Shown here in pieces: positions 1 to 64,000 of a DNA stretch of 64,000 nt. The translations under genes were made by a program, and so were the position numbers. Where the stretch lies: the NCBI GenBank assembly GCA_918797485.1, contig CAKKNE010000001.1, forward strand, positions 3,906,001 to 3,970,000, in the 5' to 3' direction. Origin of the DNA: Pelagomonas calceolata (lineage: Eukaryota). The notes beneath the pieces are model-generated. The model was given only the letters and a program-made list of their open reading frames with translations. It was not told where the DNA came from and did not search any database. Each line of letters begins with the position of its first letter. The first letter of the stretch is position 1.

Positions 1-882
1 CAACGTTATTTCGGGGGCCTCTCGTCGAAAACGCTCAAGGACTGCCTCAGTACGAAGTGCCCACCACCTACAGCAACGAAGGAGGACGGCATGCACGACG
101 ACGGGAGCTTCCAGGTGGCCGTGCACCAGCCCTCCGATCCGAACGACGCCTTGCTCAAGGACGCGCCGGCCTTGCCGCTCGTGCCGAAGCGCTTCGTTTC
201 CTCGCGACGGTGCGGCGAGATCTTAGCCAAAATAACGCAGGACAACGACGAGGAAGGTTCTGTGCCCTTCGGGTGCCGCGTGTCGCGAGATGGCGCGTTC
301 CGGACGCATCGCTCGGATGGCTTGGTTTTTGTGCCCGACACGCCCTATATCGCGGGCACGGATCACTCCCTGTTGAAGTGGAAGGCTCGGGACCAACTCA
401 CCGTCGATCTGACCGTCCGAGGTGCCGGGAAGGGCGAGGGCCTCGGTTTTTTCGCGGTGGACGACGATGGTGGGGATGTCGACTGTTCGAAGCACGTGCA
501 TCTGTCGGAGCAGGACGCGGCACGATTACGAGCTGATGTCGCTGATAGACCTAGTCGCGTCACTGTGGCCGAACTGGGCCTAGATAGTTCTTCCGGGTTG
601 TGGGTCTACCACGCCGTAAGGCCAGACAAGGAAGGAGGAAACCACTTCGACACCTTTCTCTCTACGCTACTGTTGCATGCGGAGTCGCCCTCCGAACCCG
701 AACTCAGATATCGCCTCTCGTCGCCGACGGACGACTGGGCGAAGAGGGAAGAAGGCGCGCTGCTCGCGGCGGCGTCGCCCTGGCGCGAGCAGTTCTCCAA
801 GTCGCAGAACCGGCCCTTCTGGTGGAACAGCGTCACGGACGAGAAGTCGTGGGCGCGGCCGGCGCCGTTCCTGTCGCTCTAA
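1..882 (+). CDS. mRNA capping enzyme (guanylyltransferase), 3' part, with C-terminal WW-like domain; 5' end outside window
   Basis: Frame open from base 1. Motifs SDGLVFxP..Y..G....LLKWK, then OB-fold (W....RPDK..GN), then WREQFSKSQNRPFWWNSVTDEKSWARP. Confidence 0.85.
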   Translation, partial: QRYFGGLSSKTLKDCLSTKCPPPTATKEDGMHDDGSFQVAVHQPSDPNDALLKDAPALPLVPKRFVSSRRCGEILAKITQDNDEEGSVPFGCRVSRDGAFRTHRSDGLVFVPDTPYIAGTDHSLLKWKARDQLTVDLTVRGAGKGEGLGFFAVDDDGGDVDCSKHVHLSEQDAARLRADVADRPSRVTVAELGLDSSSGLWVYHAVRPDKEGGNHFDTFLSTLLLHAESPSEPELRYRLSSPTDDWAKREEGALLAAASPWREQFSKSQNRPFWWNSVTDEKSWARPAPFLSL

Positions 883-893
883 CATTAAACTAG

Positions 894-1667
894 TTATGGC
901 CTCATCCCAAAACCGCCGGACGGCCGGTGGCAGACACAGTTCGTGCGCCAGAGCCCGAGCCGGTTGTGCGCGAAGTCCGTCAGGGCGCGGTGCGCGCCGC
1001 GCGTCGCTAGGTCCGCGAGAGTACTGTAGAAGACGTTCACCGAGACCGAGACGTCGAGCGACCGCACGGCGTGGAACCAATCCCGCGGGATGAAGAGGGC
1101 GTCTCCCGCCCGCAAGACGAAGCTCAGCGGCGGCGCGCAGCCCGCGTACGGCGGATGCTGCCGCGCCTTCTCCGCCTCGGACAGAAACGCGTCGATCTCG
1201 CAGCACTCCGTGCCGTTGTCATACCTTGGATTCGGGTCGAGGTGCCTCCTTGAATTCGGCGGGTAGAGCAGGACGTGCTTGGAACCGTGCGTCACTATTA
1301 ATACATTGTCCTCGTCGTCGCTGTGCAGTCCGGTGGTCGCGTCGGCGCCGCCGACCCATAAAAACGCCGTCTCCTGGACCCACGACGTGAGAAAAGGCGC
1401 GTGCGCCCGCAATGACCACCGGCAGCCCAGATCCTCGAGCGGGCACTGCTTCAGGTAGCCCGCGCGCGGGTCGCCGCGGAGCGTCGCACAGAAGTGGCCG
1501 AGCGTGACGTCCTCCTTGCTCGATTCCGCTGCGACCCTCTCCTCGCACCCGTGCGAGACGGCAACGCGCTTGTCCGGTTTTAAAGTTGCCACTTCTTCGG
1601 GTGTTTGTGGTAGCGCGGAGGCGTCGACGGCGACGAGGTGTGGGGTTGGTGTGGTTTTGCTTGCCAT
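894..1667 (-). CDS. JmjC/cupin-8 2-oxoglutarate Fe(II) dioxygenase
   Basis: FLWVG...TGLHSD..DN, GSKHVLLYPP and L.AGDALFIP..WFHAV, giving the HxD...H triad. Confidence 0.9.
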   Translation of the reverse strand: MASKTTPTPHLVAVDASALPQTPEEVATLKPDKRVAVSHGCEERVAAESSKEDVTLGHFCATLRGDPRAGYLKQCPLEDLGCRWSLRAHAPFLTSWVQETAFLWVGGADATTGLHSDDEDNVLIVTHGSKHVLLYPPNSRRHLDPNPRYDNGTECCEIDAFLSEAEKARQHPPYAGCAPPLSFVLRAGDALFIPRDWFHAVRSLDVSVSVNVFYSTLADLATRGAHRALTDFAHNRLGLWRTNCVCHRPSGGFGMRP

Positions 1668-1799
1668 GTCTGCAGCCCAGTGCAGTGAGGCGTGGGCGTG
1701 GGCTAGCAGTGCTGCTCAGAGGTCGTCTTCCACAAATATTGAGGAGCTGTGCGAGCGCGCGCACTGCTGATCCAGCACGAGGACGAGCTGGCTGATTTG

Positions 1800-1821
1800 C
1801 TAGTGTCTTACTGCACGCTAG
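1800..1821. promoter_or_regulatory. CTAG-bounded promoter motif (CTAGTGTCTTACTGCACGCTAG)
   Basis: Midway between divergent ATGs at 1667 and 1961; recurs throughout the window. Confidence 0.7.
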
Positions 1822-1960
1822 GTAGTGTTTTGGCTCGTTTTGGCTCCTTTGCCTCTGTGCAAACGCAACGCAAGAGCGCCGTAGATATCAAGACTTCACC
1901 CACGCAGTGCGAAATACGCAAAAAAAGGCAGCTCTGCGACGAAATCAGCCTCAGGCCCAC

Positions 1961-2866
1961 ATGCTCTCCATCGCACAACTCAAAATCATCAGCGGCTGCG
2001 CGAACATCACGCCGGGGGCAGCCCGGGCCAGCAGCAGCCCCGGAGTGCCGAGCCCCGTAGTATCGCAGGAGAGGTCTCTCCCGACGGAGCTGTGGGTGCA
2101 TGCCCTGGAGTACGCATCGCTCGACGAAACCCTTGCAGCTTTTGATGTCTCCAAGGCCTTTCGGTCCGCGTCGCGTTTCGCGCTAAACAAGGGGCGCTGG
2201 GCGCCGGTCGTTAAGGTTGTGCTTGCAATAAAGAGCTTTCCTTGGCGCCAGTATGGCTTTGCCAAACAAAAACACGTGGACCAGGTGCAGGCAGAGTTCT
2301 ACGCCGCGTGGCACGTGAGGGAGCCGCGCCTCCTCGAGCAAATCATGAATGCGGTGCATACGTATGGAAGCGCGGACATGGAGTATGTTTTGGGTGAGCT
2401 CCTTCGCGCTGCCGAGCCGGCGATAAGCGATGACGCGCTCGGGCGAGTCGTCGCGACGCTGGAACACGTCGATGCGAGACATCCGGGGGATACAGCCCCT
2501 AGCTTCATTTTCGAAAAATGGCTCAAATTTCTGCCGGGGGTATCGCAGTTTCTTGCATCCAAAGATGATTGGGTTCCTCGCCTATTCGATGCCGCTGAAA
2601 GGTGCATCGACGGGTATCATGCGGGCAATGTACTATGCGGTGTGCTTGTTAATATTCTGGGCTATGACGATGCCGCCGAGTTCGAGACGGAGACCGCCGC
2701 GCGAAGGATGACGGCGGGCTGGTCGGACGAGCACAAGCGCGACGAGCTGGTGGCCGTCTTTAGGAGAGTGCAGCGCGATAGATACTACGAAAGAGCAGAT
2801 GAGCTTAACGAAGAGCTGGCCGCGATAGAGAGGGAGGCGTGGATTTCAGACCCAACAGGTTGGTAA
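1961..2866 (+). CDS. F-box-like domain protein
   Basis: SLPTELWVHALEYASLDETLAAFDVSKAFR matches the F-box pattern; first ATG of the ORF at 1961. Confidence 0.65.
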   Translation: MLSIAQLKIISGCANITPGAARASSSPGVPSPVVSQERSLPTELWVHALEYASLDETLAAFDVSKAFRSASRFALNKGRWAPVVKVVLAIKSFPWRQYGFAKQKHVDQVQAEFYAAWHVREPRLLEQIMNAVHTYGSADMEYVLGELLRAAEPAISDDALGRVVATLEHVDARHPGDTAPSFIFEKWLKFLPGVSQFLASKDDWVPRLFDAAERCIDGYHAGNVLCGVLVNILGYDDAAEFETETAARRMTAGWSDEHKRDELVAVFRRVQRDRYYERADELNEELAAIEREAWISDPTGW

Positions 2867-2877
2867 GAGTACTAGCA

Positions 2878-3848
2878 TTAAACCTCCAACGCCACCGTCA
2901 GCTCCTGCCCAGTAGAAAGGCCAGGGGGGAACGCGATAGTCACCGTCGCGTGCCGCGCCGAGCCGTCGTCGGGAAGCGAGACGATGGCTCTAGAGCCGGC
3001 CACGGCCCCCGCGGGTACGGTGACGACGACGCCGCGGCGGCGGACAAACCACGGCGAGGACTCGGGCGCGCGACCGGCGAGCGCAGATACAGCCGGAGCC
3101 GCCGGCACCGCGACGACGATGCCGCTGCACAGCGAGTCGTCGAGCGCCGCCGCCGCCGCGACGGGAGCGTCGTCACCTGTAGCGGGCGCGACGCAGACGG
3201 TCGCGGCGCCACCGCTCCGCGTTGCGAGCGCCGCGAGGTCTTCGACGGTGACATCTAGCCTGTGTGGAAAAACGTCGTCGGAGACAACATCGCGTCGATA
3301 GCGTGGGGCGCCCGAAATTTTTATTTCCACACAGCATCTAGCGCCGGCCGCGTGGTTAAAAACGCGTTCAACCAGCCGTGGACCTGCACGATCGTGAGGC
3401 GCAGGAAGAGGCCGTGCTCGACGAGCTGTCCGTTCGCTCTGAGAACGATCGGCGAGAGCTCGCGTGTGATGTCGCGGTACGTCTTGCCGCGGCGCCGCCG
3501 GCGGAGCGGGCCGCCGCGGGGGAACGAACGCCGGGCGATGATGGCCTCCGCCTCGACAAGGAGCGGCTGCGTGACGACTCGAGCAAACTGCACGCGGTCC
3601 GAGAACGTGAGGCCGTCCGCGAGCGTCTTAGCTAATTCTACGAATGAACCGCCCGCGAGGTCGCCATTGCACTCCTTGTATCGCAATCGCAGCGCGACCG
3701 AGCGGCGGATCGGCCGCACCGGTTCTGGTGTCGCCTCGGAGCGGACTGGGACGGCCGCCGTCGGGGACTCGGGCAAGGCGTCGATGAGCGTCGCTTCGAC
3801 TGGACTCGGCGAGCGCGGCGGTGTGCTCGGCGGCGTTATGCTGCACAT
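2878..3848 (-). CDS. Hypothetical protein, 2 exons (3848-3343, 3259-2878), 295 aa
   Basis: Removing the 83-nt introner intron 3260-3342 joins ORFs 3321..3848 and 2878..3330 in frame (RPA|LDVTVEDL); 888 nt in total. Confidence 0.75.
3260..3334. mobile_element. Introner element (non-autonomous DNA transposon acting as a GC-AG intron)
   Basis: Perfect 11-bp TIR CTGTGTGGAAA (3260-3270) / TTTCCACACAG (3324-3334), flanked by the 8-bp direct repeat CATCTAGC (3252-3259 and 3335-3342). Confidence 0.9.
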
Positions 3849-4225
3849 GGGCGACCGAATCTCGGGTCGCGACGACGTCGCGAGTACTGCAGGTGCCTCG
3901 GGTCCAAAGCTGTCGCTCGCGCGCGCGTCCGACGGGTCAGAAGAAGTGCCGCAGACGCCCCCGCGCGCCGGAGGATGGCTGCCGGCTTAGCACTGGACTC
4001 GAGTCACACGATCCCTTCTTATTTTCGACGATGCAAGAGGGTTTGGACCGAGCACGCCACTTGTTCTGGACCACCGCGAACAGATAACACCTTTGAACAA
4101 GCTCTGCTCCGAGGAGCGCGCGCGCTCGCCCGATAAAATAATGAAAATAGAGACAAAAGCCAGACTGCAGAGCCAGGTGCACCAGCCGCAAGACGCCATC
4201 GACGCAAGAATACAAACAACAACAC

Positions 4226-5461
4226 TTAGTCCTCCAGCCCGAGCGGGTTCCCGAGCTCGAGCCCCGACGCGCCGTCGATGCCGTAGTCGGCGAGCCGCGG
4301 GCCTTCCTCCACGTACTGCGCCTCGCGCTCCAGCCGCTCCAGCGCGCTCTTCTCCTTCTTCGAGGTGCGCGGCGCCTCGGCGAACATCTTCTCGATCTTC
4401 CCGACGAGCCGGTCCTTGACGCGGCGGCGGTCGAGGGGCGCGCCGGCGGGCGCGAGGCGCCCGTACTCGCGCAGGACGGCCGCCGCCTGCTCCCTGCTTA
4501 AATCGCCGGTCCGGACCATGCCGTCGAGGGCGCTCGCGAGCGTGGCACGGAGTCCGCTCGTGTCCGCCGCGGCGGCCGGCCGGTCCCAGGTCGCGCCGGC
4601 CGGCGCCCGCCCGCGCGGCTTCGGGACGCCGCCCGCCGGCGGCCGCGCCTGCTTCTTCTGCTTCTTCGTCTTCGGCGCCGCCGGTGCCGGCACGTCGTCG
4701 TCGTCGCACTCCGCGAGCAGGGCCAGGAGTTTCTCTTTCGTGGCTTCCTCGGCCGCGATATCCACACCGGTGTCGCTGTCACTGTCGCTCTCGCTGGGCG
4801 ACGGCGGCGGCGCGTAGAAGGCGGCGCGCCGCGCTGCGACGAGGCGTTCCACGAGTTCGGCCTTCAGGCCCTCGGTGTCGGCGCCGGCGGCCTCGAGCGC
4901 GGCTCGCAACTCGGCGACTTTGAGCCTCTTGGCGTCGCGCGTCGCGGCGGCCTCGTCGAAGAGGCTGTCGCTGTCGCTGCCGGCCTCGCTCGCGGGCGGC
5001 GGCGCGCGCTGCTTCTTCGAGACGAAGACGTGGCCGCAGTCGCAGCGCGCCTTCCGCAGGGGCACTTTGGCGTCGCAGACGGGGCACGTCTTTTGCGGGC
5101 CGCCTCCTGGTTGCGCCGGCCGCTTCCGAGCCGGCCGCTGCGGCTTGCGGCCGCTCTCGGTCGTGACGACGGTGTAGTCGTCGCGCGGCGCGGCGGTCGT
5201 CCGCGGCGGCGCTCGTTGCGGCGGCGCTGTAGGTGGCGGTCCTAGCTGTGGTGGAGGCGCTCTCGGCGCGCGCGGCGCGGCGGTCGTCCGCGGTGGCGCT
5301 CGTCGCGGCGGCGCTGGGGGTGGCGGCCCTAGCTGTGGTGGAGGCGGCGGTGCAGGTTGCGGCGGCGGTGCCTGGACGGGCGTCACAGGCCGCGGCGGCC
5401 GTGGGTCGCCTTCGTCGTCTGATTCGTCTAACAGAGCGCGCAGCGCAGCTAGGTCCGCCAT
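4226..5461 (-). CDS. SAP-domain and zinc-ribbon protein with Pro-rich N-terminus
   Basis: KTCPVCDAKVPLRKARCDCGHVF zinc ribbon; LKVAELRAALEAAGADTEGLKAELVERL SAP motif; duplicated PPPQLGPPP..PP.RAPPRTTAAPR. Confidence 0.75.
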   Translation of the reverse strand: MADLAALRALLDESDDEGDPRPPRPVTPVQAPPPQPAPPPPPQLGPPPPAPPRRAPPRTTAAPRAPRAPPPQLGPPPTAPPQRAPPRTTAAPRDDYTVVTTESGRKPQRPARKRPAQPGGGPQKTCPVCDAKVPLRKARCDCGHVFVSKKQRAPPPASEAGSDSDSLFDEAAATRDAKRLKVAELRAALEAAGADTEGLKAELVERLVAARRAAFYAPPPSPSESDSDSDTGVDIAAEEATKEKLLALLAECDDDDVPAPAAPKTKKQKKQARPPAGGVPKPRGRAPAGATWDRPAAAADTSGLRATLASALDGMVRTGDLSREQAAAVLREYGRLAPAGAPLDRRRVKDRLVGKIEKMFAEAPRTSKKEKSALERLEREAQYVEEGPRLADYGIDGASGLELGNPLGLED

Positions 5462-5610
5462 GGCTGCACAGCAAAGTGCGCAGCCTCAGGGGGTGCTTGA
5501 AACCGGACGCAGCTTCCCAGGCGCGCTGTTCTTGGGCAAATTGTTATAAATAAGAGCTTGCGCGCGTAGAGTCGCCGCACGCGCCGCTTTTGCAGCTGCT
5601 TGCTGGATGC

Positions 5611-5631
5611 CTAGTGTCTTACGACCGCTAG
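5611..5631. promoter_or_regulatory. CTAG-bounded promoter motif (CTAGTGTCTTACGACCGCTAG)
   Basis: Divergent intergenic region. Confidence 0.7.
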
Positions 5632-5918
5632 CTCACGTCCCGCGGGCGTTTTTGTCAGTGTCGCGTTACTTGCGACCTCTGTGGCCGCGTTCCGTTGTCC
5701 GCGCGAAACATGGCCCTAAGAGTCGAAAGGTCAGTGGGTGAGGGCCTGAGGCGTCTCTATCGCCTCCCGAAGCTCACCACGGCTCCATCCAAGGCGAGGC
5801 GCAGTGCAGATTACTTTTCCGATCGATCGGCGTCGCAATTTGATCGATAAAGATATACGCGGGACGGCGACGCGGCGACGCCGCCGACGCGGCGACGCCG
5901 GCGACGGTATCAACACAG

Positions 5919-6459
5919 GCGACCGGCGTCAGCGCCAAGGAGCAAGCTTCCAAAGACGGGATCACGATGCTGCGCGTCGCTCGGTTGATGCGCCAGACCG
6001 CGGCCATCCTCACACTAAGTGGCGTGCTCACGCTCGTCCAGGCCACGTACCTCGCGCTCACACAAGACTGGTCGAAGATCTTCGACGCCCTCGGCATGAT
6101 CGACGACTTCACGATCAGCTACTGGCTCCTCGTGGGGGCGGCCGCGTGCGAAACCGTGCGAAAACCAATTTTTACGGTCGAAGCCGGGTCCCGACTAGTT
6201 CAATTGATACAGGTTCGAGGCCATCACGAATACCAAGAATCAGGACGACATCGACTACACGGAAACTATATTAAAACCGATGGAGTCGCTCTGGGCGAGC
6301 GTCCGCCTGCCTTTGTTGATTCCCGTGCTCATGCTGGCCTACGAGTGCCGGACGGCCGTCGTCGCGGCGATTGGCGCGGTCCAGAGCCTCTTCGCCTCAC
6401 CGGAGGCAGTCGTCGCCGAGCCGGCCAAGAGGGGACTCTTCGCCCTGTTCGGCCGCTGA
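5919..6459 (+). CDS. Hypothetical membrane protein; intron 6146-6212; first exon and start uncertain (ATG 5710 or 5967)
   Basis: A GT-AG phase-2 intron joins hydrophobic segments (YWLLVGAAA|FEAITNTK...LFALFGR*); acceptor CAACACAG ends at 5918. Confidence 0.55.
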
Positions 6460-6509
6460 GAACCCCCACGCCGTCGACGCGACTAATCTGCGAAATAGAC
6501 ACAAAGTAC

Positions 6510-8084
6510 TTACCGCGACCGCTTCCGCCCGTCGCGCTCCGCCTCGCGCTGGCGCCTGGCTCGAAAGACGAAGCGCACCGGCGTCCCCGTGAAGGGCATC
6601 GACTCGCGCAGCTTCCTCTCTAAGAATCGTCGGTAGTTCTTCGGGAACGCTTTAGGGTCGTTGCACATACAGACGAAGGTCGGCGGCGCGATGCCCGTCT
6701 GCGACACGAAGTAGACCTTGCCCGCGTTCTTCCCGGCGGCGGTGGCCGGCGGCGGCTGCCAGAGCATCGCATCTCTGATAACTTCGTTCAGCGTCGCGGT
6801 CGACACGCGGTGGTGGTGGCTTTCCCGCGCTCGTTTCACGGCGTCATACACCTTCAAACAGCGCTGCCCCGTCTCGGCCGAACAAAAGACCACTTCGGCC
6901 CACGACACCGCCGTTAATGTTTCTCTCAATACCTTCAAAACCTCCCTCGTACTCCCTTCGTCCTTCCCTTCGTAGATGTCCCACTTGTTCGCTAATACCA
7001 CGCAAGCTCGTCCATCATCCGCGATGCGCTGCGCGAGCATCGCGTCTTGATCCGTGATCTCTGCCGTGGCGTCGACGACCAGCAGCACGACGTCGGCCAA
7101 TTTAGCAGCTTTGAGCGCCCGTCCCACCATCTGCGTCTCCGTGCCGTCCTTGACTCTAGCCTTTCGCCTGACACCGGCCGTGTCCACGAAGCGGAAGATG
7201 GCGCCGTCGACATCTAGTTCCGCGTCGACGGCGTCCCTGGTAGTACCCGCGACATCAGACACAATGGAACGCTGTTCCCCCGGACCCAAGAACCTATTCA
7301 TCAGTGAGGATTTCCCAACATTCGGTCGTCCCAGCAAAGCCACGTTGATGCGCGGGATCGCCTCTTGGGCGTCGAGCTGCTCGATCTGCTGTCTTCGGAG
7401 TTCGATGGCGTTATCTACTGCCGGGAGGACGGCGTCCAGGACCTCGGCGACGCCATACCCGTGGATCGCCGAGCAGGGGAGCGGCTCGCCGAGGCCGAGC
7501 GGCCAGAAGTCGGCGACCATCTCCGGCTCGCGTTCGGGAGACTCGCACTTGTTCACGGCCAATACGGTCTCGATCTGGGACGGCCACTTCCTCAGGAAGG
7601 CCGCAATGTCCTCGTCCGTCCGGACGATGCCGGTTCTTCCATCCACAACAACGACGACGGCGCACGACTCCCGAAGAGCGAGCGACGCCTGCTCCCGAAT
7701 TTCAGCAAGGAATTGATCTGATTCTTCATCATCAAACAGCAGACCCCCCGTGTCGACCACATCAAAAACGCGCCCGCACCACTCCGCTCTTTGATAAACT
7801 CGGTCTCTCGTGACGCCCACTTCGTCGACGGCGATGGCGCCGCCGCGGCCCGCGTCGCAGAGGCGATTCACTAGAGTGCTTTTCCCCACATTCGGTCTTC
7901 CGATAATGGCGACCGTCGGCCTCGCTTGTCTCGCGACTCTCTTCAACATCTTCGGGGCGTTTGATTGTACGCTGTCGGTGTCTTGCGAGGCTAATACACG
8001 TGGGATTACCCTCGACGGGCCGCGCCTGTTGATGGGTGCATAGGCGATGGCTGCTGGCAGCAGCCAGAGAGCTGCGTAACGCAT
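6510..8084 (-). CDS. der: Ribosome biogenesis GTPase Der/EngA, plastid-targeted
   Basis: Two G-domains (GRPNVGKS x2, DTGG/DTAG, NKCE/NKWD), KH-like C-terminus, and a signal peptide plus transit peptide. Confidence 0.95.
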   Translation of the reverse strand: MRYAALWLLPAAIAYAPINRRGPSRVIPRVLASQDTDSVQSNAPKMLKRVARQARPTVAIIGRPNVGKSTLVNRLCDAGRGGAIAVDEVGVTRDRVYQRAEWCGRVFDVVDTGGLLFDDEESDQFLAEIREQASLALRESCAVVVVVDGRTGIVRTDEDIAAFLRKWPSQIETVLAVNKCESPEREPEMVADFWPLGLGEPLPCSAIHGYGVAEVLDAVLPAVDNAIELRRQQIEQLDAQEAIPRINVALLGRPNVGKSSLMNRFLGPGEQRSIVSDVAGTTRDAVDAELDVDGAIFRFVDTAGVRRKARVKDGTETQMVGRALKAAKLADVVLLVVDATAEITDQDAMLAQRIADDGRACVVLANKWDIYEGKDEGSTREVLKVLRETLTAVSWAEVVFCSAETGQRCLKVYDAVKRARESHHHRVSTATLNEVIRDAMLWQPPPATAAGKNAGKVYFVSQTGIAPPTFVCMCNDPKAFPKNYRRFLERKLRESMPFTGTPVRFVFRARRQREAERDGRKRSR

Positions 8085-8292
8085 CGCGTTACTTCTGCAG
8101 CCGTTCGCGCGTGAGTCGGTGCGTCTATAAGCAGCGATACTCTTATCTTTTAGCTATGTCCCGCGTGCTCCGAGCAGCAACTACAGCGGCCAGAGTCTGC
8201 CGCCAAGCTGAAGCAGTCACAGTCCCAAACGCAGGGGAGACTCTTCTCGAGCGCCACACCAGTGCTCTGGATCACAACATACAGCTCTGGGG

Positions 8293-8313
8293 CTAGCGTA
8301 GTAAGGACACTAG
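8293..8313. promoter_or_regulatory. CTAG-bounded promoter motif (CTAGCGTAGTAAGGACACTAG)
   Basis: Midway between divergent ATGs 8084 and 8534. Confidence 0.65.
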
Positions 8314-8533
8314 CCAGCCAAAAGCCTAAAAGGGCCTCCTGGCTTTGGGCTGGAGCGGCGGGTTAGGCGCTTCACGAGGTCCTCAAACCTGTTCCGTTCG
8401 CTGCGAACGGCAGCTAGTGATCCTCTCTGGCAAGCGCGGACTCGGCACGCGCCGAGCGCAGCAGACCCCAAATTTGACTCCTGCGCGCAAAACGGGGGCA
8501 CGCGCGGGACCAGCCGCAGAAACGCGGGACGCG

Positions 8534-10057
8534 ATGATCGACATCGACAACACCATGACGCGCGACGAGGCGGCCAAGCCGTCGCGGCGCCACCGACCGC
8601 GCGGCGGGCGCCGCAACCGGAAGGGCTCGAGGGACGACGCCGAGCCCTCCAAAAAATTATTTGATCCGGACTCGGGCGAGCTGTTCGACCCCGAGGAGGA
8701 GGCGCGCAAGGCTGAAGAAGAGCGGCAGCGGCAGCGTGAAGAACGGGAGCGCCAAGCAGCAGTAGAGAAGGAGGCCGCGGCCGGCCGCAACACAAATGCA
8801 GAGGAGTGGCGGCCGTCTGAGGTCAAAAGGGCGCCGGGAGGTTTAAGGGAGGAAGACTTCCCCGCGCTGCCCGGCGGGCCCGCGCCAAAACCAGCTATTG
8901 CGATAAGACCGCCGCCGGCGCCGCACCGAGCGCCCGAAATAACAGGACCACGGTTTAGAGGCAAAGTAGTAGGCAACTGGACCAATTCTGGCCCGAAGGG
9001 CCAGGCCTGGATCCGGCCCGACGGCGTCGCCGAGAGCCAGCGGAAGGACGTTTTGTTATATCGCCAGCACGTCGCCAGCGGTCTGCAGCTCAAGGCTGGC
9101 GACCGCGTCGAGTACGGCCACGCCGCGCAGAAGACGACCCAGGGCCGCACGGTCGCTCGCAACGTCACGAAGGTTGATGCCGGTGCGTTGCGGCGCGCTC
9201 CCGTGCGGAATGCTGGCGCCAAGGTCGAGGACGCCGGCGTTCCGCTGGCCCAGCGCGTCACTCAGCCGCGCGACGACGGCTTGCAGCGGGCGCTGGCAGC
9301 TTCTAGAGCGGACTTTGACGCGGAGGAGCAGAAACGACTGGCGGAGCGCGAGGATGAAGAATTAGCGAAAGCATTGATGCTGTCGGCGGCGGCGGCGTCG
9401 GAGGACGACCGAAGGAGGCGCGAGCAGGAGGCGGCCGAGGCTTCTAGGCGCATGGCCGAGATGGCCGCGGCCAAGCAGGAGGCCAAGGAGGCGGAGGACG
9501 CCGAGGCCGATCGTAGGGTCGCGGAGGTCGTCGTCGCGGGCACCGAGACCCAGCCCGAGACTCAGGTGCCGCCTGACAATTTAGCAGAAGCCGAGCGGCG
9601 CGCGGCGGCAGCAAGGGCGCAATTAGCTCAGATAGAACAGGCCCGCCGCGCGGCCGCGGAGGAGCTCCGCGCGTCGCAGAACATCGTCGAAGACGCGAGG
9701 CGCCGCGCCGCGCGCGACCAGCAAAGGACGGCGTTCCAGCCGCAGTCGCCGCCGCGGTCGTTGGCCGCTTTAGAACAGGAGTGGCGACAGAAGACGCCGG
9801 GCACACCTGGCACGGTGCGCAAGACTATTCAATTAGGAACAAGACCGGCCTTCGACAGCAAGCAGCGCGACTTTGTGGCCTTCCTCGCGTCGATCAACCT
9901 GGCGCACTATGCACAGAAGCTGCGCGAGGAGCAGATCGATTGTATTGCGGACCTGAAGATTCTCAACAACGAAGATCTGGAGGCGTGCGGCATCCCGCCG
10001 CGCGACGCGGCGACGATGATGGCCGGGCTCGCTGATTTGCACCCCGGCGTCGCGTGA
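8534..10057 (+). CDS. Protein with cold-shock/OB-like domain, UIM-like motifs and C-terminal SAM domain
   Basis: RFRGKVVGNW...QAWIRPD...DVLLY...LKAGDRVEY...ARNV (CSD-like); EDEELAKALMLS (UIM); FLASINLAHYAQKLREEQID..DLKIL...DLEACGI (SAM). Confidence 0.7.
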   Translation: MIDIDNTMTRDEAAKPSRRHRPRGGRRNRKGSRDDAEPSKKLFDPDSGELFDPEEEARKAEEERQRQREERERQAAVEKEAAAGRNTNAEEWRPSEVKRAPGGLREEDFPALPGGPAPKPAIAIRPPPAPHRAPEITGPRFRGKVVGNWTNSGPKGQAWIRPDGVAESQRKDVLLYRQHVASGLQLKAGDRVEYGHAAQKTTQGRTVARNVTKVDAGALRRAPVRNAGAKVEDAGVPLAQRVTQPRDDGLQRALAASRADFDAEEQKRLAEREDEELAKALMLSAAAASEDDRRRREQEAAEASRRMAEMAAAKQEAKEAEDAEADRRVAEVVVAGTETQPETQVPPDNLAEAERRAAAARAQLAQIEQARRAAAEELRASQNIVEDARRRAARDQQRTAFQPQSPPRSLAALEQEWRQKTPGTPGTVRKTIQLGTRPAFDSKQRDFVAFLASINLAHYAQKLREEQIDCIADLKILNNEDLEACGIPPRDAATMMAGLADLHPGVA

Positions 10058-10130
10058 TCGGCTCCAGGTCGGAAGGCTCGAGGCGCCGTCGACGCGACCC
10101 ACCCCCCTAAGAAAAGTATGTGTTATGAAT

Positions 10131-11775
10131 TTATTTCGCAGCAAAGGCGGCAGTGACCTCTTGCGTCGCGTGGCTCGCCGGTTTCGCCGAGGAGGGCGCT
10201 CCGACGTGCTGGTGGAACATGGCGCAGAATTCTTCAAATGATACGCTACCATCATGGTCGATATCGGCCATGTCGAACATCTGGGCCAGCGCTTTTTCCG
10301 CCGCGGCCTCATCGTCCCGAGGCAGCAAGTGGAGCCGGTGCATTATACTCGAAAACTCATCCCGATCGATGCTCCCGTTCCCGTCGGCGTCGAAGATGTC
10401 GAACGCGCGTCGCAGCGCCGCCGTCGAGGACGTGTAGATCGGGCCCATCGCGGAGCAGAACTCGTCAAAAGTGATTGCGCCTCTTGCGGACCCGTGCACC
10501 TCCTTGAACACGGCGAGGGCCTCCTCGCCGTGGCCGAGCGAGGCCATGACCCCGGCGAGCTCCGCGAAGGAGATCGTCCCGTTGCCTGCGCGGACGAAGC
10601 CTCACCAAACGCGTTGCGGTCTCCGGCAGGCACGCCGTCACCGCGATGATCCCCGGACGCGGCCAAATACCCTCGACGTCGAGCCCATCAAAAGCCTCCC
10701 TTAATTCCGCCCGCGCCTCGTCCGACAACGTTCCAGTGGCTGAGTGGTGCGCCGCGGCGACGGGCGCCGACGCGACCAAAGCCGCTGCTCTAATAGCGGC
10801 GGCCCACGTCCGCCGCGCTTGATTGAACGCGCGCAACCTTTCATTATTGCCGATCGGCTTTGAAGAGGCGCTCCCGGCGACCCACGGCGACGCCAACACA
10901 TCGTCCACGTCCCATCGGTCATCAGGCTTCACCGCCAGCAAATGACGAACAACGTCCTTGGCCTCCGGCGAGATCTTGGCCCAGGCCTCGTCGTGGAACT
11001 GCCACTTGCCCTGCTTTATGCGCGAGGCTAATATGGCGTCGGACGCGTCGCCCATGGGGTCAAAAGGATGATAGCCCCCCAGCAGCACGAACAGAATCAC
11101 ACCGAGCGCAAACAGGTCGCACCTGGCATCATAGGTCTTCTTCTTCGTGGCCAACAACATCTCGGGCGCGGCGTAGCCGGGAGTGCCCACCCGTTTATCT
11201 AATTTCTCACAGGGCGCCGCGGCGATGCCCAGATCACATAGTTTGACATCAGCATCATGCGCATCAGAAACCAGCAACAAGTTCTCCGGTTTTAAATCTC
11301 TATGAGCAATACCTCTCCCATGTAAGTGTTTGAGGGCTAGGGCGACTTGTTTGGCTACTAACGCAGCGTCTCTCTCGGAATAACAACCCTTCTCGCAGAT
11401 GCGCTCGAAGACCTCGCCGCCCGTCGCGAGTTCCAGGACTAAAGCTCTGGCGTCGGGCAGCTCCACCACGTCGATCAACGACACTAAGTTCGCGTGTTTG
11501 CCCGCGCGCTGCATCATCTCGATCTCCTTCGTACATAACTCCTCGTTCATGCGCGCCGTGTTAATGATCTTGCAGGCGTACGTTTCACCTCCCTTGGACG
11601 CTTTTCTTACGGTGGCGAAGGCGCCCTCGCCGAGCGTCGGGCCCAAGTCGTAAGCTCCAATCTTCTTCCGCGTCTCGTAGAAGCAGTTTGTATCATTAGT
11701 GACGAGTGTGCCCGTCGTCGCGGCGGCGGCGTATTTCGCTGCACTTGCGGCTCTCCGTACGGATGCGGCCCACAT
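10131..11775 (-). CDS. Calcium-dependent protein kinase (kinase plus EF-hands); intron 10586-10670
   Basis: GEGAFATV, HRDLKPENLL, DLG, GTPGYAAPE. Splicing restores EF-hand DVEGNGTISFAE; further EF-hands DADGNGSIDRDE and DIDHDGSVSFEE. Spliced length 1560 nt. Confidence 0.9.
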
Positions 11776-11964
11776 GCTCCGACAGGAACTGCTGGCTCTC
11801 AGAGTGCTGGGTGTGATACGGCTCTTGGAGGCGTCGGAACACTGCCAATTGCTCCTGAACTCGTATTGATGGAAGATCGTACGCAGCCCTATATTCCTGT
11901 GCGACACCCGGTGGCGCAGGAACGGCTGTAACGCAAGGCTGGAGCCGGCTCTCCCTGGGTTGGG

Positions 11965-11982
11965 CTAGTATGTGTTCGCTAG
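11965..11982. promoter_or_regulatory. CTAG-bounded promoter motif variant (CTAGTATGTGTTCGCTAG)
   Basis: 190 bp upstream of the CDPK ATG. Confidence 0.5.
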
Positions 11983-12002
11983 AAAAAAAAGGACATAGAA
12001 AC

Positions 12003-15000
12003 TTATCGTGTGGAGGCCACTTTCCGGACAGATCGGAGCTTGCGCATCCCCTTCGCCACCTTGACGGCGTGGCCCGTCTCCCGCCGCTTCTTCGCCTCGC
12101 GCGCGGCGTAGGGCACGACGGCCCGCTTCAGCGCGTCGACGCCGACGTTGACGCACCGCCCATACAGGTGCTCGAGGAACCAGCCCGCCGACCACGTCGT
12201 CCGGAACGTCGAGCCATTTAATTGCCAGTCGCGCGCGAAGACGACTTCTGCCTCCCTCGGGAGGAGCAGGCCCAGGACCTGGCTGACGAGCGTGTAGTTG
12301 CTCAGGTTTATCACTTTCCTTTTCATCGCTTCCGAGTCGTCGGCGGGTAATGCACCGATCTCCGCCAGGATCGCGGCTCGTTTCGCCGTCAATTCCCTCA
12401 CGATCTCATCGACGCGCATCCTTTTTGACGGCGACTCCTCCGGATCGACAAGGGCGGCCGCGGCCGCGTACCAGCATCCACTAATACACACCACAGGCCG
12501 ACCCTCCACTATCGTCGCCGTCGCAGTACCCTTCTTGCTCTCGAGCCCGATATCCCGCGCCCACCGCCCCAGCCGCCGTTTACACTTCTTCTCCCACTCG
12601 CCGAGGCCCTCGGCGAAGGTCCGGCCCTCCTGGTCGATCGTGCGCCGCCCCTCCAGGTTCCCTAATGGTAAACCAAAGGGCGCCAGCATGCCACTGTCGT
12701 CTTTATCATTCATACACAATGATAATTGTGTCGAACCCTGGCCCACGCCGACGATCCCCCCTGGTTCATTGCGAATTTGCGGGTGCAACGCCGCCGCGTA
12801 GCGCACGGCGACGCACTCGTAAAAACATTCATCGAGATCGGACACGCGCTGGAACCGCCACAACGGATTCTTCGCGTGGATCGCCTTGAGAAATTTCTCG
12901 GCCCGTTCTAAAGCAGCACCAGTCGCAGTCCGAAACCAGGCGCCCGTGGCCACGACGACCACAGGTCCGAGCGCTGCTCGCCTCGCTCGGCCGTCGACGA
13001 CCTCCTCGTGTACTTTCAAAAAGCGGAACTTGCCGCCGGTCGACGGCGCCTCGCATTCGAGGTTGACGCGCTCTCTACTACAATCGCCGGCGGGCTGCTC
13101 TGAGGAAACGATGCCGCCGCCCTCGGCGAGCACGAAGCCCTTACAAATACCCGCCTGTTCGCCCTTTGATCCTTTTACTACCTCCGTCACCAACGGCCCG
13201 TCCCACGTTATTCCTAATGACGCCCAGTCTCCAGTTAATTCACACGTATGCGACACCGCCGAGTCGAACCATTTCTCGAAGGCATCTAACCGAGTCCCGC
13301 CCTCCTGCAGGGCCTCCTTGAGGCTTTCCTTTCGCCGGTCGACCTCCCTTAAAGCAACACCACCATCGACAAAGGAGTACTCCAGGGCCTTGGCCTCGCC
13401 CGTGCCCACGTCGAAGACGACCACCAGACACGTGTCGTGCGTGTCGTCGCCATCATCCACCGCGCGCGCCGCCCTCGACTCCGTCAGCACTTCGCTCTTC
13501 TCGAGGCTATCAAAATCGCGCATGTTCTTGTGGAAGGAGCGGAAGTAGGCGTCGTCCCGGTTCGCGGCCGCCTTCATGAGCCTGTCGCGGATGCGCCAGC
13601 GGTCCCGCAGACAACTCCCCATGTGCCAGAGGCAACCCAGGAGCGTGAGGACCGTCCACACGTCCGACGCGCGGTCGTATACCGTCGCTCTCCAGCGGCG
13701 TTTGTCCCCTGGTACCGCGTACTGCTTTTTACCGTAGTCCCAAGTTTTCACGAGACCCCAGTCCATTCTGCGGTAGCACTGCTGGGACGCTAACACCCGC
13801 AACCAGACCTGGACGAAGAACATGAAGACCGTCACGTTGACCGTCTTTTCCGGGGGTGTTAAGAAACCAACCCGAGGCAGCAACCCCCCAATATAAGCTT
13901 GTTTGGCTGCGACCGTCAGCAGCATCGTCAAAATAGCTGTTAATCTGAAATGGATGTTGCAGGGGTCGATCCAATTTACGGACAACGAGAATAATTGCAA
14001 TAAATAAGTAGGCAACAAAACGTTGTAGAAGACACCAGTAGCGTCCCTTTCTACAATAATGAGCACAGAAGCATCATCATCCGGAAAACGACCATCTAAC
14101 CTGTTGAGGACCTCGAAGCCGCCCGCCACCCCATAAAGCAATTTAATATCATTGGAGGGCAGTAAATCGGCCTCCGCATCGACCGTGTGCGGCTCGTGCA
14201 GCGGCGGCCGCAAGCGCGCCCCGAAGGTGCAAGGGTTGTAGTTCGACATTTCCACCGGTGGACTTTCGAAGCGTAGTTCTAAACCTTGCGTGTCGAAGGG
14301 GAAATTCCGCATGTCAAAGGGCTGCATGAACTCAAAAATGTCCGTGATCTCGCAGCTGAAGTGGTGGGCCCGCCGCGTCGGGCCCATGCGACCGGCGTAC
14401 TGCCTTGCCGTCCTATGCACTTGGGCATTTCTTAATACATCGCCTCTAGATGCCCTACAAGTAGGCAACATGAGTTGGGGCTTGTAGTCCTTCCAGAAGT
14501 TTTCGTACGACGCGTAGCCTTTTTCGTCCACCAGCCATTCGACGGTTATGGTCAGTTGAGCGTTGAACTTTAAACGTTGCGTGTCCAGATCAAAAAGCTT
14601 CCTGACTCTCACTCGTAAGTGGAGATCAATAGAATAGGCGAAACCCGTAGCATCCGCCACGACCCGTACCGCACCGCCGGCCGGCGGCACGCGCCACTCG
14701 TTCCCCAGCTTCATCTGGTCCTCCAGCGACTGGTTCGCCTGGACGTCGATGTAGACCTCGTCGTCGTCCGTCTCGTCGTCCTCGTTCCTATGAATGTCCC
14801 AGGCCCCGTGCCCGCCCGTCAGCACGTTTTCATCAACCACCGCCGCGACGATGGCGCCGGCACCCAATGTCTTCGGGAACTTTTTCGCGACCTTTTTGAC
14901 GTTTCTACTGATACGCTGCGCTTCGTTATCCAGGCCTTCCTTGAGGCGCTGCGCCTCCGCATCTAAGACCTCCCTCGTTTGCTCCGTGGCCTGGGCGAGC

Positions 15001-15029
15001 TCCTCTCCTACTTGTCCTACTTGCTCCAT
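12003..15029 (-). CDS. Pentameric ligand-gated ion channel-like protein (Cys-less Pro-loop, 4 TM) fused to a divergent ASKHA (apyrase/Ppx-like) domain with PDZ-like insert
   Basis: FDMRNFPFDTQ loop, ERD..GVFYNVLLP (M1), M2-M4 and LPRVGFLT. C-terminal DVGTG, ATGAWFR, GVGQGSTQ, TWSAG. PDZ-like LGITW..PLVTEVVKGSKGEQAGICKG. Confidence 0.8.
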   Translation of the reverse strand: MEQVGQVGEELAQATEQTREVLDAEAQRLKEGLDNEAQRISRNVKKVAKKFPKTLGAGAIVAAVVDENVLTGGHGAWDIHRNEDDETDDDEVYIDVQANQSLEDQMKLGNEWRVPPAGGAVRVVADATGFAYSIDLHLRVRVRKLFDLDTQRLKFNAQLTITVEWLVDEKGYASYENFWKDYKPQLMLPTCRASRGDVLRNAQVHRTARQYAGRMGPTRRAHHFSCEITDIFEFMQPFDMRNFPFDTQGLELRFESPPVEMSNYNPCTFGARLRPPLHEPHTVDAEADLLPSNDIKLLYGVAGGFEVLNRLDGRFPDDDASVLIIVERDATGVFYNVLLPTYLLQLFSLSVNWIDPCNIHFRLTAILTMLLTVAAKQAYIGGLLPRVGFLTPPEKTVNVTVFMFFVQVWLRVLASQQCYRRMDWGLVKTWDYGKKQYAVPGDKRRWRATVYDRASDVWTVLTLLGCLWHMGSCLRDRWRIRDRLMKAAANRDDAYFRSFHKNMRDFDSLEKSEVLTESRAARAVDDGDDTHDTCLVVVFDVGTGEAKALEYSFVDGGVALREVDRRKESLKEALQEGGTRLDAFEKWFDSAVSHTCELTGDWASLGITWDGPLVTEVVKGSKGEQAGICKGFVLAEGGGIVSSEQPAGDCSRERVNLECEAPSTGGKFRFLKVHEEVVDGRARRAALGPVVVVATGAWFRTATGAALERAEKFLKAIHAKNPLWRFQRVSDLDECFYECVAVRYAAALHPQIRNEPGGIVGVGQGSTQLSLCMNDKDDSGMLAPFGLPLGNLEGRRTIDQEGRTFAEGLGEWEKKCKRRLGRWARDIGLESKKGTATATIVEGRPVVCISGCWYAAAAALVDPEESPSKRMRVDEIVRELTAKRAAILAEIGALPADDSEAMKRKVINLSNYTLVSQVLGLLLPREAEVVFARDWQLNGSTFRTTWSAGWFLEHLYGRCVNVGVDALKRAVVPYAAREAKKRRETGHAVKVAKGMRKLRSVRKVASTR

Positions 15030-15377
15030 GGTTTCTACTTTGTGTCCTTATTTGCTCTGCTGCTGCGATTTGCTTGTGTAGCCCCCTTATGCAGCCCCCG
15101 GTTTGGTGCTCAGTTTTGGTGCTCCTTTGCTGCGGGCCTGGGTGCTCGCACACGCCTTGCTTACGCTGCCCCCGGGTGCGCTGCGGGCCCGGGACGAGGA
15201 ATAAAGCTGCTCCGTTGCGTTTGCAGCCTCGCTCCCCGAGCAATGCGGCGCTGCGCTCCAGGAGTTGTGCGGCCTGCCGCTGCGCCAGCCAACCCCGACG
15301 CATGGGTCCGGCGCATGAATCCCGCCAGGCACTTCCGAGAGGTGCTTTGGCCTTGGATTGGTATCCTCCTTGCAGGG

Positions 15378-15397
15378 CTAGCGGATGGAGGCACTAG
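15378..15397. promoter_or_regulatory. CTAG-bounded promoter motif variant (CTAGCGGATGGAGGCACTAG); half-site GTAAGACACT at 15443-15452
   Basis: Divergent intergenic region 15029/15570. Confidence 0.5.
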
Positions 15398-15569
15398 AGC
15401 GCTCATTTTTGTCGATGCCATTTTGCATGTGCCAATAAGGTTGTAAGACACTCTGCATCAGGGTGCATACGTTCTCACTGTATTCGCATCGATCACGTGC
15501 GGAGCGCTGGCGAGAGTTTGACCCGGAATTAAAAAAGCAGCAGCAAGCTGTGCAGCCTGCAGTGCTGAA

Positions 15570-16667
15570 ATGGCGGCCCTCACCCAACGCGACGACGCCT
15601 GGGCCTGGTGGAATCAGCTAGGAAACCCGCAAAAAGTCCTGGCGCCCATGGTCGGCGCCTCCGAGCGGGCCTTCCGCATGCTCTGTCGGAGGCACGGCTG
15701 CGATTTAGCTGTCACTCCTATGATTCACGCGCGGCTGTTCGGCGAGTGCGACAAGTTGCGGAGGGACGTGTTGAGGGATCTGGAAGGGTCTGTCGAGGCG
15801 GGGGACCGGCCGCTACTCGCGCAGCTGTGCGGAGACGACAAAGACGTTTTACTGGATTGTGCCAGCGTATGCCAGCATTATGTCGATGGGATTGACTTGA
15901 ATTTGGGATGTCCGCAGGGCATTGCGAAACGGGGCCACTACGGCGCGTTTCTGCTGGAGGAGCCCGATTTGGTGTGTGGTATCGTCGAGCACTTGTCTTC
16001 AAATCTCGAAGTTCCCGTGACCTGCAAGATCAGAATCGTGGACAAAGATAATATAGATGTCACCATACGACTCGCGAAACGTTTGGTAGAAGCGGGCGCA
16101 TCTCTGATAACAATTCATGGTCGGACGAAGGAAATGAAGGGTCAATCAGTCGGAAGTGTGAACTGGAGTCAGATTTCTACCGTTATTGAGGCGTTGGATG
16201 GTTGTGTGCCGACGCTGGCGAACGGGGGCATCGAGGTGTTTGAGGACTTATCGCGAGCGACTTGTGAAACGGGAGCGTGCGGTGCCATGACCTCCGAGGC
16301 GGCCTTGGAAGATCCGAGCGTCTTCGACGGGTCGTGTGAGGACGGCCTTTGCTTGGCTGAAGATTATTTGGGGCTCTGCGACCAGCATCCTCCGTTACTC
16401 AAATTCGCGTGCGGGCACGTGCACAAATTGCTGTTTAGATATTTACAAGCGCCGGGCGGCGAGGCGTTCCGCGCGCGGGTGGGGAGTGCGAACTCAATTG
16501 AGGAGCTTTCGGACGTCGTCGCGGCCGTGCGAGAGGCGAACATCGCAAGGAACGAGAGCACGTGGTACCGGCGGCACCGGACCGCGGCCGTGAAGCGGGT
16601 CGAGAAGGTCGCCGTGGACGTCATGGCGGAGGGTGACGACGTCATGGGGGGGCTCTTCGGGGATTAA
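15570..16667 (+). CDS. DUS1: tRNA-dihydrouridine synthase (DUS1-like)
   Basis: LAPMVG, DRPLLAQLCG, IDLNLGCPQGIAKRGHYGAFL, VTCKIR, TIHGRT, ANGGI. Confidence 0.92.
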   Translation: MAALTQRDDAWAWWNQLGNPQKVLAPMVGASERAFRMLCRRHGCDLAVTPMIHARLFGECDKLRRDVLRDLEGSVEAGDRPLLAQLCGDDKDVLLDCASVCQHYVDGIDLNLGCPQGIAKRGHYGAFLLEEPDLVCGIVEHLSSNLEVPVTCKIRIVDKDNIDVTIRLAKRLVEAGASLITIHGRTKEMKGQSVGSVNWSQISTVIEALDGCVPTLANGGIEVFEDLSRATCETGACGAMTSEAALEDPSVFDGSCEDGLCLAEDYLGLCDQHPPLLKFACGHVHKLLFRYLQAPGGEAFRARVGSANSIEELSDVVAAVREANIARNESTWYRRHRTAAVKRVEKVAVDVMAEGDDVMGGLFGD

Positions 16668-16678
16668 ATATATGTGTG

Positions 16679-17089
16679 TTACTTCCGCCGCCTCACCAGT
16701 CTCTTGAGCAAAGTCTCGACGCCCGGCGGCGGCTTGCGCGCCTGGACGGTCTTCCGGTGCTCCTCGATGAGCCGCGGCATGTCGCGCAGGCGCGCCTCCA
16801 CGTTGCGGAAGCGCTCCGCGCGCGTCCTATCGCGTTTGTGGCCCTTGGGCGGGATGAGCACGCGCGGCGCCCGGACGGGGTCCCACTCGCGCAGCCAGCC
16901 GCCCTTCGCGGGGTCGAACGTACCAAAAGTACCATCTCGAAGCGCCTGCTTCCGCGCGACGGCGGCCTCGCGCCGCGAGACGAGCGGCCGGCGCCAGGGG
17001 TTGACCTGGCCCGGCGCCGTCGGGACTTTGCGCGGTTTTAGGGCTGCGGCGCCGTGTTGCGCGAGCTTTTTTATCACGCCCTGGGACAT
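16679..17089 (-). CDS. Mitochondrial ribosomal protein mL59 (MRPL25)-like
   Basis: WRRPLVSRREAAVARK...PKGHKRDR....R...V...L.DMP..IEEHRK pattern; small basic protein. Confidence 0.75.
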   Translation of the reverse strand: MSQGVIKKLAQHGAAALKPRKVPTAPGQVNPWRRPLVSRREAAVARKQALRDGTFGTFDPAKGGWLREWDPVRAPRVLIPPKGHKRDRTRAERFRNVEARLRDMPRLIEEHRKTVQARKPPPGVETLLKRLVRRRK

Positions 17090-17260
17090 GTTTACAGCTT
17101 CTCGCTTGCTGCAGGTGGCTGAGTGTGGTAGGACTAGAATGCCTCCCGCAGCGCGCACGGCTCACGCGTCACTTTCAGGTCGTATCGCTGCTTCTGTGCG
17201 ATGCTCGCCCTACCAGTTTGCAGCGCCAATCAAGAGATTCGCGTACGCGACACTACGCAG

Positions 17261-17282
17261 CTAGCGATACTACACATACTAG
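17261..17282. promoter_or_regulatory. CTAG-bounded promoter motif variant (CTAGCGATACTACACATACTAG)
   Basis: Midway between divergent ATGs 17089 and 17448. Confidence 0.6.
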
Positions 17283-17447
17283 AAAGCCTGCAAGCAGCTC
17301 CTTTGGTCGCATTACTCGAAGCAGACGCAGTTCAAAGTTGTGTTAACCCCGCATCGCTGCTTTATCTCCACCAGGAGACAGTGAGCGAAGTCCGCGACGC
17401 GTGGCACCCGCTGCCTGCCGAGTAAGCCAAGCTGCACTGCATAAAGG

Positions 17448-18647
17448 ATGGCACAGCAACCCCCACCAACCTACGTCTTCACGGGCGACCGTCGGAGAAT
17501 CGAGCCCTACGTCTACGCCTACACCATGCACTGCAAGGGCCGCTGGTGCGGCCGGCGGCCCGACGAGGTCTTCGGGACCGAGTTCAAGATGAACCCTCCG
17601 GCCTACTACGAGGAAGCTCTACGGGATGGGCGCATCACCGTCAACGACGCGCTGTGGGACGGGCAGTCGACGCTGCAGCAGGGGGATGTGATTCGGCACC
17701 TCGCGCACCGCCACGAGCCGCCCGTGCCGAAAGGGCCGATCCGCGTCGTCGGCCTCACGGAAAACGCTTTAGCGGTGGACAAGCCGCCCGGCCTGCCCAT
17801 GCACCCGTGCGGGAGCTACCACCACAACACGCTGACCTCTTTACTAAGGGAGGACTTCACTACCAGATCTTTCGTCTGCGCCGATGGTGTCGACTGGGCG
17901 GAGGCGCAGCGAGCCGCCCGCCAAGGTCTCAGGCAGGTGCACCGCTTGGATCGGTTGACGTCGGGTCTCGTGATCTTCGCGCGGTCCGCATCCGCGGCTC
18001 GGACGCTCTGCGAGGACATCGGCCAGGGCCGCACGCAGAAGACTTATATAGCACGCGTCCGCGGTTGTTTTCCCGACGACGCGCCGGTCCTGAGGCCGGA
18101 GAAGCGGCCGCGCAACGCCGAGCTCGCCGACGGCTCGTGGCGCATTGACGGCGACTGGGTCGAGGTGTCCTGTTCATTACGGACGGCGTCGCACCGCGAC
18201 GGCGTCTGCGAGTGCGCGCCCGACGCCGAGGACGCGAAGGCGGCGCGGACGAAGTTCCGGCTCGTGCGCAAGTTGAGTGATGGGACATCAATTGTGGAAT
18301 GTAGGCCGCAGACGGGGCGCACGCACCAGATCCGGCTGCACCTCCAGTTCCTGAACCACCCCATCGCGAACGACCCCTGCTACGGCGGCGAGCTGGGCTT
18401 TGCCGGGAGTTCTTTGGTGGACGACGCGCCGCCGTCGTCCTCAGAGGTATTAGACCCGACCGGCCCGCGGCGGCCGGGCGAGTCCGACGCGGACTTCGTG
18501 CGGCGCAAGTGCGCGCGCTGCGCCTCGAAGCTGGACGTCATAGATGCGTCCGAGGAGCGTGCCTCATGCGTCTTCCTCCACGCGCGGTCCTACGCGGGGC
18601 CGGGCTGGGCCTTTGCGACGGTCGAGCCGGCCTGGGCGGCCGAGTAG
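17448..18647 (+). CDS. RluA-family pseudouridine synthase (RPUSD2/Pus8-9-like)
   Basis: HRHEPPV, VDKPPGLPMHP, HRLDRLTSG, TGRTHQIRLHL, PIANDP.Y. Confidence 0.93.
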   Translation: MAQQPPPTYVFTGDRRRIEPYVYAYTMHCKGRWCGRRPDEVFGTEFKMNPPAYYEEALRDGRITVNDALWDGQSTLQQGDVIRHLAHRHEPPVPKGPIRVVGLTENALAVDKPPGLPMHPCGSYHHNTLTSLLREDFTTRSFVCADGVDWAEAQRAARQGLRQVHRLDRLTSGLVIFARSASAARTLCEDIGQGRTQKTYIARVRGCFPDDAPVLRPEKRPRNAELADGSWRIDGDWVEVSCSLRTASHRDGVCECAPDAEDAKAARTKFRLVRKLSDGTSIVECRPQTGRTHQIRLHLQFLNHPIANDPCYGGELGFAGSSLVDDAPPSSSEVLDPTGPRRPGESDADFVRRKCARCASKLDVIDASEERASCVFLHARSYAGPGWAFATVEPAWAAE

Positions 18648-18862
18648 TAGGTGTCCCTGTGGTGTGTGTGTAACTTGTCTCGTTTCGTCGCACGACTCCT
18701 CGGGGCTAGCGGGATCTCACATGATCTCACATGACACCGGCGTTCTGCCGCGCGGCGCAGCGCGCCCAGCCAAAAATAGGTCCGGGGCCGCGGGGCAGCC
18801 GGACATGTCGTTGTTCGTCCATAAATAGAGTTATGGCAGCAGCGCCGGGCCACTAAATCAAC

Positions 18863-20488
18863 ATGAAGATGCTTTGGCTGGTGGTGCTGTGGTGCCCAGC
18901 GGCAGCAGAGATGAGGCGTCGGCTCTGTCATGCTGGCGGAGTCGACCGGGCTGATTGTGCAAACTGCATGAGCTATTGCGGTGTCTGCGCCCCAGAGTGC
19001 GGGACACCCGCGCCGACGGCAACACCCGGACCGACACCGGACGGATGCGCGATGTACGTAGCTGGTCCCGTCGTTGCGTACAGCGGTAACAAGGTGGCGA
19101 CCGTCGATTCGCTCCAGAACTACGAGCTCACGTTCACGATGGAGCTGGCGAGCGACTGGAGCATCACGAACAAGTTTCAGTCAGTCCTTCATATCGGCAG
19201 TGCGGATCAGGACCGCTTCCCTAATATACTGTTTAACCCTTCGCAATATGGTTCAGGTTTGCATGTGGCGCAGTCATACGGCGACTGCTCCCCTAGCTTC
19301 TGCCAGTGGTACCTTGGAACAGGAAGCTTCGCTGCAGCAGGCGGAACCTACGAGATCAAAGTGGTCGTCGAGAATAACCAGATGACGGTGTACATCGACG
19401 GCGTGAACCGCGGCTCCAAGTCGGGGAGCGCGACTTATGCTGCGGCAAACGCGGCGGTCTACGTCGGGGATCCGTGGTACGACGCGGCCGCAGTGACGCT
19501 CTCTCACATCTGTTTGAAGGAGATTGTATACCCGTCGCCCGCGCCGGTGATCGTGTACGTCGACCGGGAGATGTCTTGGGAGGACGCGCGCGCGCACTGC
19601 CGCGCGAACCACCACGACCTCGCGTCGATCCACAGCGCTAGCGAGAATGCGGAAGTCGATGCGCTTTGTCCTGGTCGGTGCTGGATCGGAGGGTCCGATG
19701 AGGCCCGGGAGGGCACGTGGACGTGGTCGGACGGCACCGCGTGGGACTACACGAACTGGTATCCCGGTGAGCCCAATGATGCTGGTAGTGGTCAAGATTT
19801 TCTACATATATATGGAATGTGGGAGGGCCGTTGGGACGACACGTATGAACATTTGTTGCAACCATTCGTGTGCAGTACAAGGTCTCGTGGCACCGACGAA
19901 GAAGACGACGACGACGACTCGGACGGCGACGACTCAGACGGCGACGACTCGGACGGCGATGCACTCGTTGTGATCCTGTGCGTCATCGGCGCCTTCTTTG
20001 GCGGTGCCGTCTTTGTCGGTGCAACCGTGAACAAGTGCGCCGCCAAGAGCGCAAAGGTCGCGGCGACGACGGGCGCCGCGGCGGTTCCCAACGCTGCGAC
20101 CGACGACGGCGACATGATCACCGTCGAGGCGCCCCCCGGGACGCTGGGCCTCAAGCTTGACGGGACGTCCACGAGAGTCAAAGAGGTCTTTTCCGACTCG
20201 CCTTTGGTGGGAAAGGTCTACCCCGGCGACGTTCTAAAGAGCGTCGACGGAGTCGTTGTTACCGGCGGCAAATGCTTAACCAACGCGGTCGCCGCGGCCG
20301 ACGACGGCACGAACCCGCGAACGCTCGTGTTTCTGCGAAAACAACAGCCCGCGCCGCCCATGCGCCCAGCGACCATCGTCCGCATGGGCACCGTGGAAGC
20401 GATCCACGCCTCCGACGCTTCCGCAGCGCCTCCGGTGCAGGCGACGCTCGTCCCCCACGCCACCGTTCTCTCGGTCCAACAACACTGA
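18863..20488 (+). CDS. Single-pass receptor: signal peptide, ConA/LamG-like domain, C-type lectin, TM helix, cytoplasmic PDZ
   Basis: MSWEDARAHC, LASIHS..EN, WIGG, W.WSDG, NWYPGEPND (lectin); TM LVVILCVIGAFFGGAVFVG; APPGTLGLKL...VKEV..DSPL.GKV.PGD.L.SVDG (PDZ). Confidence 0.85.
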   Translation: MKMLWLVVLWCPAAAEMRRRLCHAGGVDRADCANCMSYCGVCAPECGTPAPTATPGPTPDGCAMYVAGPVVAYSGNKVATVDSLQNYELTFTMELASDWSITNKFQSVLHIGSADQDRFPNILFNPSQYGSGLHVAQSYGDCSPSFCQWYLGTGSFAAAGGTYEIKVVVENNQMTVYIDGVNRGSKSGSATYAAANAAVYVGDPWYDAAAVTLSHICLKEIVYPSPAPVIVYVDREMSWEDARAHCRANHHDLASIHSASENAEVDALCPGRCWIGGSDEAREGTWTWSDGTAWDYTNWYPGEPNDAGSGQDFLHIYGMWEGRWDDTYEHLLQPFVCSTRSRGTDEEDDDDDSDGDDSDGDDSDGDALVVILCVIGAFFGGAVFVGATVNKCAAKSAKVAATTGAAAVPNAATDDGDMITVEAPPGTLGLKLDGTSTRVKEVFSDSPLVGKVYPGDVLKSVDGVVVTGGKCLTNAVAAADDGTNPRTLVFLRKQQPAPPMRPATIVRMGTVEAIHASDASAAPPVQATLVPHATVLSVQQH

Positions 20489-20578
20489 CTCTTTCCCTGA
20501 TCTTCCGCTTCCACCGAATCTACTCTCCACTACCTTAATTTTAAGCTTGAAATTAGTCTTCGTTTCGTCGGGGCTCGG

Positions 20579-20599
20579 CTAGCGTCTGTAAGACACTAG
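20579..20599. promoter_or_regulatory. CTAG-bounded promoter motif (CTAGCGTCTGTAAGACACTAG)
   Basis: About 200 bp upstream of ATG 20796. Confidence 0.7.
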
Positions 20600-20795
20600 G
20601 CATCCCTAGCAAAAAAGCAAGGCCGCGCCAAACCTTAAAGCCGACGTTACGTTGCTCAATCGGCACAGCTCTTCAATTGAACACAAACTCGCACTGCAGC
20701 AGACACCAGTCAAAAGGCGCGCTGCCGAGACCGTTGACAGTCCAAAAAGAGCAGCAGTCAAAAAGCAGCACAAACCGCGCGCAGCAAGGACCGCG

Positions 20796-21323
20796 ATGGC
20801 CAGCGCCCGCAAGAACCTCTGCGCCGCCCTCAAAATCGACTGCTTCGCGCCGAAGCCCGTCCCCGAAAAGGAGGAGGCCCCGGACCTCGAGGCCGGCGGC
20901 GACGAGGAGTTGGATTACAAGCAAGAGACGACAACGCCCGTCGCGGAGCCGCGGCCGCCCGCGTCGCTGCGGCGGTCGCCGTCCGACGAGCCCTACCTCG
21001 AGCCCCGCGACGACGACGACGCGCCGAACGCGCTCGTGAAGGTCGCGCGGTCGTCGACGGCGCTGCCCGCGTTCGTCAGCCTAGCCTTCTTCCAGATGAT
21101 CGCCATGGTCGGTTGGATGATGATGGCCATGGCGTCGCGCGCCGTGCGCGTCTTCTACGCCGCTTCCAACGCTCCTCTCCAACTCGAGGACGACGGCGGC
21201 GCGACGCTGCCCCTGCATTCGACCGAAGCGCCGCGGCCGCAGCCGGCCTGGGTGCGCGCGGCCTCCGAGCCCGAGGAGCTCCAGACGGAGTTCTCCTTCG
21301 CGCCGGCGCCGGAGGCGGACTGA
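20796..21323 (+). CDS. Hypothetical protein with one predicted TM helix
   Basis: ORF with GC3-rich codon usage; hydrophobic stretch LPAFVSLAFFQMIAMVGWMMMAM. Confidence 0.55.
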   Translation: MASARKNLCAALKIDCFAPKPVPEKEEAPDLEAGGDEELDYKQETTTPVAEPRPPASLRRSPSDEPYLEPRDDDDAPNALVKVARSSTALPAFVSLAFFQMIAMVGWMMMAMASRAVRVFYAASNAPLQLEDDGGATLPLHSTEAPRPQPAWVRAASEPEELQTEFSFAPAPEAD

Positions 21324-21361
21324 GGCGTCGGGGCGGGGAACTATGTAATGTGTCTGTTTAC

Positions 21362-23236
21362 TCAGACGGCGTCCTCGCCCGCGAGCGAGTAGTAGCGCCC
21401 CGCGAGGTACTGGAGGAACGCGCCCGTCGACCACGTCACGCGATAGACCTTGCCGCTCACCTTCCACTCGCGCGCGAAGAGCAGCGCGACGCCCGACGCG
21501 TCCTCGCTCACGATGAAGTCGAGACATCGCAAGAACCGCACGCCGTTCGCGCGGTCCATCGGTTTTGCTCCTTCATCATCAACTAAAGCCTGGATCTTCG
21601 GCCGCACGTCCGTCTCGTAGCTTAGGTAGCGAGGCGCGTCCTTCCTCTCAACCACACCGGCCGCGACGGCGACGTAGAAGAAGCCCGCGCTGCAGATGAT
21701 TCTGATTGGCGAAGAATCGCGGGAGTGTTTTTGCAATTGTTCCCGTAGAGGGCCGAAGGGCGCCGTGATGGACGCCGTGCACGCCGTGCGCCATCCCTCA
21801 ATCTCATCGGTTTCGACGAGGGCGATGCCCTCCTTGAGAGCTACGCGTGCGGAGAGGTGGTGGGCACCGTGGCCGCCGGCGCCGTCCATGCTCGTCTGCA
21901 CGGAACCCTTGCCGCCCGCCAGGGCCGCGATCGGCGGTTCCGCGGCAAACTCGATGGCCATCGCGTGCTTGACCGAGATCCACTCTAATGAAGCCTCTTC
22001 TTGTCCGCTCAAAACTTCAAAGTTCCATTTTGCGGATGCAGGCAAGACGCGCATGACCGTGTTCCGCAGCCACGCCAATGCCGGTTCCGCTTTCGTCGCG
22101 ACCTCGTGTTCCGAGAAGTCGCGGTACCACTGCGTCGCGCCGCATCGAACACCCGCGAAGCGATCCTCGAACGAATCACCATTTGCGAGGGTCGCGTCGA
22201 TGCGCTCTTTTGCTGTAGTTGTAGCCTGGCGGATGTTCGCCTCAACCTCTTCGAGCTCCGACGACTGTCTAGCTGGCCGATCCACGAGGTTGAAGGGGCA
22301 CGTCAGCAGATCCTCATACACCAAAGACCCGTCCGCGCCCAACGCGAGGAGCTTGAAGGCCATCTGGCCCGTTCCTAGGTCGATATACAACGTCGCCGTA
22401 CTACCGGCCCTATAAACAGTCATAGCTTTGGCACGGTCCGCGAGGACGTCCTCCTGCATGCTCTCATCTTCTGGTGAAAGGTGGTCCGCGTTGCCCACCA
22501 ATACCCTATCGAGCAACGCCTGCTGCTCGTAGACCTTCCGCCGGAACGGCAACGATTCATTATCGTCAAAAATGGCCTGGACGTCCGCTGGCGCCGACGC
22601 GATGATGTCGTTCAGCGGCGCGTACGACGCGTGCGCCGCGTCCGCCTCGTGGAGGAGTTGTATTGGTTTTCCTAAACGCATAGCGGCCCGTACCTCGAAG
22701 ACGCACCAGGCCCTTTCGAAGACACCTTTCGTCAAAATAAGCATAAATACGGCCGACGTCCGGATGCCTTCGAGCATGCCGAGTTGCGTGATGTGCATGC
22801 TCTCCTGATCATACCAGCACGAGTAGCCTCGAATCTTCATCTGCAGGTCGATCACCGCGCAGATGTCCGACGCTTCCCGCTGGAAATGCGACAGGAAGAA
22901 GGCATGTTCCAGCTTTAAAGTTTCTGGGGAGGATTTGAGCAATTGCGTTATTGTCTCGTGATGTGTTTGTGAAGAGGGCACCTCCCGAGGTTTTGATGGT
23001 GATGGTGGTTCCGCGGCGGCGACTTGCGCCCTCGTCCGCTTCACGAGCCCGTCGGCCTTTTCCAAGCGCCTCCGCAACAGGTGATTCTCATCAGTCAAAT
23101 TCTCGACGGCGCGCCGCAGTTCCTCCATCTCGCGCCGCTGCTCGCCGTGGTGCTGCTCCTGCTTGCGCTGCATGATCTCGACGCGGTGCGTCAATTTCAG
23201 GAGCGCGTCGGCGACGTCCTCGGGGGGCGTGTCCAT
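21362..23236 (-). CDS. Coiled-coil + TIR domain + divergent ASKHA (apyrase/Ppx-like) domain protein
   Basis: TIR: FFLSH, CWYDQ, MLEGIRTSAVFMLILTKGVFERAWCVFEV..A....KPI. ASKHA: IDLGTG, GATQWYR, LSGQEEA..EW, AGGKGSVQ, TWSTG. Confidence 0.85.
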   Translation of the reverse strand: MDTPPEDVADALLKLTHRVEIMQRKQEQHHGEQRREMEELRRAVENLTDENHLLRRRLEKADGLVKRTRAQVAAAEPPSPSKPREVPSSQTHHETITQLLKSSPETLKLEHAFFLSHFQREASDICAVIDLQMKIRGYSCWYDQESMHITQLGMLEGIRTSAVFMLILTKGVFERAWCVFEVRAAMRLGKPIQLLHEADAAHASYAPLNDIIASAPADVQAIFDDNESLPFRRKVYEQQALLDRVLVGNADHLSPEDESMQEDVLADRAKAMTVYRAGSTATLYIDLGTGQMAFKLLALGADGSLVYEDLLTCPFNLVDRPARQSSELEEVEANIRQATTTAKERIDATLANGDSFEDRFAGVRCGATQWYRDFSEHEVATKAEPALAWLRNTVMRVLPASAKWNFEVLSGQEEASLEWISVKHAMAIEFAAEPPIAALAGGKGSVQTSMDGAGGHGAHHLSARVALKEGIALVETDEIEGWRTACTASITAPFGPLREQLQKHSRDSSPIRIICSAGFFYVAVAAGVVERKDAPRYLSYETDVRPKIQALVDDEGAKPMDRANGVRFLRCLDFIVSEDASGVALLFAREWKVSGKVYRVTWSTGAFLQYLAGRYYSLAGEDAV

Positions 23237-23696
23237 CCTGGTGCTGGTTGTGTCACAAGGGGCAGCGTCGACGGCGTTTTGGGCGGTGGCTGCGGGTGGC
23301 GGGCAGCCGGTTGGACGCTGCCTCGTTGGTGTTAGGACAAGGCAGCTTGGTCAGCGCGCACAAGCCCCATGCGGCGCTGGAACGCCTCAGCGGCGGAGAG
23401 TTGCGAGCAGTTGGGTCGGCGATGCCTCCGCCGCTGGCCTTGGATGGATCGGGAAGCTTCCTACGACTCTGTCCTCGAGAAAAAAGGGCGCAAAAAAGCG
23501 CGCGGGTTTCTCGCGCAATAAAGGCGTTGCTTTTGTTTTTGCCGCTGTGGCGCCGCCGCGGTAGCTGCGGGCCACTTGTAACGCTGCGCTTGAAGCGCCC
23601 TGAGGCCAGGCTCTCGCTGCGCTGCGAAAAAACGCCGCAAGGAACGCCCAAAAAACTCACCGTTCACGTGAACTGTAGCAAACGCGGCAGCGGACG

Positions 23697-26648
23697 ATGG
23701 ACCGCCTCAACGCCTTAAGAGGCACGCCCTCACCAAACGCGACCGCGCCGTCGCCCACCACGTCCCAGAAGGACGCCGCCGAGGCGAACGACTTCTTCGC
23801 GGCGCTCGCGGGCGGCGCCGACAACATCACGAGCCGGCGGCGCGCGCCGGCCAAGGCCGCCGCGCCCGTCGAGAAGACGCCCGCGCGGAGCTTCGTCGCG
23901 CTGCCGAGCCCGTCGACCTCCCAGAAGGACGACCAGGAGGCCCAGGACTTCTTCTCGACCCTTTTACAAGGATCGCAGCCGACGCCCGCCGCGACGCCCG
24001 CCGCGCGGCCCGCGCCGCCGCCGACGCCCATGTCGATCTCGCCGCCGCCGCCTCAACAAACGCAGCAGCAGCGCCGCGTGTCCTTCCGCGAGCCCGTCGA
24101 CGCGCCGCCGCCGCCGCTCCCGCGCACCGTGAGTGAGGATAATGAGACGCCGCCGAAGGAGACGGACGACGTTTTGAAGCTCGTCGACTCGTGGGGCGCC
24201 GACGCTTCGCCCGACGACGAGGCGGCGCGGCTCGCGCAGCTGCGCGCCGACGAGGAGCGGCGCCGCGCGTCGGAGGCGCACGCCGAGAGCGCGCGCAAGG
24301 TCGCGCTCGAGGAGGCCGCGGCCCGGGCCGAGGCCGAGGTGAGCGGCCTGCGCCGCGTCGCGACCGCGTCGCCCGAGGAGGGGAGCCGGCTTACTGAAAG
24401 ACGCCGCGCGCGGCGTGAGGCCACGGTCTGGTCCGCGGGCGGCTCGTCGTCGAGCGACGCCGACGCCGCGACGACGCCGGCGCCGACGGCGCCGAAGCGG
24501 ACGGATTCGGCCGAAGCGCGGGACTTCTTCGCGGCGCTCGGCGCGCCCGTCGCGGAGCCGGCCGCTTCTCCGGCGCCCGAGGCCGCGCCCGTGGAGCCGG
24601 AGGCGCCGGAGGCCGAGGTGCCGGCGCCCGAAGTCGCGGAGGCGCCCGCGATGCCGCCGCTGCCCGAGACGCCCGTCGCCGAAGCCTCGAGCACGAAGGA
24701 GCGCACGCCCGACGGCGCGCGCGTCGTGACGACGTGCGCGGGCGCCGTCGCGCGCGCGCCGCCGCCCGTCGAGCCCTCGGAGATCCCGGGCGCCGTCGCG
24801 CTGCCCGGCCTCGCCGCGCCGAAGCCCATCATTCCCGCGGCCGACGCGCCGCCGCCCGCGCCCACCGAGCCGGTCGCGCCCGCGGAGCCGGCGCCGCCCG
24901 TGCCGCCGACGCCGGCCGTCGCGCAACCGACCACCACTACAACGACGACGGCGCGCCGCAACGTCGTCACGTCCTGGGGCGCCGCGACCGCGCGCCGCGT
25001 GCCCGCCGCGGCGTCGCCGAAGCCTCCGTCCAAGACGCCGGCGCCGGCGAACGTCGTCCGCGGCTGGGGCCCCGCGGCGCGCGCGCCGGCGGCGCTGCCG
25101 ACGCCGGAGCGCAACCGCGCGAAGGCCGCCGCCGCCGCCGCCCGGCGCCGGAGCATGGCGCCCAGTGCGCCGCCGGAGAAGAAGAAGGTCGAGCGCAAGA
25201 GCTCGCTCACGGCGCCCGTCGCCCCGAAGTTCGCGGAACGGAAAGCTAGACCCCAACGGTTGTCGACGGAGGAGCAGCAGCTGCGCGCGGCGGCGCAGAA
25301 GCGCGCGCAACTCAAGGCGCGCCTCGCGGCGAACGCGCGCGCCGTGCCGGGCGCCGCCGGGACGGCGCGGCGCGCGGCGCGGGCGGCCGCGTCGCCGCGG
25401 CGCGTCGCCCCGCAGGCCAAGCCGGCGCCCGCCATGAGGCGCGGTCCTACCATTGCCAAGCCCTTCACGTTCGGCGCGTCGCGGCGCCAGACCGTGGCCT
25501 TCCGCGAGCCTGTGTCTCCTCCCCTCGCGGAACGATTGGCGAAGGCCGACGCCGCCGTGCCGTCGCGGTGGCGCAAGGAGCCGGCGCCCCGCACCAAACG
25601 GCGCCAGACGCTCACGCAACCGGCGTCGCCCGCCTTAGCGACCAAGAACCTGCGCCAGAAGCCGCCGCCGCCCCAAAAGAAGGAGGAGGTCTGCACGGAC
25701 TTCAAGGCGCGGGAGTTGGATCAGAGAATCCTCGGCGACGCCGGCGGCTGCGTCGGCGTGCCCGTCGTGGCCTCGAGGCCCTGCACGGCGCCGGCGCCTC
25801 CCAGACTACACGCGACGCGCGCGAAGCCGATCGCCATGTCGCGCGACGAGTACGAACTGTCAAAGCCGGCGTTCAAGGCGCGGGAGTGCCCCGGCGGCAT
25901 GGCGCGGTTTGCTTTCCTGCGTCCCTTCCCTTCGACACCCGAACCATTGCCTCGATGGCGTCGACGCCGACACGCCATCGGCGCGATCGACACTCAACAA
26001 CACAGGCCCTCGACGGCGCCCGCGCAACAACCGCGCCACACGAAACACCAGCGCAAAACTATGTCAAGGCCCTTCTCGGCGCGCCCGGCGCCCCCGCAGA
26101 AGTTCGAGGTCGCCAAGTCGAGCAAGCCGCTCACGGTAGCACAGACGCCGCCCATGCCCGGACTAGTCAGGCACCAGCAAGCGACGCAGCGCTTCGAGCA
26201 GAAGAAACGTAACGAAGCGAAGGCCCTGAAAAGGCGGCAGTCGCGCGGTTTGGTGTTGAGAGAGCGCGACAGCAACACGCAGAATCTTGATGCTCGGTTC
26301 GAGAAACGAAAGGCCTACGACGCGGAACTCAAAAGACGGCAGGCTCTACGTACTGTACAGGCGGCGCAGGAGGCCGACGAGGCCAAAAGGCTCGAAGAAG
26401 AGACATTGAGGAGGGAGCGGATGACGCCGGCGGCCAAGGGCGGCATGCAGTTCGTCGCCTCGGCGAAGCGCTACGGGCGGCACGGCTCCTTGACGAATCC
26501 TGATGATCTTGTGGAAGAGACGCCTCTGGCGGGTGCGCTGGTCGACTACGGGACGCCTCAGCACGCCGAGAGTGACGTCTACGCGGCGACGCCCGTCGGC
26601 GAGGCCGCCGAGGGCCGCATCGCCGAGGCCGTCGTGGAGGCCTGCTGA
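23697..26648 (+). CDS. TPX2-like microtubule-associated protein; probable in-frame intron 25907-26005
   Basis: Repeated TPX2-type motifs LTAPVAPKF, TIAKPFTF, LTQPASPALAT, FKARELD..IL, FKARECP, FSARPAP, KPLTVAQTP, with C-terminal coiled coil. Confidence 0.75.
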   Translation: MDRLNALRGTPSPNATAPSPTTSQKDAAEANDFFAALAGGADNITSRRRAPAKAAAPVEKTPARSFVALPSPSTSQKDDQEAQDFFSTLLQGSQPTPAATPAARPAPPPTPMSISPPPPQQTQQQRRVSFREPVDAPPPPLPRTVSEDNETPPKETDDVLKLVDSWGADASPDDEAARLAQLRADEERRRASEAHAESARKVALEEAAARAEAEVSGLRRVATASPEEGSRLTERRRARREATVWSAGGSSSSDADAATTPAPTAPKRTDSAEARDFFAALGAPVAEPAASPAPEAAPVEPEAPEAEVPAPEVAEAPAMPPLPETPVAEASSTKERTPDGARVVTTCAGAVARAPPPVEPSEIPGAVALPGLAAPKPIIPAADAPPPAPTEPVAPAEPAPPVPPTPAVAQPTTTTTTTARRNVVTSWGAATARRVPAAASPKPPSKTPAPANVVRGWGPAARAPAALPTPERNRAKAAAAAARRRSMAPSAPPEKKKVERKSSLTAPVAPKFAERKARPQRLSTEEQQLRAAAQKRAQLKARLAANARAVPGAAGTARRAARAAASPRRVAPQAKPAPAMRRGPTIAKPFTFGASRRQTVAFREPVSPPLAERLAKADAAVPSRWRKEPAPRTKRRQTLTQPASPALATKNLRQKPPPPQKKEEVCTDFKARELDQRILGDAGGCVGVPVVASRPCTAPAPPRLHATRAKPIAMSRDEYELSKPAFKARECPGGMARFAFLRPFPSTPEPLPRWRRRRHAIGAIDTQQHRPSTAPAQQPRHTKHQRKTMSRPFSARPAPPQKFEVAKSSKPLTVAQTPPMPGLVRHQQATQRFEQKKRNEAKALKRRQSRGLVLRERDSNTQNLDARFEKRKAYDAELKRRQALRTVQAAQEADEAKRLEEETLRRERMTPAAKGGMQFVASAKRYGRHGSLTNPDDLVEETPLAGALVDYGTPQHAESDVYAATPVGEAAEGRIAEAVVEAC

Positions 26649-27013
26649 GCTCCTATTTCCCCCTTTCCCCTCCCCCTTGCCTAAGAGGTCTATATCAGTG
26701 GGTGGTGGGCGCGCAGGCCGTCTCGCGAGCCCGCGATGCGTCGCGAGCGCACTCTGTGGTTGCTTAGGTTCGAGTACCACTCGCCGGGTGTGCAGGCATC
26801 TTGAGAGGCGGGCTCTTCCAACCATGAAACGGCGACGGGCGCGGTACGTGAAAAATAAGAAATCAGCCTAAGGAGCCATCTGCCGGCCTGGGAGCAGGGG
26901 GGGGAGGCCTCTGAGAGTCATGCAAGGACGGAAAGGCGCCTACTCCGATTCGCATCTCAGGTGGCCACGGAGGCAGGCATCGCGTCGTACGCAGCTGCGA
27001 CCTAGCCGCAATC

Positions 27014-29366
27014 ATGAAGTGCGCCGCGATAGCTCTCGCCCTGCAGGGCGCCACCGGTCTGGTGGCGCCGCGCCTGACGGTGAAATCGTCGGCGCTCAAT
27101 GCCGCCACGCTCGAAGCTAGCCCCAGCGTCGCCCACAGCTATCCTTGCAAAAGCGATCGCCGCGCGCCTCGCGCCGACCCAAAAACCAGCCCGCAGCGGT
27201 ACAGATGCACGCGCGCTGCTCCCCAGCCAGCGCTGTTGCAAAAAACGCATCGCACACACACATCCGCCGAGGACGGCGCCGCCGCACCCCTGGTTGCAAA
27301 AAACGCCACTCCACCTCCCGCGCTGCCACGCACCACATCACTCACAACTACAAACATAGGTCGCCCCGGCCACGTCCGAGGCCCTCCAGACCGCCGCCAA
27401 CGAGGCGCGCGGCCTCGCGATGGACTCGATCGCCGCGGCCAAGTCCGGCCACCTCGGCCTGCCGCTCGGCGCCGCCGAGATGGGCGCGGTCCTCTTCGGC
27501 CAGTCCATGACCTTCAACCCCGACGACCCGACCTGGGTCAACCGCGACCGCTTCGTCCTCAGCGCGGGCCACGGCAGCATGTTCCTCTACTCGTGGCTCC
27601 ACCTGGCCGGCTACGACATCCCCAAGGACGAGGTCGCGAACTTCCGCCAGCACCACAGCGCCACGCCGGGCCACCCCGAGTTCCCGAACTCGGAACACAC
27701 GACGCCGGGTATCGAGGCCACGACCGGTCCTCTGGGAGCCGGTATCTCGAACTGCGCGGGCCTCGCCGCGGCCTCCAAGATGTCGGCCGCCATGTTCAAC
27801 ACGCCGGAGCACACGATCTTCGACAACCACATCTTCTGCATGGTCGGCGACGGCTGCCTCCAGGAGGGCGTCAGTGCCGAGGCGTCGTGCTTCGCGGCGC
27901 ACGAGAAGCTCGACAACTTGATCGTCTTGTACGACGCGAATGATGTCACGCTCGACAAGATGGCCGAGTTCACGCAGTCCGAGGATGTGGGTGCCAGATA
28001 CGAGGCCTACGGCTGGGACGTCATCACGCTGACGGACGGCCACGACCTCAAGGCCATCTACGAGGCCATCGAGGAGGCCAAGGCCAACGACAACGGCAAG
28101 CCGACCATGATCATCGCCAAGACCGAGATCGGCCGCGGCATCGACGAGGTCGCCGGCACGAACGCCGCGCACGGCGAGGCCGGCGTCGCGTACGTCGACG
28201 AGGCCCGCAAGAACTTGGGCCTCCCGGCGGACAAGTGGCACGTGTCCGACGACACCTACAAGTTCTTCGCCGACCGCAAGGCCGCCCAGAAGGCGTCGTA
28301 CGACGCGTGGCAGGCCACCTACAAGGCCTGGCAGTCCGCGAACCCGGACCAGGCCAAGATCCTCCAGGACGGTATTGATGGCAAGACCCCCTCCGAGGCC
28401 GAGCTCCTCAAGGCCATCCCCAAGGGCTCGGGCGACGCCGAGGCGACGCGCATCTCCGGCAGCGCCATCATCAACGACATCGCGGCGGCCATGCCCCTCT
28501 ACATCTCGGGCTCCGCGGACCTCCACGGCTCGAACAAGAACTACATCAAGGGCGCCGGCGACTTCGGCGCCGACTTCGGCAAGTCGTACAAGGGCCGCAA
28601 CGTCTACTACGGCATCCGCGAGCACGCCATGGGCTGCATCATGAACGGCTTCGCCTACTACGGCCTCTTCCGCCCGTCCGGCGCGACGTTCCTCGTCTTC
28701 GCCGACTACATGCGCGCCGCGGTCCGCATCGCCGCGCTCGCGGAGCTCCCCGTCTCGTACATCTGGACGCACGACTCCATCGGCGTCGGCGAGGACGGCC
28801 CGACGCACCAGCCCGTCGAGACGGTCTCCGGCCTCCGCGCCTTCCCGAACCTCGACGTCTTCCGGCCCGCGGACTACGAGGAGACGGCCGGCGCGTACGT
28901 CGGCGCCGCCGTCCGCACGGACGGCCCGACCGCCCTCATCCTCTCGCGCCAGAACCTCGACCAGACGGGCACGACCAGCCGCGAGGACACGCTCAAGGGC
29001 GGCTACGTCGCCGTCAAGGAGACCGGCGACTTGAAATGCATCATCATCGCGACGGGTTCCGAGCTGCAACACGCCGTGGCCGCGGCGAAGCAGATCGGCG
29101 GCGGCGTCCGCGTCGTGTCCATGCCGTGCATGGAGCGCTTCGACCGCCAGTCCGACGCCTACAAGGCCGAGGTCCTCCCCGACTCGTGCCGCAAGCGCGT
29201 CGCCATGGAGGCCGGCGTGTCCACCATGTGGTACAAGTACGTCGGCCTCGACGGCAAGGTCATCGGCGTCGACCGCTTCGGCTTCTCGGCGCCCGGCGAC
29301 ATCGTCATGTCCGAGCTCGGCATGACGGCCGACAACTGCGCCAAGGAGGTCAAGGCCTACATGTAG
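27014..29366 (+). CDS. tkt: Plastid transketolase with bipartite presequence; intron ending at 27359 (donor 27128, 27116 or 27080)
   Basis: [56 protein letters not shown]. Exon 1 [19 protein letters not shown]; phase-0 acceptor CATAG|GTC. Confidence 0.95.
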
Positions 29367-29480
29367 GCTGCTTGATCTGAGCAGAAACAAGTCCCAAGTC
29401 CCGGCGCGTGCGTTGCGCCTCCGTGTAATAGCGACCCACTCGTGGTGGGCGCTTTCGATCTTATACTTAGACTCCTCGTC

Positions 29481-30599
29481 TTACGCGCGCCCCCGGAGCG
29501 TGGCTCGCGCGGTTTGCAAGGTCTCCTCAATTCCCACCGCGAGCGGGTGCGCGCCGCCGAGCACGCGACGCGCGATCGGTCCTACCTCCTCGAGCGTCGT
29601 CACGGCCTCGCGGAGGTCGTCGTGCGTGGCGGCGGGGTCCTGGTAGAGCACCTTCGCATAAATCGACCGCATCGAGAGCATGAGATCATGACTCTCGCCT
29701 AACTTCCGTCGCGCTACAGGAATTTGCTTGCGCAGCAGCGACTTGGCCTCTTCGAAGCGCTGTAGGCCTTTCAGGGACGTCGCGTAGTTGATACCTGCTG
29801 AAAGGGTTTCTCTATCTTCTTCGCCTACGACCCTCAGATTTCCAAAATATACGTCTCGCCGCAGGCGTAAGGCATCTTGCATTCGTCCGAGCGCATAATA
29901 TGTGCCCGCAAGATTGCCCTGCACGACGAGAATGCTACGTTCCTGTTCGCCATGTCGCCGGCTCAGAGACAAGTCAGCCTCTTGGACGGGCAACGCGTCC
30001 TCGTACTTTTTTGCAGCGAATAAACCGCCCGCGAGCTGCCCCATGGCCAAGCACCGAAGCTGGTCCGTCTCCGGCCGACCCACGTACGTCTTCCAGCAGG
30101 CCCACCCGAGCGCGCACCGCACGACGCCGAAATACATTTGCTCGCACAGACTACACGTATCCCACCGCCGCCACCTCTCATTGAACGCCTTAGTGCCTAG
30201 ATTATTCTCCTCGGCCTCGTCACACAAAATCTTCGCCTGCTCCGCCAGGCACGACACGTGCGCGAAGCCCGCCGTCCCGCGGCACGCGCATCCGCGCACG
30301 AGGCCCTCCTTCGTCTTCCAATGCAAGGCCTGCGTGCAGATGTAGCACGTCTGGCCCTTCGTGTCGTCCGCGCACGCCTCCGCTGCGACCGCCACGGCCT
30401 CCGTGTACTTCGTATTTGCGTTGTATTGCTCGGCGCCGCCGGCTTTTTTAATTTTTTTGCAGAGCTGGTCGTGACCGCCCTCTTTCCAGTGTTGTTTCTG
30501 GCACGCGGGGCCGCAGTAGCGTGTGCTGCAGCGGCCGCATTTCTTGCCCAAGGATAAACCAAGGTCGGTGGCGCAGACGGCGCATTGCGTGAGGATCAT
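29481..30599 (-). CDS. MYND zinc finger + RING-variant + TPR protein
   Basis: CAVC..KKCGRC.TRYCG.ACQKQHW..GH...C; CYIC...LVRGCACRG..GFAHVSCL; kinesin-light-chain-type TPR repeats. Confidence 0.85.
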   Translation of the reverse strand: MILTQCAVCATDLGLSLGKKCGRCSTRYCGPACQKQHWKEGGHDQLCKKIKKAGGAEQYNANTKYTEAVAVAAEACADDTKGQTCYICTQALHWKTKEGLVRGCACRGTAGFAHVSCLAEQAKILCDEAEENNLGTKAFNERWRRWDTCSLCEQMYFGVVRCALGWACWKTYVGRPETDQLRCLAMGQLAGGLFAAKKYEDALPVQEADLSLSRRHGEQERSILVVQGNLAGTYYALGRMQDALRLRRDVYFGNLRVVGEEDRETLSAGINYATSLKGLQRFEEAKSLLRKQIPVARRKLGESHDLMLSMRSIYAKVLYQDPAATHDDLREAVTTLEEVGPIARRVLGGAHPLAVGIEETLQTARATLRGRA

Positions 30600-31079
30600 C
30601 TTGGGCCTTGTCAGGTGCTTTTGGGGCAGCCCTTCGCGTTGTTTTGGCCTGCTCTCGCGCCCTACACGGGCTGTGAGACGGCCGCGCCCCGTCCGAAACC
30701 AGGGAGGGACCCGATTGGTCCCTTGGACCCGGGGCAGCGATCGCACCGCCGCGCTGGATTAGATGAGAGGGCCCCCTTCAAATTCTCGGGGCCATCGTAC
30801 GCCTGCGAGCTCGTTGTTGGACCGGAGGCACCGCTGTTGGATACCTACGAACGGAGAGACGCATAACCCCGAGCCCACGCACAACCACAACCACACATCA
30901 AGCTTGAGTGTTGGTCATCAGGCAAAAAACGAGCTAGCGCGGGGCTCCTGCCCGGCTCTTCAAAAGTTGTCACGCGTGCCCAACCTCGCCTATAGCGTAG
31001 CCGAGGCCAGCGCAAGCGCAGACGCGCCGGCGCGGCGCCAGACAGGGACATCTGGGCCAAGGCTCTGAGGGAACAAAAG

Positions 31080-32365
31080 ATGTCCTGGCCCCTCCCGGAG
31101 GATGAGGACGAGCGCATGTCGACGCTGCGTTCATTAGAACTGTAGGAAACCAGCGTCCTGTCGTGAAACGGCGCCCCCCCCCGGGAGACGCCGCCGGCGC
31201 GCCCGTCGACGCGCCCCGGCCACCCGTTAACCGCGCAGGCTCGACACGCCCCGCCACCAGGAATTTGAGCGCATCACGGCGCTCTGCGGCACCGCGTTAA
31301 ATGTGCCCATCTGTCTTGTAAGCTTAGTGGATGAAAGGAGGCAGTGGTTCCTGTCGAATCGAGGCCTCGGTGATACGCGAGAAACGGGCCGCGAGATCGC
31401 CTTCTGCGCCCATTCGATCATGCCCGACGCCACGACGCGCGTCCACAAAGAGATCATGGTTGTTAGGGATGCGCTGGCCGACGACCGGTTCAAGGATAGC
31501 GCTTTGGTGCAAGGATGGCCGCACATCCGGTTCTACGCCGGTGCGCCCTTGCTGATCGGGGGCGAGGACGGCATCAAAAGAGCTATTGGTACTCTCTGTG
31601 TGATTGACACGGCGATAGAACATGGAGGCACCGGCGCGAGGACGGAGGACGGCTGGGGCGTGCGCGAGAAGCAGATTTTATTGGATTTCGGCGCTCTGCT
31701 GACGGGTGCCATCGAAGCGCGGCAACAGGCGCGCATGGCGATGACGGTCGCTAAAACGGACTACATCTCTTGCACCGCGCACGACATCCGCACACCAGTA
31801 GCCTGCTTCCAGCTGTCGCTCGAGCTGCTAGCTGGTAGTCAGTTAACGGACGAACAACGAGAATACGTCGAGCACGCCCAACAGTCGGTGGAAGTGATGA
31901 CCGAGACGGTGGATAGGGCCATCGAGACCGCACGAGCTCAAAGGGGCGCGAGACCCGCACAAGCTAGGCAAGAGTCCGTTTCCGTAAGGGCATTACTAGG
32001 GAAGATCGACTTCCTCACGAGATCCCTCAGTAAAGAAAGACCGGAGTTACGCTTCAGTGTAGATGATAATGTGCCCGAGTCGATAGAAACGGACGGGACG
32101 TTAGTCTGGCGGATCCTCATGAACTATGTTACGAATGCCTTGAAGGCCGCCGTGAGGCCCGGGGCCGAGCAAGGGCGAGGTGTTGATGTCCGAATATCTC
32201 GGGTGAGGGCCAACGCGACGGGCATCTCACCCGCGCAGGACTGCGCCACACTCTTGTGTCGAGCGGGCGCGATCGCCGCAGCGAAGCGCGGCGCTTTGGC
32301 GAATGAAGAAATCGCGACGGATGTGGTCGGACTAGCTCCAACGGCACGACCAGAGGAATGGTTAA

Positions 32366-32396
<31 letters not shown>

Positions 32397-33129
32397 CGAT
32401 GCCGCCCTGCGACATCGCTTGTTCAATGCGTTTGTCCAGGCCCAGGGCACGAAGGAGGGGACTGGTTTAGGATTATTTGCGGTCAAACAATGCGCCTCGC
32501 TACTGTCAGGCGCGTGCGGCGCGAGATTCAAGAACAACGAGCGACCAACCAAGAGGGCCAGGACGGGTATGTTGGAGCCGAAGTTCGATCAGGAAGATTC
32601 AGGTGAAGGTACCGGTTCTATTTTTTGGACGCTCGTACCTCTGCAGTTACCTAACAGTGAACCGGCCCAAAAAGTCGAGGAGGTGCCCGAGACTCCTGTG
32701 GAAGTCACTCGACAGTTAGAAACGGCGCCCATCGTCGAGCAAGGTAGCAGAGGCCAGGCGTTGATCGTCGAAGACTCCGCACCGATCAGAAAGATGCTGA
32801 AGAGAATACTAGAAAGGGCAGGCTTCCGCGTCGATGAAGCTGGAAATGGGGAACAAGGTTTGGATATGCTTACGAGAAGTTCATATGATGTCTGCATCAT
32901 GGACTTCCTCATGCCCATCATGGACGGCGTGACGTGCACGCGGAAGTACAGGGCCTGGGAAGCTGCTGCGAAGCGGAAGCGGACGGTCATCGTCGGGTCG
33001 TCGGCGAATGCCGACGAGACGGAGATCAACTCGGCGCTGGGCGGGGGCTTCTTCGACGGCTTCATCCCCAAGCCCGTCACGACCGCAACCCTGAAAGCGA
33101 AGCTCGACGAGTTGTATGCCGCGCAGTGA
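31080..33129 (+). CDS. Hybrid sensor histidine kinase (GAF-HisKA-HATPase-REC); intron 31142-31238
   Basis: Spliced N-terminus PEDEDERMSTLRSLELLDTP (GAF); AHDIRTP; NYVTNALK, VEDSGPG, GTGLGL; receiver IVEDS..DFLMPIMDG..KP. Confidence 0.92.
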
Positions 33130-33239
33130 TTATGACGACGTTTTTGCTGAATTCCCTCGGTCGCGACCGCCCCCGCTCGGACCCCTTGTTCATTAAGATA
33201 TACGCTATGGATTCCTGTCGCGTCGATGGCGTCCCGTTC

Positions 33240-33261
33240 CTAGTGTGTTACAGGCCGCTAG
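33240..33261. promoter_or_regulatory. CTAG-bounded promoter motif (CTAGTGTGTTACAGGCCGCTAG)
   Basis: Upstream of ATG 33522. Confidence 0.65.
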
Positions 33262-33521
33262 CCTCTTTTCCTGGCCTTGTTTTTTTTGCCAGCCTCGCAT
33301 CCTTTGTGTGTCATACAACGCTAGCATTTGGAGTAACCGATCGGACCACGTTACTTGCGGACGCAACTGTTCGAACGAGTTCGTGTGTTTAGCGTTCCTG
33401 GCAGTGCTCTCCAAGCTGCTGCCATTTTACGCAGTCCAAACGCGACGCCGCGACTGCTCGACGGCCGGCGCGGCGGCTGACCCGTACAGCGATCTATTCT
33501 TGCAGCGCGGCACGACCAACG

Positions 33522-34232
33522 ATGCGGCTGCGCCTCCTCGCCGCCGCGGCGCTCGCGGCGGCGCAGATCTACCGGCCCGACGGCGCGCGGACACCTTTCA
33601 AGAAGAGCGTCCCGACGCCGCCACGCAAGACGTCGAGCAGCCACCACATCTCCGATGGCGAGCATATCAAGTTGGACGACGGCAACCTCCCGTCCGAAAT
33701 CTTCCTGGGGCGGCACACGATCAAGAAGCCGTGGACGTTGGGCAAGTATGAGAATAATGTGATTACGGTGGAGGACATGTATCGGATCATTTTGAAAAGA
33801 AGGCTGCACCCCGTCGCGATCGACTTCCGGGAAATCTGCCACAAGGACATGGGTCCCACGAACCAATCCATCGAATCAATTTGTGGGCGCAAGTTCAAAG
33901 ATACGACACGGTCGGACCGCGGACCTGCACAAGTGCCGGGCATCCTCGTCAGGTCGACGCAGAACCCTTGTGGTTTGCCCTACCGCATGGTCGACGGCGC
34001 GCACCGTATTTGTCGGATGAAGGCGGCGGGTATCAGTCAAGGGTGTTTTTTCGTGCTCGACGAGGCGACGGCGCTGTCTCTGGTGGTCCCCTACCCGGCC
34101 CACGGCGCGAAGGCGCAGCGTATTAAACCGATCGGCAGGTACGAGGCCATCGCGCTCGGCTGGAAGCTGGCGATGGACTACTACGGGATCGACGCCGACT
34201 GCGAGAAGCGGGCGAATTGGACAGCTGTGTAA
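33522..34232 (+). CDS. Secreted protein with ParB/sulfiredoxin-like motif
   Basis: Signal peptide MRLRLLAAAALAAA; PGILV.......YRMVDGAHR. Confidence 0.55.
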   Translation: MRLRLLAAAALAAAQIYRPDGARTPFKKSVPTPPRKTSSSHHISDGEHIKLDDGNLPSEIFLGRHTIKKPWTLGKYENNVITVEDMYRIILKRRLHPVAIDFREICHKDMGPTNQSIESICGRKFKDTTRSDRGPAQVPGILVRSTQNPCGLPYRMVDGAHRICRMKAAGISQGCFFVLDEATALSLVVPYPAHGAKAQRIKPIGRYEAIALGWKLAMDYYGIDADCEKRANWTAV

Positions 34233-34244
34233 GTGTGATACATG

Positions 34245-34991
34245 TTAAAACAGACGTACTAATGGTCGGTCGACGTAGTGTTGGGCACCCTCGTAGGGCC
34301 GCACCCAGTTGGCCCCAAACACATATGCCGACGCCGCGCCCGTGAGGAGCCCGCCGAGGTGCGCCAGATTATCAACATTGTGAGACGTCATGCCCAGCGC
34401 GGCGTTCATCAGGACCGTGTCGCGGATCGACTTGAGGCCGCTCGTCCCGTATAGGTGAGAATGCCGATAGAGGTGCACCGCCAGCGCGCCCACGAGGCCG
34501 GCGACGGCACCCGACGCGCCGACGGACAGCGCCGAGTCCGACATGCCTTTGAGGACCACGGGCAGCACGTTGCCGCCGACACCAGCCAACGCGTAGACGA
34601 GCGCGGTCCGCTTCGAGCCGTAGGCCCTTTCCAGAGCCCCGCCGACATTTCGGAGCGCGAGCATGTTGACCATCAGATGCGCTGGCGAGCCGTGCAGCAG
34701 CATTGGTGTGGCGAGGCGCCACCACTGGCCCGCTCTTAAAATAAGTCGCGTCGACCGCGCGCCCAAAGCGGCGAGGCTCGGCCGCGCCACTTGCGCGACG
34801 TACGCGCCGATCGTCACTTGCGCGATGCGGTCGGTCGCGGTGGCCGGCGCCTGCACGCGTCTTCGCTTGACCAGGCCCGAGCGCTGGCTCCGCGGCACGA
34901 GGCCGAGACCGTGCGAGAGACCTCCCAGAGATGCGTCGGCCGTGAGCAGTGCGAGAGCGCCAACGACGCGGAGGAATGGGGAGCGTCGCAT
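34245..34991 (-). CDS. Rhomboid family intramembrane serine protease (signal peptide, possibly plastid)
   Basis: QWWRL.T..LLH...HL..N, VGASGAV, DNLAHLGG. Confidence 0.92.
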   Translation of the reverse strand: MRRSPFLRVVGALALLTADASLGGLSHGLGLVPRSQRSGLVKRRRVQAPATATDRIAQVTIGAYVAQVARPSLAALGARSTRLILRAGQWWRLATPMLLHGSPAHLMVNMLALRNVGGALERAYGSKRTALVYALAGVGGNVLPVVLKGMSDSALSVGASGAVAGLVGALAVHLYRHSHLYGTSGLKSIRDTVLMNAALGMTSHNVDNLAHLGGLLTGAASAYVFGANWVRPYEGAQHYVDRPLVRLF

Positions 34992-35165
34992 GGTCTTATG
35001 CGCTTGCCAGGTGGAGCACTGAGCTGCTGCCTACCAGGTGGAAGTGCGTAGCGATCGCGGACGTACTTGCAAGTGCTCCTGCGAAAACGTGGAGGCGTAG
35101 TAGAGCACTTCAGTCTGTCGAATCAAAGCGAAACGGCCTTGGCAAGGACGCGGCCCGAGAGCGAC

Positions 35166-35187
35166 CTAGCGTGTACATACATACTAG
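35166..35187. promoter_or_regulatory. CTAG-bounded promoter motif variant (CTAGCGTGTACATACATACTAG)
   Basis: Between divergent ATGs 34991 and 35294. Confidence 0.6.
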
Positions 35188-35293
35188 CTCAGCACGCCCG
35201 CCGAACGGCATTCCAAGGGCCGACGCGCTGTGGCCACGCTCGCAGCGCTCCCCCACAACACATCTCACGAAGGAAAAGGCTGCCCCAGCGACC

Positions 35294-36259
35294 ATGCTCC
35301 GGGAAGCCGAGCATTATGACTACCAGCCAGCAAGCCACAACACGGAAGAACTGCTAGAAAGAAGTACAATACGACGGTACTGGCGGCGCTACTTGCTCTG
35401 GGACCTTTCAGTGTTATGGTGGCTGCGGCGGTCACCAACGGGCCGCTTCTTCTCGTTACCGATGCGGCACGTTATTGCTTACGAGCCGTGGCGAGATATC
35501 TCTCTAGTAACGTGGCTGGCCTGGGTCGTTACGATCTTCTTTTCGGGTTATAAGGATGCTGTCAATTGCATATTGAATTGTGGCGGTGTACTGTTTGTAC
35601 GAGCATTAATCCAAGCGCGAAGACCGATAGAGTTCGATGTTAGGCTCAGACAGCTCGCGGACCGAAGCAGGGGCAACTACGGCATGCCCTGCATCAACAC
35701 GCACATGGCCGTCGTGGTCTTCGGGTTACTCGCTCGTAGTGCGACGTGGAAACCGCAATATTTTGAGTTCAAGTGGTGGTGGTGGGAGCCGCTGGTCTGG
35801 ACCACTGCCTTTATCTTGGTTGCGCTCATCGCCTTCTCACGATTAGTAGCGGGCTCGCGTTTTGTGTATCAAGTCGTGCTCTCGGTCTTCACAGGAATCA
35901 AGGGCGTGGCCATAGCAGCACATTATGTGGTAGATCGCATCCCGGACTGGCGCGAGGAGTGGTGGAGGCTGGGGAAGAACGGACCTCATACTATACTGCT
36001 GCTGGCGCTCACGTTTTTTGGCTTGGCCTACGTCGCGGCGGCCGCCGAGGACAACTCGTCCTGGTTCTTCAGCATCCCGAACGAGGAGTTCACCCGGGTT
36101 TTAGGTGATATTTATTCACAGAGAGGCGGCGCGGCGCCGAGACGTCGAGGGCCGAACGGGGCGTCTTACGCGCCCCCGGACTCGCTTTCGTTATTGACGG
36201 CGCGCATGCGCGAGCGGTCGGCGCGGCCGGTGGTGGCGGCGAGCGATAGTTGGGGTTGA
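35294..36259 (+). CDS. PAP2-superfamily membrane protein with degenerate catalytic motifs
   Basis: RALIQARRP (C1), YGMPCINTH (C2-like), SRLVAGSRFVYQV (C3 lacking His); several TM segments. Confidence 0.65.
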   Translation: MLREAEHYDYQPASHNTEELLERSTIRRYWRRYLLWDLSVLWWLRRSPTGRFFSLPMRHVIAYEPWRDISLVTWLAWVVTIFFSGYKDAVNCILNCGGVLFVRALIQARRPIEFDVRLRQLADRSRGNYGMPCINTHMAVVVFGLLARSATWKPQYFEFKWWWWEPLVWTTAFILVALIAFSRLVAGSRFVYQVVLSVFTGIKGVAIAAHYVVDRIPDWREEWWRLGKNGPHTILLLALTFFGLAYVAAAAEDNSSWFFSIPNEEFTRVLGDIYSQRGGAAPRRRGPNGASYAPPDSLSLLTARMRERSARPVVAASDSWG

Positions 36260-36433
36260 TATATTCTTCTGTTACGTACGGTGCTGGGACTAGCCGATTC
36301 GTTGGCGGGCGCGGGCCGCGTCTTTGATGACACTCGTCGCCGGCCGCGTCAGGACCCGCCGAACAGTGAGCAACGTTCAGGTCGCGTTAGCTACTCGCAT
36401 CAGCTAGCTCCCGGCGCACTTGGAAATCGCGGG

Positions 36434-36454
36434 CTAGCGGCCGTAAGACACTAG
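36434..36454. promoter_or_regulatory. CTAG-bounded promoter motif (CTAGCGGCCGTAAGACACTAG)
   Basis: Upstream of ATG 36700. Confidence 0.7.
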
Positions 36455-36699
36455 CAGGCAGCCACGGGAAAGCCGCGCGAGTCTACGGCCCATACGCGTG
36501 GCTGAGACTAGGCAACGCTGTCTGCGAGCCGTTTCCGATTGCTTGTTGCTGTGGTAGCACTCTTGGCCGGGCGCAGGCCCAGATAAATTAAGACCGGAGA
36601 GCCTCTCCAAAAAATCCCGGGGCCGTCGGCAGCGCTGGTCTACGGTTACGCCGTCGTATAGTTGTCGGCACGCATCGCCGCGGAGAGCCATAGAAAAAA

Positions 36700-39423
36700 A
36701 TGCGCTGGTTCGGCGGCGGCGGCTCCGCGTTAACGGACCACGCCGTGAAAGAAGCCGTCTTCGAGAAGAGCGGTAGTGACGGCGCCCTCGCGACGCAGAG
36801 CTGGGGCCAGTTCGCGGCGTTGCACAAGAAGGACGAAAGTGGGGCTACCGTGTTTCAATTGTCAAGGAACAAGGGTGATGAACAATCCGCCAAGGTGCAA
36901 TCGGCGCGCAGATGCGTTAAATTGACCAAGATCCTGAGGCACCCCTGCGTGTTACCTTATAGGGAAGGCGTCGAGAAGGACGGCGGCGAGATCTCCTTCG
37001 CCACTGATGAAGTCCTACCTCTACCGGCGTGGCTCGAACGCTACGGCAAAGATGCGGACCCTCGCACGTTAGCCTGGGGTGCTAGATGCGTCTTACAAGC
37101 TCTATCATTCCTACATAGCACGAAACGGTGCCACGGCTCTTTGACACCGGATAGTATATATGTCACAGCTGCCGGCGACTGGAAACTTTGGGGTTTCGAA
37201 CTGTCGACATCTTTGGACCCCTTGGAGCCGAACAATGAGGGGCTTGGGTTCTTCCGGGCCCATGAGGCGTTGGTGGACGATCGCTACCGAGCCCCGGAAC
37301 GGAAACGCAACGACTGGGAGGGCATGGCGCAGCATAAGGTCGGGAGTAGCGACGTCTGGGCCCTGTCCGCTTTGTTGGAGACTGCTTACAGTAATAGAGG
37401 AGGAGCACCGAGAGAGTTAAGTGTTTGGCTGAAGCGCGCGTCGAACAACGAGCCTTCCAAGCGGCCGTCATGCGATCAAATATTGCGAGGCTGTCCCCTC
37501 TTTCGCGGGGGCACGCTGAAAGAACTCACAGGCTTGCAAGACTTGTCAGCGACGTCGTTAGAGGATCAGATCGCCTTCTACAAGAACTTGCATGAATCTA
37601 CAAGTAGGACGACGCCGGACGGCCAGCCCTGCCGAGGAGCGCTAGACGAAGCACTATTCAGAGGCGCTTGCGTCCACAAATTGCTACCTAAATTGCTAGC
37701 TACGCTCGAGATTGCGCTCAAGGAGGGCGGCGACGTGCAGACGAGACGAGCCGCGGTCGCGTGTGCCCTACCTTTGTTGGTCCAGATCGTGGAGATGCTC
37801 GATAAAGATGAAAACGATTCGCTGGGGAAGTACGCCCAAGCGGCCGAAAAGCGCGTCGTGAAGGGCATCGTGGAGGCACTGGAAACCGTTTTGATCATAA
37901 AAGACCCGTTCATTCGGTTCGAGGCCCTGAAGCGCGTCGATGCTCTCGCGCCGTTACTCACGGAGAACTACGTGAATAGGAAGCTGTTTGATGCCTTATT
38001 GTTGGGCTTTGGGGACAAAAATGATGATGCCCGTTTGTTAACACTGATGGGCATGCTAGCTATAGCGCCTCGATTATCTGAGAAGAATAGATCAGACAGA
38101 TTGTTGAGAGTGGTCAAGAGGTTAGAGTCGGATCGCTCGCCGAAAATACGGACGAATGTGGTCATTTTCTACGGGAGGCTAGCGCCGGACTTACCTGATA
38201 ACTTACGAACCAAGCACGCCTTACCGGCCTTCGTCAAAGCGTTGGAGGATAAAGTACCTTTTGTAAGGATGGCCGCCGTGCGGGCACTGGGTGCGTGTCG
38301 CGACGAATTCGCCCCGGTCTATGCTGCTCGACTCGTAGCGCCGAAACTCGTGCCGCTCGCCCTAGATCCGGCCAAACCGGTGCGCGACGCGGCCGTGCCG
38401 TGTTTGGAAGCGTATCTGGCCGTCGTTCGGAAAGCTGCGGAAGAGATGACGCGCCAGGAAGAGGCAAGGGCGAAACAGGAGGCGGTGAAGCGGCAGGCCG
38501 AAACACCTCAAAAGGCGCCGCAGCAACAGGCGCCGCCTCCACCGAAGCAGGAGGCGCCGCCACCACCTCCGGAGCCGACGTCGCCGTCGGCGGGCTGGGG
38601 CCTCGCGTCGTGGGCCGGGGCCGCGGCGTCCAATGCTCTGGGCAAGGTCGCGTCGGCGGCGTCCGAGGCGGCGGCCGGCCTGGCGTCGGCCGAAGATGTC
38701 ACGGAGGAGGCGCCACCACCACCACCACGCAAGAGCTCCATCGACGACGACGGCGGCGACGGCTGGGGCGACGACGACGCGTGGGGCGACGTCCCTACGA
38801 AAAAAGTGGAGCCCAAGAAGGCGTCTCCGAAAAAGCCCGCGGCGCGCAAAGTGTCACCGAAGAAAGCCACACAGCCGAAGGACGACTTCTTCGACTCCTG
38901 GGGTGATGATCAACCGGCGAAGCCTTCTCGCGTCGCCGCCGCCGCCGCCGCTGATGACGACGAGGACGACGACCCCTGGGGCACGAAGGAGCCCGTTCCT
39001 GTGGCGAAGAAGCCCTCGGTGGAGGACCGGCGGGCCCAGCGCCGCGCCGAGCTCGAGGCGAAGCGGAAAGCTCGAGCCGCGGCGCGCGCCTCCTCGAAGC
39101 CGTCAATAACAAAGGCGGCCCCGCCGGCTCCTCCTGCCGACGACGGCTGGGGCGACGACGCCTGGGGCGACGACGTGCCCGCCAAGCCGGTCGCCCTCAA
39201 ATCGTCGCCGAAGAAGCCGGGCCGCAAAACGCTGCCCAAAAAGGGCGGCACTTTATCGCTGTCGAAGGGCATGTTCTCCAAGGACCAGAAGGCCGCGCCG
39301 CCGCCCAAGGCCAAGACGGAAGAGCAGATCAAGGCCGAGAAGCTCAAGGCGGCCGCGGCAGCCATGAAGGCGGCGCCGGTCTCGAAGCTGCCGGCGGACG
39401 ACTCCATGTGGGACGACTTCTAA
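36700..39423 (+). CDS. SCYL1: SCY1-like pseudokinase with HEAT repeats
   Basis: LRHPCVL.Y, ALSFLH, SIYVT.AGDWKL.GFE; HEAT repeats (IRTNVVI); acidic DDGWGDD tail. Confidence 0.88.
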   Translation: MRWFGGGGSALTDHAVKEAVFEKSGSDGALATQSWGQFAALHKKDESGATVFQLSRNKGDEQSAKVQSARRCVKLTKILRHPCVLPYREGVEKDGGEISFATDEVLPLPAWLERYGKDADPRTLAWGARCVLQALSFLHSTKRCHGSLTPDSIYVTAAGDWKLWGFELSTSLDPLEPNNEGLGFFRAHEALVDDRYRAPERKRNDWEGMAQHKVGSSDVWALSALLETAYSNRGGAPRELSVWLKRASNNEPSKRPSCDQILRGCPLFRGGTLKELTGLQDLSATSLEDQIAFYKNLHESTSRTTPDGQPCRGALDEALFRGACVHKLLPKLLATLEIALKEGGDVQTRRAAVACALPLLVQIVEMLDKDENDSLGKYAQAAEKRVVKGIVEALETVLIIKDPFIRFEALKRVDALAPLLTENYVNRKLFDALLLGFGDKNDDARLLTLMGMLAIAPRLSEKNRSDRLLRVVKRLESDRSPKIRTNVVIFYGRLAPDLPDNLRTKHALPAFVKALEDKVPFVRMAAVRALGACRDEFAPVYAARLVAPKLVPLALDPAKPVRDAAVPCLEAYLAVVRKAAEEMTRQEEARAKQEAVKRQAETPQKAPQQQAPPPPKQEAPPPPPEPTSPSAGWGLASWAGAAASNALGKVASAASEAAAGLASAEDVTEEAPPPPPRKSSIDDDGGDGWGDDDAWGDVPTKKVEPKKASPKKPAARKVSPKKATQPKDDFFDSWGDDQPAKPSRVAAAAAADDDEDDDPWGTKEPVPVAKKPSVEDRRAQRRAELEAKRKARAAARASSKPSITKAAPPAPPADDGWGDDAWGDDVPAKPVALKSSPKKPGRKTLPKKGGTLSLSKGMFSKDQKAAPPPKAKTEEQIKAEKLKAAAAAMKAAPVSKLPADDSMWDDF

Positions 39424-39538
39424 GGCTCGCTTGGACTGTATTTTAGTATTCTACCGGGGCGGGGGAGGTACAAAAAATATCGCGATGAGGATCGTGATCG
39501 CCCGGCGGGCGCGGACCGTTCAGCAGCAGCAACCGTCG

Positions 39539-40402
39539 TCAGCGGCCTATTGGCCGTTGTTGCGGCACCCTCACGTTCAGGAGCTGGCCGGCTTTGCCAC
39601 CCGCGGGAACCGTCACCCGTATCCTTTGGCCGTTCGCTTGTACGTCGAATACTGAACCGGGCATCATGCCGGCCGGAATCTGGACCTGAACAGTTTGGGC
39701 TCGGTCGACCAGGTTGGTGCGTTTGATTTTGGTCAGCTTGAAGTTTTCGTTGCCGCCGGCGGCGGCGAGCTTGATGTCGTTCTCGCTGAGAACGAGCGCC
39801 ATGCACGGCCCTCTGCCAGGGCTCCCCGCGGACCGGAAGTTGTCGGTTCCGCCGTCGCGCGTGAACATCGGGCTCTGCCCGAGTTGGAACGCATCTTGTC
39901 CCATCGCCATGATATTCATCTGCCGAGGGCAGCAGCCGGGGCAGGCCTCGTTGTCCATCATCCACGCTCCCGAGAGCACCGACGCGTCGTACTTGTGGGC
40001 GCGGCCGCCGCCCTGCTGGACGACGATCGTCTGGCCCGGTTGCTGCACGACCGGCTGCTGGACCGTCACCGCGGGCGGCACTTGCACGGTGAGTAACCCA
40101 CCAGGTCTGCAGCCCACAGGGACCGTCACCGGAATCATCTGACCGTTCGCCTGGACGTTAAAAACTTGATTTGACCTCATGCCGGCCGGTATCTGAACCT
40201 GAACAGTTTGCGGCGCGGCCGGTGGCATCGCAACAGGTGCGGGCTGAGAGTATACAGGCTGTGGCGGCTGAGCGTATACTGGTGCCTGGGGCGGCGCCTC
40301 CGCCACGAGCTCCCCCTGGAGTACGACTTCGCCCTGCATTGGCTGGGGCGGTGCCTCCGCGGCGACGATCTCCCCCTGGAGGACTACTTCGTCTTGGATC
40401 AT
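39539..40402 (-). CDS. Pro/Gln-rich protein with repeated V.V.IPAGM.PG modules
   Basis: Two copies of QTVQVQIPAGM....F.VQANGQ.I.VTVP.G...G.LL.V.VP; ATG at 40402. Confidence 0.7.
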   Translation of the reverse strand: MIQDEVVLQGEIVAAEAPPQPMQGEVVLQGELVAEAPPQAPVYAQPPQPVYSQPAPVAMPPAAPQTVQVQIPAGMRSNQVFNVQANGQMIPVTVPVGCRPGGLLTVQVPPAVTVQQPVVQQPGQTIVVQQGGGRAHKYDASVLSGAWMMDNEACPGCCPRQMNIMAMGQDAFQLGQSPMFTRDGGTDNFRSAGSPGRGPCMALVLSENDIKLAAAGGNENFKLTKIKRTNLVDRAQTVQVQIPAGMMPGSVFDVQANGQRIRVTVPAGGKAGQLLNVRVPQQRPIGR

Positions 40403-40493
40403 TCTGCTTGCACGGGCTGTCGCGATTGGGATCGAGCTGTATGGGGGGCTGGGGCAGCGTATATGCAGCGTGAGATCCGCGCAATCATAAGGC

Positions 40494-40515
40494 CTAGCGG
40501 CCTGTAAGACACTAG
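40494..40515. promoter_or_regulatory. CTAG-bounded promoter motif (CTAGCGGCCTGTAAGACACTAG)
   Basis: Between divergent ATGs 40402 and 40698. Confidence 0.7.
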
Positions 40516-40697
40516 GAAAGCCAAGCTCGACGGCGCGGGCCCACGGCACGCGATATACGGCTGGACGTAGCGCGAGAACTGCCATACGTAGTCCCTATTT
40601 GTCGCACCGCTCCTCGCTGCAGTCCTCACGCGGCTAGGGTGAGCACAGCTGCCGAGCCCTGCTGCCCAAGCCCGCCGCGCGAGTCCGAGCGCGAGCC

Positions 40698-41450
40698 ATG
40701 TACGCCCTCACCCAATGCGACGCGCTGAAGCGCCGCGACAATAATGTACTAGCATTCTCACCAACGGCGCGCGCCATAGAAGCCTACACGCCGCGCGGCC
40801 GCCTCCTCCTGCAGGACCGCAAGCCGCCCTGGGAGCACCTGACGCCGAAGCAGCTGGTTATTAGTGCTTGCCAGGCCGTCGTCGTCACGGCGGCGCCGGC
40901 GTTCATCGCCGCGACGCCCGCGTACGACCCCGAGGGCGACGACGACGACGAGCTGCTAGATTGGGACCGACTCTATAGCGAGCTCGAGGGCTTCCGCGAG
41001 AAGTGTGCCTTGACGTTTGCGAGGTACCTGGCGTGCACGACGCTGAAACGGCGATTAGAGGCCTGGTGCGTCTCGCGGCTCGATCCGCGGACGGCCGACC
41101 GGCTGTTGAAAGATGTGGCTTTATCGGCGAAGCGGAAAGCCTTGAGGCACGGTCGCATGGGCGCAGCTAGACGCATGTGCCTGACGGAGATGCGGTCGAA
41201 AGCGTTGGGCTACGGCGCGAATCTCATCGTCGAGGAATGCTGTTTGTGCTACGTCTACCTGCGCGACCGAAGGAGGGACAAAAACGCGTTGGTAAAGCTG
41301 CAGCGGGCGTCTTCCACGGCCTTCCTAGGCTTCGCGGCGTCCTTCTCTCTATCATGTCTCGGTTCTGGTCTGGGGACGCTGGCCAAGCCGGGCTGGGGGA
41401 CCGTGGTCGGAGGGGCTGCCGGCGACCTCGCGGGGCTCTTCGTCTTCTAA
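40698..41450 (+). CDS. Hypothetical protein with C-terminal Gly-rich hydrophobic tail
   Basis: ORF with plausible codon usage; ends GSGLGTLAKPGWGTVVGGAAGD. Confidence 0.65.
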   Translation: MYALTQCDALKRRDNNVLAFSPTARAIEAYTPRGRLLLQDRKPPWEHLTPKQLVISACQAVVVTAAPAFIAATPAYDPEGDDDDELLDWDRLYSELEGFREKCALTFARYLACTTLKRRLEAWCVSRLDPRTADRLLKDVALSAKRKALRHGRMGAARRMCLTEMRSKALGYGANLIVEECCLCYVYLRDRRRDKNALVKLQRASSTAFLGFAASFSLSCLGSGLGTLAKPGWGTVVGGAAGDLAGLFVF

Positions 41451-41816
41451 TTTTATGTAGTAGAATGCGATCGATCGCGCGGGTGTACTCGCGTCGAGTC
41501 CCAGCCCGAGTTCTGCTCCGTACCGCCCCTAATTGGTATCCTATCCTAAGACCGACGCAACCGCAGGAGCGATGCCCGTGGTCGGCACTTCCCTGGGATT
41601 GGTAGGGTTGAATGAGGATCATTGTGGCGAGGAACTCACGCGTTGGCCACTAGACACAGCGGTTGGCACACTGGCCAACAGCGCTATAAGCACAGCGCCT
41701 AAACACAGCGCGACAAGCTGCCTAAATCCACGCACGAGCAGCTGTCAATACACGCCACGCACGCCGTAGCCGGCAATCGACCGCGGGCAGCGCCACCAGA
41801 CACACCAAGCGAAGCG

Positions 41817-42272
41817 ATGGCTCCCTTGGCCCCCGTCCCGCGCGCCCGGCGGCCGCCGCCGGACGTGCCCGTCTATGACGTGAACGACTCGCGACCGGCG
41901 TCGGCGGCCCCGTCGGAGCACTTCGCGGACCCGCCGGACGTGACTATTAGTACTGGCGTCGGGATGCGGGGCGAGCTCTCGTTCCCCAAATTATTAAGGG
42001 TCGAGGGCCACTTCGCGGGCACGCTGACGTGTGGCGGCGACGTGGTCATCGCGCCGGGCGGCACGCTCGAGGCGGACGTCGACAACGCGAACGGGTATCT
42101 GTTAGTGGAGGGTACGGTGCTCGGCAACGTCAACGCGCGAAGGGTGCAGATCGCGGCGACGGGGCGCGTCTTCGGGGACATCACGTGCAATTCTTTTATA
42201 ATTGCGCCGGGCGCGGTGGTCATCGGAGCCTGCCAGGTGCGGCCCGAGCCGCCGGAGAAGAACCTTGGGTAG
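41817..42272 (+). CDS. Bactofilin (polymer-forming cytoskeletal) domain protein
   Basis: TISTGVGMRGELSF..LLRVEGHFAG...DVVIAPGG...LLVEGTVLGNV....VQIAATGRVFGDI......IAPGAVVIG beta-helix. Confidence 0.88.
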   Translation: MAPLAPVPRARRPPPDVPVYDVNDSRPASAAPSEHFADPPDVTISTGVGMRGELSFPKLLRVEGHFAGTLTCGGDVVIAPGGTLEADVDNANGYLLVEGTVLGNVNARRVQIAATGRVFGDITCNSFIIAPGAVVIGACQVRPEPPEKNLG

Positions 42273-42287
42273 ACACATAAGTACAAT

Positions 42288-44315
42288 TTACTCGCTAGGA
42301 TCGGTCATGACCGTGTGGAACGTGTCGACGGACGCGTGGGGGCCCAGTCCTAAAGACGCGACGGACCGCGTGTTGAGCTCGTTGCCCTCGCTCCGGCTGT
42401 CGCCCGCCGCCGTGCCGACGCGCGAGGCACTCTGAGGAACCTCGGCCTCGGGCGGCGCGGGGGCCGGCGCCGGTGAGGGCGCCGGGGCGGGCGCCGGCCC
42501 CGGCGCCGGCGACGGCGCCTCGGCAAACAACCCCCGGTGGAGAGCGAGTAAAGCGCTCGCCGCCGAGAAGCCGAAGCCCTTGTGCGCCAGGATGTGCGCC
42601 TCGAGCAACCGTCGAGCCCGTTTCAGCTTCGCGCGCGTCGCGCGCCGCATCGGCTCCGGCTCGAGCAAGGACCAGTCATCCCCCCCGTCCGCGTCGCGCC
42701 AGGGCTTGTAGGGCTGCGGCTCGTCGAAGCGGACCCTAGGAGGCGGTCTGCTTCGTTTCTCCGTCTCCAGATACTCCCTAGAGAGCTCCAGGTTGATGAT
42801 ATACCCACCAGTCTCATTGGTGTCGTACGCGTCCGGCGCATATTTACTATCGAGGAACTCCACGAACGATTGATCAGTGTGGTTTACGGCGCGATTCACG
42901 GAGACCTTCTCCTGGATTTCTCGCTCTTTGGCCTCGTCAATATCATTCTCGGAGATGTCTAAGTATGTCAGAGTCCTATTTACTTTGAGCGCGTCCGACA
43001 AAGATGAGACTCCATCTGGATTGCGGCCCTCTCTCGTAACGTCGTTCTCCGCGATCTTAAGGGACGTGAGCCACGTATTACGGGAGAGCATTTTCGCGAG
43101 GTGCGCGAGGCCGTGCGGGCCTCCTTGATTGTGCGACACATCTAATGTTGTGAGAGAGGAGTGCGCCTCCACTAATGAGGCGAGGACGTCCATGGCGCCT
43201 TCATCTAACAGATTCGTGGACAGATCTAAGGAAGTTAGCGACGACGTGATCTCGTAGTTGTCAAGCTTATTGATCGTCATCTTTATCGTGCGTGCTAATG
43301 TATCTCTTAACAGTATAGCTTCGGGCAGCCTCAGGTCCATTTCCGTTAATTCTATCGTACTAGGTGGGTTATCGAGATAAGACCTTAAAGGTAAACCGCT
43401 CAGCACCTCCAGAGCTCTTGCGGATGGGAACTTTTCAGCTAAACGAGCCGCGGCCTTCCCCGATATGTTATTCCGCCTCAAATCCAGCACCTTCAGCGAC
43501 TTATACTCCTTGAACATGTCAGCCAACTTAAGAGCTGTGATATCCGTGAGTTTCGTCAGGGATAGATCCAACGAAGTAAGTACGAAATTCGAGGATAACG
43601 CCTCGACCAACCCCAACGCATCGTCGTCCGTCAGAAAACAAGCTTTCAGAGCCACGGTATGGATCGGATAGTTGAACCGCAAGATATACTCCAACAGATA
43701 AAAGTCGTCCTTCTGGAGTGACTTCGAGGACAGCTCGAGCTTCTGGTCCTGGTGGCCCGCGTCCCAGTAGGCCAGTTTTCTGGGAACTTGGTTCTCATCT
43801 GCCAATTCCTGGACGGATTTTGGCTCCGTGTCTTGTCGCAGTTGTCTCGTGACCGGTTCTAAGATCGTGAGTTCGCTCTTGCACCTCTTTAGTGACCTCG
43901 CTTCGGCTTCCTTCTGAAGACGTGCGTCCTGCAACGCTTGTTGGTCCTCGGCTTGTTTTTGACTCAGATAGGTCTCGACGTCGACGCCGCGCTTCTGGGC
44001 TTCCAGAGATGCTTCTTCGGCTTGGAGAGCGTCTCTCAGCGCTTTTTGTTCCGCGGCGGCCTCCTCGGCCTCCTCCTCGCCGAAGTGCTCCTTCTTCCAC
44101 TCCAATACAAGGTCCTCGTCCGGCGGCTCACCACTTAACAGTAGAGGCATCGACGGCGGTCGTGGTAAAGTATGGGCCTGGTCCTGCGTCGGCGTCAACC
44201 TCTCGAGTAACACGCGCATACTATAAACATCGTTCACAAATCGGATGGTCGGGCTGCCCTCGACCAGCGCGTCCATCTCGTCCCTCAACCATTGGTCCAC
44301 GTCCTCGCCGGCCAT
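42288..44315 (-). CDS. Leucine-rich repeat (RNI-like) protein
   Basis: LTSLDLS.N repeats; ALKVNRTLTYLDISENDI. Confidence 0.85.
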   Translation of the reverse strand: MAGEDVDQWLRDEMDALVEGSPTIRFVNDVYSMRVLLERLTPTQDQAHTLPRPPSMPLLLSGEPPDEDLVLEWKKEHFGEEEAEEAAAEQKALRDALQAEEASLEAQKRGVDVETYLSQKQAEDQQALQDARLQKEAEARSLKRCKSELTILEPVTRQLRQDTEPKSVQELADENQVPRKLAYWDAGHQDQKLELSSKSLQKDDFYLLEYILRFNYPIHTVALKACFLTDDDALGLVEALSSNFVLTSLDLSLTKLTDITALKLADMFKEYKSLKVLDLRRNNISGKAAARLAEKFPSARALEVLSGLPLRSYLDNPPSTIELTEMDLRLPEAILLRDTLARTIKMTINKLDNYEITSSLTSLDLSTNLLDEGAMDVLASLVEAHSSLTTLDVSHNQGGPHGLAHLAKMLSRNTWLTSLKIAENDVTREGRNPDGVSSLSDALKVNRTLTYLDISENDIDEAKEREIQEKVSVNRAVNHTDQSFVEFLDSKYAPDAYDTNETGGYIINLELSREYLETEKRSRPPPRVRFDEPQPYKPWRDADGGDDWSLLEPEPMRRATRAKLKRARRLLEAHILAHKGFGFSAASALLALHRGLFAEAPSPAPGPAPAPAPSPAPAPAPPEAEVPQSASRVGTAAGDSRSEGNELNTRSVASLGLGPHASVDTFHTVMTDPSE

Positions 44316-44418
44316 GGCTGCCCCGGGCTGCCTCCTGGCCTGGCTCGCGCCGCGTCCGCGGCTGTGGGGCTGCCCTGGCGCGGAGCAGCGGCCGCAGCGC
44401 CTTGGTTTGCCAGAGATG

Positions 44419-44440
44419 CTAGTGTCTTACATGCCGCTAG
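44419..44440. promoter_or_regulatory. CTAG-bounded promoter motif (CTAGTGTCTTACATGCCGCTAG)
   Basis: Midway between divergent ATGs 44315 and 44528. Confidence 0.7.
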
Positions 44441-44527
44441 CTTGGTCCTTTGGTCATTTCACAAAAAGAGGGCCATACGGCGCCGCTGGAGGCGCAAAGT
44501 CGTCACACCTACTGCCAGGGCCAAAAT

Positions 44528-45436
44528 ATGGTCAAACAAGCGCGAAACCGCGCGCCCGGGGCTGGCCCGCGCACCACACTCATCGACCTGTGGCGAGGCG
44601 ACCAGCAGGAGGTTGTTGCCGCTTTCCTACCCTTGAAAAGCATAGCAGCAGTGCCCGTGATATCGCGCCGCTTTCGGGACCAGCAGCCCCTGGTTTTATT
44701 TAGACTAGCGCGACGGCATGGCGTCGCGAACGCATTGACAGTGGCATCGCTCGACGCTCTCGCCGCGTCGGGCCGGGACTGGTCCACGTTCTCTGGTGAT
44801 GCGGTAGACGATTGGCGTATCCTACCAGCCTGGCAAGATCGCGACTTATTTGCGGTCTCGGTGGATACCGCCGAGCACTATATAGAGATCAGCACAAATG
44901 GTCCCACGGGGCACGGCGGCGGACTCGTGAAAACGTTTGATGCGGCCGACCGGTTGTGCGTGCGCCAGCTGAAATACCGGTTCCGGTTCACGGATTCCAA
45001 CCCAGAGGCAAGCCACGAGGACCCGGACGAGCACGCCTTTGCATATTTCTCCATGGGTGGAGGCCCCGACGGACTCTCCGTCTTTCCGACTGCTACCGGC
45101 TACGAGCTCACGTGGTTTGGCTGTTACGAACCGCACGACGAGGAAGAAGACAATGACAATGTCATCATGAGCGTCGCGCCCGGGACGTGGTATGATGTCA
45201 CGGTGACCTTTGATTGGACAATCGACGACTCTGATGAGAACTGGGCGTTTGTGACCTGCGAGGGCGATGACGGTACTATCGAGCGTAAAAAGCGAGTTCT
45301 CTCCAGCCGCCAGCCGCTCACTGCGATGAGACTCTACAATTATAGCCCGAGCGTCGCCCACTACTCCAACGTTGATGTGAAGTACTCGCCGCACACGTCG
45401 CGCGATGGGGATTTCGTCAACTCCCAAGAGCAGTAA
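44528..45436 (+). CDS. F-box-like + ConA/beta-sandwich-like protein (tandem paralog A)
   Basis: EVVAAFLPLKSIAAVPVISRRFRD; collinear homology with 45714-46607. Confidence 0.7.
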   Translation: MVKQARNRAPGAGPRTTLIDLWRGDQQEVVAAFLPLKSIAAVPVISRRFRDQQPLVLFRLARRHGVANALTVASLDALAASGRDWSTFSGDAVDDWRILPAWQDRDLFAVSVDTAEHYIEISTNGPTGHGGGLVKTFDAADRLCVRQLKYRFRFTDSNPEASHEDPDEHAFAYFSMGGGPDGLSVFPTATGYELTWFGCYEPHDEEEDNDNVIMSVAPGTWYDVTVTFDWTIDDSDENWAFVTCEGDDGTIERKKRVLSSRQPLTAMRLYNYSPSVAHYSNVDVKYSPHTSRDGDFVNSQEQ

Positions 45437-45561
45437 GAGGGCCAGCCGCCGCCCGTGGCGCGTAAGTATATTGTTGTATCAATCCACTTACTCTTGGATT
45501 GCGACTCCCGGGCGCCCAGCAAGCGGAATCTGATCACAATCTGAGCGCAAACATATTGCAG

Positions 45562-45579
45562 CTAGCGGTAAGACACTAG
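45562..45579. promoter_or_regulatory. CTAG-bounded promoter motif, short form (CTAGCGGTAAGACACTAG)
   Basis: Upstream of paralog B. Confidence 0.65.
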
Positions 45580-45713
45580 TAAACCTCTGGCTCCTGCGCT
45601 TTTCAAAGCTTTGTGCCCGCACCGATCGAAAAGAGCGACAGTGAGCATGGCGCAAGCCCCAGGCAAGCGCAAGGGCTGCGGCCATAACTGCTCCGAGCCT
45701 TGATTTGGCGCGT

Positions 45714-46607
45714 ATGTGGCAGGGAGATCTCGCGGAGCCGCTGGCTGCTTTCCTACAGCTCAATTCTATTGGTGCGGTCGGCAAGCTCTCGCGGCGGTGC
45801 CGCGACCGGCTGCCGGCTGTCTTAATTAATCTGGCGCGTAAACACGGCGCGCTGCGCGCGTCGATGACCGGTTTTGTCAAGGCCATTCAGGACACGGGCC
45901 GAGATGACTGGTCGTTCTCGGGCGAGGCTTTGGACTCGTGGAGGAGGCAGGAACCGAATGAAACGGAGGGCTCTTTCACCGCTGAGGAGGTGGATTTTGA
46001 CGGGTCGCGTTGCATAAAAATCACCACGTCTCATCCTAGACTCGACGGTCCCTCTTTACCTGGGCATAATACCCATGGAGGACTCAAAAAGGAGTTCGCT
46101 GCCGCTGAGAAATTGTGCGTGCGTCAAGTCAAGTATCGTTTCTGTTTCACGGACTTGGACCCGACCGAGAGCCATAGCGATCCATATGAGCATGGCTTCG
46201 CTTTTTTCACCTTCGGCCCTTACGAAAAATCGCTCCAGCTGCAAAAAGGCTTACTTGTCGAGCCGTCTCAGCACGATCCAACTGCCTACCAGCTCGTTTG
46301 GTGGGACCAAGCGCTTGGACACGATGGGCCAACTATCATGCGCGTGAGGCAGGGGACCTGGTATGAAGTGTTGATGACCTTCGATTGGAGGACAACGGAT
46401 CAAACCGATCCAAATAATCTGTTGGCGTATATTACCGTTACAGACAGAGAAACCAGCAGCCCGCAAATGACGATTAAAACCTCCCGCGAGCCCCTCACTT
46501 CCTTTGGGATCTACAATTCCAGCGCGTCGGTCAGCCATTTCTCCTCGATAAGCGTGCGGTACTCCAAACAAACGTCGCGCGATGGCAGTCTCAGTACCGA
46601 CGAGTAA
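45714..46607 (+). CDS. F-box-like + ConA/beta-sandwich-like protein (tandem paralog B)
   Basis: Shares LCVRQ.KYRF.FTD, EH.FA.F, GTWY.V..TFDW and TSRDG with paralog A. Confidence 0.7.
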   Translation: MWQGDLAEPLAAFLQLNSIGAVGKLSRRCRDRLPAVLINLARKHGALRASMTGFVKAIQDTGRDDWSFSGEALDSWRRQEPNETEGSFTAEEVDFDGSRCIKITTSHPRLDGPSLPGHNTHGGLKKEFAAAEKLCVRQVKYRFCFTDLDPTESHSDPYEHGFAFFTFGPYEKSLQLQKGLLVEPSQHDPTAYQLVWWDQALGHDGPTIMRVRQGTWYEVLMTFDWRTTDQTDPNNLLAYITVTDRETSSPQMTIKTSREPLTSFGIYNSSASVSHFSSISVRYSKQTSRDGSLSTDE

Positions 46608-46635
46608 AATATCAGAATTAAGGAGCCCCGAGAAA

Positions 46636-48264
46636 CTACGCGTCCCCCCCGCCACCGCTCAGCAGCGGGTGCGGCTCGAGGTGGTGCGCGCCCGCCTTGA
46701 CGGGCGTGCGCCGCCGCGGCGACGGCCCCGGCGAGTAGGACGAGTCCGACGACGCCGCGGCGGACCGCCGGTTCACGACGGGCGAAGACGCCGGGAAGCG
46801 GCCCCGCGGCGGCACATCTGCCAGTGACCGCGGCGTCGACGCCGCGGACCGCGCCGCCCGTTTGTGCGCCGCGACCTGGCGCTTCAACCGATCCCGCTCG
46901 AGCGCGACACCCGCATGGGCCTCCTTGGCCCGCACCAACGCTATCCGATCGGCGTCGCGCTGCTCCCGCGCCTCCTTGAGCTGCGCAACGGCCGCCGACC
47001 GACATCTAACTTCCTGCCGTAACCGGTCGCGCATCGCCGCGAGGTCGGTCACGGCTTCCCTTCGAGAAGCCAATAACCCAGCAACATCCTGCTCCGTCAT
47101 CGCCCGCGCCCGTTCCAGCGCATGCCTCGCGCCCTTATGGGCTGATTGCGATCGCGCGTGGTCCCTGGAAAGTTTCGCGAGGTCCCGTTGTAACCGTTTT
47201 TCTCTCTTCTCAGCATCGACGGCGCGCTCGCGTTCCGCGCCATGTTTTTGCGTCAAAACATCGCGCTCCCGCGCACAATCCGCCTGGAACGACTTTTGAG
47301 CTGCATCTCTAATTTGCGCGTCCGCCCTTAATGCAGCCACATCCCGATCCAAATTGCTACATTTGATCTTGAGCTGGTCCACGCACGCCTCGGCGCGATC
47401 GGCCCGCGCGCACTCCTCCTCCCTTTTCTGATTCGCTTTTTGAGCCTCCTTCAGCGACGCCTGCTGCGCTTCGAGGGCTGATTGTTTGGCGGCCAGAGCT
47501 TTCCCAAGGTCGACCTCCGCCGTCTCCAAGGTTTGAATGCGCTCCTTCTGGGAGGAATTCAGCGCCTCCGCCCTGGACAGTTTCTCCCGCAACTCCGACA
47601 CACCTCTCTCTTTGCCTTGCGCCGTCCGTAGATCCGCCGCCAACGCGGCGATCTCCCGGGACTGGGCCTCTTGCGCCGCTTGCGACTCGGCCAGCTGCGC
47701 GTTCAGTTCTTGAGCGTGCTCGGCGCGCTGCCTCTCTAACGATTCCCGTCGCTCGGACGCGTGGCGCGCCGCCAACAAATCTCGTTCCGATTCGTGTTGG
47801 CGCGCGCGCGCGTTGGCCGCCGCCGCGAGCCGTTGCACGTCGCGCTCCGCGCGCGCCAAGTCCCGCCGCGCCGCATTCCGCTCGGCGGTCGCCGTCTCGA
47901 TGGCCCTATTGGAAGCAACCAACCGTTGCTGCATTTCTCGTATGGTAGCTATCGCTAGTTCCAGGTTCCTCTTGAGTGACGCTACATCAAAGTCGTCCAA
48001 TGCTAATTCGACGCTCTTCATCGGCGGCTCCGTTGATACGGGCGGCGGCGGTTGCGGAGGAAAGGCGTCCGCCGCCGCATCGTCGTCCGCGGCGTCGTCG
48101 TCGTCGAAGCCGTTCCGGGCCCGCGCGCTCGGCGACAAGTTCGCGTCGATTTCCGCGCGCTTCTCGGCCATGCGCTGTCTGAGTGAGGCGAGGGGGTCCT
48201 CCTTCTGGGGCGACGGTGGCAGGTGCCCCTGGCGCGGATCCATGGTCTGGACTGCTGTGGCCAT
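46636..48264 (-). CDS. Long coiled-coil protein
   Basis: Heptad-rich E/A/R/L/Q composition; ATG at 48264 or 48243. Confidence 0.7.
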   Translation of the reverse strand: MATAVQTMDPRQGHLPPSPQKEDPLASLRQRMAEKRAEIDANLSPSARARNGFDDDDAADDDAAADAFPPQPPPPVSTEPPMKSVELALDDFDVASLKRNLELAIATIREMQQRLVASNRAIETATAERNAARRDLARAERDVQRLAAAANARARQHESERDLLAARHASERRESLERQRAEHAQELNAQLAESQAAQEAQSREIAALAADLRTAQGKERGVSELREKLSRAEALNSSQKERIQTLETAEVDLGKALAAKQSALEAQQASLKEAQKANQKREEECARADRAEACVDQLKIKCSNLDRDVAALRADAQIRDAAQKSFQADCARERDVLTQKHGAERERAVDAEKREKRLQRDLAKLSRDHARSQSAHKGARHALERARAMTEQDVAGLLASRREAVTDLAAMRDRLRQEVRCRSAAVAQLKEAREQRDADRIALVRAKEAHAGVALERDRLKRQVAAHKRAARSAASTPRSLADVPPRGRFPASSPVVNRRSAAASSDSSYSPGPSPRRRTPVKAGAHHLEPHPLLSGGGGDA

Positions 48265-48567
48265 GACTGTTGTTCCCCCAGGATTTATGTGTACAAATAC
48301 GCTGCCCGGGGCCGTGCGGTCGGGCGTCGGGGCGATGGATGAATGCGACGCTTCCACTGAAGCTGCCCGCGCGCGCGTCCCGCCGTTCAATGGGCTTTGA
48401 TGCGGCCTCCGCCGCTCGGCCTTCGCAACAGAGGCGACGCGCGAGCCGCGGTTTCCCAGGGCCCAGGCCTCGCACGCGCCCCGAGATACCTCCGGCGACG
48501 GGTGGGCTGGCGCGCGTGATTGCGTGCGGGTTCGGTGCCTCTCGCGCCCAAGTTTGGCCCAAAAGGC

Positions 48568-48629
48568 ATCCCAACAGCAGCACATTGCTGCCCCGCGAAT
48601 CCCAACAGCAGCACAGTGCTGCCCCGCGA
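48568..48629. repeat. Tandem 31-bp direct repeat (2 copies, 1 mismatch) with internal palindrome
   Basis: ATCCCAACAGCAGCACA(T/G)TGCTGCCCCGCGA at 48568-48598 and 48599-48629. Confidence 0.9.
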
Positions 48630-48632
48630 GCG

Positions 48633-49049
48633 ATGGAGAAGGAGCCGGCGCCGTCGACACCGACCGAAGCGAAGGCGCCCGCCGCCGAGGCCAAGGAGGA
48701 CCCCAACCGGCTGCCGTCCTTCATACCGAGGACCGGCCTCGTCTTCTCGGAGCGGACGGCCTTCGCTCCCGTATTATGTCCGCCCAAATTGCTCCCCATA
48801 CGACCCTACCACGTCCAGCGCGGGAATGCGGAGGCCTCGGACGACGACGACGACGAGGCGCCGCCGCCGAAGGAAGGCGAGGCGAAGAAAAGTGAATCAA
48901 CAACGGACGTCTACGATAAGCGCTACCTCGCGGAGAAGAAATTAATAGGGGACTGGGGCCGCGAGCCCGTGGTGGACGAGGGCTACGACCCTTCAAAGCC
49001 GCTGGAGCTCGTTCAGAAACCCGCCGCCGAGCCGGCGGCGGCGAGCTAG
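48633..49049 (+). CDS. BBSome-interacting protein BBIP1/BBS18-like
   Basis: FIPRTGLVFSE....PVLCPPKLLPIR resembles the BBIP10 motif (LPK.G....E.....VLCKPKLLPLK). Confidence 0.6.
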   Translation: MEKEPAPSTPTEAKAPAAEAKEDPNRLPSFIPRTGLVFSERTAFAPVLCPPKLLPIRPYHVQRGNAEASDDDDDEAPPPKEGEAKKSESTTDVYDKRYLAEKKLIGDWGREPVVDEGYDPSKPLELVQKPAAEPAAAS

Positions 49050-49110
49050 GTTGTGGGCGTCGCCCGTCGTGTGTAAGTGTGTTCTGAATGCTCGGGACGG
49101 GTTGGCGCAG

Positions 49111-49131
49111 CTAGCGGCTGTAAGACACTAG
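49111..49131. promoter_or_regulatory. CTAG-bounded promoter motif (CTAGCGGCTGTAAGACACTAG)
   Basis: 179 bp upstream of ATG 49310. Confidence 0.7.
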
Positions 49132-49309
49132 CATAAGCCAGCCGAAGCCGACCAAGCGCCAGCACACGGCTGCTGCGGGGGCGTGAAGGCATCTGAGTAG
49201 GGTTCTGGAACCTATCGATTCACGACAGAACAACCAGCAAGAGAGTTACGCTCAGCTGCGAGCGCTACGCTCGGGAGAGCACTACTACTCAGAGAGCACC
49301 TGGTTGCAA

Positions 49310-52300
49310 ATGGCCACGAAGCGCGAAGTCCTGGCATGCCTCGAGCAATCACAACTACAACGAAACTTCAGCAGACCAACAACTGCACGTTCAGTGCCGG
49401 GCCTCGCGCCGGCGCTGCACGCCTACCAGGCCGCGGCGCTCGAGTGGATGCTGCAGCGCGAGCAACGCCGAGATAGCCTGCCGGCGGCGGAGGCGCTGCT
49501 CGGCGGCACGATACGTGACGTCCGCGGCGGCGTGTTGGCCGACGAAATGGGCCTCGGAAAGACCGTCACTGTCGCAGCTTTAGTGCTCGCGGCGCCGGAG
49601 GGCGATTCATCACAACAAGCAGAAACGACGCGCGTCGCCTTGCGCCTAGGGGGCGCGAGGCTGCCCGCGACAACTCTTATGGAGAAGCCGCTGCCCGACC
49701 CGCCCAAAGGAGAGCGCAGGGGAGGCGTCCGCGCGGTGTGCGTCTGCGGCGACGCCGTCTCCGACGGCGTGGTCTGCGCCTTCTGCGGCGCCGTCGCCCA
49801 CAGAGCCTGCGCGGCCGCCGCGAGCTGCGCCTGCCTCGGTTCAAGGGGAGCTCCGTCGGAAAACGGCCTCGTGCGGTCGCGCGCAACTTTAGTGGTATGT
49901 CCCGCGGCCATCGCGGGGCAGTGGAAAGGCGAGCTCGCGCGGCACGCACCATCATTAATAGTGGCGGAGTACCCGGGCGTGCAGGCCTTGCAGAAAGGTG
50001 CAAGGGCCGCGCGCCGCGCCGTCGATTCAAGAAGGACGCGCAACTACGGCCGGGCTTTGCAATCCCTCGGCGACTGCCTACGGCGCCTCGACGGTTCAAT
50101 GTTACGCCAAGCTGATGTTGTTTTGACGACGTTCGGCGCGCTGCGTTCAGATAGGTACTACCAGCCCCAGCAAGCATATGCCGCAAGAGTGCCGCCGTCG
50201 CCCTTGTTGACGACGGACTGGCGCCGCGTCTGCCTGGACGAGGCCCAGGTCGTGCGGGGCGGCGCGACGGCCGCGGCGACGGTCGCGCGCAAGCTTAGTA
50301 GTGAAAGGAGGTGGTGCGTCTCTGGCACGCCCGTCGCCGCTGGAGGGCTGGAGGACGTGCGCGCGTTGTATGAATTCTTGGGGGCGCCCGCCGGCTACTC
50401 TTCCAGACAGTGGAGTGAAGCGGTTGGTCGCGAGGGCGGCGCGACGAAGCTCGCTGATCTATTTAAAGCGACGGCCTGGCGCGCCACTAAAAGTCGAGTG
50501 GACCACGCGATCCCGCCCCAAAGGTCGGTCCTGCGGCACCTGACGTTCGACGCCGTCGAGCGTTTTGTATATGACAGGTTAGATGAGGCCTGCGCGCGCG
50601 ACCTCGCGGCGTTAACGGGAGATGCGGTGAACGAGGCCTGCTCCTTACAGGGCGGCGGCGTCTCGCGACTGAGGCAGGCCTGCGTGCACCCGTCGCTGGC
50701 CATGCCGCGGCGGAAGCGGCGGAAGCGTAAAAGAGGCATCGTGGAAGAACCGAAGGCCGTGGCGACGATGGAGGAGACGCTGTGGCGCCTCGTGGAAGAT
50801 GCGCAGCTCAAGGCCGAGGAGTCGCAAAGAGAGAGGTTGTACCACCTCTTCGCGCGCGCGGGCGTCGCGCGGTGCCGCGCCGATCTTGTAAATGGCTTCG
50901 CTGCTCTCGGTTATGATGAAGATGCGCCCGGGGTCGTGGCGGCTCTCGCACGAACGACGCGCGACCACCTGAAAGATGCAAGAACATTGTACGAGACTGC
51001 ATTAAGAGCGATCCTCGACGGCCGCGACGCCGCCACGGGTTTAAGAGTGCCGCGGGACGCTGAATCGGTCAAAACGAACGAGCGCTTGAGCTTAGGAAGA
51101 GCTAGGCGCGTCGTGCGCGTGGCCATCAAGGCGAGTACATCGATGGACGTCCGCCTCGAGTCGAAGAATCCCAGAGGTGGCTTCGACGAGGTCGCGCACG
51201 GCGCGACGGTTATTGATGAGTGGACGACCATCGACGTCACGAAGCCCCACGAGGCCAAGGCCGAGGAGTGGCGCCTCGCGTCGAAGCACGACGGGGCGGT
51301 CGAGGCGCGGTTCTACGAATCTCGCGTCGACTCGGACTGGGCGTTGGAATTGCACTGCCTGCATAACCTCGCCGCGACGAAGGAATTGCTCGGAGACGAC
51401 GGGAGCGACGAGAAGGAGGGCGCGCAACGGATCCGGAATCGCCAGGGCGCGGCGCGCTTCGACCGCGTGTCGGGCGCCGTCCAGCAGCTGGAGGCCTTCG
51501 CCCGCGGCCGGGGCGCGGTTCTGGAACAGGGCGCCGCCGACCACGCCTGGTGGCGCCGCGCGTTGCAGACGGACGGCGCGCCCGAGGCCTGTGAGCAGGT
51601 GCTCGCGGCGCCGACGACGCAGCAGTTCAACGCCGCCGCGTCGAGGCGCGGCTTCGAAGAGCGGTGCGATTCTAACGTCGACGCGTTCGCGCGTCGCGTC
51701 GAGGCGGCCCTGCGGGGCGTGAGTGCCGCGCGGCGCGCCGCGCTCGCCGCCGCGCGCGACGGCGCGCGCGTCGCGAAGGGAGGCGGCGCCGAACTGCAAC
51801 GCGAAATCCAGGCGACGGGCGCGTGTCGCGTCTGCGCGGAAGACTGGGGCGCCGTCGGGCCCGTCTGCCCGACGTGTCGACGCGTGGACGTCATCACGGA
51901 CGCCTTCGCGCATCTCAAGTCGGAGCGCCAGCACCTCATCGAGGAGAACGCGCCCGTGACGCGCGCGCTCTGTGCGCTCGCGGCGCACGCGCCCTGGCGG
52001 CGCCTCGCGTCGACCGCGGAGAAGAACGAGGCCGAGGCCCTCTTGAACGCGCTAGGAGCGGCGACGACGGGCGAGTCGCGGGTCGAGACGTCGACGGACG
52101 CGGGCTGCAAGCACGAGCTCCTGCAAGCCAGAAGAGCGATGACACACCTTACTGATGCCCTGCTCAAGGAGAACGAGGCCCTCGCCGCGACGCGCCGCGT
52201 CGAAGTATTAAGGGCGGACGCGGATTTGTCATTGTTGGAAGAGCACGAGAAGAACGCGCGGTGCTTCCCGGCGGATCTGGGGGCGCGGGACTTGGAGGCG

Positions 52301-53343
52301 GCGGCGGGCGAGCAGGACGCGCTGCTTGAGTTAAAAACGCGCACGAAGCGCCTGGCGTTCCTGGAGAGCCACGCTGTTGAATCTGATGTGAAAAGCGACG
52401 ACGACGAGGTCTGCCGCATCTGCCTGGAGCGGCTCGACGCGTGCGGCGGCTACGACACGACGACGTCACTCGTAAGCGTGCTGCCCTGCGGCCACGCCTT
52501 CCACGACGCCTGTTTGCGGAAGTGGGCGAAGTCCAAGTGCCCGTCGTGCCGCGGCAATTATGGCGAGGCCGACGTGCGCAGCGCCGTCCGGAACAGTGTC
52601 ACTGGGACGCGCGCCGTCGAGGCCACCAAACTTGATAGTTTTCTCGAGGACGCTCAACAGGCAGTCGCGCGGGGCGAGCAGTCGGTGCGTGACGCGGCGT
52701 CTCACGCTCCTAAGGACCGCCAGGCCGGCGCGATGCACCTTCCTATTGCAATCGCCCACAAGGAGGCGGATGCTCCGAGAGGAATTGGTCGTTCGCAGAA
52801 CGGAGCGCGTCCCGAGAGCAATCGCGACGCGACTAACGGGCGGCCGACACGCAGGTCGTCTTCTCGAACTTCGAGGAGGTGCTCGACGTCGTCGGCGCGG
52901 CGCTGCGCCGCAAGGGCCTCGAGGCGGCGCGCTTCCCGAAGGGCGTGGCGCCGTTTACTGCTTCAGAGTCGCGCGTGAGCTTCCTGCTGGCGCCGGTAGG
53001 GCGCGCGAACAACGGCTTAACGCTCGTGAACGCCGTGAACGTGTTCTTGCTCGAGCAGCCGGCGTGTGCCGCCGTCGAACTCCAATGCGTGAATCGGGTC
53101 CACCGCGTCGGGCAGACGCGGCCGACCACGGTTTATAGATATGTGGTCAAGGACACGATCGAGGACGCGATCTATGAGTACCACCGGACGCACACGGCAT
53201 CCGTCGAGGAGGACGTGAAGGAGGCGGAGATCAATGCGGCGAAGCTACTGTCGGCGCACGTGCTGCGGAAGCGTCAGAAAGTCGCGGTGGATTCCTCCTC
53301 CGGCAGCACGGACGCTTCTGACGACGCCCCTGCTTCTGACTGA
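49310..53343 (+). CDS. SNF2 helicase with PHD-like and RING fingers (SHPRH-like); intron 52685-52854
   Basis: GGVLADEMGLGKT, WRRVCLDEAQ, RWCVSGTP, LRQACVHP, RING CRIC..PCGH.FH..C..CPSC. Splicing GEQS|VVFSNF restores the helicase C domain (GLTL..A, Q..NRVHRVGQ). Branch point CTAAC at 52833. Confidence 0.9.
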
Positions 53344-53478
53344 CTGTGTAATATAGTTGTGTGCTATCATGATTGACTACACGCGACGACTTGCGCGACT
53401 AAGCAAGCCGGACATCAGCCCCAGACGCCATCGGCGCACGCGACTCGGACACCGCGATACAACTTGGGTTCTTACACA

Positions 53479-54285
53479 CTATTCGTCGGCCGACTCCAGG
53501 GCCGGCGGCTGGCCCGCCGTGATGCCCGCGTCGAGCTTATCGCTCAGAAGCTTCTCGGCCGCGGCCTTCCGTTCGGCGCGCAGCCGCCGCCGCGTCTCGC
53601 GCCGTTCCATTTGCTTCTTCTCCATCGCGGCCTCCATGTTCAGTTGCCGCTGCAACAGCACGCGTTCCTCGGCCTCGCGGTGCAGACTGTCGAGCATCGC
53701 CGTCTCGGCCGCGAGCTCCGCCTCCTCGCGGCGCGCGGCCTCCAGGAGCGCAAAGACGCCGCCCGGCGCCTTCGCGCGCGCGACGTGGCTGCGCAGCGCG
53801 GCGCCCTCGAACCGCTCCCGGCGGTCGACGGCGCGCGTCGCCGCGGCCAAGGCGGCGAACGCGCCCGACGACCCGGCCAGGTCCGCCGGCGTCTTGTTCG
53901 CCTTGCTCGTCGAGGCGGGGTCCGCGCCCGCGGCGACGAGCATCTCCACGATACTTGGATCGCCCCGCACCGCCGCGTGGTGCAGGGCCGTCCGGCCCTG
54001 CTTATCGCGCGCGTCGACCCACGCTTCATCAACTCTTAGCGCGTGGCTCCGCTTCTCGTCGTTCAGCACGCCCAGCAGCAGCCGCACGCAGCCCCGCGCG
54101 CTCCTGGCGCAGGCGCAGTGCAAAGCAGTCATCCCATCCTTGTCGGCGTGGCTCAGATCGATGTTCTGCGCCATCGCCTCCTCCAGTAAATCAGAGCGGC
54201 CCGCGGTGGCGGCGAAGTGGGCGTCCGTGCGGTCGCTGCCCGCGAGCAGGCCGGCGTCCCTTTTTGTGCGTCTCTTTGGGGGCAT
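53479..54285 (-). CDS. Ankyrin repeat protein with C-terminal coiled coil
   Basis: DKDGMTALHCA, DKQGRTALHHAA..G...IVEMLVAAGADP, KTPADLA. Confidence 0.88.
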   Translation of the reverse strand: MPPKRRTKRDAGLLAGSDRTDAHFAATAGRSDLLEEAMAQNIDLSHADKDGMTALHCACARSARGCVRLLLGVLNDEKRSHALRVDEAWVDARDKQGRTALHHAAVRGDPSIVEMLVAAGADPASTSKANKTPADLAGSSGAFAALAAATRAVDRRERFEGAALRSHVARAKAPGGVFALLEAARREEAELAAETAMLDSLHREAEERVLLQRQLNMEAAMEKKQMERRETRRRLRAERKAAAEKLLSDKLDAGITAGQPPALESADE

Positions 54286-54429
54286 GGCGGTCCTGGGCTG
54301 CCTGGTTTTTGGCCTACGGACGGTGGCGAGCGGGCTGGGTACTTCCTTCTTCTTGCGGGCCCGGCTCGTCGCGCTGGGGCAGCGCTGCGGCTCACGCTGG
54401 CTTGATGCTCTCCGCGCTGTATTAATCAT

Positions 54430-54449
54430 CTAGCGTATCGACACACTAG
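54430..54449. promoter_or_regulatory. CTAG-bounded promoter motif variant (CTAGCGTATCGACACACTAG)
   Basis: Midway between divergent ATGs 54285 and 54612. Confidence 0.6.
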
Positions 54450-54611
54450 CTGTATCCAGCTCATCCAAGTTTTGGGTCGCGAGGCGAGCGTGAGCGGCCA
54501 AAATTAGTGCGGAATAGTTGATAAGGCTTTTTACAGCCTCCTTGCATCTCGCGGCAAGCGCGTGCACCCTCGCAAGCCCTCTCAGTGACGACACCAATCA
54601 GGGTCATTGAC

Positions 54612-56069
54612 ATGGAGCAGCCGCCGCCGCAATCAGCGCCGGCGGATGACGAGGAAGCCAAGCGACAGGAGGCTTGCAAGAGACTAGAACACATCATGGC
54701 GAAACCTCTGGAAGTGGTCGAGCCGTTCCCGTTCGAAACTCTCGACGCGGACCTCCGTCGGAACGTCCTGACGTTCGTGCTCACCGCGCCGACGGACGGC
54801 GCGACGGGCGTGCTCCGAGTTGTGAAAAGGAAAAACAAGGGTGAATACCCCCGCGTGCCGGAGTCCGCGACGATGGCGCTCCGCACGCTCGTGCACCACA
54901 CGCGCACCATCAAAGCAGTCTCGACGGCGGTCTGCGCCGACGTCCGCGTCCTCGAAAAAACGGTCGTCAAGCCGGAAAAATGGCTCGAAGGGCTCTGGCT
55001 CGTCGAAGCGGGGGCGCGATCGCGAGACCAGGCGCTCGCGGAATGTCGCCAGAGAACTGTTGTCGCGGGACGCGCCAACATCGCGGTGGAACTATATAGC
55101 CGCCTCGGTCATTGCGGCGACCGCCGAGAGGTCGTAGTGAAGTGCCCGGCGACCTGGCCCGAGCAGCGCGCAAAAGAAGCGCAGGATATATTCCAGATGG
55201 GAGGGGAGTATGGGGCCGAGGAAGAAGAGAACAAGGACATAGAGCTCTCGTGGGCGCATACGCGCTGCAAGCCCGCAGAGGAGGTCCATGGCCTGGCGCC
55301 TGTCGACGCCAAGTACCTCAAAGCTCTGGCCAGCGCTGCGTTCGGTGGCTTCGTGGACGCAGTCCGACACCTACCGTCGTGGACGCTCCTCGTCACCGAC
55401 GTCAAACTCCTTTACATCGGCGGCTACTTGGAGACGACGGACGACAATGGGGTACGAACGGGTCGGACGCGCGCGCGCGGAGACGCCGCGGACTACGACG
55501 CGCTCGACGCCGGCCTAGCCGCTTTCTTCGGAGAAGAAACGGTGCGTCGGGCGCCGTGGGTGAAGGCCTGGTGCAATGGTCGTCGCGCGTACCCCTACGA
55601 CGAGGAGGAGTTCGCCGCCGCCTCTGGTATAAGGGCCCAGTTCCTGGCCCGGAAACACGACGCGAGCCGACCGCCCCTGACCCGCATCCGCGACGCAGAC
55701 AAGAATGAGCTGCTCCCGATGGGCGACCTACAGCTCGCGGGCAACGATTTTGCTTTCGTTTCGGACAAGCCGCTGCTTAGCGCGGCGACGATCGATATCA
55801 CGTTTAGCGACGACGCGGAGGGCGCCGAACAGGCGCCGTTCCAGCATGAACCGCCTAACTCGCCGCCGTCGTACACGTTCATCCAGGGCATCGACTCGCT
55901 CACGTGTCGCGGCGGCGGTACATGTGGAAACCTCGACGACGTGAAGTTCAAGATTAAAACGCACGTACACTCTCGCGCCAAGAACCTCGAAGACGCTATC
56001 TTATGGGTGCCGATCGTCGAGGGCGTCTTCCAAGTGCTGTGCAGCTGCAAAATCGTGGGCCTCAGCTAG
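54612..56069 (+). CDS. Hypothetical protein with possible F-box-like N-terminus
   Basis: Long ORF; FPFETLDADLRRNVLTFVL. Confidence 0.6.
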   Translation: MEQPPPQSAPADDEEAKRQEACKRLEHIMAKPLEVVEPFPFETLDADLRRNVLTFVLTAPTDGATGVLRVVKRKNKGEYPRVPESATMALRTLVHHTRTIKAVSTAVCADVRVLEKTVVKPEKWLEGLWLVEAGARSRDQALAECRQRTVVAGRANIAVELYSRLGHCGDRREVVVKCPATWPEQRAKEAQDIFQMGGEYGAEEEENKDIELSWAHTRCKPAEEVHGLAPVDAKYLKALASAAFGGFVDAVRHLPSWTLLVTDVKLLYIGGYLETTDDNGVRTGRTRARGDAADYDALDAGLAAFFGEETVRRAPWVKAWCNGRRAYPYDEEEFAAASGIRAQFLARKHDASRPPLTRIRDADKNELLPMGDLQLAGNDFAFVSDKPLLSAATIDITFSDDAEGAEQAPFQHEPPNSPPSYTFIQGIDSLTCRGGGTCGNLDDVKFKIKTHVHSRAKNLEDAILWVPIVEGVFQVLCSCKIVGLS

Positions 56070-56096
56070 GGGCGCGGAGCGCGAGCTAAGACTACG

Positions 56097-57644
56097 CTAT
56101 CGAATATTATCCCCAACCCCGGGCGCGACGTACAGCACGACGTCCTCCTCCTCCTCCGAAGACACGGCGTCCTCATCCAGAAATTCGGAGGGCCGCAGCG
56201 TCGTCTCGCGGATGAAGCCCGTCTCGGTGTCATCGGCCGGATCTTCGGCGGCGGCGAGGACCGCGCCGGGATACGAGGACGGGTCCAGGGCGGCCCGCGC
56301 GACCTCGAGCGACCAGACCGCGAGGCCCAGCACGAGCACCATCAGGCCTTTATATTCTAACGACGTGATGACGTCGCCGTAGGCCACCGCACCGGCTAGG
56401 GCCGTCAGGGCCCCCCGTATAGAAGCGAAGACCGCCACGATCAACGCCGAGAACCGCTTCACGACGCACAGCGTCAGGAAGGCGTCCAGCGACGCTAACA
56501 CACAAGACGGCGCGATCAGGTAGGCGCCTCCATCGTATCGAGGAAAGGCCCCGTGTGTCACGTGGTTGATGTGCGGCACTTGTACATGCGTCGGCGCGAG
56601 CTCGAGCAGTATCGCCGCGATGGCGACCAACGCGCAGGCGTAGGGCGTCGTCCTATATAACGCCGCGCCGACGGACTCCTCATGCGCTCGGAAGCGCCGC
56701 TCGAAGGCCACCAAATAAGCGGCACCGATCAAACGACTCGCCGCGAGGACGCCCGTGCACAGCGCATTTCTCTCTACTCGCGCATCTCCTAACGCGGCGA
56801 TGCCCGCCCCGCCGAAGCACACCAATAGCGCCAGCGCCGCCCCGTGGCCGCCCGGCGGGTACGCCGACGTCTTGCGGCCGCACCAGCACGAGTCGTACTC
56901 TTCATTTTCACTCGATTCTTTCACGGCGTAGCCTATTATCAAAACGCAGACGCCCTGCACGGCCGCGCCGGCGGCCGCCACCCTTGGACCGCCCGCCCGC
57001 ATGACCTCCGCGGCGACGGCCGTACTCAGGCCTATCGCGAGCCCGAGGAGCACGTCATTCCAACGCCACGGCTTTGAGGCTTTGTTGTACACCAGTACAA
57101 AGCCCAGACATGTTATAACAACGAGCTGGCACAGCGTCAGCGTCAGCGGGTACGGGAAGCCGCCCCTTAACAATTCTCTATCCACAAGGTCGTGCGGCAC
57201 GCCAATCAACAAATAGGCCACCATCCAGAAAAAGCCGGCCCGCGTCTCGCGCGCCACTCGCGCCTCGCCGGGCCCCGCGCCCTGGACCATGGAACTCCGA
57301 CCGTCGGGGCCGCACGCGAGGCGCGGCGCCAGTATCAAAGCGGCCGCGACGACGCTCAGCCCGCAGGTGAACGCGGACCGCTGGCGCGCAAGTTTACTAC
57401 CGCGGTCTCTCCTTCTCAACTTCCGCGGCTCGCCCGGCCGCACGCGCGCCTCGAGCTGCTCAACGAGGCGCAGCGTCGGCGGCCCGGCCGTGGCCGGCCC
57501 GAGCCTCGTCAGCGCCGCGCCGAGGCCCAGGAAGGTCACGACGTATCGGCGTTGCGGCCAGGCGCAGCGTCGTGCGGACGTGCTCGGCGTGGTGCCGTAG
57601 CTGCTCTTGCTGCCGCCCAGCAGGGGGCGCTCCTCCTTACGCAT
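56097..57644 (-). CDS. DMT/triose-phosphate-transporter (SLC35E-like) family membrane transporter
   Basis: GFPYPLTLT..Q, about 10 TM segments, VKRFSAL...V....R, YGD.IT.L. Confidence 0.75.
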   Translation of the reverse strand: MRKEERPLLGGSKSSYGTTPSTSARRCAWPQRRYVVTFLGLGAALTRLGPATAGPPTLRLVEQLEARVRPGEPRKLRRRDRGSKLARQRSAFTCGLSVVAAALILAPRLACGPDGRSSMVQGAGPGEARVARETRAGFFWMVAYLLIGVPHDLVDRELLRGGFPYPLTLTLCQLVVITCLGFVLVYNKASKPWRWNDVLLGLAIGLSTAVAAEVMRAGGPRVAAAGAAVQGVCVLIIGYAVKESSENEEYDSCWCGRKTSAYPPGGHGAALALLVCFGGAGIAALGDARVERNALCTGVLAASRLIGAAYLVAFERRFRAHEESVGAALYRTTPYACALVAIAAILLELAPTHVQVPHINHVTHGAFPRYDGGAYLIAPSCVLASLDAFLTLCVVKRFSALIVAVFASIRGALTALAGAVAYGDVITSLEYKGLMVLVLGLAVWSLEVARAALDPSSYPGAVLAAAEDPADDTETGFIRETTLRPSEFLDEDAVSSEEEEDVVLYVAPGVGDNIR

Positions 57645-57990
57645 CGTGCGCGTCTTTGGTAATACGCTCCGTGTCCTCCATGGGGCGCCGATCGTGAGCT
57701 ACGAGGCTGCCTCGCGGCGCGTGGGCCGCGTGCGGCCTTCGTTTTACGGGCCGCCCGAGAAGCTGAGTTCCACCGGGCGGCCCGCGAGGTCGAGACCCCC
57801 GAGGTTGCGGCCCGGACGTCTCCACCGGGTCATTCGGACGTCTCCTGTGCCTCGTTCTACTACTAGGCTGGTGGATGCGGCGACTTCGATGGTTGTGTGC
57901 TCACAGCGGGCGGCGGCGCGGTGGTGCCCACAGGCCCGACGCCATCGACGCGATGCTCAGACTCGAAGCTCTTACGCCCTGACTACCACC

Positions 57991-58998
57991 TCAGACATTG
58001 TTCGCCTTGTTCTTCTGGAGGAGGTCCTCGAGCGACGACTCGCCGGCCGGCTTCTCCTGGGCCGCCGGCTTCGCCGCCGGCGCGCTCTGCGACGCGCGCG
58101 AGTAGGCCATCATGCCCGCGATGGCCATGACCATGCCCAGGAGCTGCTGGCCCGTGATGACGCCGCCGAAGAAGACGTAGCCGACCACGAGCACGCAGAC
58201 CGTCTTTGCGTGGCCCAGCACTTGATAGGTGACGGCCGTGAAGCGGCCGAGCACGAGGAACTGGGACACATTCACCAAAACCGCCGCCGAGCAGGACAGG
58301 GCCATGCACACCATGGCCCCCTGCGTCCACTCGTAGTCCGTCACGTAGCCCCCGGTCGAGAGCTTGTCCAGGACCGGGCTCAACAACAGTAATGAGGCCC
58401 CCTGCGCCGGCGCGACCACACCCAGCAATTGCCCCGCGCTCACGTTGTGCTTGAGCTGGAGGTGTCTGACTAAAAGTTGCTGGCCCGACGACGACACGAC
58501 GGAACACAGCGCCACGAAGACGCCTAACGTACTATCAGAGTAGTTCAGCTCGTTGATCGAAACCAATCCCACACCCATCAGCGTGACCACTATAGCTAAC
58601 ACCATCTTCGACGTGAAGACCCGACCATATAACAAGTACTCCACGCAGCACGTGCACGGAATGATTCCTAATTTAGCAATCTGGTACAACGTAATGGAGT
58701 TGAGCATGAGCGACGTGTTCAGACTAATAATGGACGCGTTCGATACCGTCGTGAAGAGCACCACAGAACTAAGAGGCACGTGCGCGGGCGCCTTCGACGA
58801 CTCCTCCTGCTTGGCCAGCCCAATCACCTTGGCGACGCGCGTCCAGATCGACGTCGTGATGTAGTGCAGCGCGTTCAGGGTCACTACATATCTAAAGTTG
58901 AAATTCGGCGGGCTTCCCATCAGCCGCTTGTTGACGGAGATGATGAACACGCTCGAAATGATGTTGAGCACGAAGGCGCCCGCGTCGCCGGCCGCCAT
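57991..58998 (-). CDS. Nucleotide-sugar transporter (SLC35E3/UXT-URGT-like)
   Basis: NIISSVFIISVNK.LM, N.SLMLNSITLYQIAKLGIIP, VNVSQFLVLGRFTAVTYQVLGHAKT. Confidence 0.9.
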   Translation of the reverse strand: MAAGDAGAFVLNIISSVFIISVNKRLMGSPPNFNFRYVVTLNALHYITTSIWTRVAKVIGLAKQEESSKAPAHVPLSSVVLFTTVSNASIISLNTSLMLNSITLYQIAKLGIIPCTCCVEYLLYGRVFTSKMVLAIVVTLMGVGLVSINELNYSDSTLGVFVALCSVVSSSGQQLLVRHLQLKHNVSAGQLLGVVAPAQGASLLLLSPVLDKLSTGGYVTDYEWTQGAMVCMALSCSAAVLVNVSQFLVLGRFTAVTYQVLGHAKTVCVLVVGYVFFGGVITGQQLLGMVMAIAGMMAYSRASQSAPAAKPAAQEKPAGESSLEDLLQKNKANNV

Positions 58999-59655
58999 GG
59001 TGCTCAGCGAGGCCGGCTCCGGTGGCGGTGGGGGCGCGGCGGTTGTCTTTGCGGCGGCTTTGTGGCGGCGGGGCCGCAGCTGTGGCGGCGTCTTGCTAGT
59101 TTTTGGCAGCCTGCGCGATTTTCGAGGCGAAAGCTCGGTCTAGCAAGCAGTGAATATTTTGGCAGTGATCTCCGCAGCGCTTAAAACCGCGGGCGTTTCT
59201 CTGCGATTGATGCAATAATCGTGATCCGTGACACGGGTTGGCGACCTGGGTGCGCTGCGTGCGTTCCGGAGGCCGTCGATTGGCTGCTATGAGTGGCTTG
59301 TACGTCGCGTCGGGCTGGTGTCTTGCCGGCTTTGGGGTGTGTCGCGCGGTACGATTCCTTGTCCGCCGCTTCAGGGAACCATGCTGAGAAAGATCGTACG
59401 CTGCTGGAGGCCTACTGGTTTTGGCGCGAACCCGTTTTACACGGCAATTTTGGGCCTCCTCTGCGGCGCTTTTAGAGGACGTCCTTGGCAAGCATTGCTG
59501 GCGCAGACCGCCGCATAAATCGCCTAGAGTACCGCTGCAGCCATTCCGCTGCAATCGACCACTCATAACCCGCAGCAGCAGTCATAAAAAGCTGTGCCAG
59601 CCAATTTATGCTGCAAAAAACAACTGCGTAATCACTGCAAAGCCAGCGACGCGAG

Positions 59656-60444
59656 ATGCAGATAACGAGACCGCGCGCCATCCTGCTGGCCGTGAGCATC
59701 CTGCTGCTGGGCACCTTCATCCTCACGCGGCGCGGCGCCGGCGCGTCGTCGTCCGCACAAGACGATGAATTAGCTGCGGCGCGCGCGGCCGTCGCGTCCG
59801 TCGACGCCTACGTCGCGAGCTGCAAGGCCGCGAAGGAGAAATATGGGTACAGTTTGGACGGGGACATCTCGGTCGTGCGGCCGTGGCTCGCGATTGGCGG
59901 CCGGCCCGACGCAACGCTGCTGGAGTGGCGGCATGACAACAAGAGGCGCATCACGCACGTCGTGAACGCCCTCGAGCGCGACGAGGAGCCCGAAGTGACA
60001 GAAGCGTACGGAGACAATATTCTCAAACTGAACCTCAAGGACGACGGCGACGATGCGCGCTTCGCCGCGTTAGTGCCGGAGGTCGTGGCCTTCGTCCGGC
60101 GGGCGCGCGCGGCGGATCCGAACGCGGTCGTCTACGTCCACTGCAAGAGCGGCGTGAACCGTGCGCCCTCGCTCGCGATGGCGCTGCTCATATCGCTGGA
60201 TAGGGCGACCTTCGTCGAGGCGCTGGCCGCCGTGCGCGCGGCGCGGCCGTCGTGCCGGCCGAAGTACGTCCAGGCCGTCGCGGTCTACGAGGAGCGGGAG
60301 CTCGGGCGGTCGACGGCGCCGGCGCTGCGCGACGGCGTCGACTCGGCCGGCTTCTGCGACCTCTACTACGGGCTCAAGGAGGACTACAGCGGCGGCGACG
60401 CGGCCGGGGAGCGGTGGCGGAGCGATCATCATCACGCGAAGTAA
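59656..60444 (+). CDS. Dual-specificity phosphatase with N-terminal signal anchor
   Basis: ITHVVN, WPD-like LKDD, P-loop VYVHCKSGVNRA, VRAARP; hydrophobic N-terminus. Confidence 0.85.
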   Translation: MQITRPRAILLAVSILLLGTFILTRRGAGASSSAQDDELAAARAAVASVDAYVASCKAAKEKYGYSLDGDISVVRPWLAIGGRPDATLLEWRHDNKRRITHVVNALERDEEPEVTEAYGDNILKLNLKDDGDDARFAALVPEVVAFVRRARAADPNAVVYVHCKSGVNRAPSLAMALLISLDRATFVEALAAVRAARPSCRPKYVQAVAVYEERELGRSTAPALRDGVDSAGFCDLYYGLKEDYSGGDAAGERWRSDHHHAK

Positions 60445-60642
60445 GTTGTATGTGACCTGTTTTGTTTGAAATTGAGTGGGCTCTCGCGCCGTCGGTCCCG
60501 CCACTGTCGTCCGGCATCTACACAATCAATAGATTACAGTGTTGTCGTCTGACCAGCAATTTATCACTGTAACAACAAGACCGCAAGCCTTGCGTTGCGA
60601 GCTGTAGAGAGCACCCAGTGGTGGGCAGCCCATCAGCACATA

Positions 60643-61638
60643 ATGTCCTCGTCGTCGCGCAAACGACGCCTCGTCTCGCCGCAGCAGCCGGACGAAAAGC
60701 GGCGCACGGACCGCATCGTCGTGGATGTGGGCGGCACGCGCTTCACGACGAGTGCGTCGACGTTGACGGCTGGAAGTGAATACTTCGAGCGCCTGCTCTC
60801 GCCGCGCTGGTGCGCCGAGCCGCCGGAGGAGCTCTTTCTCGACCGGGATCCGGAACCGTTCGCCATACTGCTGACGTACATGCGCACCGGGCTGCTCGAG
60901 CTGTCGAAGGACAATCAGTCGATGGCGCGGCGCGTTATGATCGAGGCTGAGTTTCTTGGTATGGTTGGACTGATCGATAGCGTAAAGGCCAAAGCTATTA
61001 AAAACACGGGCTGGGAGGGAACCGAACCGGACGCCGTGAAGTGTTTCGGCTCCTTCGACGCGGCGATCCGCAACGGCATCCTGCCGGCGAGTTTCTTCCC
61101 GCCGCCGCTGCCGCCGCCGCGGAAAATAGTGCAAATACTACCCGCGCCGCCCGGCACGCGGGTAGAGATTCACTGGCGAGACGACGGGGAATATTCGGAA
61201 TGGTTCGACGTGCTGTGCTTGGTTCTCCACGATAGACCGGTACGGCTAAAAGACGGCAACTATTATTTCGAATCGGCGCTCGACGCGTACATACAGCATG
61301 AGCCTCCGGAGGCCGGCCCAGTACTTGCATCGGATGCGTACAACGACCAGACGACCGCGTACAAGATTCATCCCCCAGAACATGGGATAACGGAAATCCC
61401 ACAGGGTGTTCTAGAGGCGCAATACTGGCTGGATATGGATGACCATTCGAAGGGATACGAGACCTACCCAGTCCGCATGCTTAAACGGGGGCAGCACGGA
61501 AAACTCACGCCTGTCGAGCTAGAACAAAAAGATAATACCGGTCGACGTCCGACGGTCCAGTGGAAGGCACTGGCGTCTTTCGTTAACTTCAAGGGCTTCA
61601 CTGGGGGCCGTGATGGTGAAGTTGAAAAAGCGGACTAA
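60643..61638 (+). CDS. BTB/POZ (KCTD-type) domain protein
   Basis: IVVDVGGTRFTTS.STL...SEYF..LL, LFLDRDPEPFAILLTYMRTG, EAEFLG. Confidence 0.88.
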   Translation: MSSSSRKRRLVSPQQPDEKRRTDRIVVDVGGTRFTTSASTLTAGSEYFERLLSPRWCAEPPEELFLDRDPEPFAILLTYMRTGLLELSKDNQSMARRVMIEAEFLGMVGLIDSVKAKAIKNTGWEGTEPDAVKCFGSFDAAIRNGILPASFFPPPLPPPRKIVQILPAPPGTRVEIHWRDDGEYSEWFDVLCLVLHDRPVRLKDGNYYFESALDAYIQHEPPEAGPVLASDAYNDQTTAYKIHPPEHGITEIPQGVLEAQYWLDMDDHSKGYETYPVRMLKRGQHGKLTPVELEQKDNTGRRPTVQWKALASFVNFKGFTGGRDGEVEKAD

Positions 61639-61654
61639 GCATACTATTCATATC

Positions 61655-62485
61655 TTAAAACCGCGCCCTTAGATCGAACGCCCCGATGCCCCCCGGCCCC
61701 GCCCGCCGGTTGAACGACTTCCGCACGCCGTACGTCGGCGGGAGCGAGTACGCGCCCGCGCCGGGCCCCTCCGCCGCCAGGGCCCGGGCCTGGTCCACGG
61801 GGTTCGTGTGCGTCCGCGAATACCCGTAGTCGCTCGCCTTCTTGCGGATGGACGGCCGCGGCGCGCGCGCGCCCGTCGGGTAGCGCATCGACTGGTCACC
61901 CTTGGCGGTCGTTTTTTTCACGGGATACGTGACCTCGTAGGACCCGACCGGCGGCGCCTCCCGCACAAAGTCCCGGTAGAAGCTCCCGGGCGGCGGCCGC
62001 AGCCGCGCGCAGCGCGGTATGGAAAGCGCCTCGCGCTGCCTCTGCATCAATTCCGCGATCGTCGGCCGCGGCACCATGGGCGGCCGCCGCCGCGCCGGCG
62101 CGGACCGCGGCCTCGCGATGGTGGTCCGCGGTTCGGAGGCCGCGATCGCGGTGTCCAGGGCCCGCTCCTCGACCGACGGCCGCCGCGTCGCCGGCGCGGA
62201 CCGCGGCCGCGCCTGGCGCCGTGCCCGCGCCTGCTGCTCCCTCAATTCAGCCTGCTGCTTCGCCTGGCGCGCGGCCCGCCGCCTTTCCCGCTCCCTATCC
62301 GCAGCTTTTTTCCGCAGCTCCGCGTGCCGCCGCTTCTGCCTCAGATGGTCGTGCGGGATGCGCGGCGCGTCCAGTGGGATGGCATGATACGTGAACAGCG
62401 ACGTCGCGCCCGGCGGGTCGTTGATGGAGATGACCGGCCGCGGCGGGCGCTTCAGTCTTATTCCCGGTCGTGACACGCCGTACAT
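61655..62485 (-). CDS. SHIPPO/PGP-repeat-like (axonemal) protein
   Basis: APPVGSYEV and GPGAGAYSLP motifs; basic and Arg-rich. Confidence 0.5.
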   Translation of the reverse strand: MYGVSRPGIRLKRPPRPVISINDPPGATSLFTYHAIPLDAPRIPHDHLRQKRRHAELRKKAADRERERRRAARQAKQQAELREQQARARRQARPRSAPATRRPSVEERALDTAIAASEPRTTIARPRSAPARRRPPMVPRPTIAELMQRQREALSIPRCARLRPPPGSFYRDFVREAPPVGSYEVTYPVKKTTAKGDQSMRYPTGARAPRPSIRKKASDYGYSRTHTNPVDQARALAAEGPGAGAYSLPPTYGVRKSFNRRAGPGGIGAFDLRARF

Positions 62486-62731
62486 GGTTGTTGCTCTTGC
62501 GTTTTACGGCTGCCCGTCGATGTGTTTCGCGGGCTGCCCGACGGCGTCTTCGCGTCGACCGCGTCCAGACCACGGAAGCTCTGGGTGGTCGCGTCTGTGT
62601 TGCTCTCTTTGCAGCGCCTGCGTCTCTGCGTTGAGTCCGGAGAGCAGCCGAGGAGGAAGCCTGCGTGCGAAGTGTTCTCTGTCTCTGAACTCGTCGCACG
62701 CCTGGAAGATTGCTTACAAACCCGCCGAGAG

Positions 62732-62751
62732 CTAGCGTAGCAGGACACTAG
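62732..62751. promoter_or_regulatory. CTAG-bounded promoter motif (CTAGCGTAGCAGGACACTAG)
   Basis: Between divergent ATGs 62485 and 62892. Confidence 0.65.
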
Positions 62752-62891
62752 CAGCAAAAAGTGGACAACTTTTGAGGCGCCGCGAGGAGCGCACCGATCG
62801 TTTCAGCGCGTGCCGAAGCATCACCAGTACCACACAACCCAGCTCCTCCCACTGCCGAGCGCTGGACCTCAAAATCGACGCCTGCTAAGAG

Positions 62892-63995
62892 ATGGACGTC
62901 GTCCTGCCCCCGCAGACGACGGCGCCGCAGCGCACGGTCCAGCCGCCGGCGCACTTGAAAGGCGTCGCCTTCCCGCGCGACGGCTCTCCGCAAGAACCGT
63001 CAAAAAAGGAGGAAGGCTTGAGTGCTGACGAGCTCGCGAAGCGCCAAGCACGGCTGCAGAAGCGCGGTGCTCTGTTGCGGAAGGTTTTAGGTGCGGGCAC
63101 GTACGTGGTCGACGAAGTGGGCGACTACCGAAGGAAGAAGGTGAAAGTGTACGTCCAGTACGAAGGGTTCCAGCCCGGCGCGATCGATCGCAAAAAGGAA
63201 CTGCGAGTAGCTATATCCTTGCCAGATTCATGGGTCGACGCGCCCGCGAAACGGTTGAAGGAGGCCTTCCTCAAGACCTACAACTCGAGGTTCCGCAAGT
63301 CTCAAATTGGGGACTGCCTGCTCGCGGTCAAGGACGACTCTTATTTGACCTTTTCCAAAAATGTGATAGGCGACGACCGGTTGATCGGCGATGTGTTCCG
63401 GGAGAACGACGAGGTTTTTGTGGTCACGGAACAAGATGTTGCTGACTTGGATGCGGAGGTGGCAAAGCTAAAAAAAATACTAAGTGACTACGAGGCCGAG
63501 GTCGAGAAGAACTCGACGGTGGACATGGAAGAGTTAACGAAACTGACCACGATCAGCCGAGAGATCGACCCGGAGCAAGCCCATTGCTTGTTGATAGGCA
63601 TGCGCCAGTGCTACATGCTGCCCGTCGGGCCCGAGTATACCGTGGCGGACGTCAAGCGCTTCATCAATCATAAGGGCGGGAGGGACGCCTACCCGCTCGG
63701 GTCGCTGGATGTGGCCCTGGTGGAGAATTTCGAGATCAATGTGTTGGGCGATGGTGATACGATGGAGGCGCTATGTAAACGGGTGTATGGCGAGGAGGCG
63801 TCGTTGCCCAGGACAATCCCGCTGTACTGGGGCAAGCGGCTCCAGGACCCCAAGTACTTCCTCTGGATCCCGACGCTGCACACGCCCGATTCCTTTAGAG
63901 GGCCCGGCGACGAGAACAGTGCCGAAGCCAAAAAGTCCGGGGCCGAGCTGGCGAACGACATGGTCAACTCGGGCGGCGACTGTAGCGTTATGTAG
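62892..63995 (+). CDS. Hypothetical protein with possible ubiquitin-like folds and C-terminal CAAX box
   Basis: Ends in CSVM*; TVADVKRFI Ubl-like helix. Confidence 0.65.
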   Translation: MDVVLPPQTTAPQRTVQPPAHLKGVAFPRDGSPQEPSKKEEGLSADELAKRQARLQKRGALLRKVLGAGTYVVDEVGDYRRKKVKVYVQYEGFQPGAIDRKKELRVAISLPDSWVDAPAKRLKEAFLKTYNSRFRKSQIGDCLLAVKDDSYLTFSKNVIGDDRLIGDVFRENDEVFVVTEQDVADLDAEVAKLKKILSDYEAEVEKNSTVDMEELTKLTTISREIDPEQAHCLLIGMRQCYMLPVGPEYTVADVKRFINHKGGRDAYPLGSLDVALVENFEINVLGDGDTMEALCKRVYGEEASLPRTIPLYWGKRLQDPKYFLWIPTLHTPDSFRGPGDENSAEAKKSGAELANDMVNSGGDCSVM

Positions 63996-64000
63996 TTTTG

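Follow-up and report, generated by a model that had tools for sequence, protein, structure and literature searches.

Our analyses of a 64,000-nucleotide stretch of the Pelagomonas calceolata genome (GCA_918797485.1, contig CAKKNE010000001.1), hereafter the window, have identified two single-exon genes on the minus strand, P0001 and P0002, whose products combine different N-terminal regions with the same type of C-terminal domain. The initial annotation had described two same-strand genes about 6.3 kb apart, and both open reading frames (ORFs) are indeed found where it placed them, with 6,333 nt and five further ORFs between them:

12003..15029, minus strand: P0001 gene, predicted Cys-less pentameric ligand-gated channel (pLGIC) subunit with a C-terminal ASKHA domain (1008 aa, single exon)
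15570..21323, mixed strands: the five intervening genes, all outside the system
15570-16667, plus strand: dihydrouridine synthase gene
16679-17089, minus strand: mitoribosomal mL59 gene
17448-18647, plus strand: pseudouridine synthase gene
18863-20488, plus strand: C-type lectin membrane protein gene
20796-21323, plus strand: 175-aa ORF with no assigned function
21362..23236, minus strand: P0002 gene, coiled-coil/TIR/ASKHA protein (624 aa, single exon)

Housekeeping genes lie both between and around P0001 and P0002, and no third copy of the ASKHA domain was found within the window. The two genes are transcribed as separate, unspliced minus-strand mRNAs in all four poly(A) RNA runs (one sample by record); P0002 transcripts have 5' ends near 23366-23369 and poly(A) near 21342-21346, and the TIR mRNA is about 10 times deeper than the channel mRNA, both being on in culture. 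At the L002 locus the TIR gene, the small ORF and the pseudouridine synthase gene are syntenic with the window, which is background micro-synteny: the housekeeping genes of the block are syntenic too, and conserved linkage thus needs no functional tie. No locus with both genes was present among the fetched loci. One relative has a TIR-cluster protein (P0051) and a channel-cluster protein (P0077) that are both encoded on 10,282-nt contigs, a hint of conserved linkage.

Architecture of the two proteins

The features of P0002 and P0001, all on the minus strand, are as follows:

23012..23221: predicted N-terminal coiled coil of P0002, residues ~6-75 (weak coiled-coil Pfam matches only)
22487..22912: TIR_2 domain of P0002, residues ~109-250
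21398..22408: TIR-side ASKHA domain of P0002, residues 277-613
14037..14642: pLGIC beta-sandwich of P0001, residues ~130-331 (Pro-loop FPFD 243-246, pre-M1 Arg 328)
13605..14036: four transmembrane helices M1-M4 of P0001, residues ~332-475
13665..13796: M3-M4 loop of P0001, variable among close relatives
12156..13439: channel ASKHA domain of P0001, residues 531-958
12960..13229: N-lobe insertion of ~90 residues in the channel ASKHA domain

The TIR domain of P0002 matches Pfam TIR_2 (PF13676; E 5e-7, 30.6 bits against a cut-off of 28) and has a Glu at E181, which we take to be the position of the NADase catalytic Glu and which is kept in 7/7 TIR fusions; it is thus predicted to be an enzymatic TIR_2 domain of the NADase type. 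A PADLOC scan gave weak matches in the TIR region only (best E 2.7e-6), and neither the Pfam nor the PADLOC scans found SLOG, Macro, SAVED or STING sensor domains on the window effectors.

P0001 is predicted to be a Cys-less pentameric ligand-gated channel subunit. The model matches GluCl, ELIC and GLIC (Foldseek E 3e-13), and the protein has the [FY]PxD motif, the pre-M1 Arg, the M1 and M2-M3 Pro residues, the beta-sandwich and four transmembrane helices; its match to NCBIfam LGIC_1 (E 1e-5) is far under the cut-off. In two orthologues the N-lobe insertion bears a weak resemblance to a PDZ domain (Pfam PDZ_6 E 0.03-0.06, under the cut-off). Among close relatives, 16-18 of the 44 residues of the M3-M4 loop differ as against 0/80 in M1-M3. 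Positive selection on this loop is not claimed, since a relative at 95% protein identity already has a dS of ~0.7 and relaxed constraint can explain the variation.

The channel is probably, at moderate confidence, inserted upside-down, with both its beta-sandwich and its ASKHA domain in the cytosol. Cys358 (M1-M2 loop) and Cys418 (after M3), which lie on the membrane side opposite the beta-sandwich, occur together in six of the eight channel fusions and are both lacking in the other two; no hydrophobic N-terminal segment was seen by hydropathy (no dedicated predictor) in any of the seven channels with an N-terminus; and the M3-M4 loop is acidic in 5/8 channel fusions, with a basic segment after M4. 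Against inversion, the window channel and the two orthologues nearest to it have a basic loop here (7-9 K/R vs 4-6 D/E), which fits an ordinary orientation. A signal-peptide exon may also have been missed upstream of the channel gene; none was seen in the RNA reads, where depth at the 5' end is only 2-4. If the channel is inverted, both ASKHA domains could see one ligand pool.

Fold and family of the shared domain

The collinearity of the two C-terminal domains is borne out by the presence, in the claimed order, of all 12 motif strings quoted in the initial annotation. In P0001 these regions are ACR1 DVGTG at 540, ACR2 ATGAWFR at 694, ACR3 DECFYEC at 733, ACR4 GVGQGSTQ at 761 and ACR5 RTTWSAG at 943, and in P0002 DLGTG at 286, GATQWYR at 366, EEASLEW at 413, AGGKGSVQ at 440 and RVTWSTG at 599. 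The domains are 23% identical over 264 columns (blastp E 5e-15), and their Smith-Waterman score of 159 was attained by none of 1000 shuffles (mean 37.5, sd 5.3). Pairwise similarity spans ACR3 to ACR5, and the N-lobe motifs align in family alignments.

As modelled (pLDDT 68.5), the TIR-side domain is predicted to have an ASKHA fold of the NTPDase/Ppx type, as the initial annotation had supposed: Foldseek (E 1.8e-11) and VIA (Z 14.1, rmsd 5.2 over 293 residues) agree in placing NTPDases and Ppx/GppA at the top, and the best 16 VIA matches all belong to these two groups. The Foldseek list of the full-channel model is filled by pLGICs, and the ASKHA fold is assigned to the channel-side domain, as a prediction, by homology to the TIR-side copy and to the family HMM (E 9e-83, with the channel domain included in building the HMM). 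In a single-sequence search the TIR-side domain matched only p27 in the PDB, by chance; its Atlas leads are all <0.9 (GDA1/CD39 0.84, a mostly viral cluster 0.80); Pfam GDA1_CD39 has no match in the window proteins at E 0.5; and the Ppx/GppA profile TIGR03706 matches P0002 at E 0.16, far under the cut-off. The Ppx/GppA metal motif DxGGGSxE is absent, with [AGS]xGxGSxQ in its place. A complex prediction for the two ASKHA domains scored 0.00 with alignments not used, which speaks neither for nor against binding.

The domain belongs to what is apparently a large, undescribed protist family, which has no Pfam entry and comprises 355 clusters at 50% identity; the initial annotation had named a large and scattered family as counting against its reading, and the size of this one does so in part. 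Alignment A3 was left out of the library search because N-terminal domains had entered its profile (675 positions). Searches with one short motif gave 12 pattern matches in viral contigs, none of them confirmed, and no match in prokaryote genomes. Altogether 94 proteins supplied the 102 complete domains in which cleft residues were counted. The ACR1 Asp and ACR5 Trp are invariant (102/102 each); a Glu four residues beyond the catalytic Glu (Glu+4; 99/102) is nearly so; and the ACR2 Thr/Ser (96/102) and Arg (95/102), the catalytic Glu of ACR3 (98/102, both window copies included, where it aligns with ACR3 of NTPDases) and the ACR4 G-x-G-S-x-Q residues (99, 91, 93 and 88 of 102) are kept in most domains. 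The TIR copy has Glu 414 at the catalytic position and keeps the ACR2 Thr, and its domain has a dN/dS of ~0.05 against L001; the channel copy has Gly in place of the ACR2 Thr/Ser. The ACR4 Asp is missing from both window copies, exactly as first noted; its place is taken by Ala on the TIR side and by Gly on the channel side. The step from this loss to a sensor or interaction module holds only in part: the Asp is lost family-wide (0/102), and its loss is no proof of inactivity since the catalytic Glu is kept. The active site thus appears to be rebuilt rather than dead.

Members of the family are stand-alone or fused to effector domains. The proposed survey of fusion partners with the family HMM identified, among 75 long matches, fusions with TIR (3), pLGIC (3), Ion_trans (1), NACHT (3), LRR (2), ADP-ribosyltransferase (ART; 3), ankyrin (8), EF-hand (4) and WD40 with C-terminal hydrophobic segments (6). 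The layout of an effector plus one common domain is typical of ligand sensors, and the range of partners supports the view of the domain as a portable module for signalling. In 43/75 long matches no Pfam family was found, and 71 of 146 new matches are short (stand-alone or fragments); with so many unfused or short members, many may be plain enzymes. Some fusions may be chimeras created by gene calling. Probable cases, which were set aside, are the channel-cNMP proteins P0009-P0013 and the transferase-TIR proteins P0051 and P0060; P0007, an intact channel, and a piece of a cNMP-cluster protein are both on 9,706-nt contigs.

The seven TIR fusions and the six single-domain pLGIC fusions form separate clades (FastTree 0.999 and 0.982), the TIR clade sitting amid NACHT, ART, ankyrin and channel fusions, so that the window copies are separate old fusions. 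Against stand-alone members the channel domain reaches 93-100 bits, vs 36 against the TIR copy; on these bit scores and the tree placement we reject the view that the pair arose by a recent duplication at the locus, and the idea that the two domains are close homologues of each other does not survive tree-distance ranks of 56 and 71 of 98.

Possible roles of the domain and of the gene pair

We lean tentatively, at somewhat under an even chance, towards a reading in which the domain is a cytosolic nucleotide-operated switch and the two window genes are parallel, separately evolved effectors. A phosphate-rich ligand (candidates being a nucleoside di- or triphosphate, an alarmone-like nucleotide or polyphosphate) would be bound, together with a metal ion, where the two lobes face each other via the ACR1 and ACR4 glycine loops, Glu+4 likely standing in for the lost ACR4 Asp. 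Cleft closure would likely drive TIR self-assembly and NAD+ cleavage in P0002 and gate the channel pore in P0001 via a long helix continuing M4; we infer the allostery of both effectors from their architecture only. Slow hydrolysis by the kept Glu would likely reset the switch, and more slowly in the channel clade, where the ACR2 Thr/Ser is lost. Of all this, what the analyses show directly is the fold, the conservation of the cleft residues, the independence of the two fusions and the expression. Against a purely parallel view, a rare family is unlikely to be represented twice within six genes by chance if the genome has few members of it.

It is rather doubtful, but deserves weight, that the domain is instead an ordinary, active phosphohydrolase whose metal site has been rebuilt and which, tethered to an effector, destroys a nucleotide locally; on a normally oriented channel it would be a CD39-like ecto-enzyme that clears the agonist. 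The near-invariance of the ACR1 Asp, ACR2 Thr/Ser, ACR3 Glu and ACR5 Trp is in keeping with hydrolysis, as are the nearest solved relatives, which are active NTPDases and Ppx/GppA, the many members that are stand-alone, carry an N-terminal Met-Gly or are membrane-anchored, and P0020, in which fusion to a RelA/SpoT-like nucleotidyltransferase gives a writer-eraser layout. However, productive NTPDase complexes generally have symmetric DXG aspartates (PMC12489842), one of which is missing in all members. The L006 and L007 channels, moreover, keep tandem, catalytically degenerate copies that lack the Glu, which indicates that a non-catalytic role exists, and the apparent lack of signal peptides argues against the ecto-enzyme version. 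These tandem and degenerate copies, and the presence of the domain on NLR-like proteins, would also suit a ligand-free scaffold in which like-with-like contacts join TIR, channel and NLR-like proteins; we consider this very improbable, as the near-invariant residues form a phosphate/metal-binding cleft rather than a variable-family surface, and the window domains are only 23% identical.

The proposal that the TIR and the channel are coupled to one signal is weakened by the housekeeping neighbours and the different clades of the two domains. As a dedicated two-gene defence or signalling circuit, likened to Thoeris-type pairs of a TIR and a membrane effector, it would involve a common second messenger or a TIR-made NAD-derived nucleotide that opens the channel. 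The closeness of the genes, with five between them, the TIR catalytic Glu, the probably cytosolic location of both ASKHA domains, the placement of the TIR clade and the contigs of P0051 and P0077 point this way, but the syntenic block in L002 and the tenfold excess of TIR mRNA do not, and the window was chosen for its TIR-channel coincidence; we regard this circuit as unlikely. Somewhat less probable is a protist second-messenger immune network working through this one ASKHA domain, with TIR NADase, NLR-like, ADP-ribosylating and inverted-channel outputs, and with the window genes as a linked signal-and-kill pair.

The literature search gave no description of this domain pairing, as the initial annotation had surmised. 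One unannotated domain occurs on TIR, NLR-like and ADP-ribosyltransferase proteins and on at least two channel superfamilies, and its single pocket, once assayed, would permit a direct search for a protist nucleotide messenger in infection sensing. A pLGIC with a fused nucleotide-binding domain, probably inverted, would if true be a surprise for the channel field, which takes pentameric receptors to read extracellular ligands. Even the tamer outcome, in which the family is a new branch of the NTPDase/Ppx group whose metal site has been rebuilt, would fill an annotation gap for hundreds of protist proteins.

Comparison with known systems

The GDA1/CD39 NTPDases (PF01150; e.g. Trifolium NTPDase 5u7p, Legionella NTPDase1 and rat NTPDase1) have in common with the family the ASKHA fold, the order of ACR1-5, the ACR1 Asp, ACR2 Thr, ACR3 Glu, ACR4 G-x-S-x-Q and ACR5 Trp. 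The family differs from them in the absence of the ACR4 Asp, in a structural identity of 10-13%, in its specific ACR2 Trp, Glu+4, Asn and F-x-R-x-W motifs, and in its fusion to effectors, the window proteins having no apparent signal peptide and no flanking anchors. Ppx/GppA proteins (PF02541) have the same fold (Z 13.9 vs 14.1 for NTPDase) and give weak profile matches in three members, whereas the family is eukaryotic and modular and lacks the acidic pair of DxGGGSTE and the C-terminal HD-like domains.

Defence proteins that join an effector to a sensor include TIR-SAVED, TIR-STING (CBASS), Thoeris ThsA/ThsB and SARM1. The window proteins resemble them in having a TIR with the catalytic Glu and a predicted small-molecule-binding domain, and a channel effector joined to a domain that is predicted to bind nucleotides. 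They differ in that the sensor fold is ASKHA and not SAVED, STING, SLOG, Macro or ARM and in having housekeeping neighbours, no operon and no nearby synthase gene. Lastly, P0001 has in common with the Cys-less protist Pro-loop receptors, ELIC, GLIC and GluCl the beta-sandwich and four helices, FPFD, the pre-M1 Arg, the M1 Pro and the M2-M3 Pro. Some protist Cys-less receptors have unspecified extra C-terminal sequence (Jaiteh et al., 2016; PMC4795631). The channel fusions are set apart from such receptors by the apparent lack of a signal peptide, by a probable inverted orientation and by the one to three ASKHA copies that they carry at the C-terminus.

A C-terminal domain common to a channel and a TIR protein

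The two genes of interest, which encode an ion channel of the pentameric ligand-gated type (pLGIC; P0001) and a coiled-coil/TIR protein (P0002), are separated by 6,333 nt:

12003-15029, minus strand: channel gene P0001, single-exon ORF, 1008 aa
21362-23236, minus strand: TIR gene P0002, single-exon ORF, 624 aa

The C-terminal parts of their products share 23% identity over 264 columns (blastp, E 5e-15), a score matched by 0 of 1000 shuffles. The common domain proposed in the initial annotation is thus borne out, and all twelve motifs quoted there are present in the order stated. The apyrase/Ppx-type ASKHA fold suggested for it also held in a Foldseek search with the modelled TIR-side domain (pLDDT 68.5, pTM 0.52), where the first matches were NTPDases and Ppx/GppA enzymes (E 1.8e-11). 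The best VIA-align match had Z 14.1 (rmsd 5.2, 293 residues aligned), and the 16 top rows were all NTPDase or Ppx/GppA enzymes, with acetate kinases next at Z 8.6. Profile searches against solved structures matched rat NTPDase1 (E 0.013) and Legionella NTPDase1 (E 0.002), which fixes the register of the apyrase-conserved regions ACR2-ACR4; the channel-side domain would share this fold by homology.

In P0002 the domain is preceded by a predicted coiled coil and a TIR_2 domain scoring over the Pfam cut-off, whose Glu181, at the catalytic position of NAD-cleaving TIRs, is conserved in all 7 TIR fusions found. P0001 had no match in the Pfam scan; its model (residues 106-970, pLDDT 60) has a beta-sandwich and four membrane helices (M1-M4), after the last of which the ASKHA domain follows, and resembles GluCl, ELIC and GLIC (E 3e-13). 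The protein has the conserved pLGIC residues set out by Jaiteh et al. (PMC4795631) and lacks the cysteines of Cys-loop receptors. That source describes Cys-less pLGICs in stramenopiles and haptophytes, the extra terminal segments of pLGICs being discarded there without a name.

The two-gene finding is real and expressed: in four poly(A) RNA runs, recorded as a single sample, transcription of both genes proceeds from the minus strand as separate transcripts without splice joints, at depths per bin of 32-275 for the TIR gene and 0.5-23 for the channel gene. Purifying selection acts on every part of the TIR gene (dN/dS 0.05-0.06 against a related locus, L001), and the nearest named homologue belongs to Pelagophyceae sp. 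CCMP2097 (52% within the domain). In the 5' part of the TIR gene (22924-23237), four reads of a single run connect 23237 back to 22924, probably a library artefact.

Active site and fusion partners of the domain family

The residue counts cover 94 proteins with 102 complete domains, among them the window's two and their orthologues; incomplete domains were dropped. The ACR4 Asp, noted initially as absent from both window copies, is absent family-wide (Ala 41, Ser 33, Gly 23, others 5, Asp 0). Two DXG aspartates are a general trait of productive NTPDase complexes, according to PMC12489842, and on this point the present family, which keeps the ACR1 Asp (102/102) but not that of ACR4, falls outside the NTPDases. 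Also conserved are the ACR2 Thr/Ser (96/102), the ACR3 catalytic Glu (98/102), the ACR5 Trp (102/102) and the ACR4 motif G-x-G-S-x-Q, together with near-invariant family-specific residues (viz. a Glu four residues past the catalytic Glu, 99/102; Arg, 98/102; Asn, 93/102; and Trp, 89/102). Judged from these sequences, the active site is one rebuilt under strong constraint, in which the additional Glu would stand in for the lost Asp. ASKHA kinases likewise lack an Asp in the ACR4-type loop, so a kinase role is conceivable, although nothing here points to one. The ACR2 Thr/Ser is replaced by Gly in five pLGIC-fused copies, the window channel's among them, and the catalytic Glu is lost in the first tandem copies of two metagenome loci (L006 and L007), which suggests that channel copies are drifting to non-catalytic use.

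At E up to 0.001, a 7-sequence profile retrieved 355 clusters (50% identity). The 205 weaker ones may include ordinary Ppx or NTPDases; 146 of the best 150 were not among the relatives already collected. The 75 of these with at least 430 aa were scanned against Pfam, revealing as partners ankyrin (8), WD40 (6), EF-hand (4), TIR (3), NACHT (3, one scoring under the cut-off), ADP-ribosyltransferase (3), LRR (2), and, once each, Ion_trans, IQ, C2, U-box, HMG and dynein stalk. No Pfam family was found at E 0.001 in 43 of the 75, three of which are additional pLGIC fusions. All 6 WD40 fusions have several hydrophobic segments at the C-terminal end. Other architectures include one ASKHA-NACHT-LRR protein in the haptophyte Prymnesium parvum, pLGICs with three tandem ASKHA copies (L006, L007) and stand-alone members beginning Met-Gly (metagenome locus L010). 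For most fusions the source is a single predicted gene, and chimeras may be among them.

Several subgroups were also observed. The three-copy pLGICs (L006 44-6340, L007 78-4859, and L005) belong to eukaryotes of 48-49% GC, and their first two copies are degenerate. Seven proteins of 1,570-1,740 aa (P0129, P0209, P0125, P0211, P0120, P0212, P0225) form one clade that may be a further channel family; they combine an N-terminal ASKHA domain with WD40 repeats and, at the C-terminal end, four to six hydrophobic segments. In P0223, P0208 and P0232 the ASKHA domain occurs as a tandem pair, and in both copies an insertion separates the lobes; P0223 and P0232 also carry EF-hands, which makes a calcium-linked subfamily possible.

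The full texts searched, which include only some subscription papers, describe no pLGIC, TIR or NACHT protein with a fused apyrase/Ppx-like domain and no inverted pLGIC; the domain pairing is, in line with the initial annotation, without an account there, and the family and its fusions are apparently undescribed so far. In their accessible parts, a 2026 protist immunity preprint (10.64898/2026.10.11.758280) mentions a viral TIR-nuclease, with apyrase, Ppx, NTPDase and ligand-gated not occurring in the text, and a brown-algal genomics preprint (10.1101/2024.02.19.579948) reports pLGIC presence only.

Origin and linkage of the two genes

The window domains are not each other's close homologues, contrary to what had been expected. 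The channel domain scores 93-100 bits to stand-alone members vs. 36 to the TIR copy. In a FastTree phylogeny of 99 domains (three degenerate repeats omitted; deep branches weakly supported), all 7 TIR fusions group in a single clade (0.999) nested among ankyrin, NACHT, ADP-ribosyltransferase and channel fusions, the 6 single-domain pLGIC fusions lie in a different clade (0.982) along with two partial proteins, and each window copy ranks only 56th or 71st of 98 in distance from the other. The separate clades and low mutual rank rule out a recent local duplication, and the sequences indicate two old fusions, formed independently.

Five genes lie between the pair (viz. Dus, mL59, pseudouridine synthase, C-type lectin and a small ORF), and no defence cluster was found among 27 further window ORFs. 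In L002, a relative with 58% identity, TIR, small ORF and pseudouridine synthase are found in unchanged order, so the locus is syntenic anyway. P0051 (TIR-cluster) and P0077 (channel-cluster), from an L002-type relative, are each on a 10,282-nt contig, an indirect hint that the TIR-channel linkage is old; further comparisons gave no second match of this kind. For an assumed 15,000 or so genes and hypothetical member counts, the chance of two members falling within six genes is about 0.001 with two members and about 0.04 with ten, in a window picked from very many for its coincidence. We consider a functional link between the two genes rather improbable.

Several neighbouring genes were noted. 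The C-type lectin gene (18863-20488, plus strand) encodes a membrane protein with a concanavalin-like domain and is missing between the small ORF and pseudouridine synthase in L002; its RNA in run X24 is about 5-10 times above the other three runs, and loose read ends around 19168-19478 point to a paralogue. Immediately downstream of the channel gene is a calcium-dependent protein kinase-like gene (10131-11964, minus strand), with kinase and EF-hand ORFs in different frames and probably spliced. A hybrid histidine kinase (GAF-HisKA-HATPase-receiver; 31231-33126, plus strand) and, in this eukaryotic genome, a bactofilin-domain ORF (41703-42269, plus strand; Pfam E 6.5e-21) are also present.

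Channel orientation and a proposed switch

In four-helix pLGICs a C-terminal domain lies on the beta-sandwich side, outside in known pLGICs, and the usual orientation would thus part the channel's ASKHA domain from a cytosolic TIR. On the side of inversion, hydropathy (0.03-0.87 for the best 12 residues) shows no hydrophobic leader in any of the 7 channel fusions whose N-terminus is present. Cysteines in the M1-M2 loop and after M3 occur together in 6 of 8 channel fusions and are both absent from the other 2, the pattern that a disulfide facing an oxidising side would give, and the M3-M4 loop of two fusions carries a second Cys pair. This loop is acidic in 5 of 8, and the post-M4 segment is basic. 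Against inversion count the basic M3-M4 loop of the window channel and its two nearest orthologues, the low read depth at the gene's 5' end, and the fact that the cysteines could instead be acylation sites. On balance, the channel is probably inserted inverted.

The M3-M4 loop (13665-13796, minus strand) has three versions in four close relatives, with 16-18 of 44 residues differing vs. 0 of 80 in M1-M3, and seawater RNA contigs carry 81 different letters in place of 13667-13734. In an inverted channel this would be the principal exposed loop; relaxed constraint also explains the variation. In P0023, 31 of 113 residues differ at about 850-960 (orthologous to 12156-12490, C-lobe of the ASKHA domain) vs. 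2-7 in other close relatives, suggesting recombination.

In the most likely reading, the ASKHA domain would close on a metal-bound, phosphate-rich ligand, and this movement would pass into the fused effector: in one protein the TIR would assemble and cleave NAD+, in the other the pore would be gated via the M4 extension, and slow hydrolysis would reset the switch. P0020 (EukProt), where a RelA/SpoT-like nucleotidyltransferase (E 2e-9 to the XopAD-family profile, Atlas score 0.94) is attached to an ASKHA C-lobe, is one sequence hinting at an alarmone-like ligand. We tentatively prefer such a nucleotide-type switch on two parallel effectors, a reading in which fold, conservation and architecture are observed and the later steps are inferred. 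A tethered enzyme destroying the signal would suit the conserved catalytic Glu and fits less well with the loss of that Glu from tandem copies on channels; we regard it as unlikely. Slightly more doubtful is the same switch with both genes in one dedicated circuit, which has the gene proximity on its side and the separate clades on the other, although a coupled two-gene immune module is possible. A pure scaffold is very improbable beside so constrained an active site.

The lasting findings extend beyond the two genes: marine protists use, as a module on channels and on immune-type proteins, an NTPDase/Ppx-fold family that lacks annotation, and the pentameric channel is probably inverted. As known here from sequence and models, the window proteins fall into the general kind of effector-plus-nucleotide-sensor systems, for which Thoeris, CBASS and SARM1 are the known systems used for comparison.
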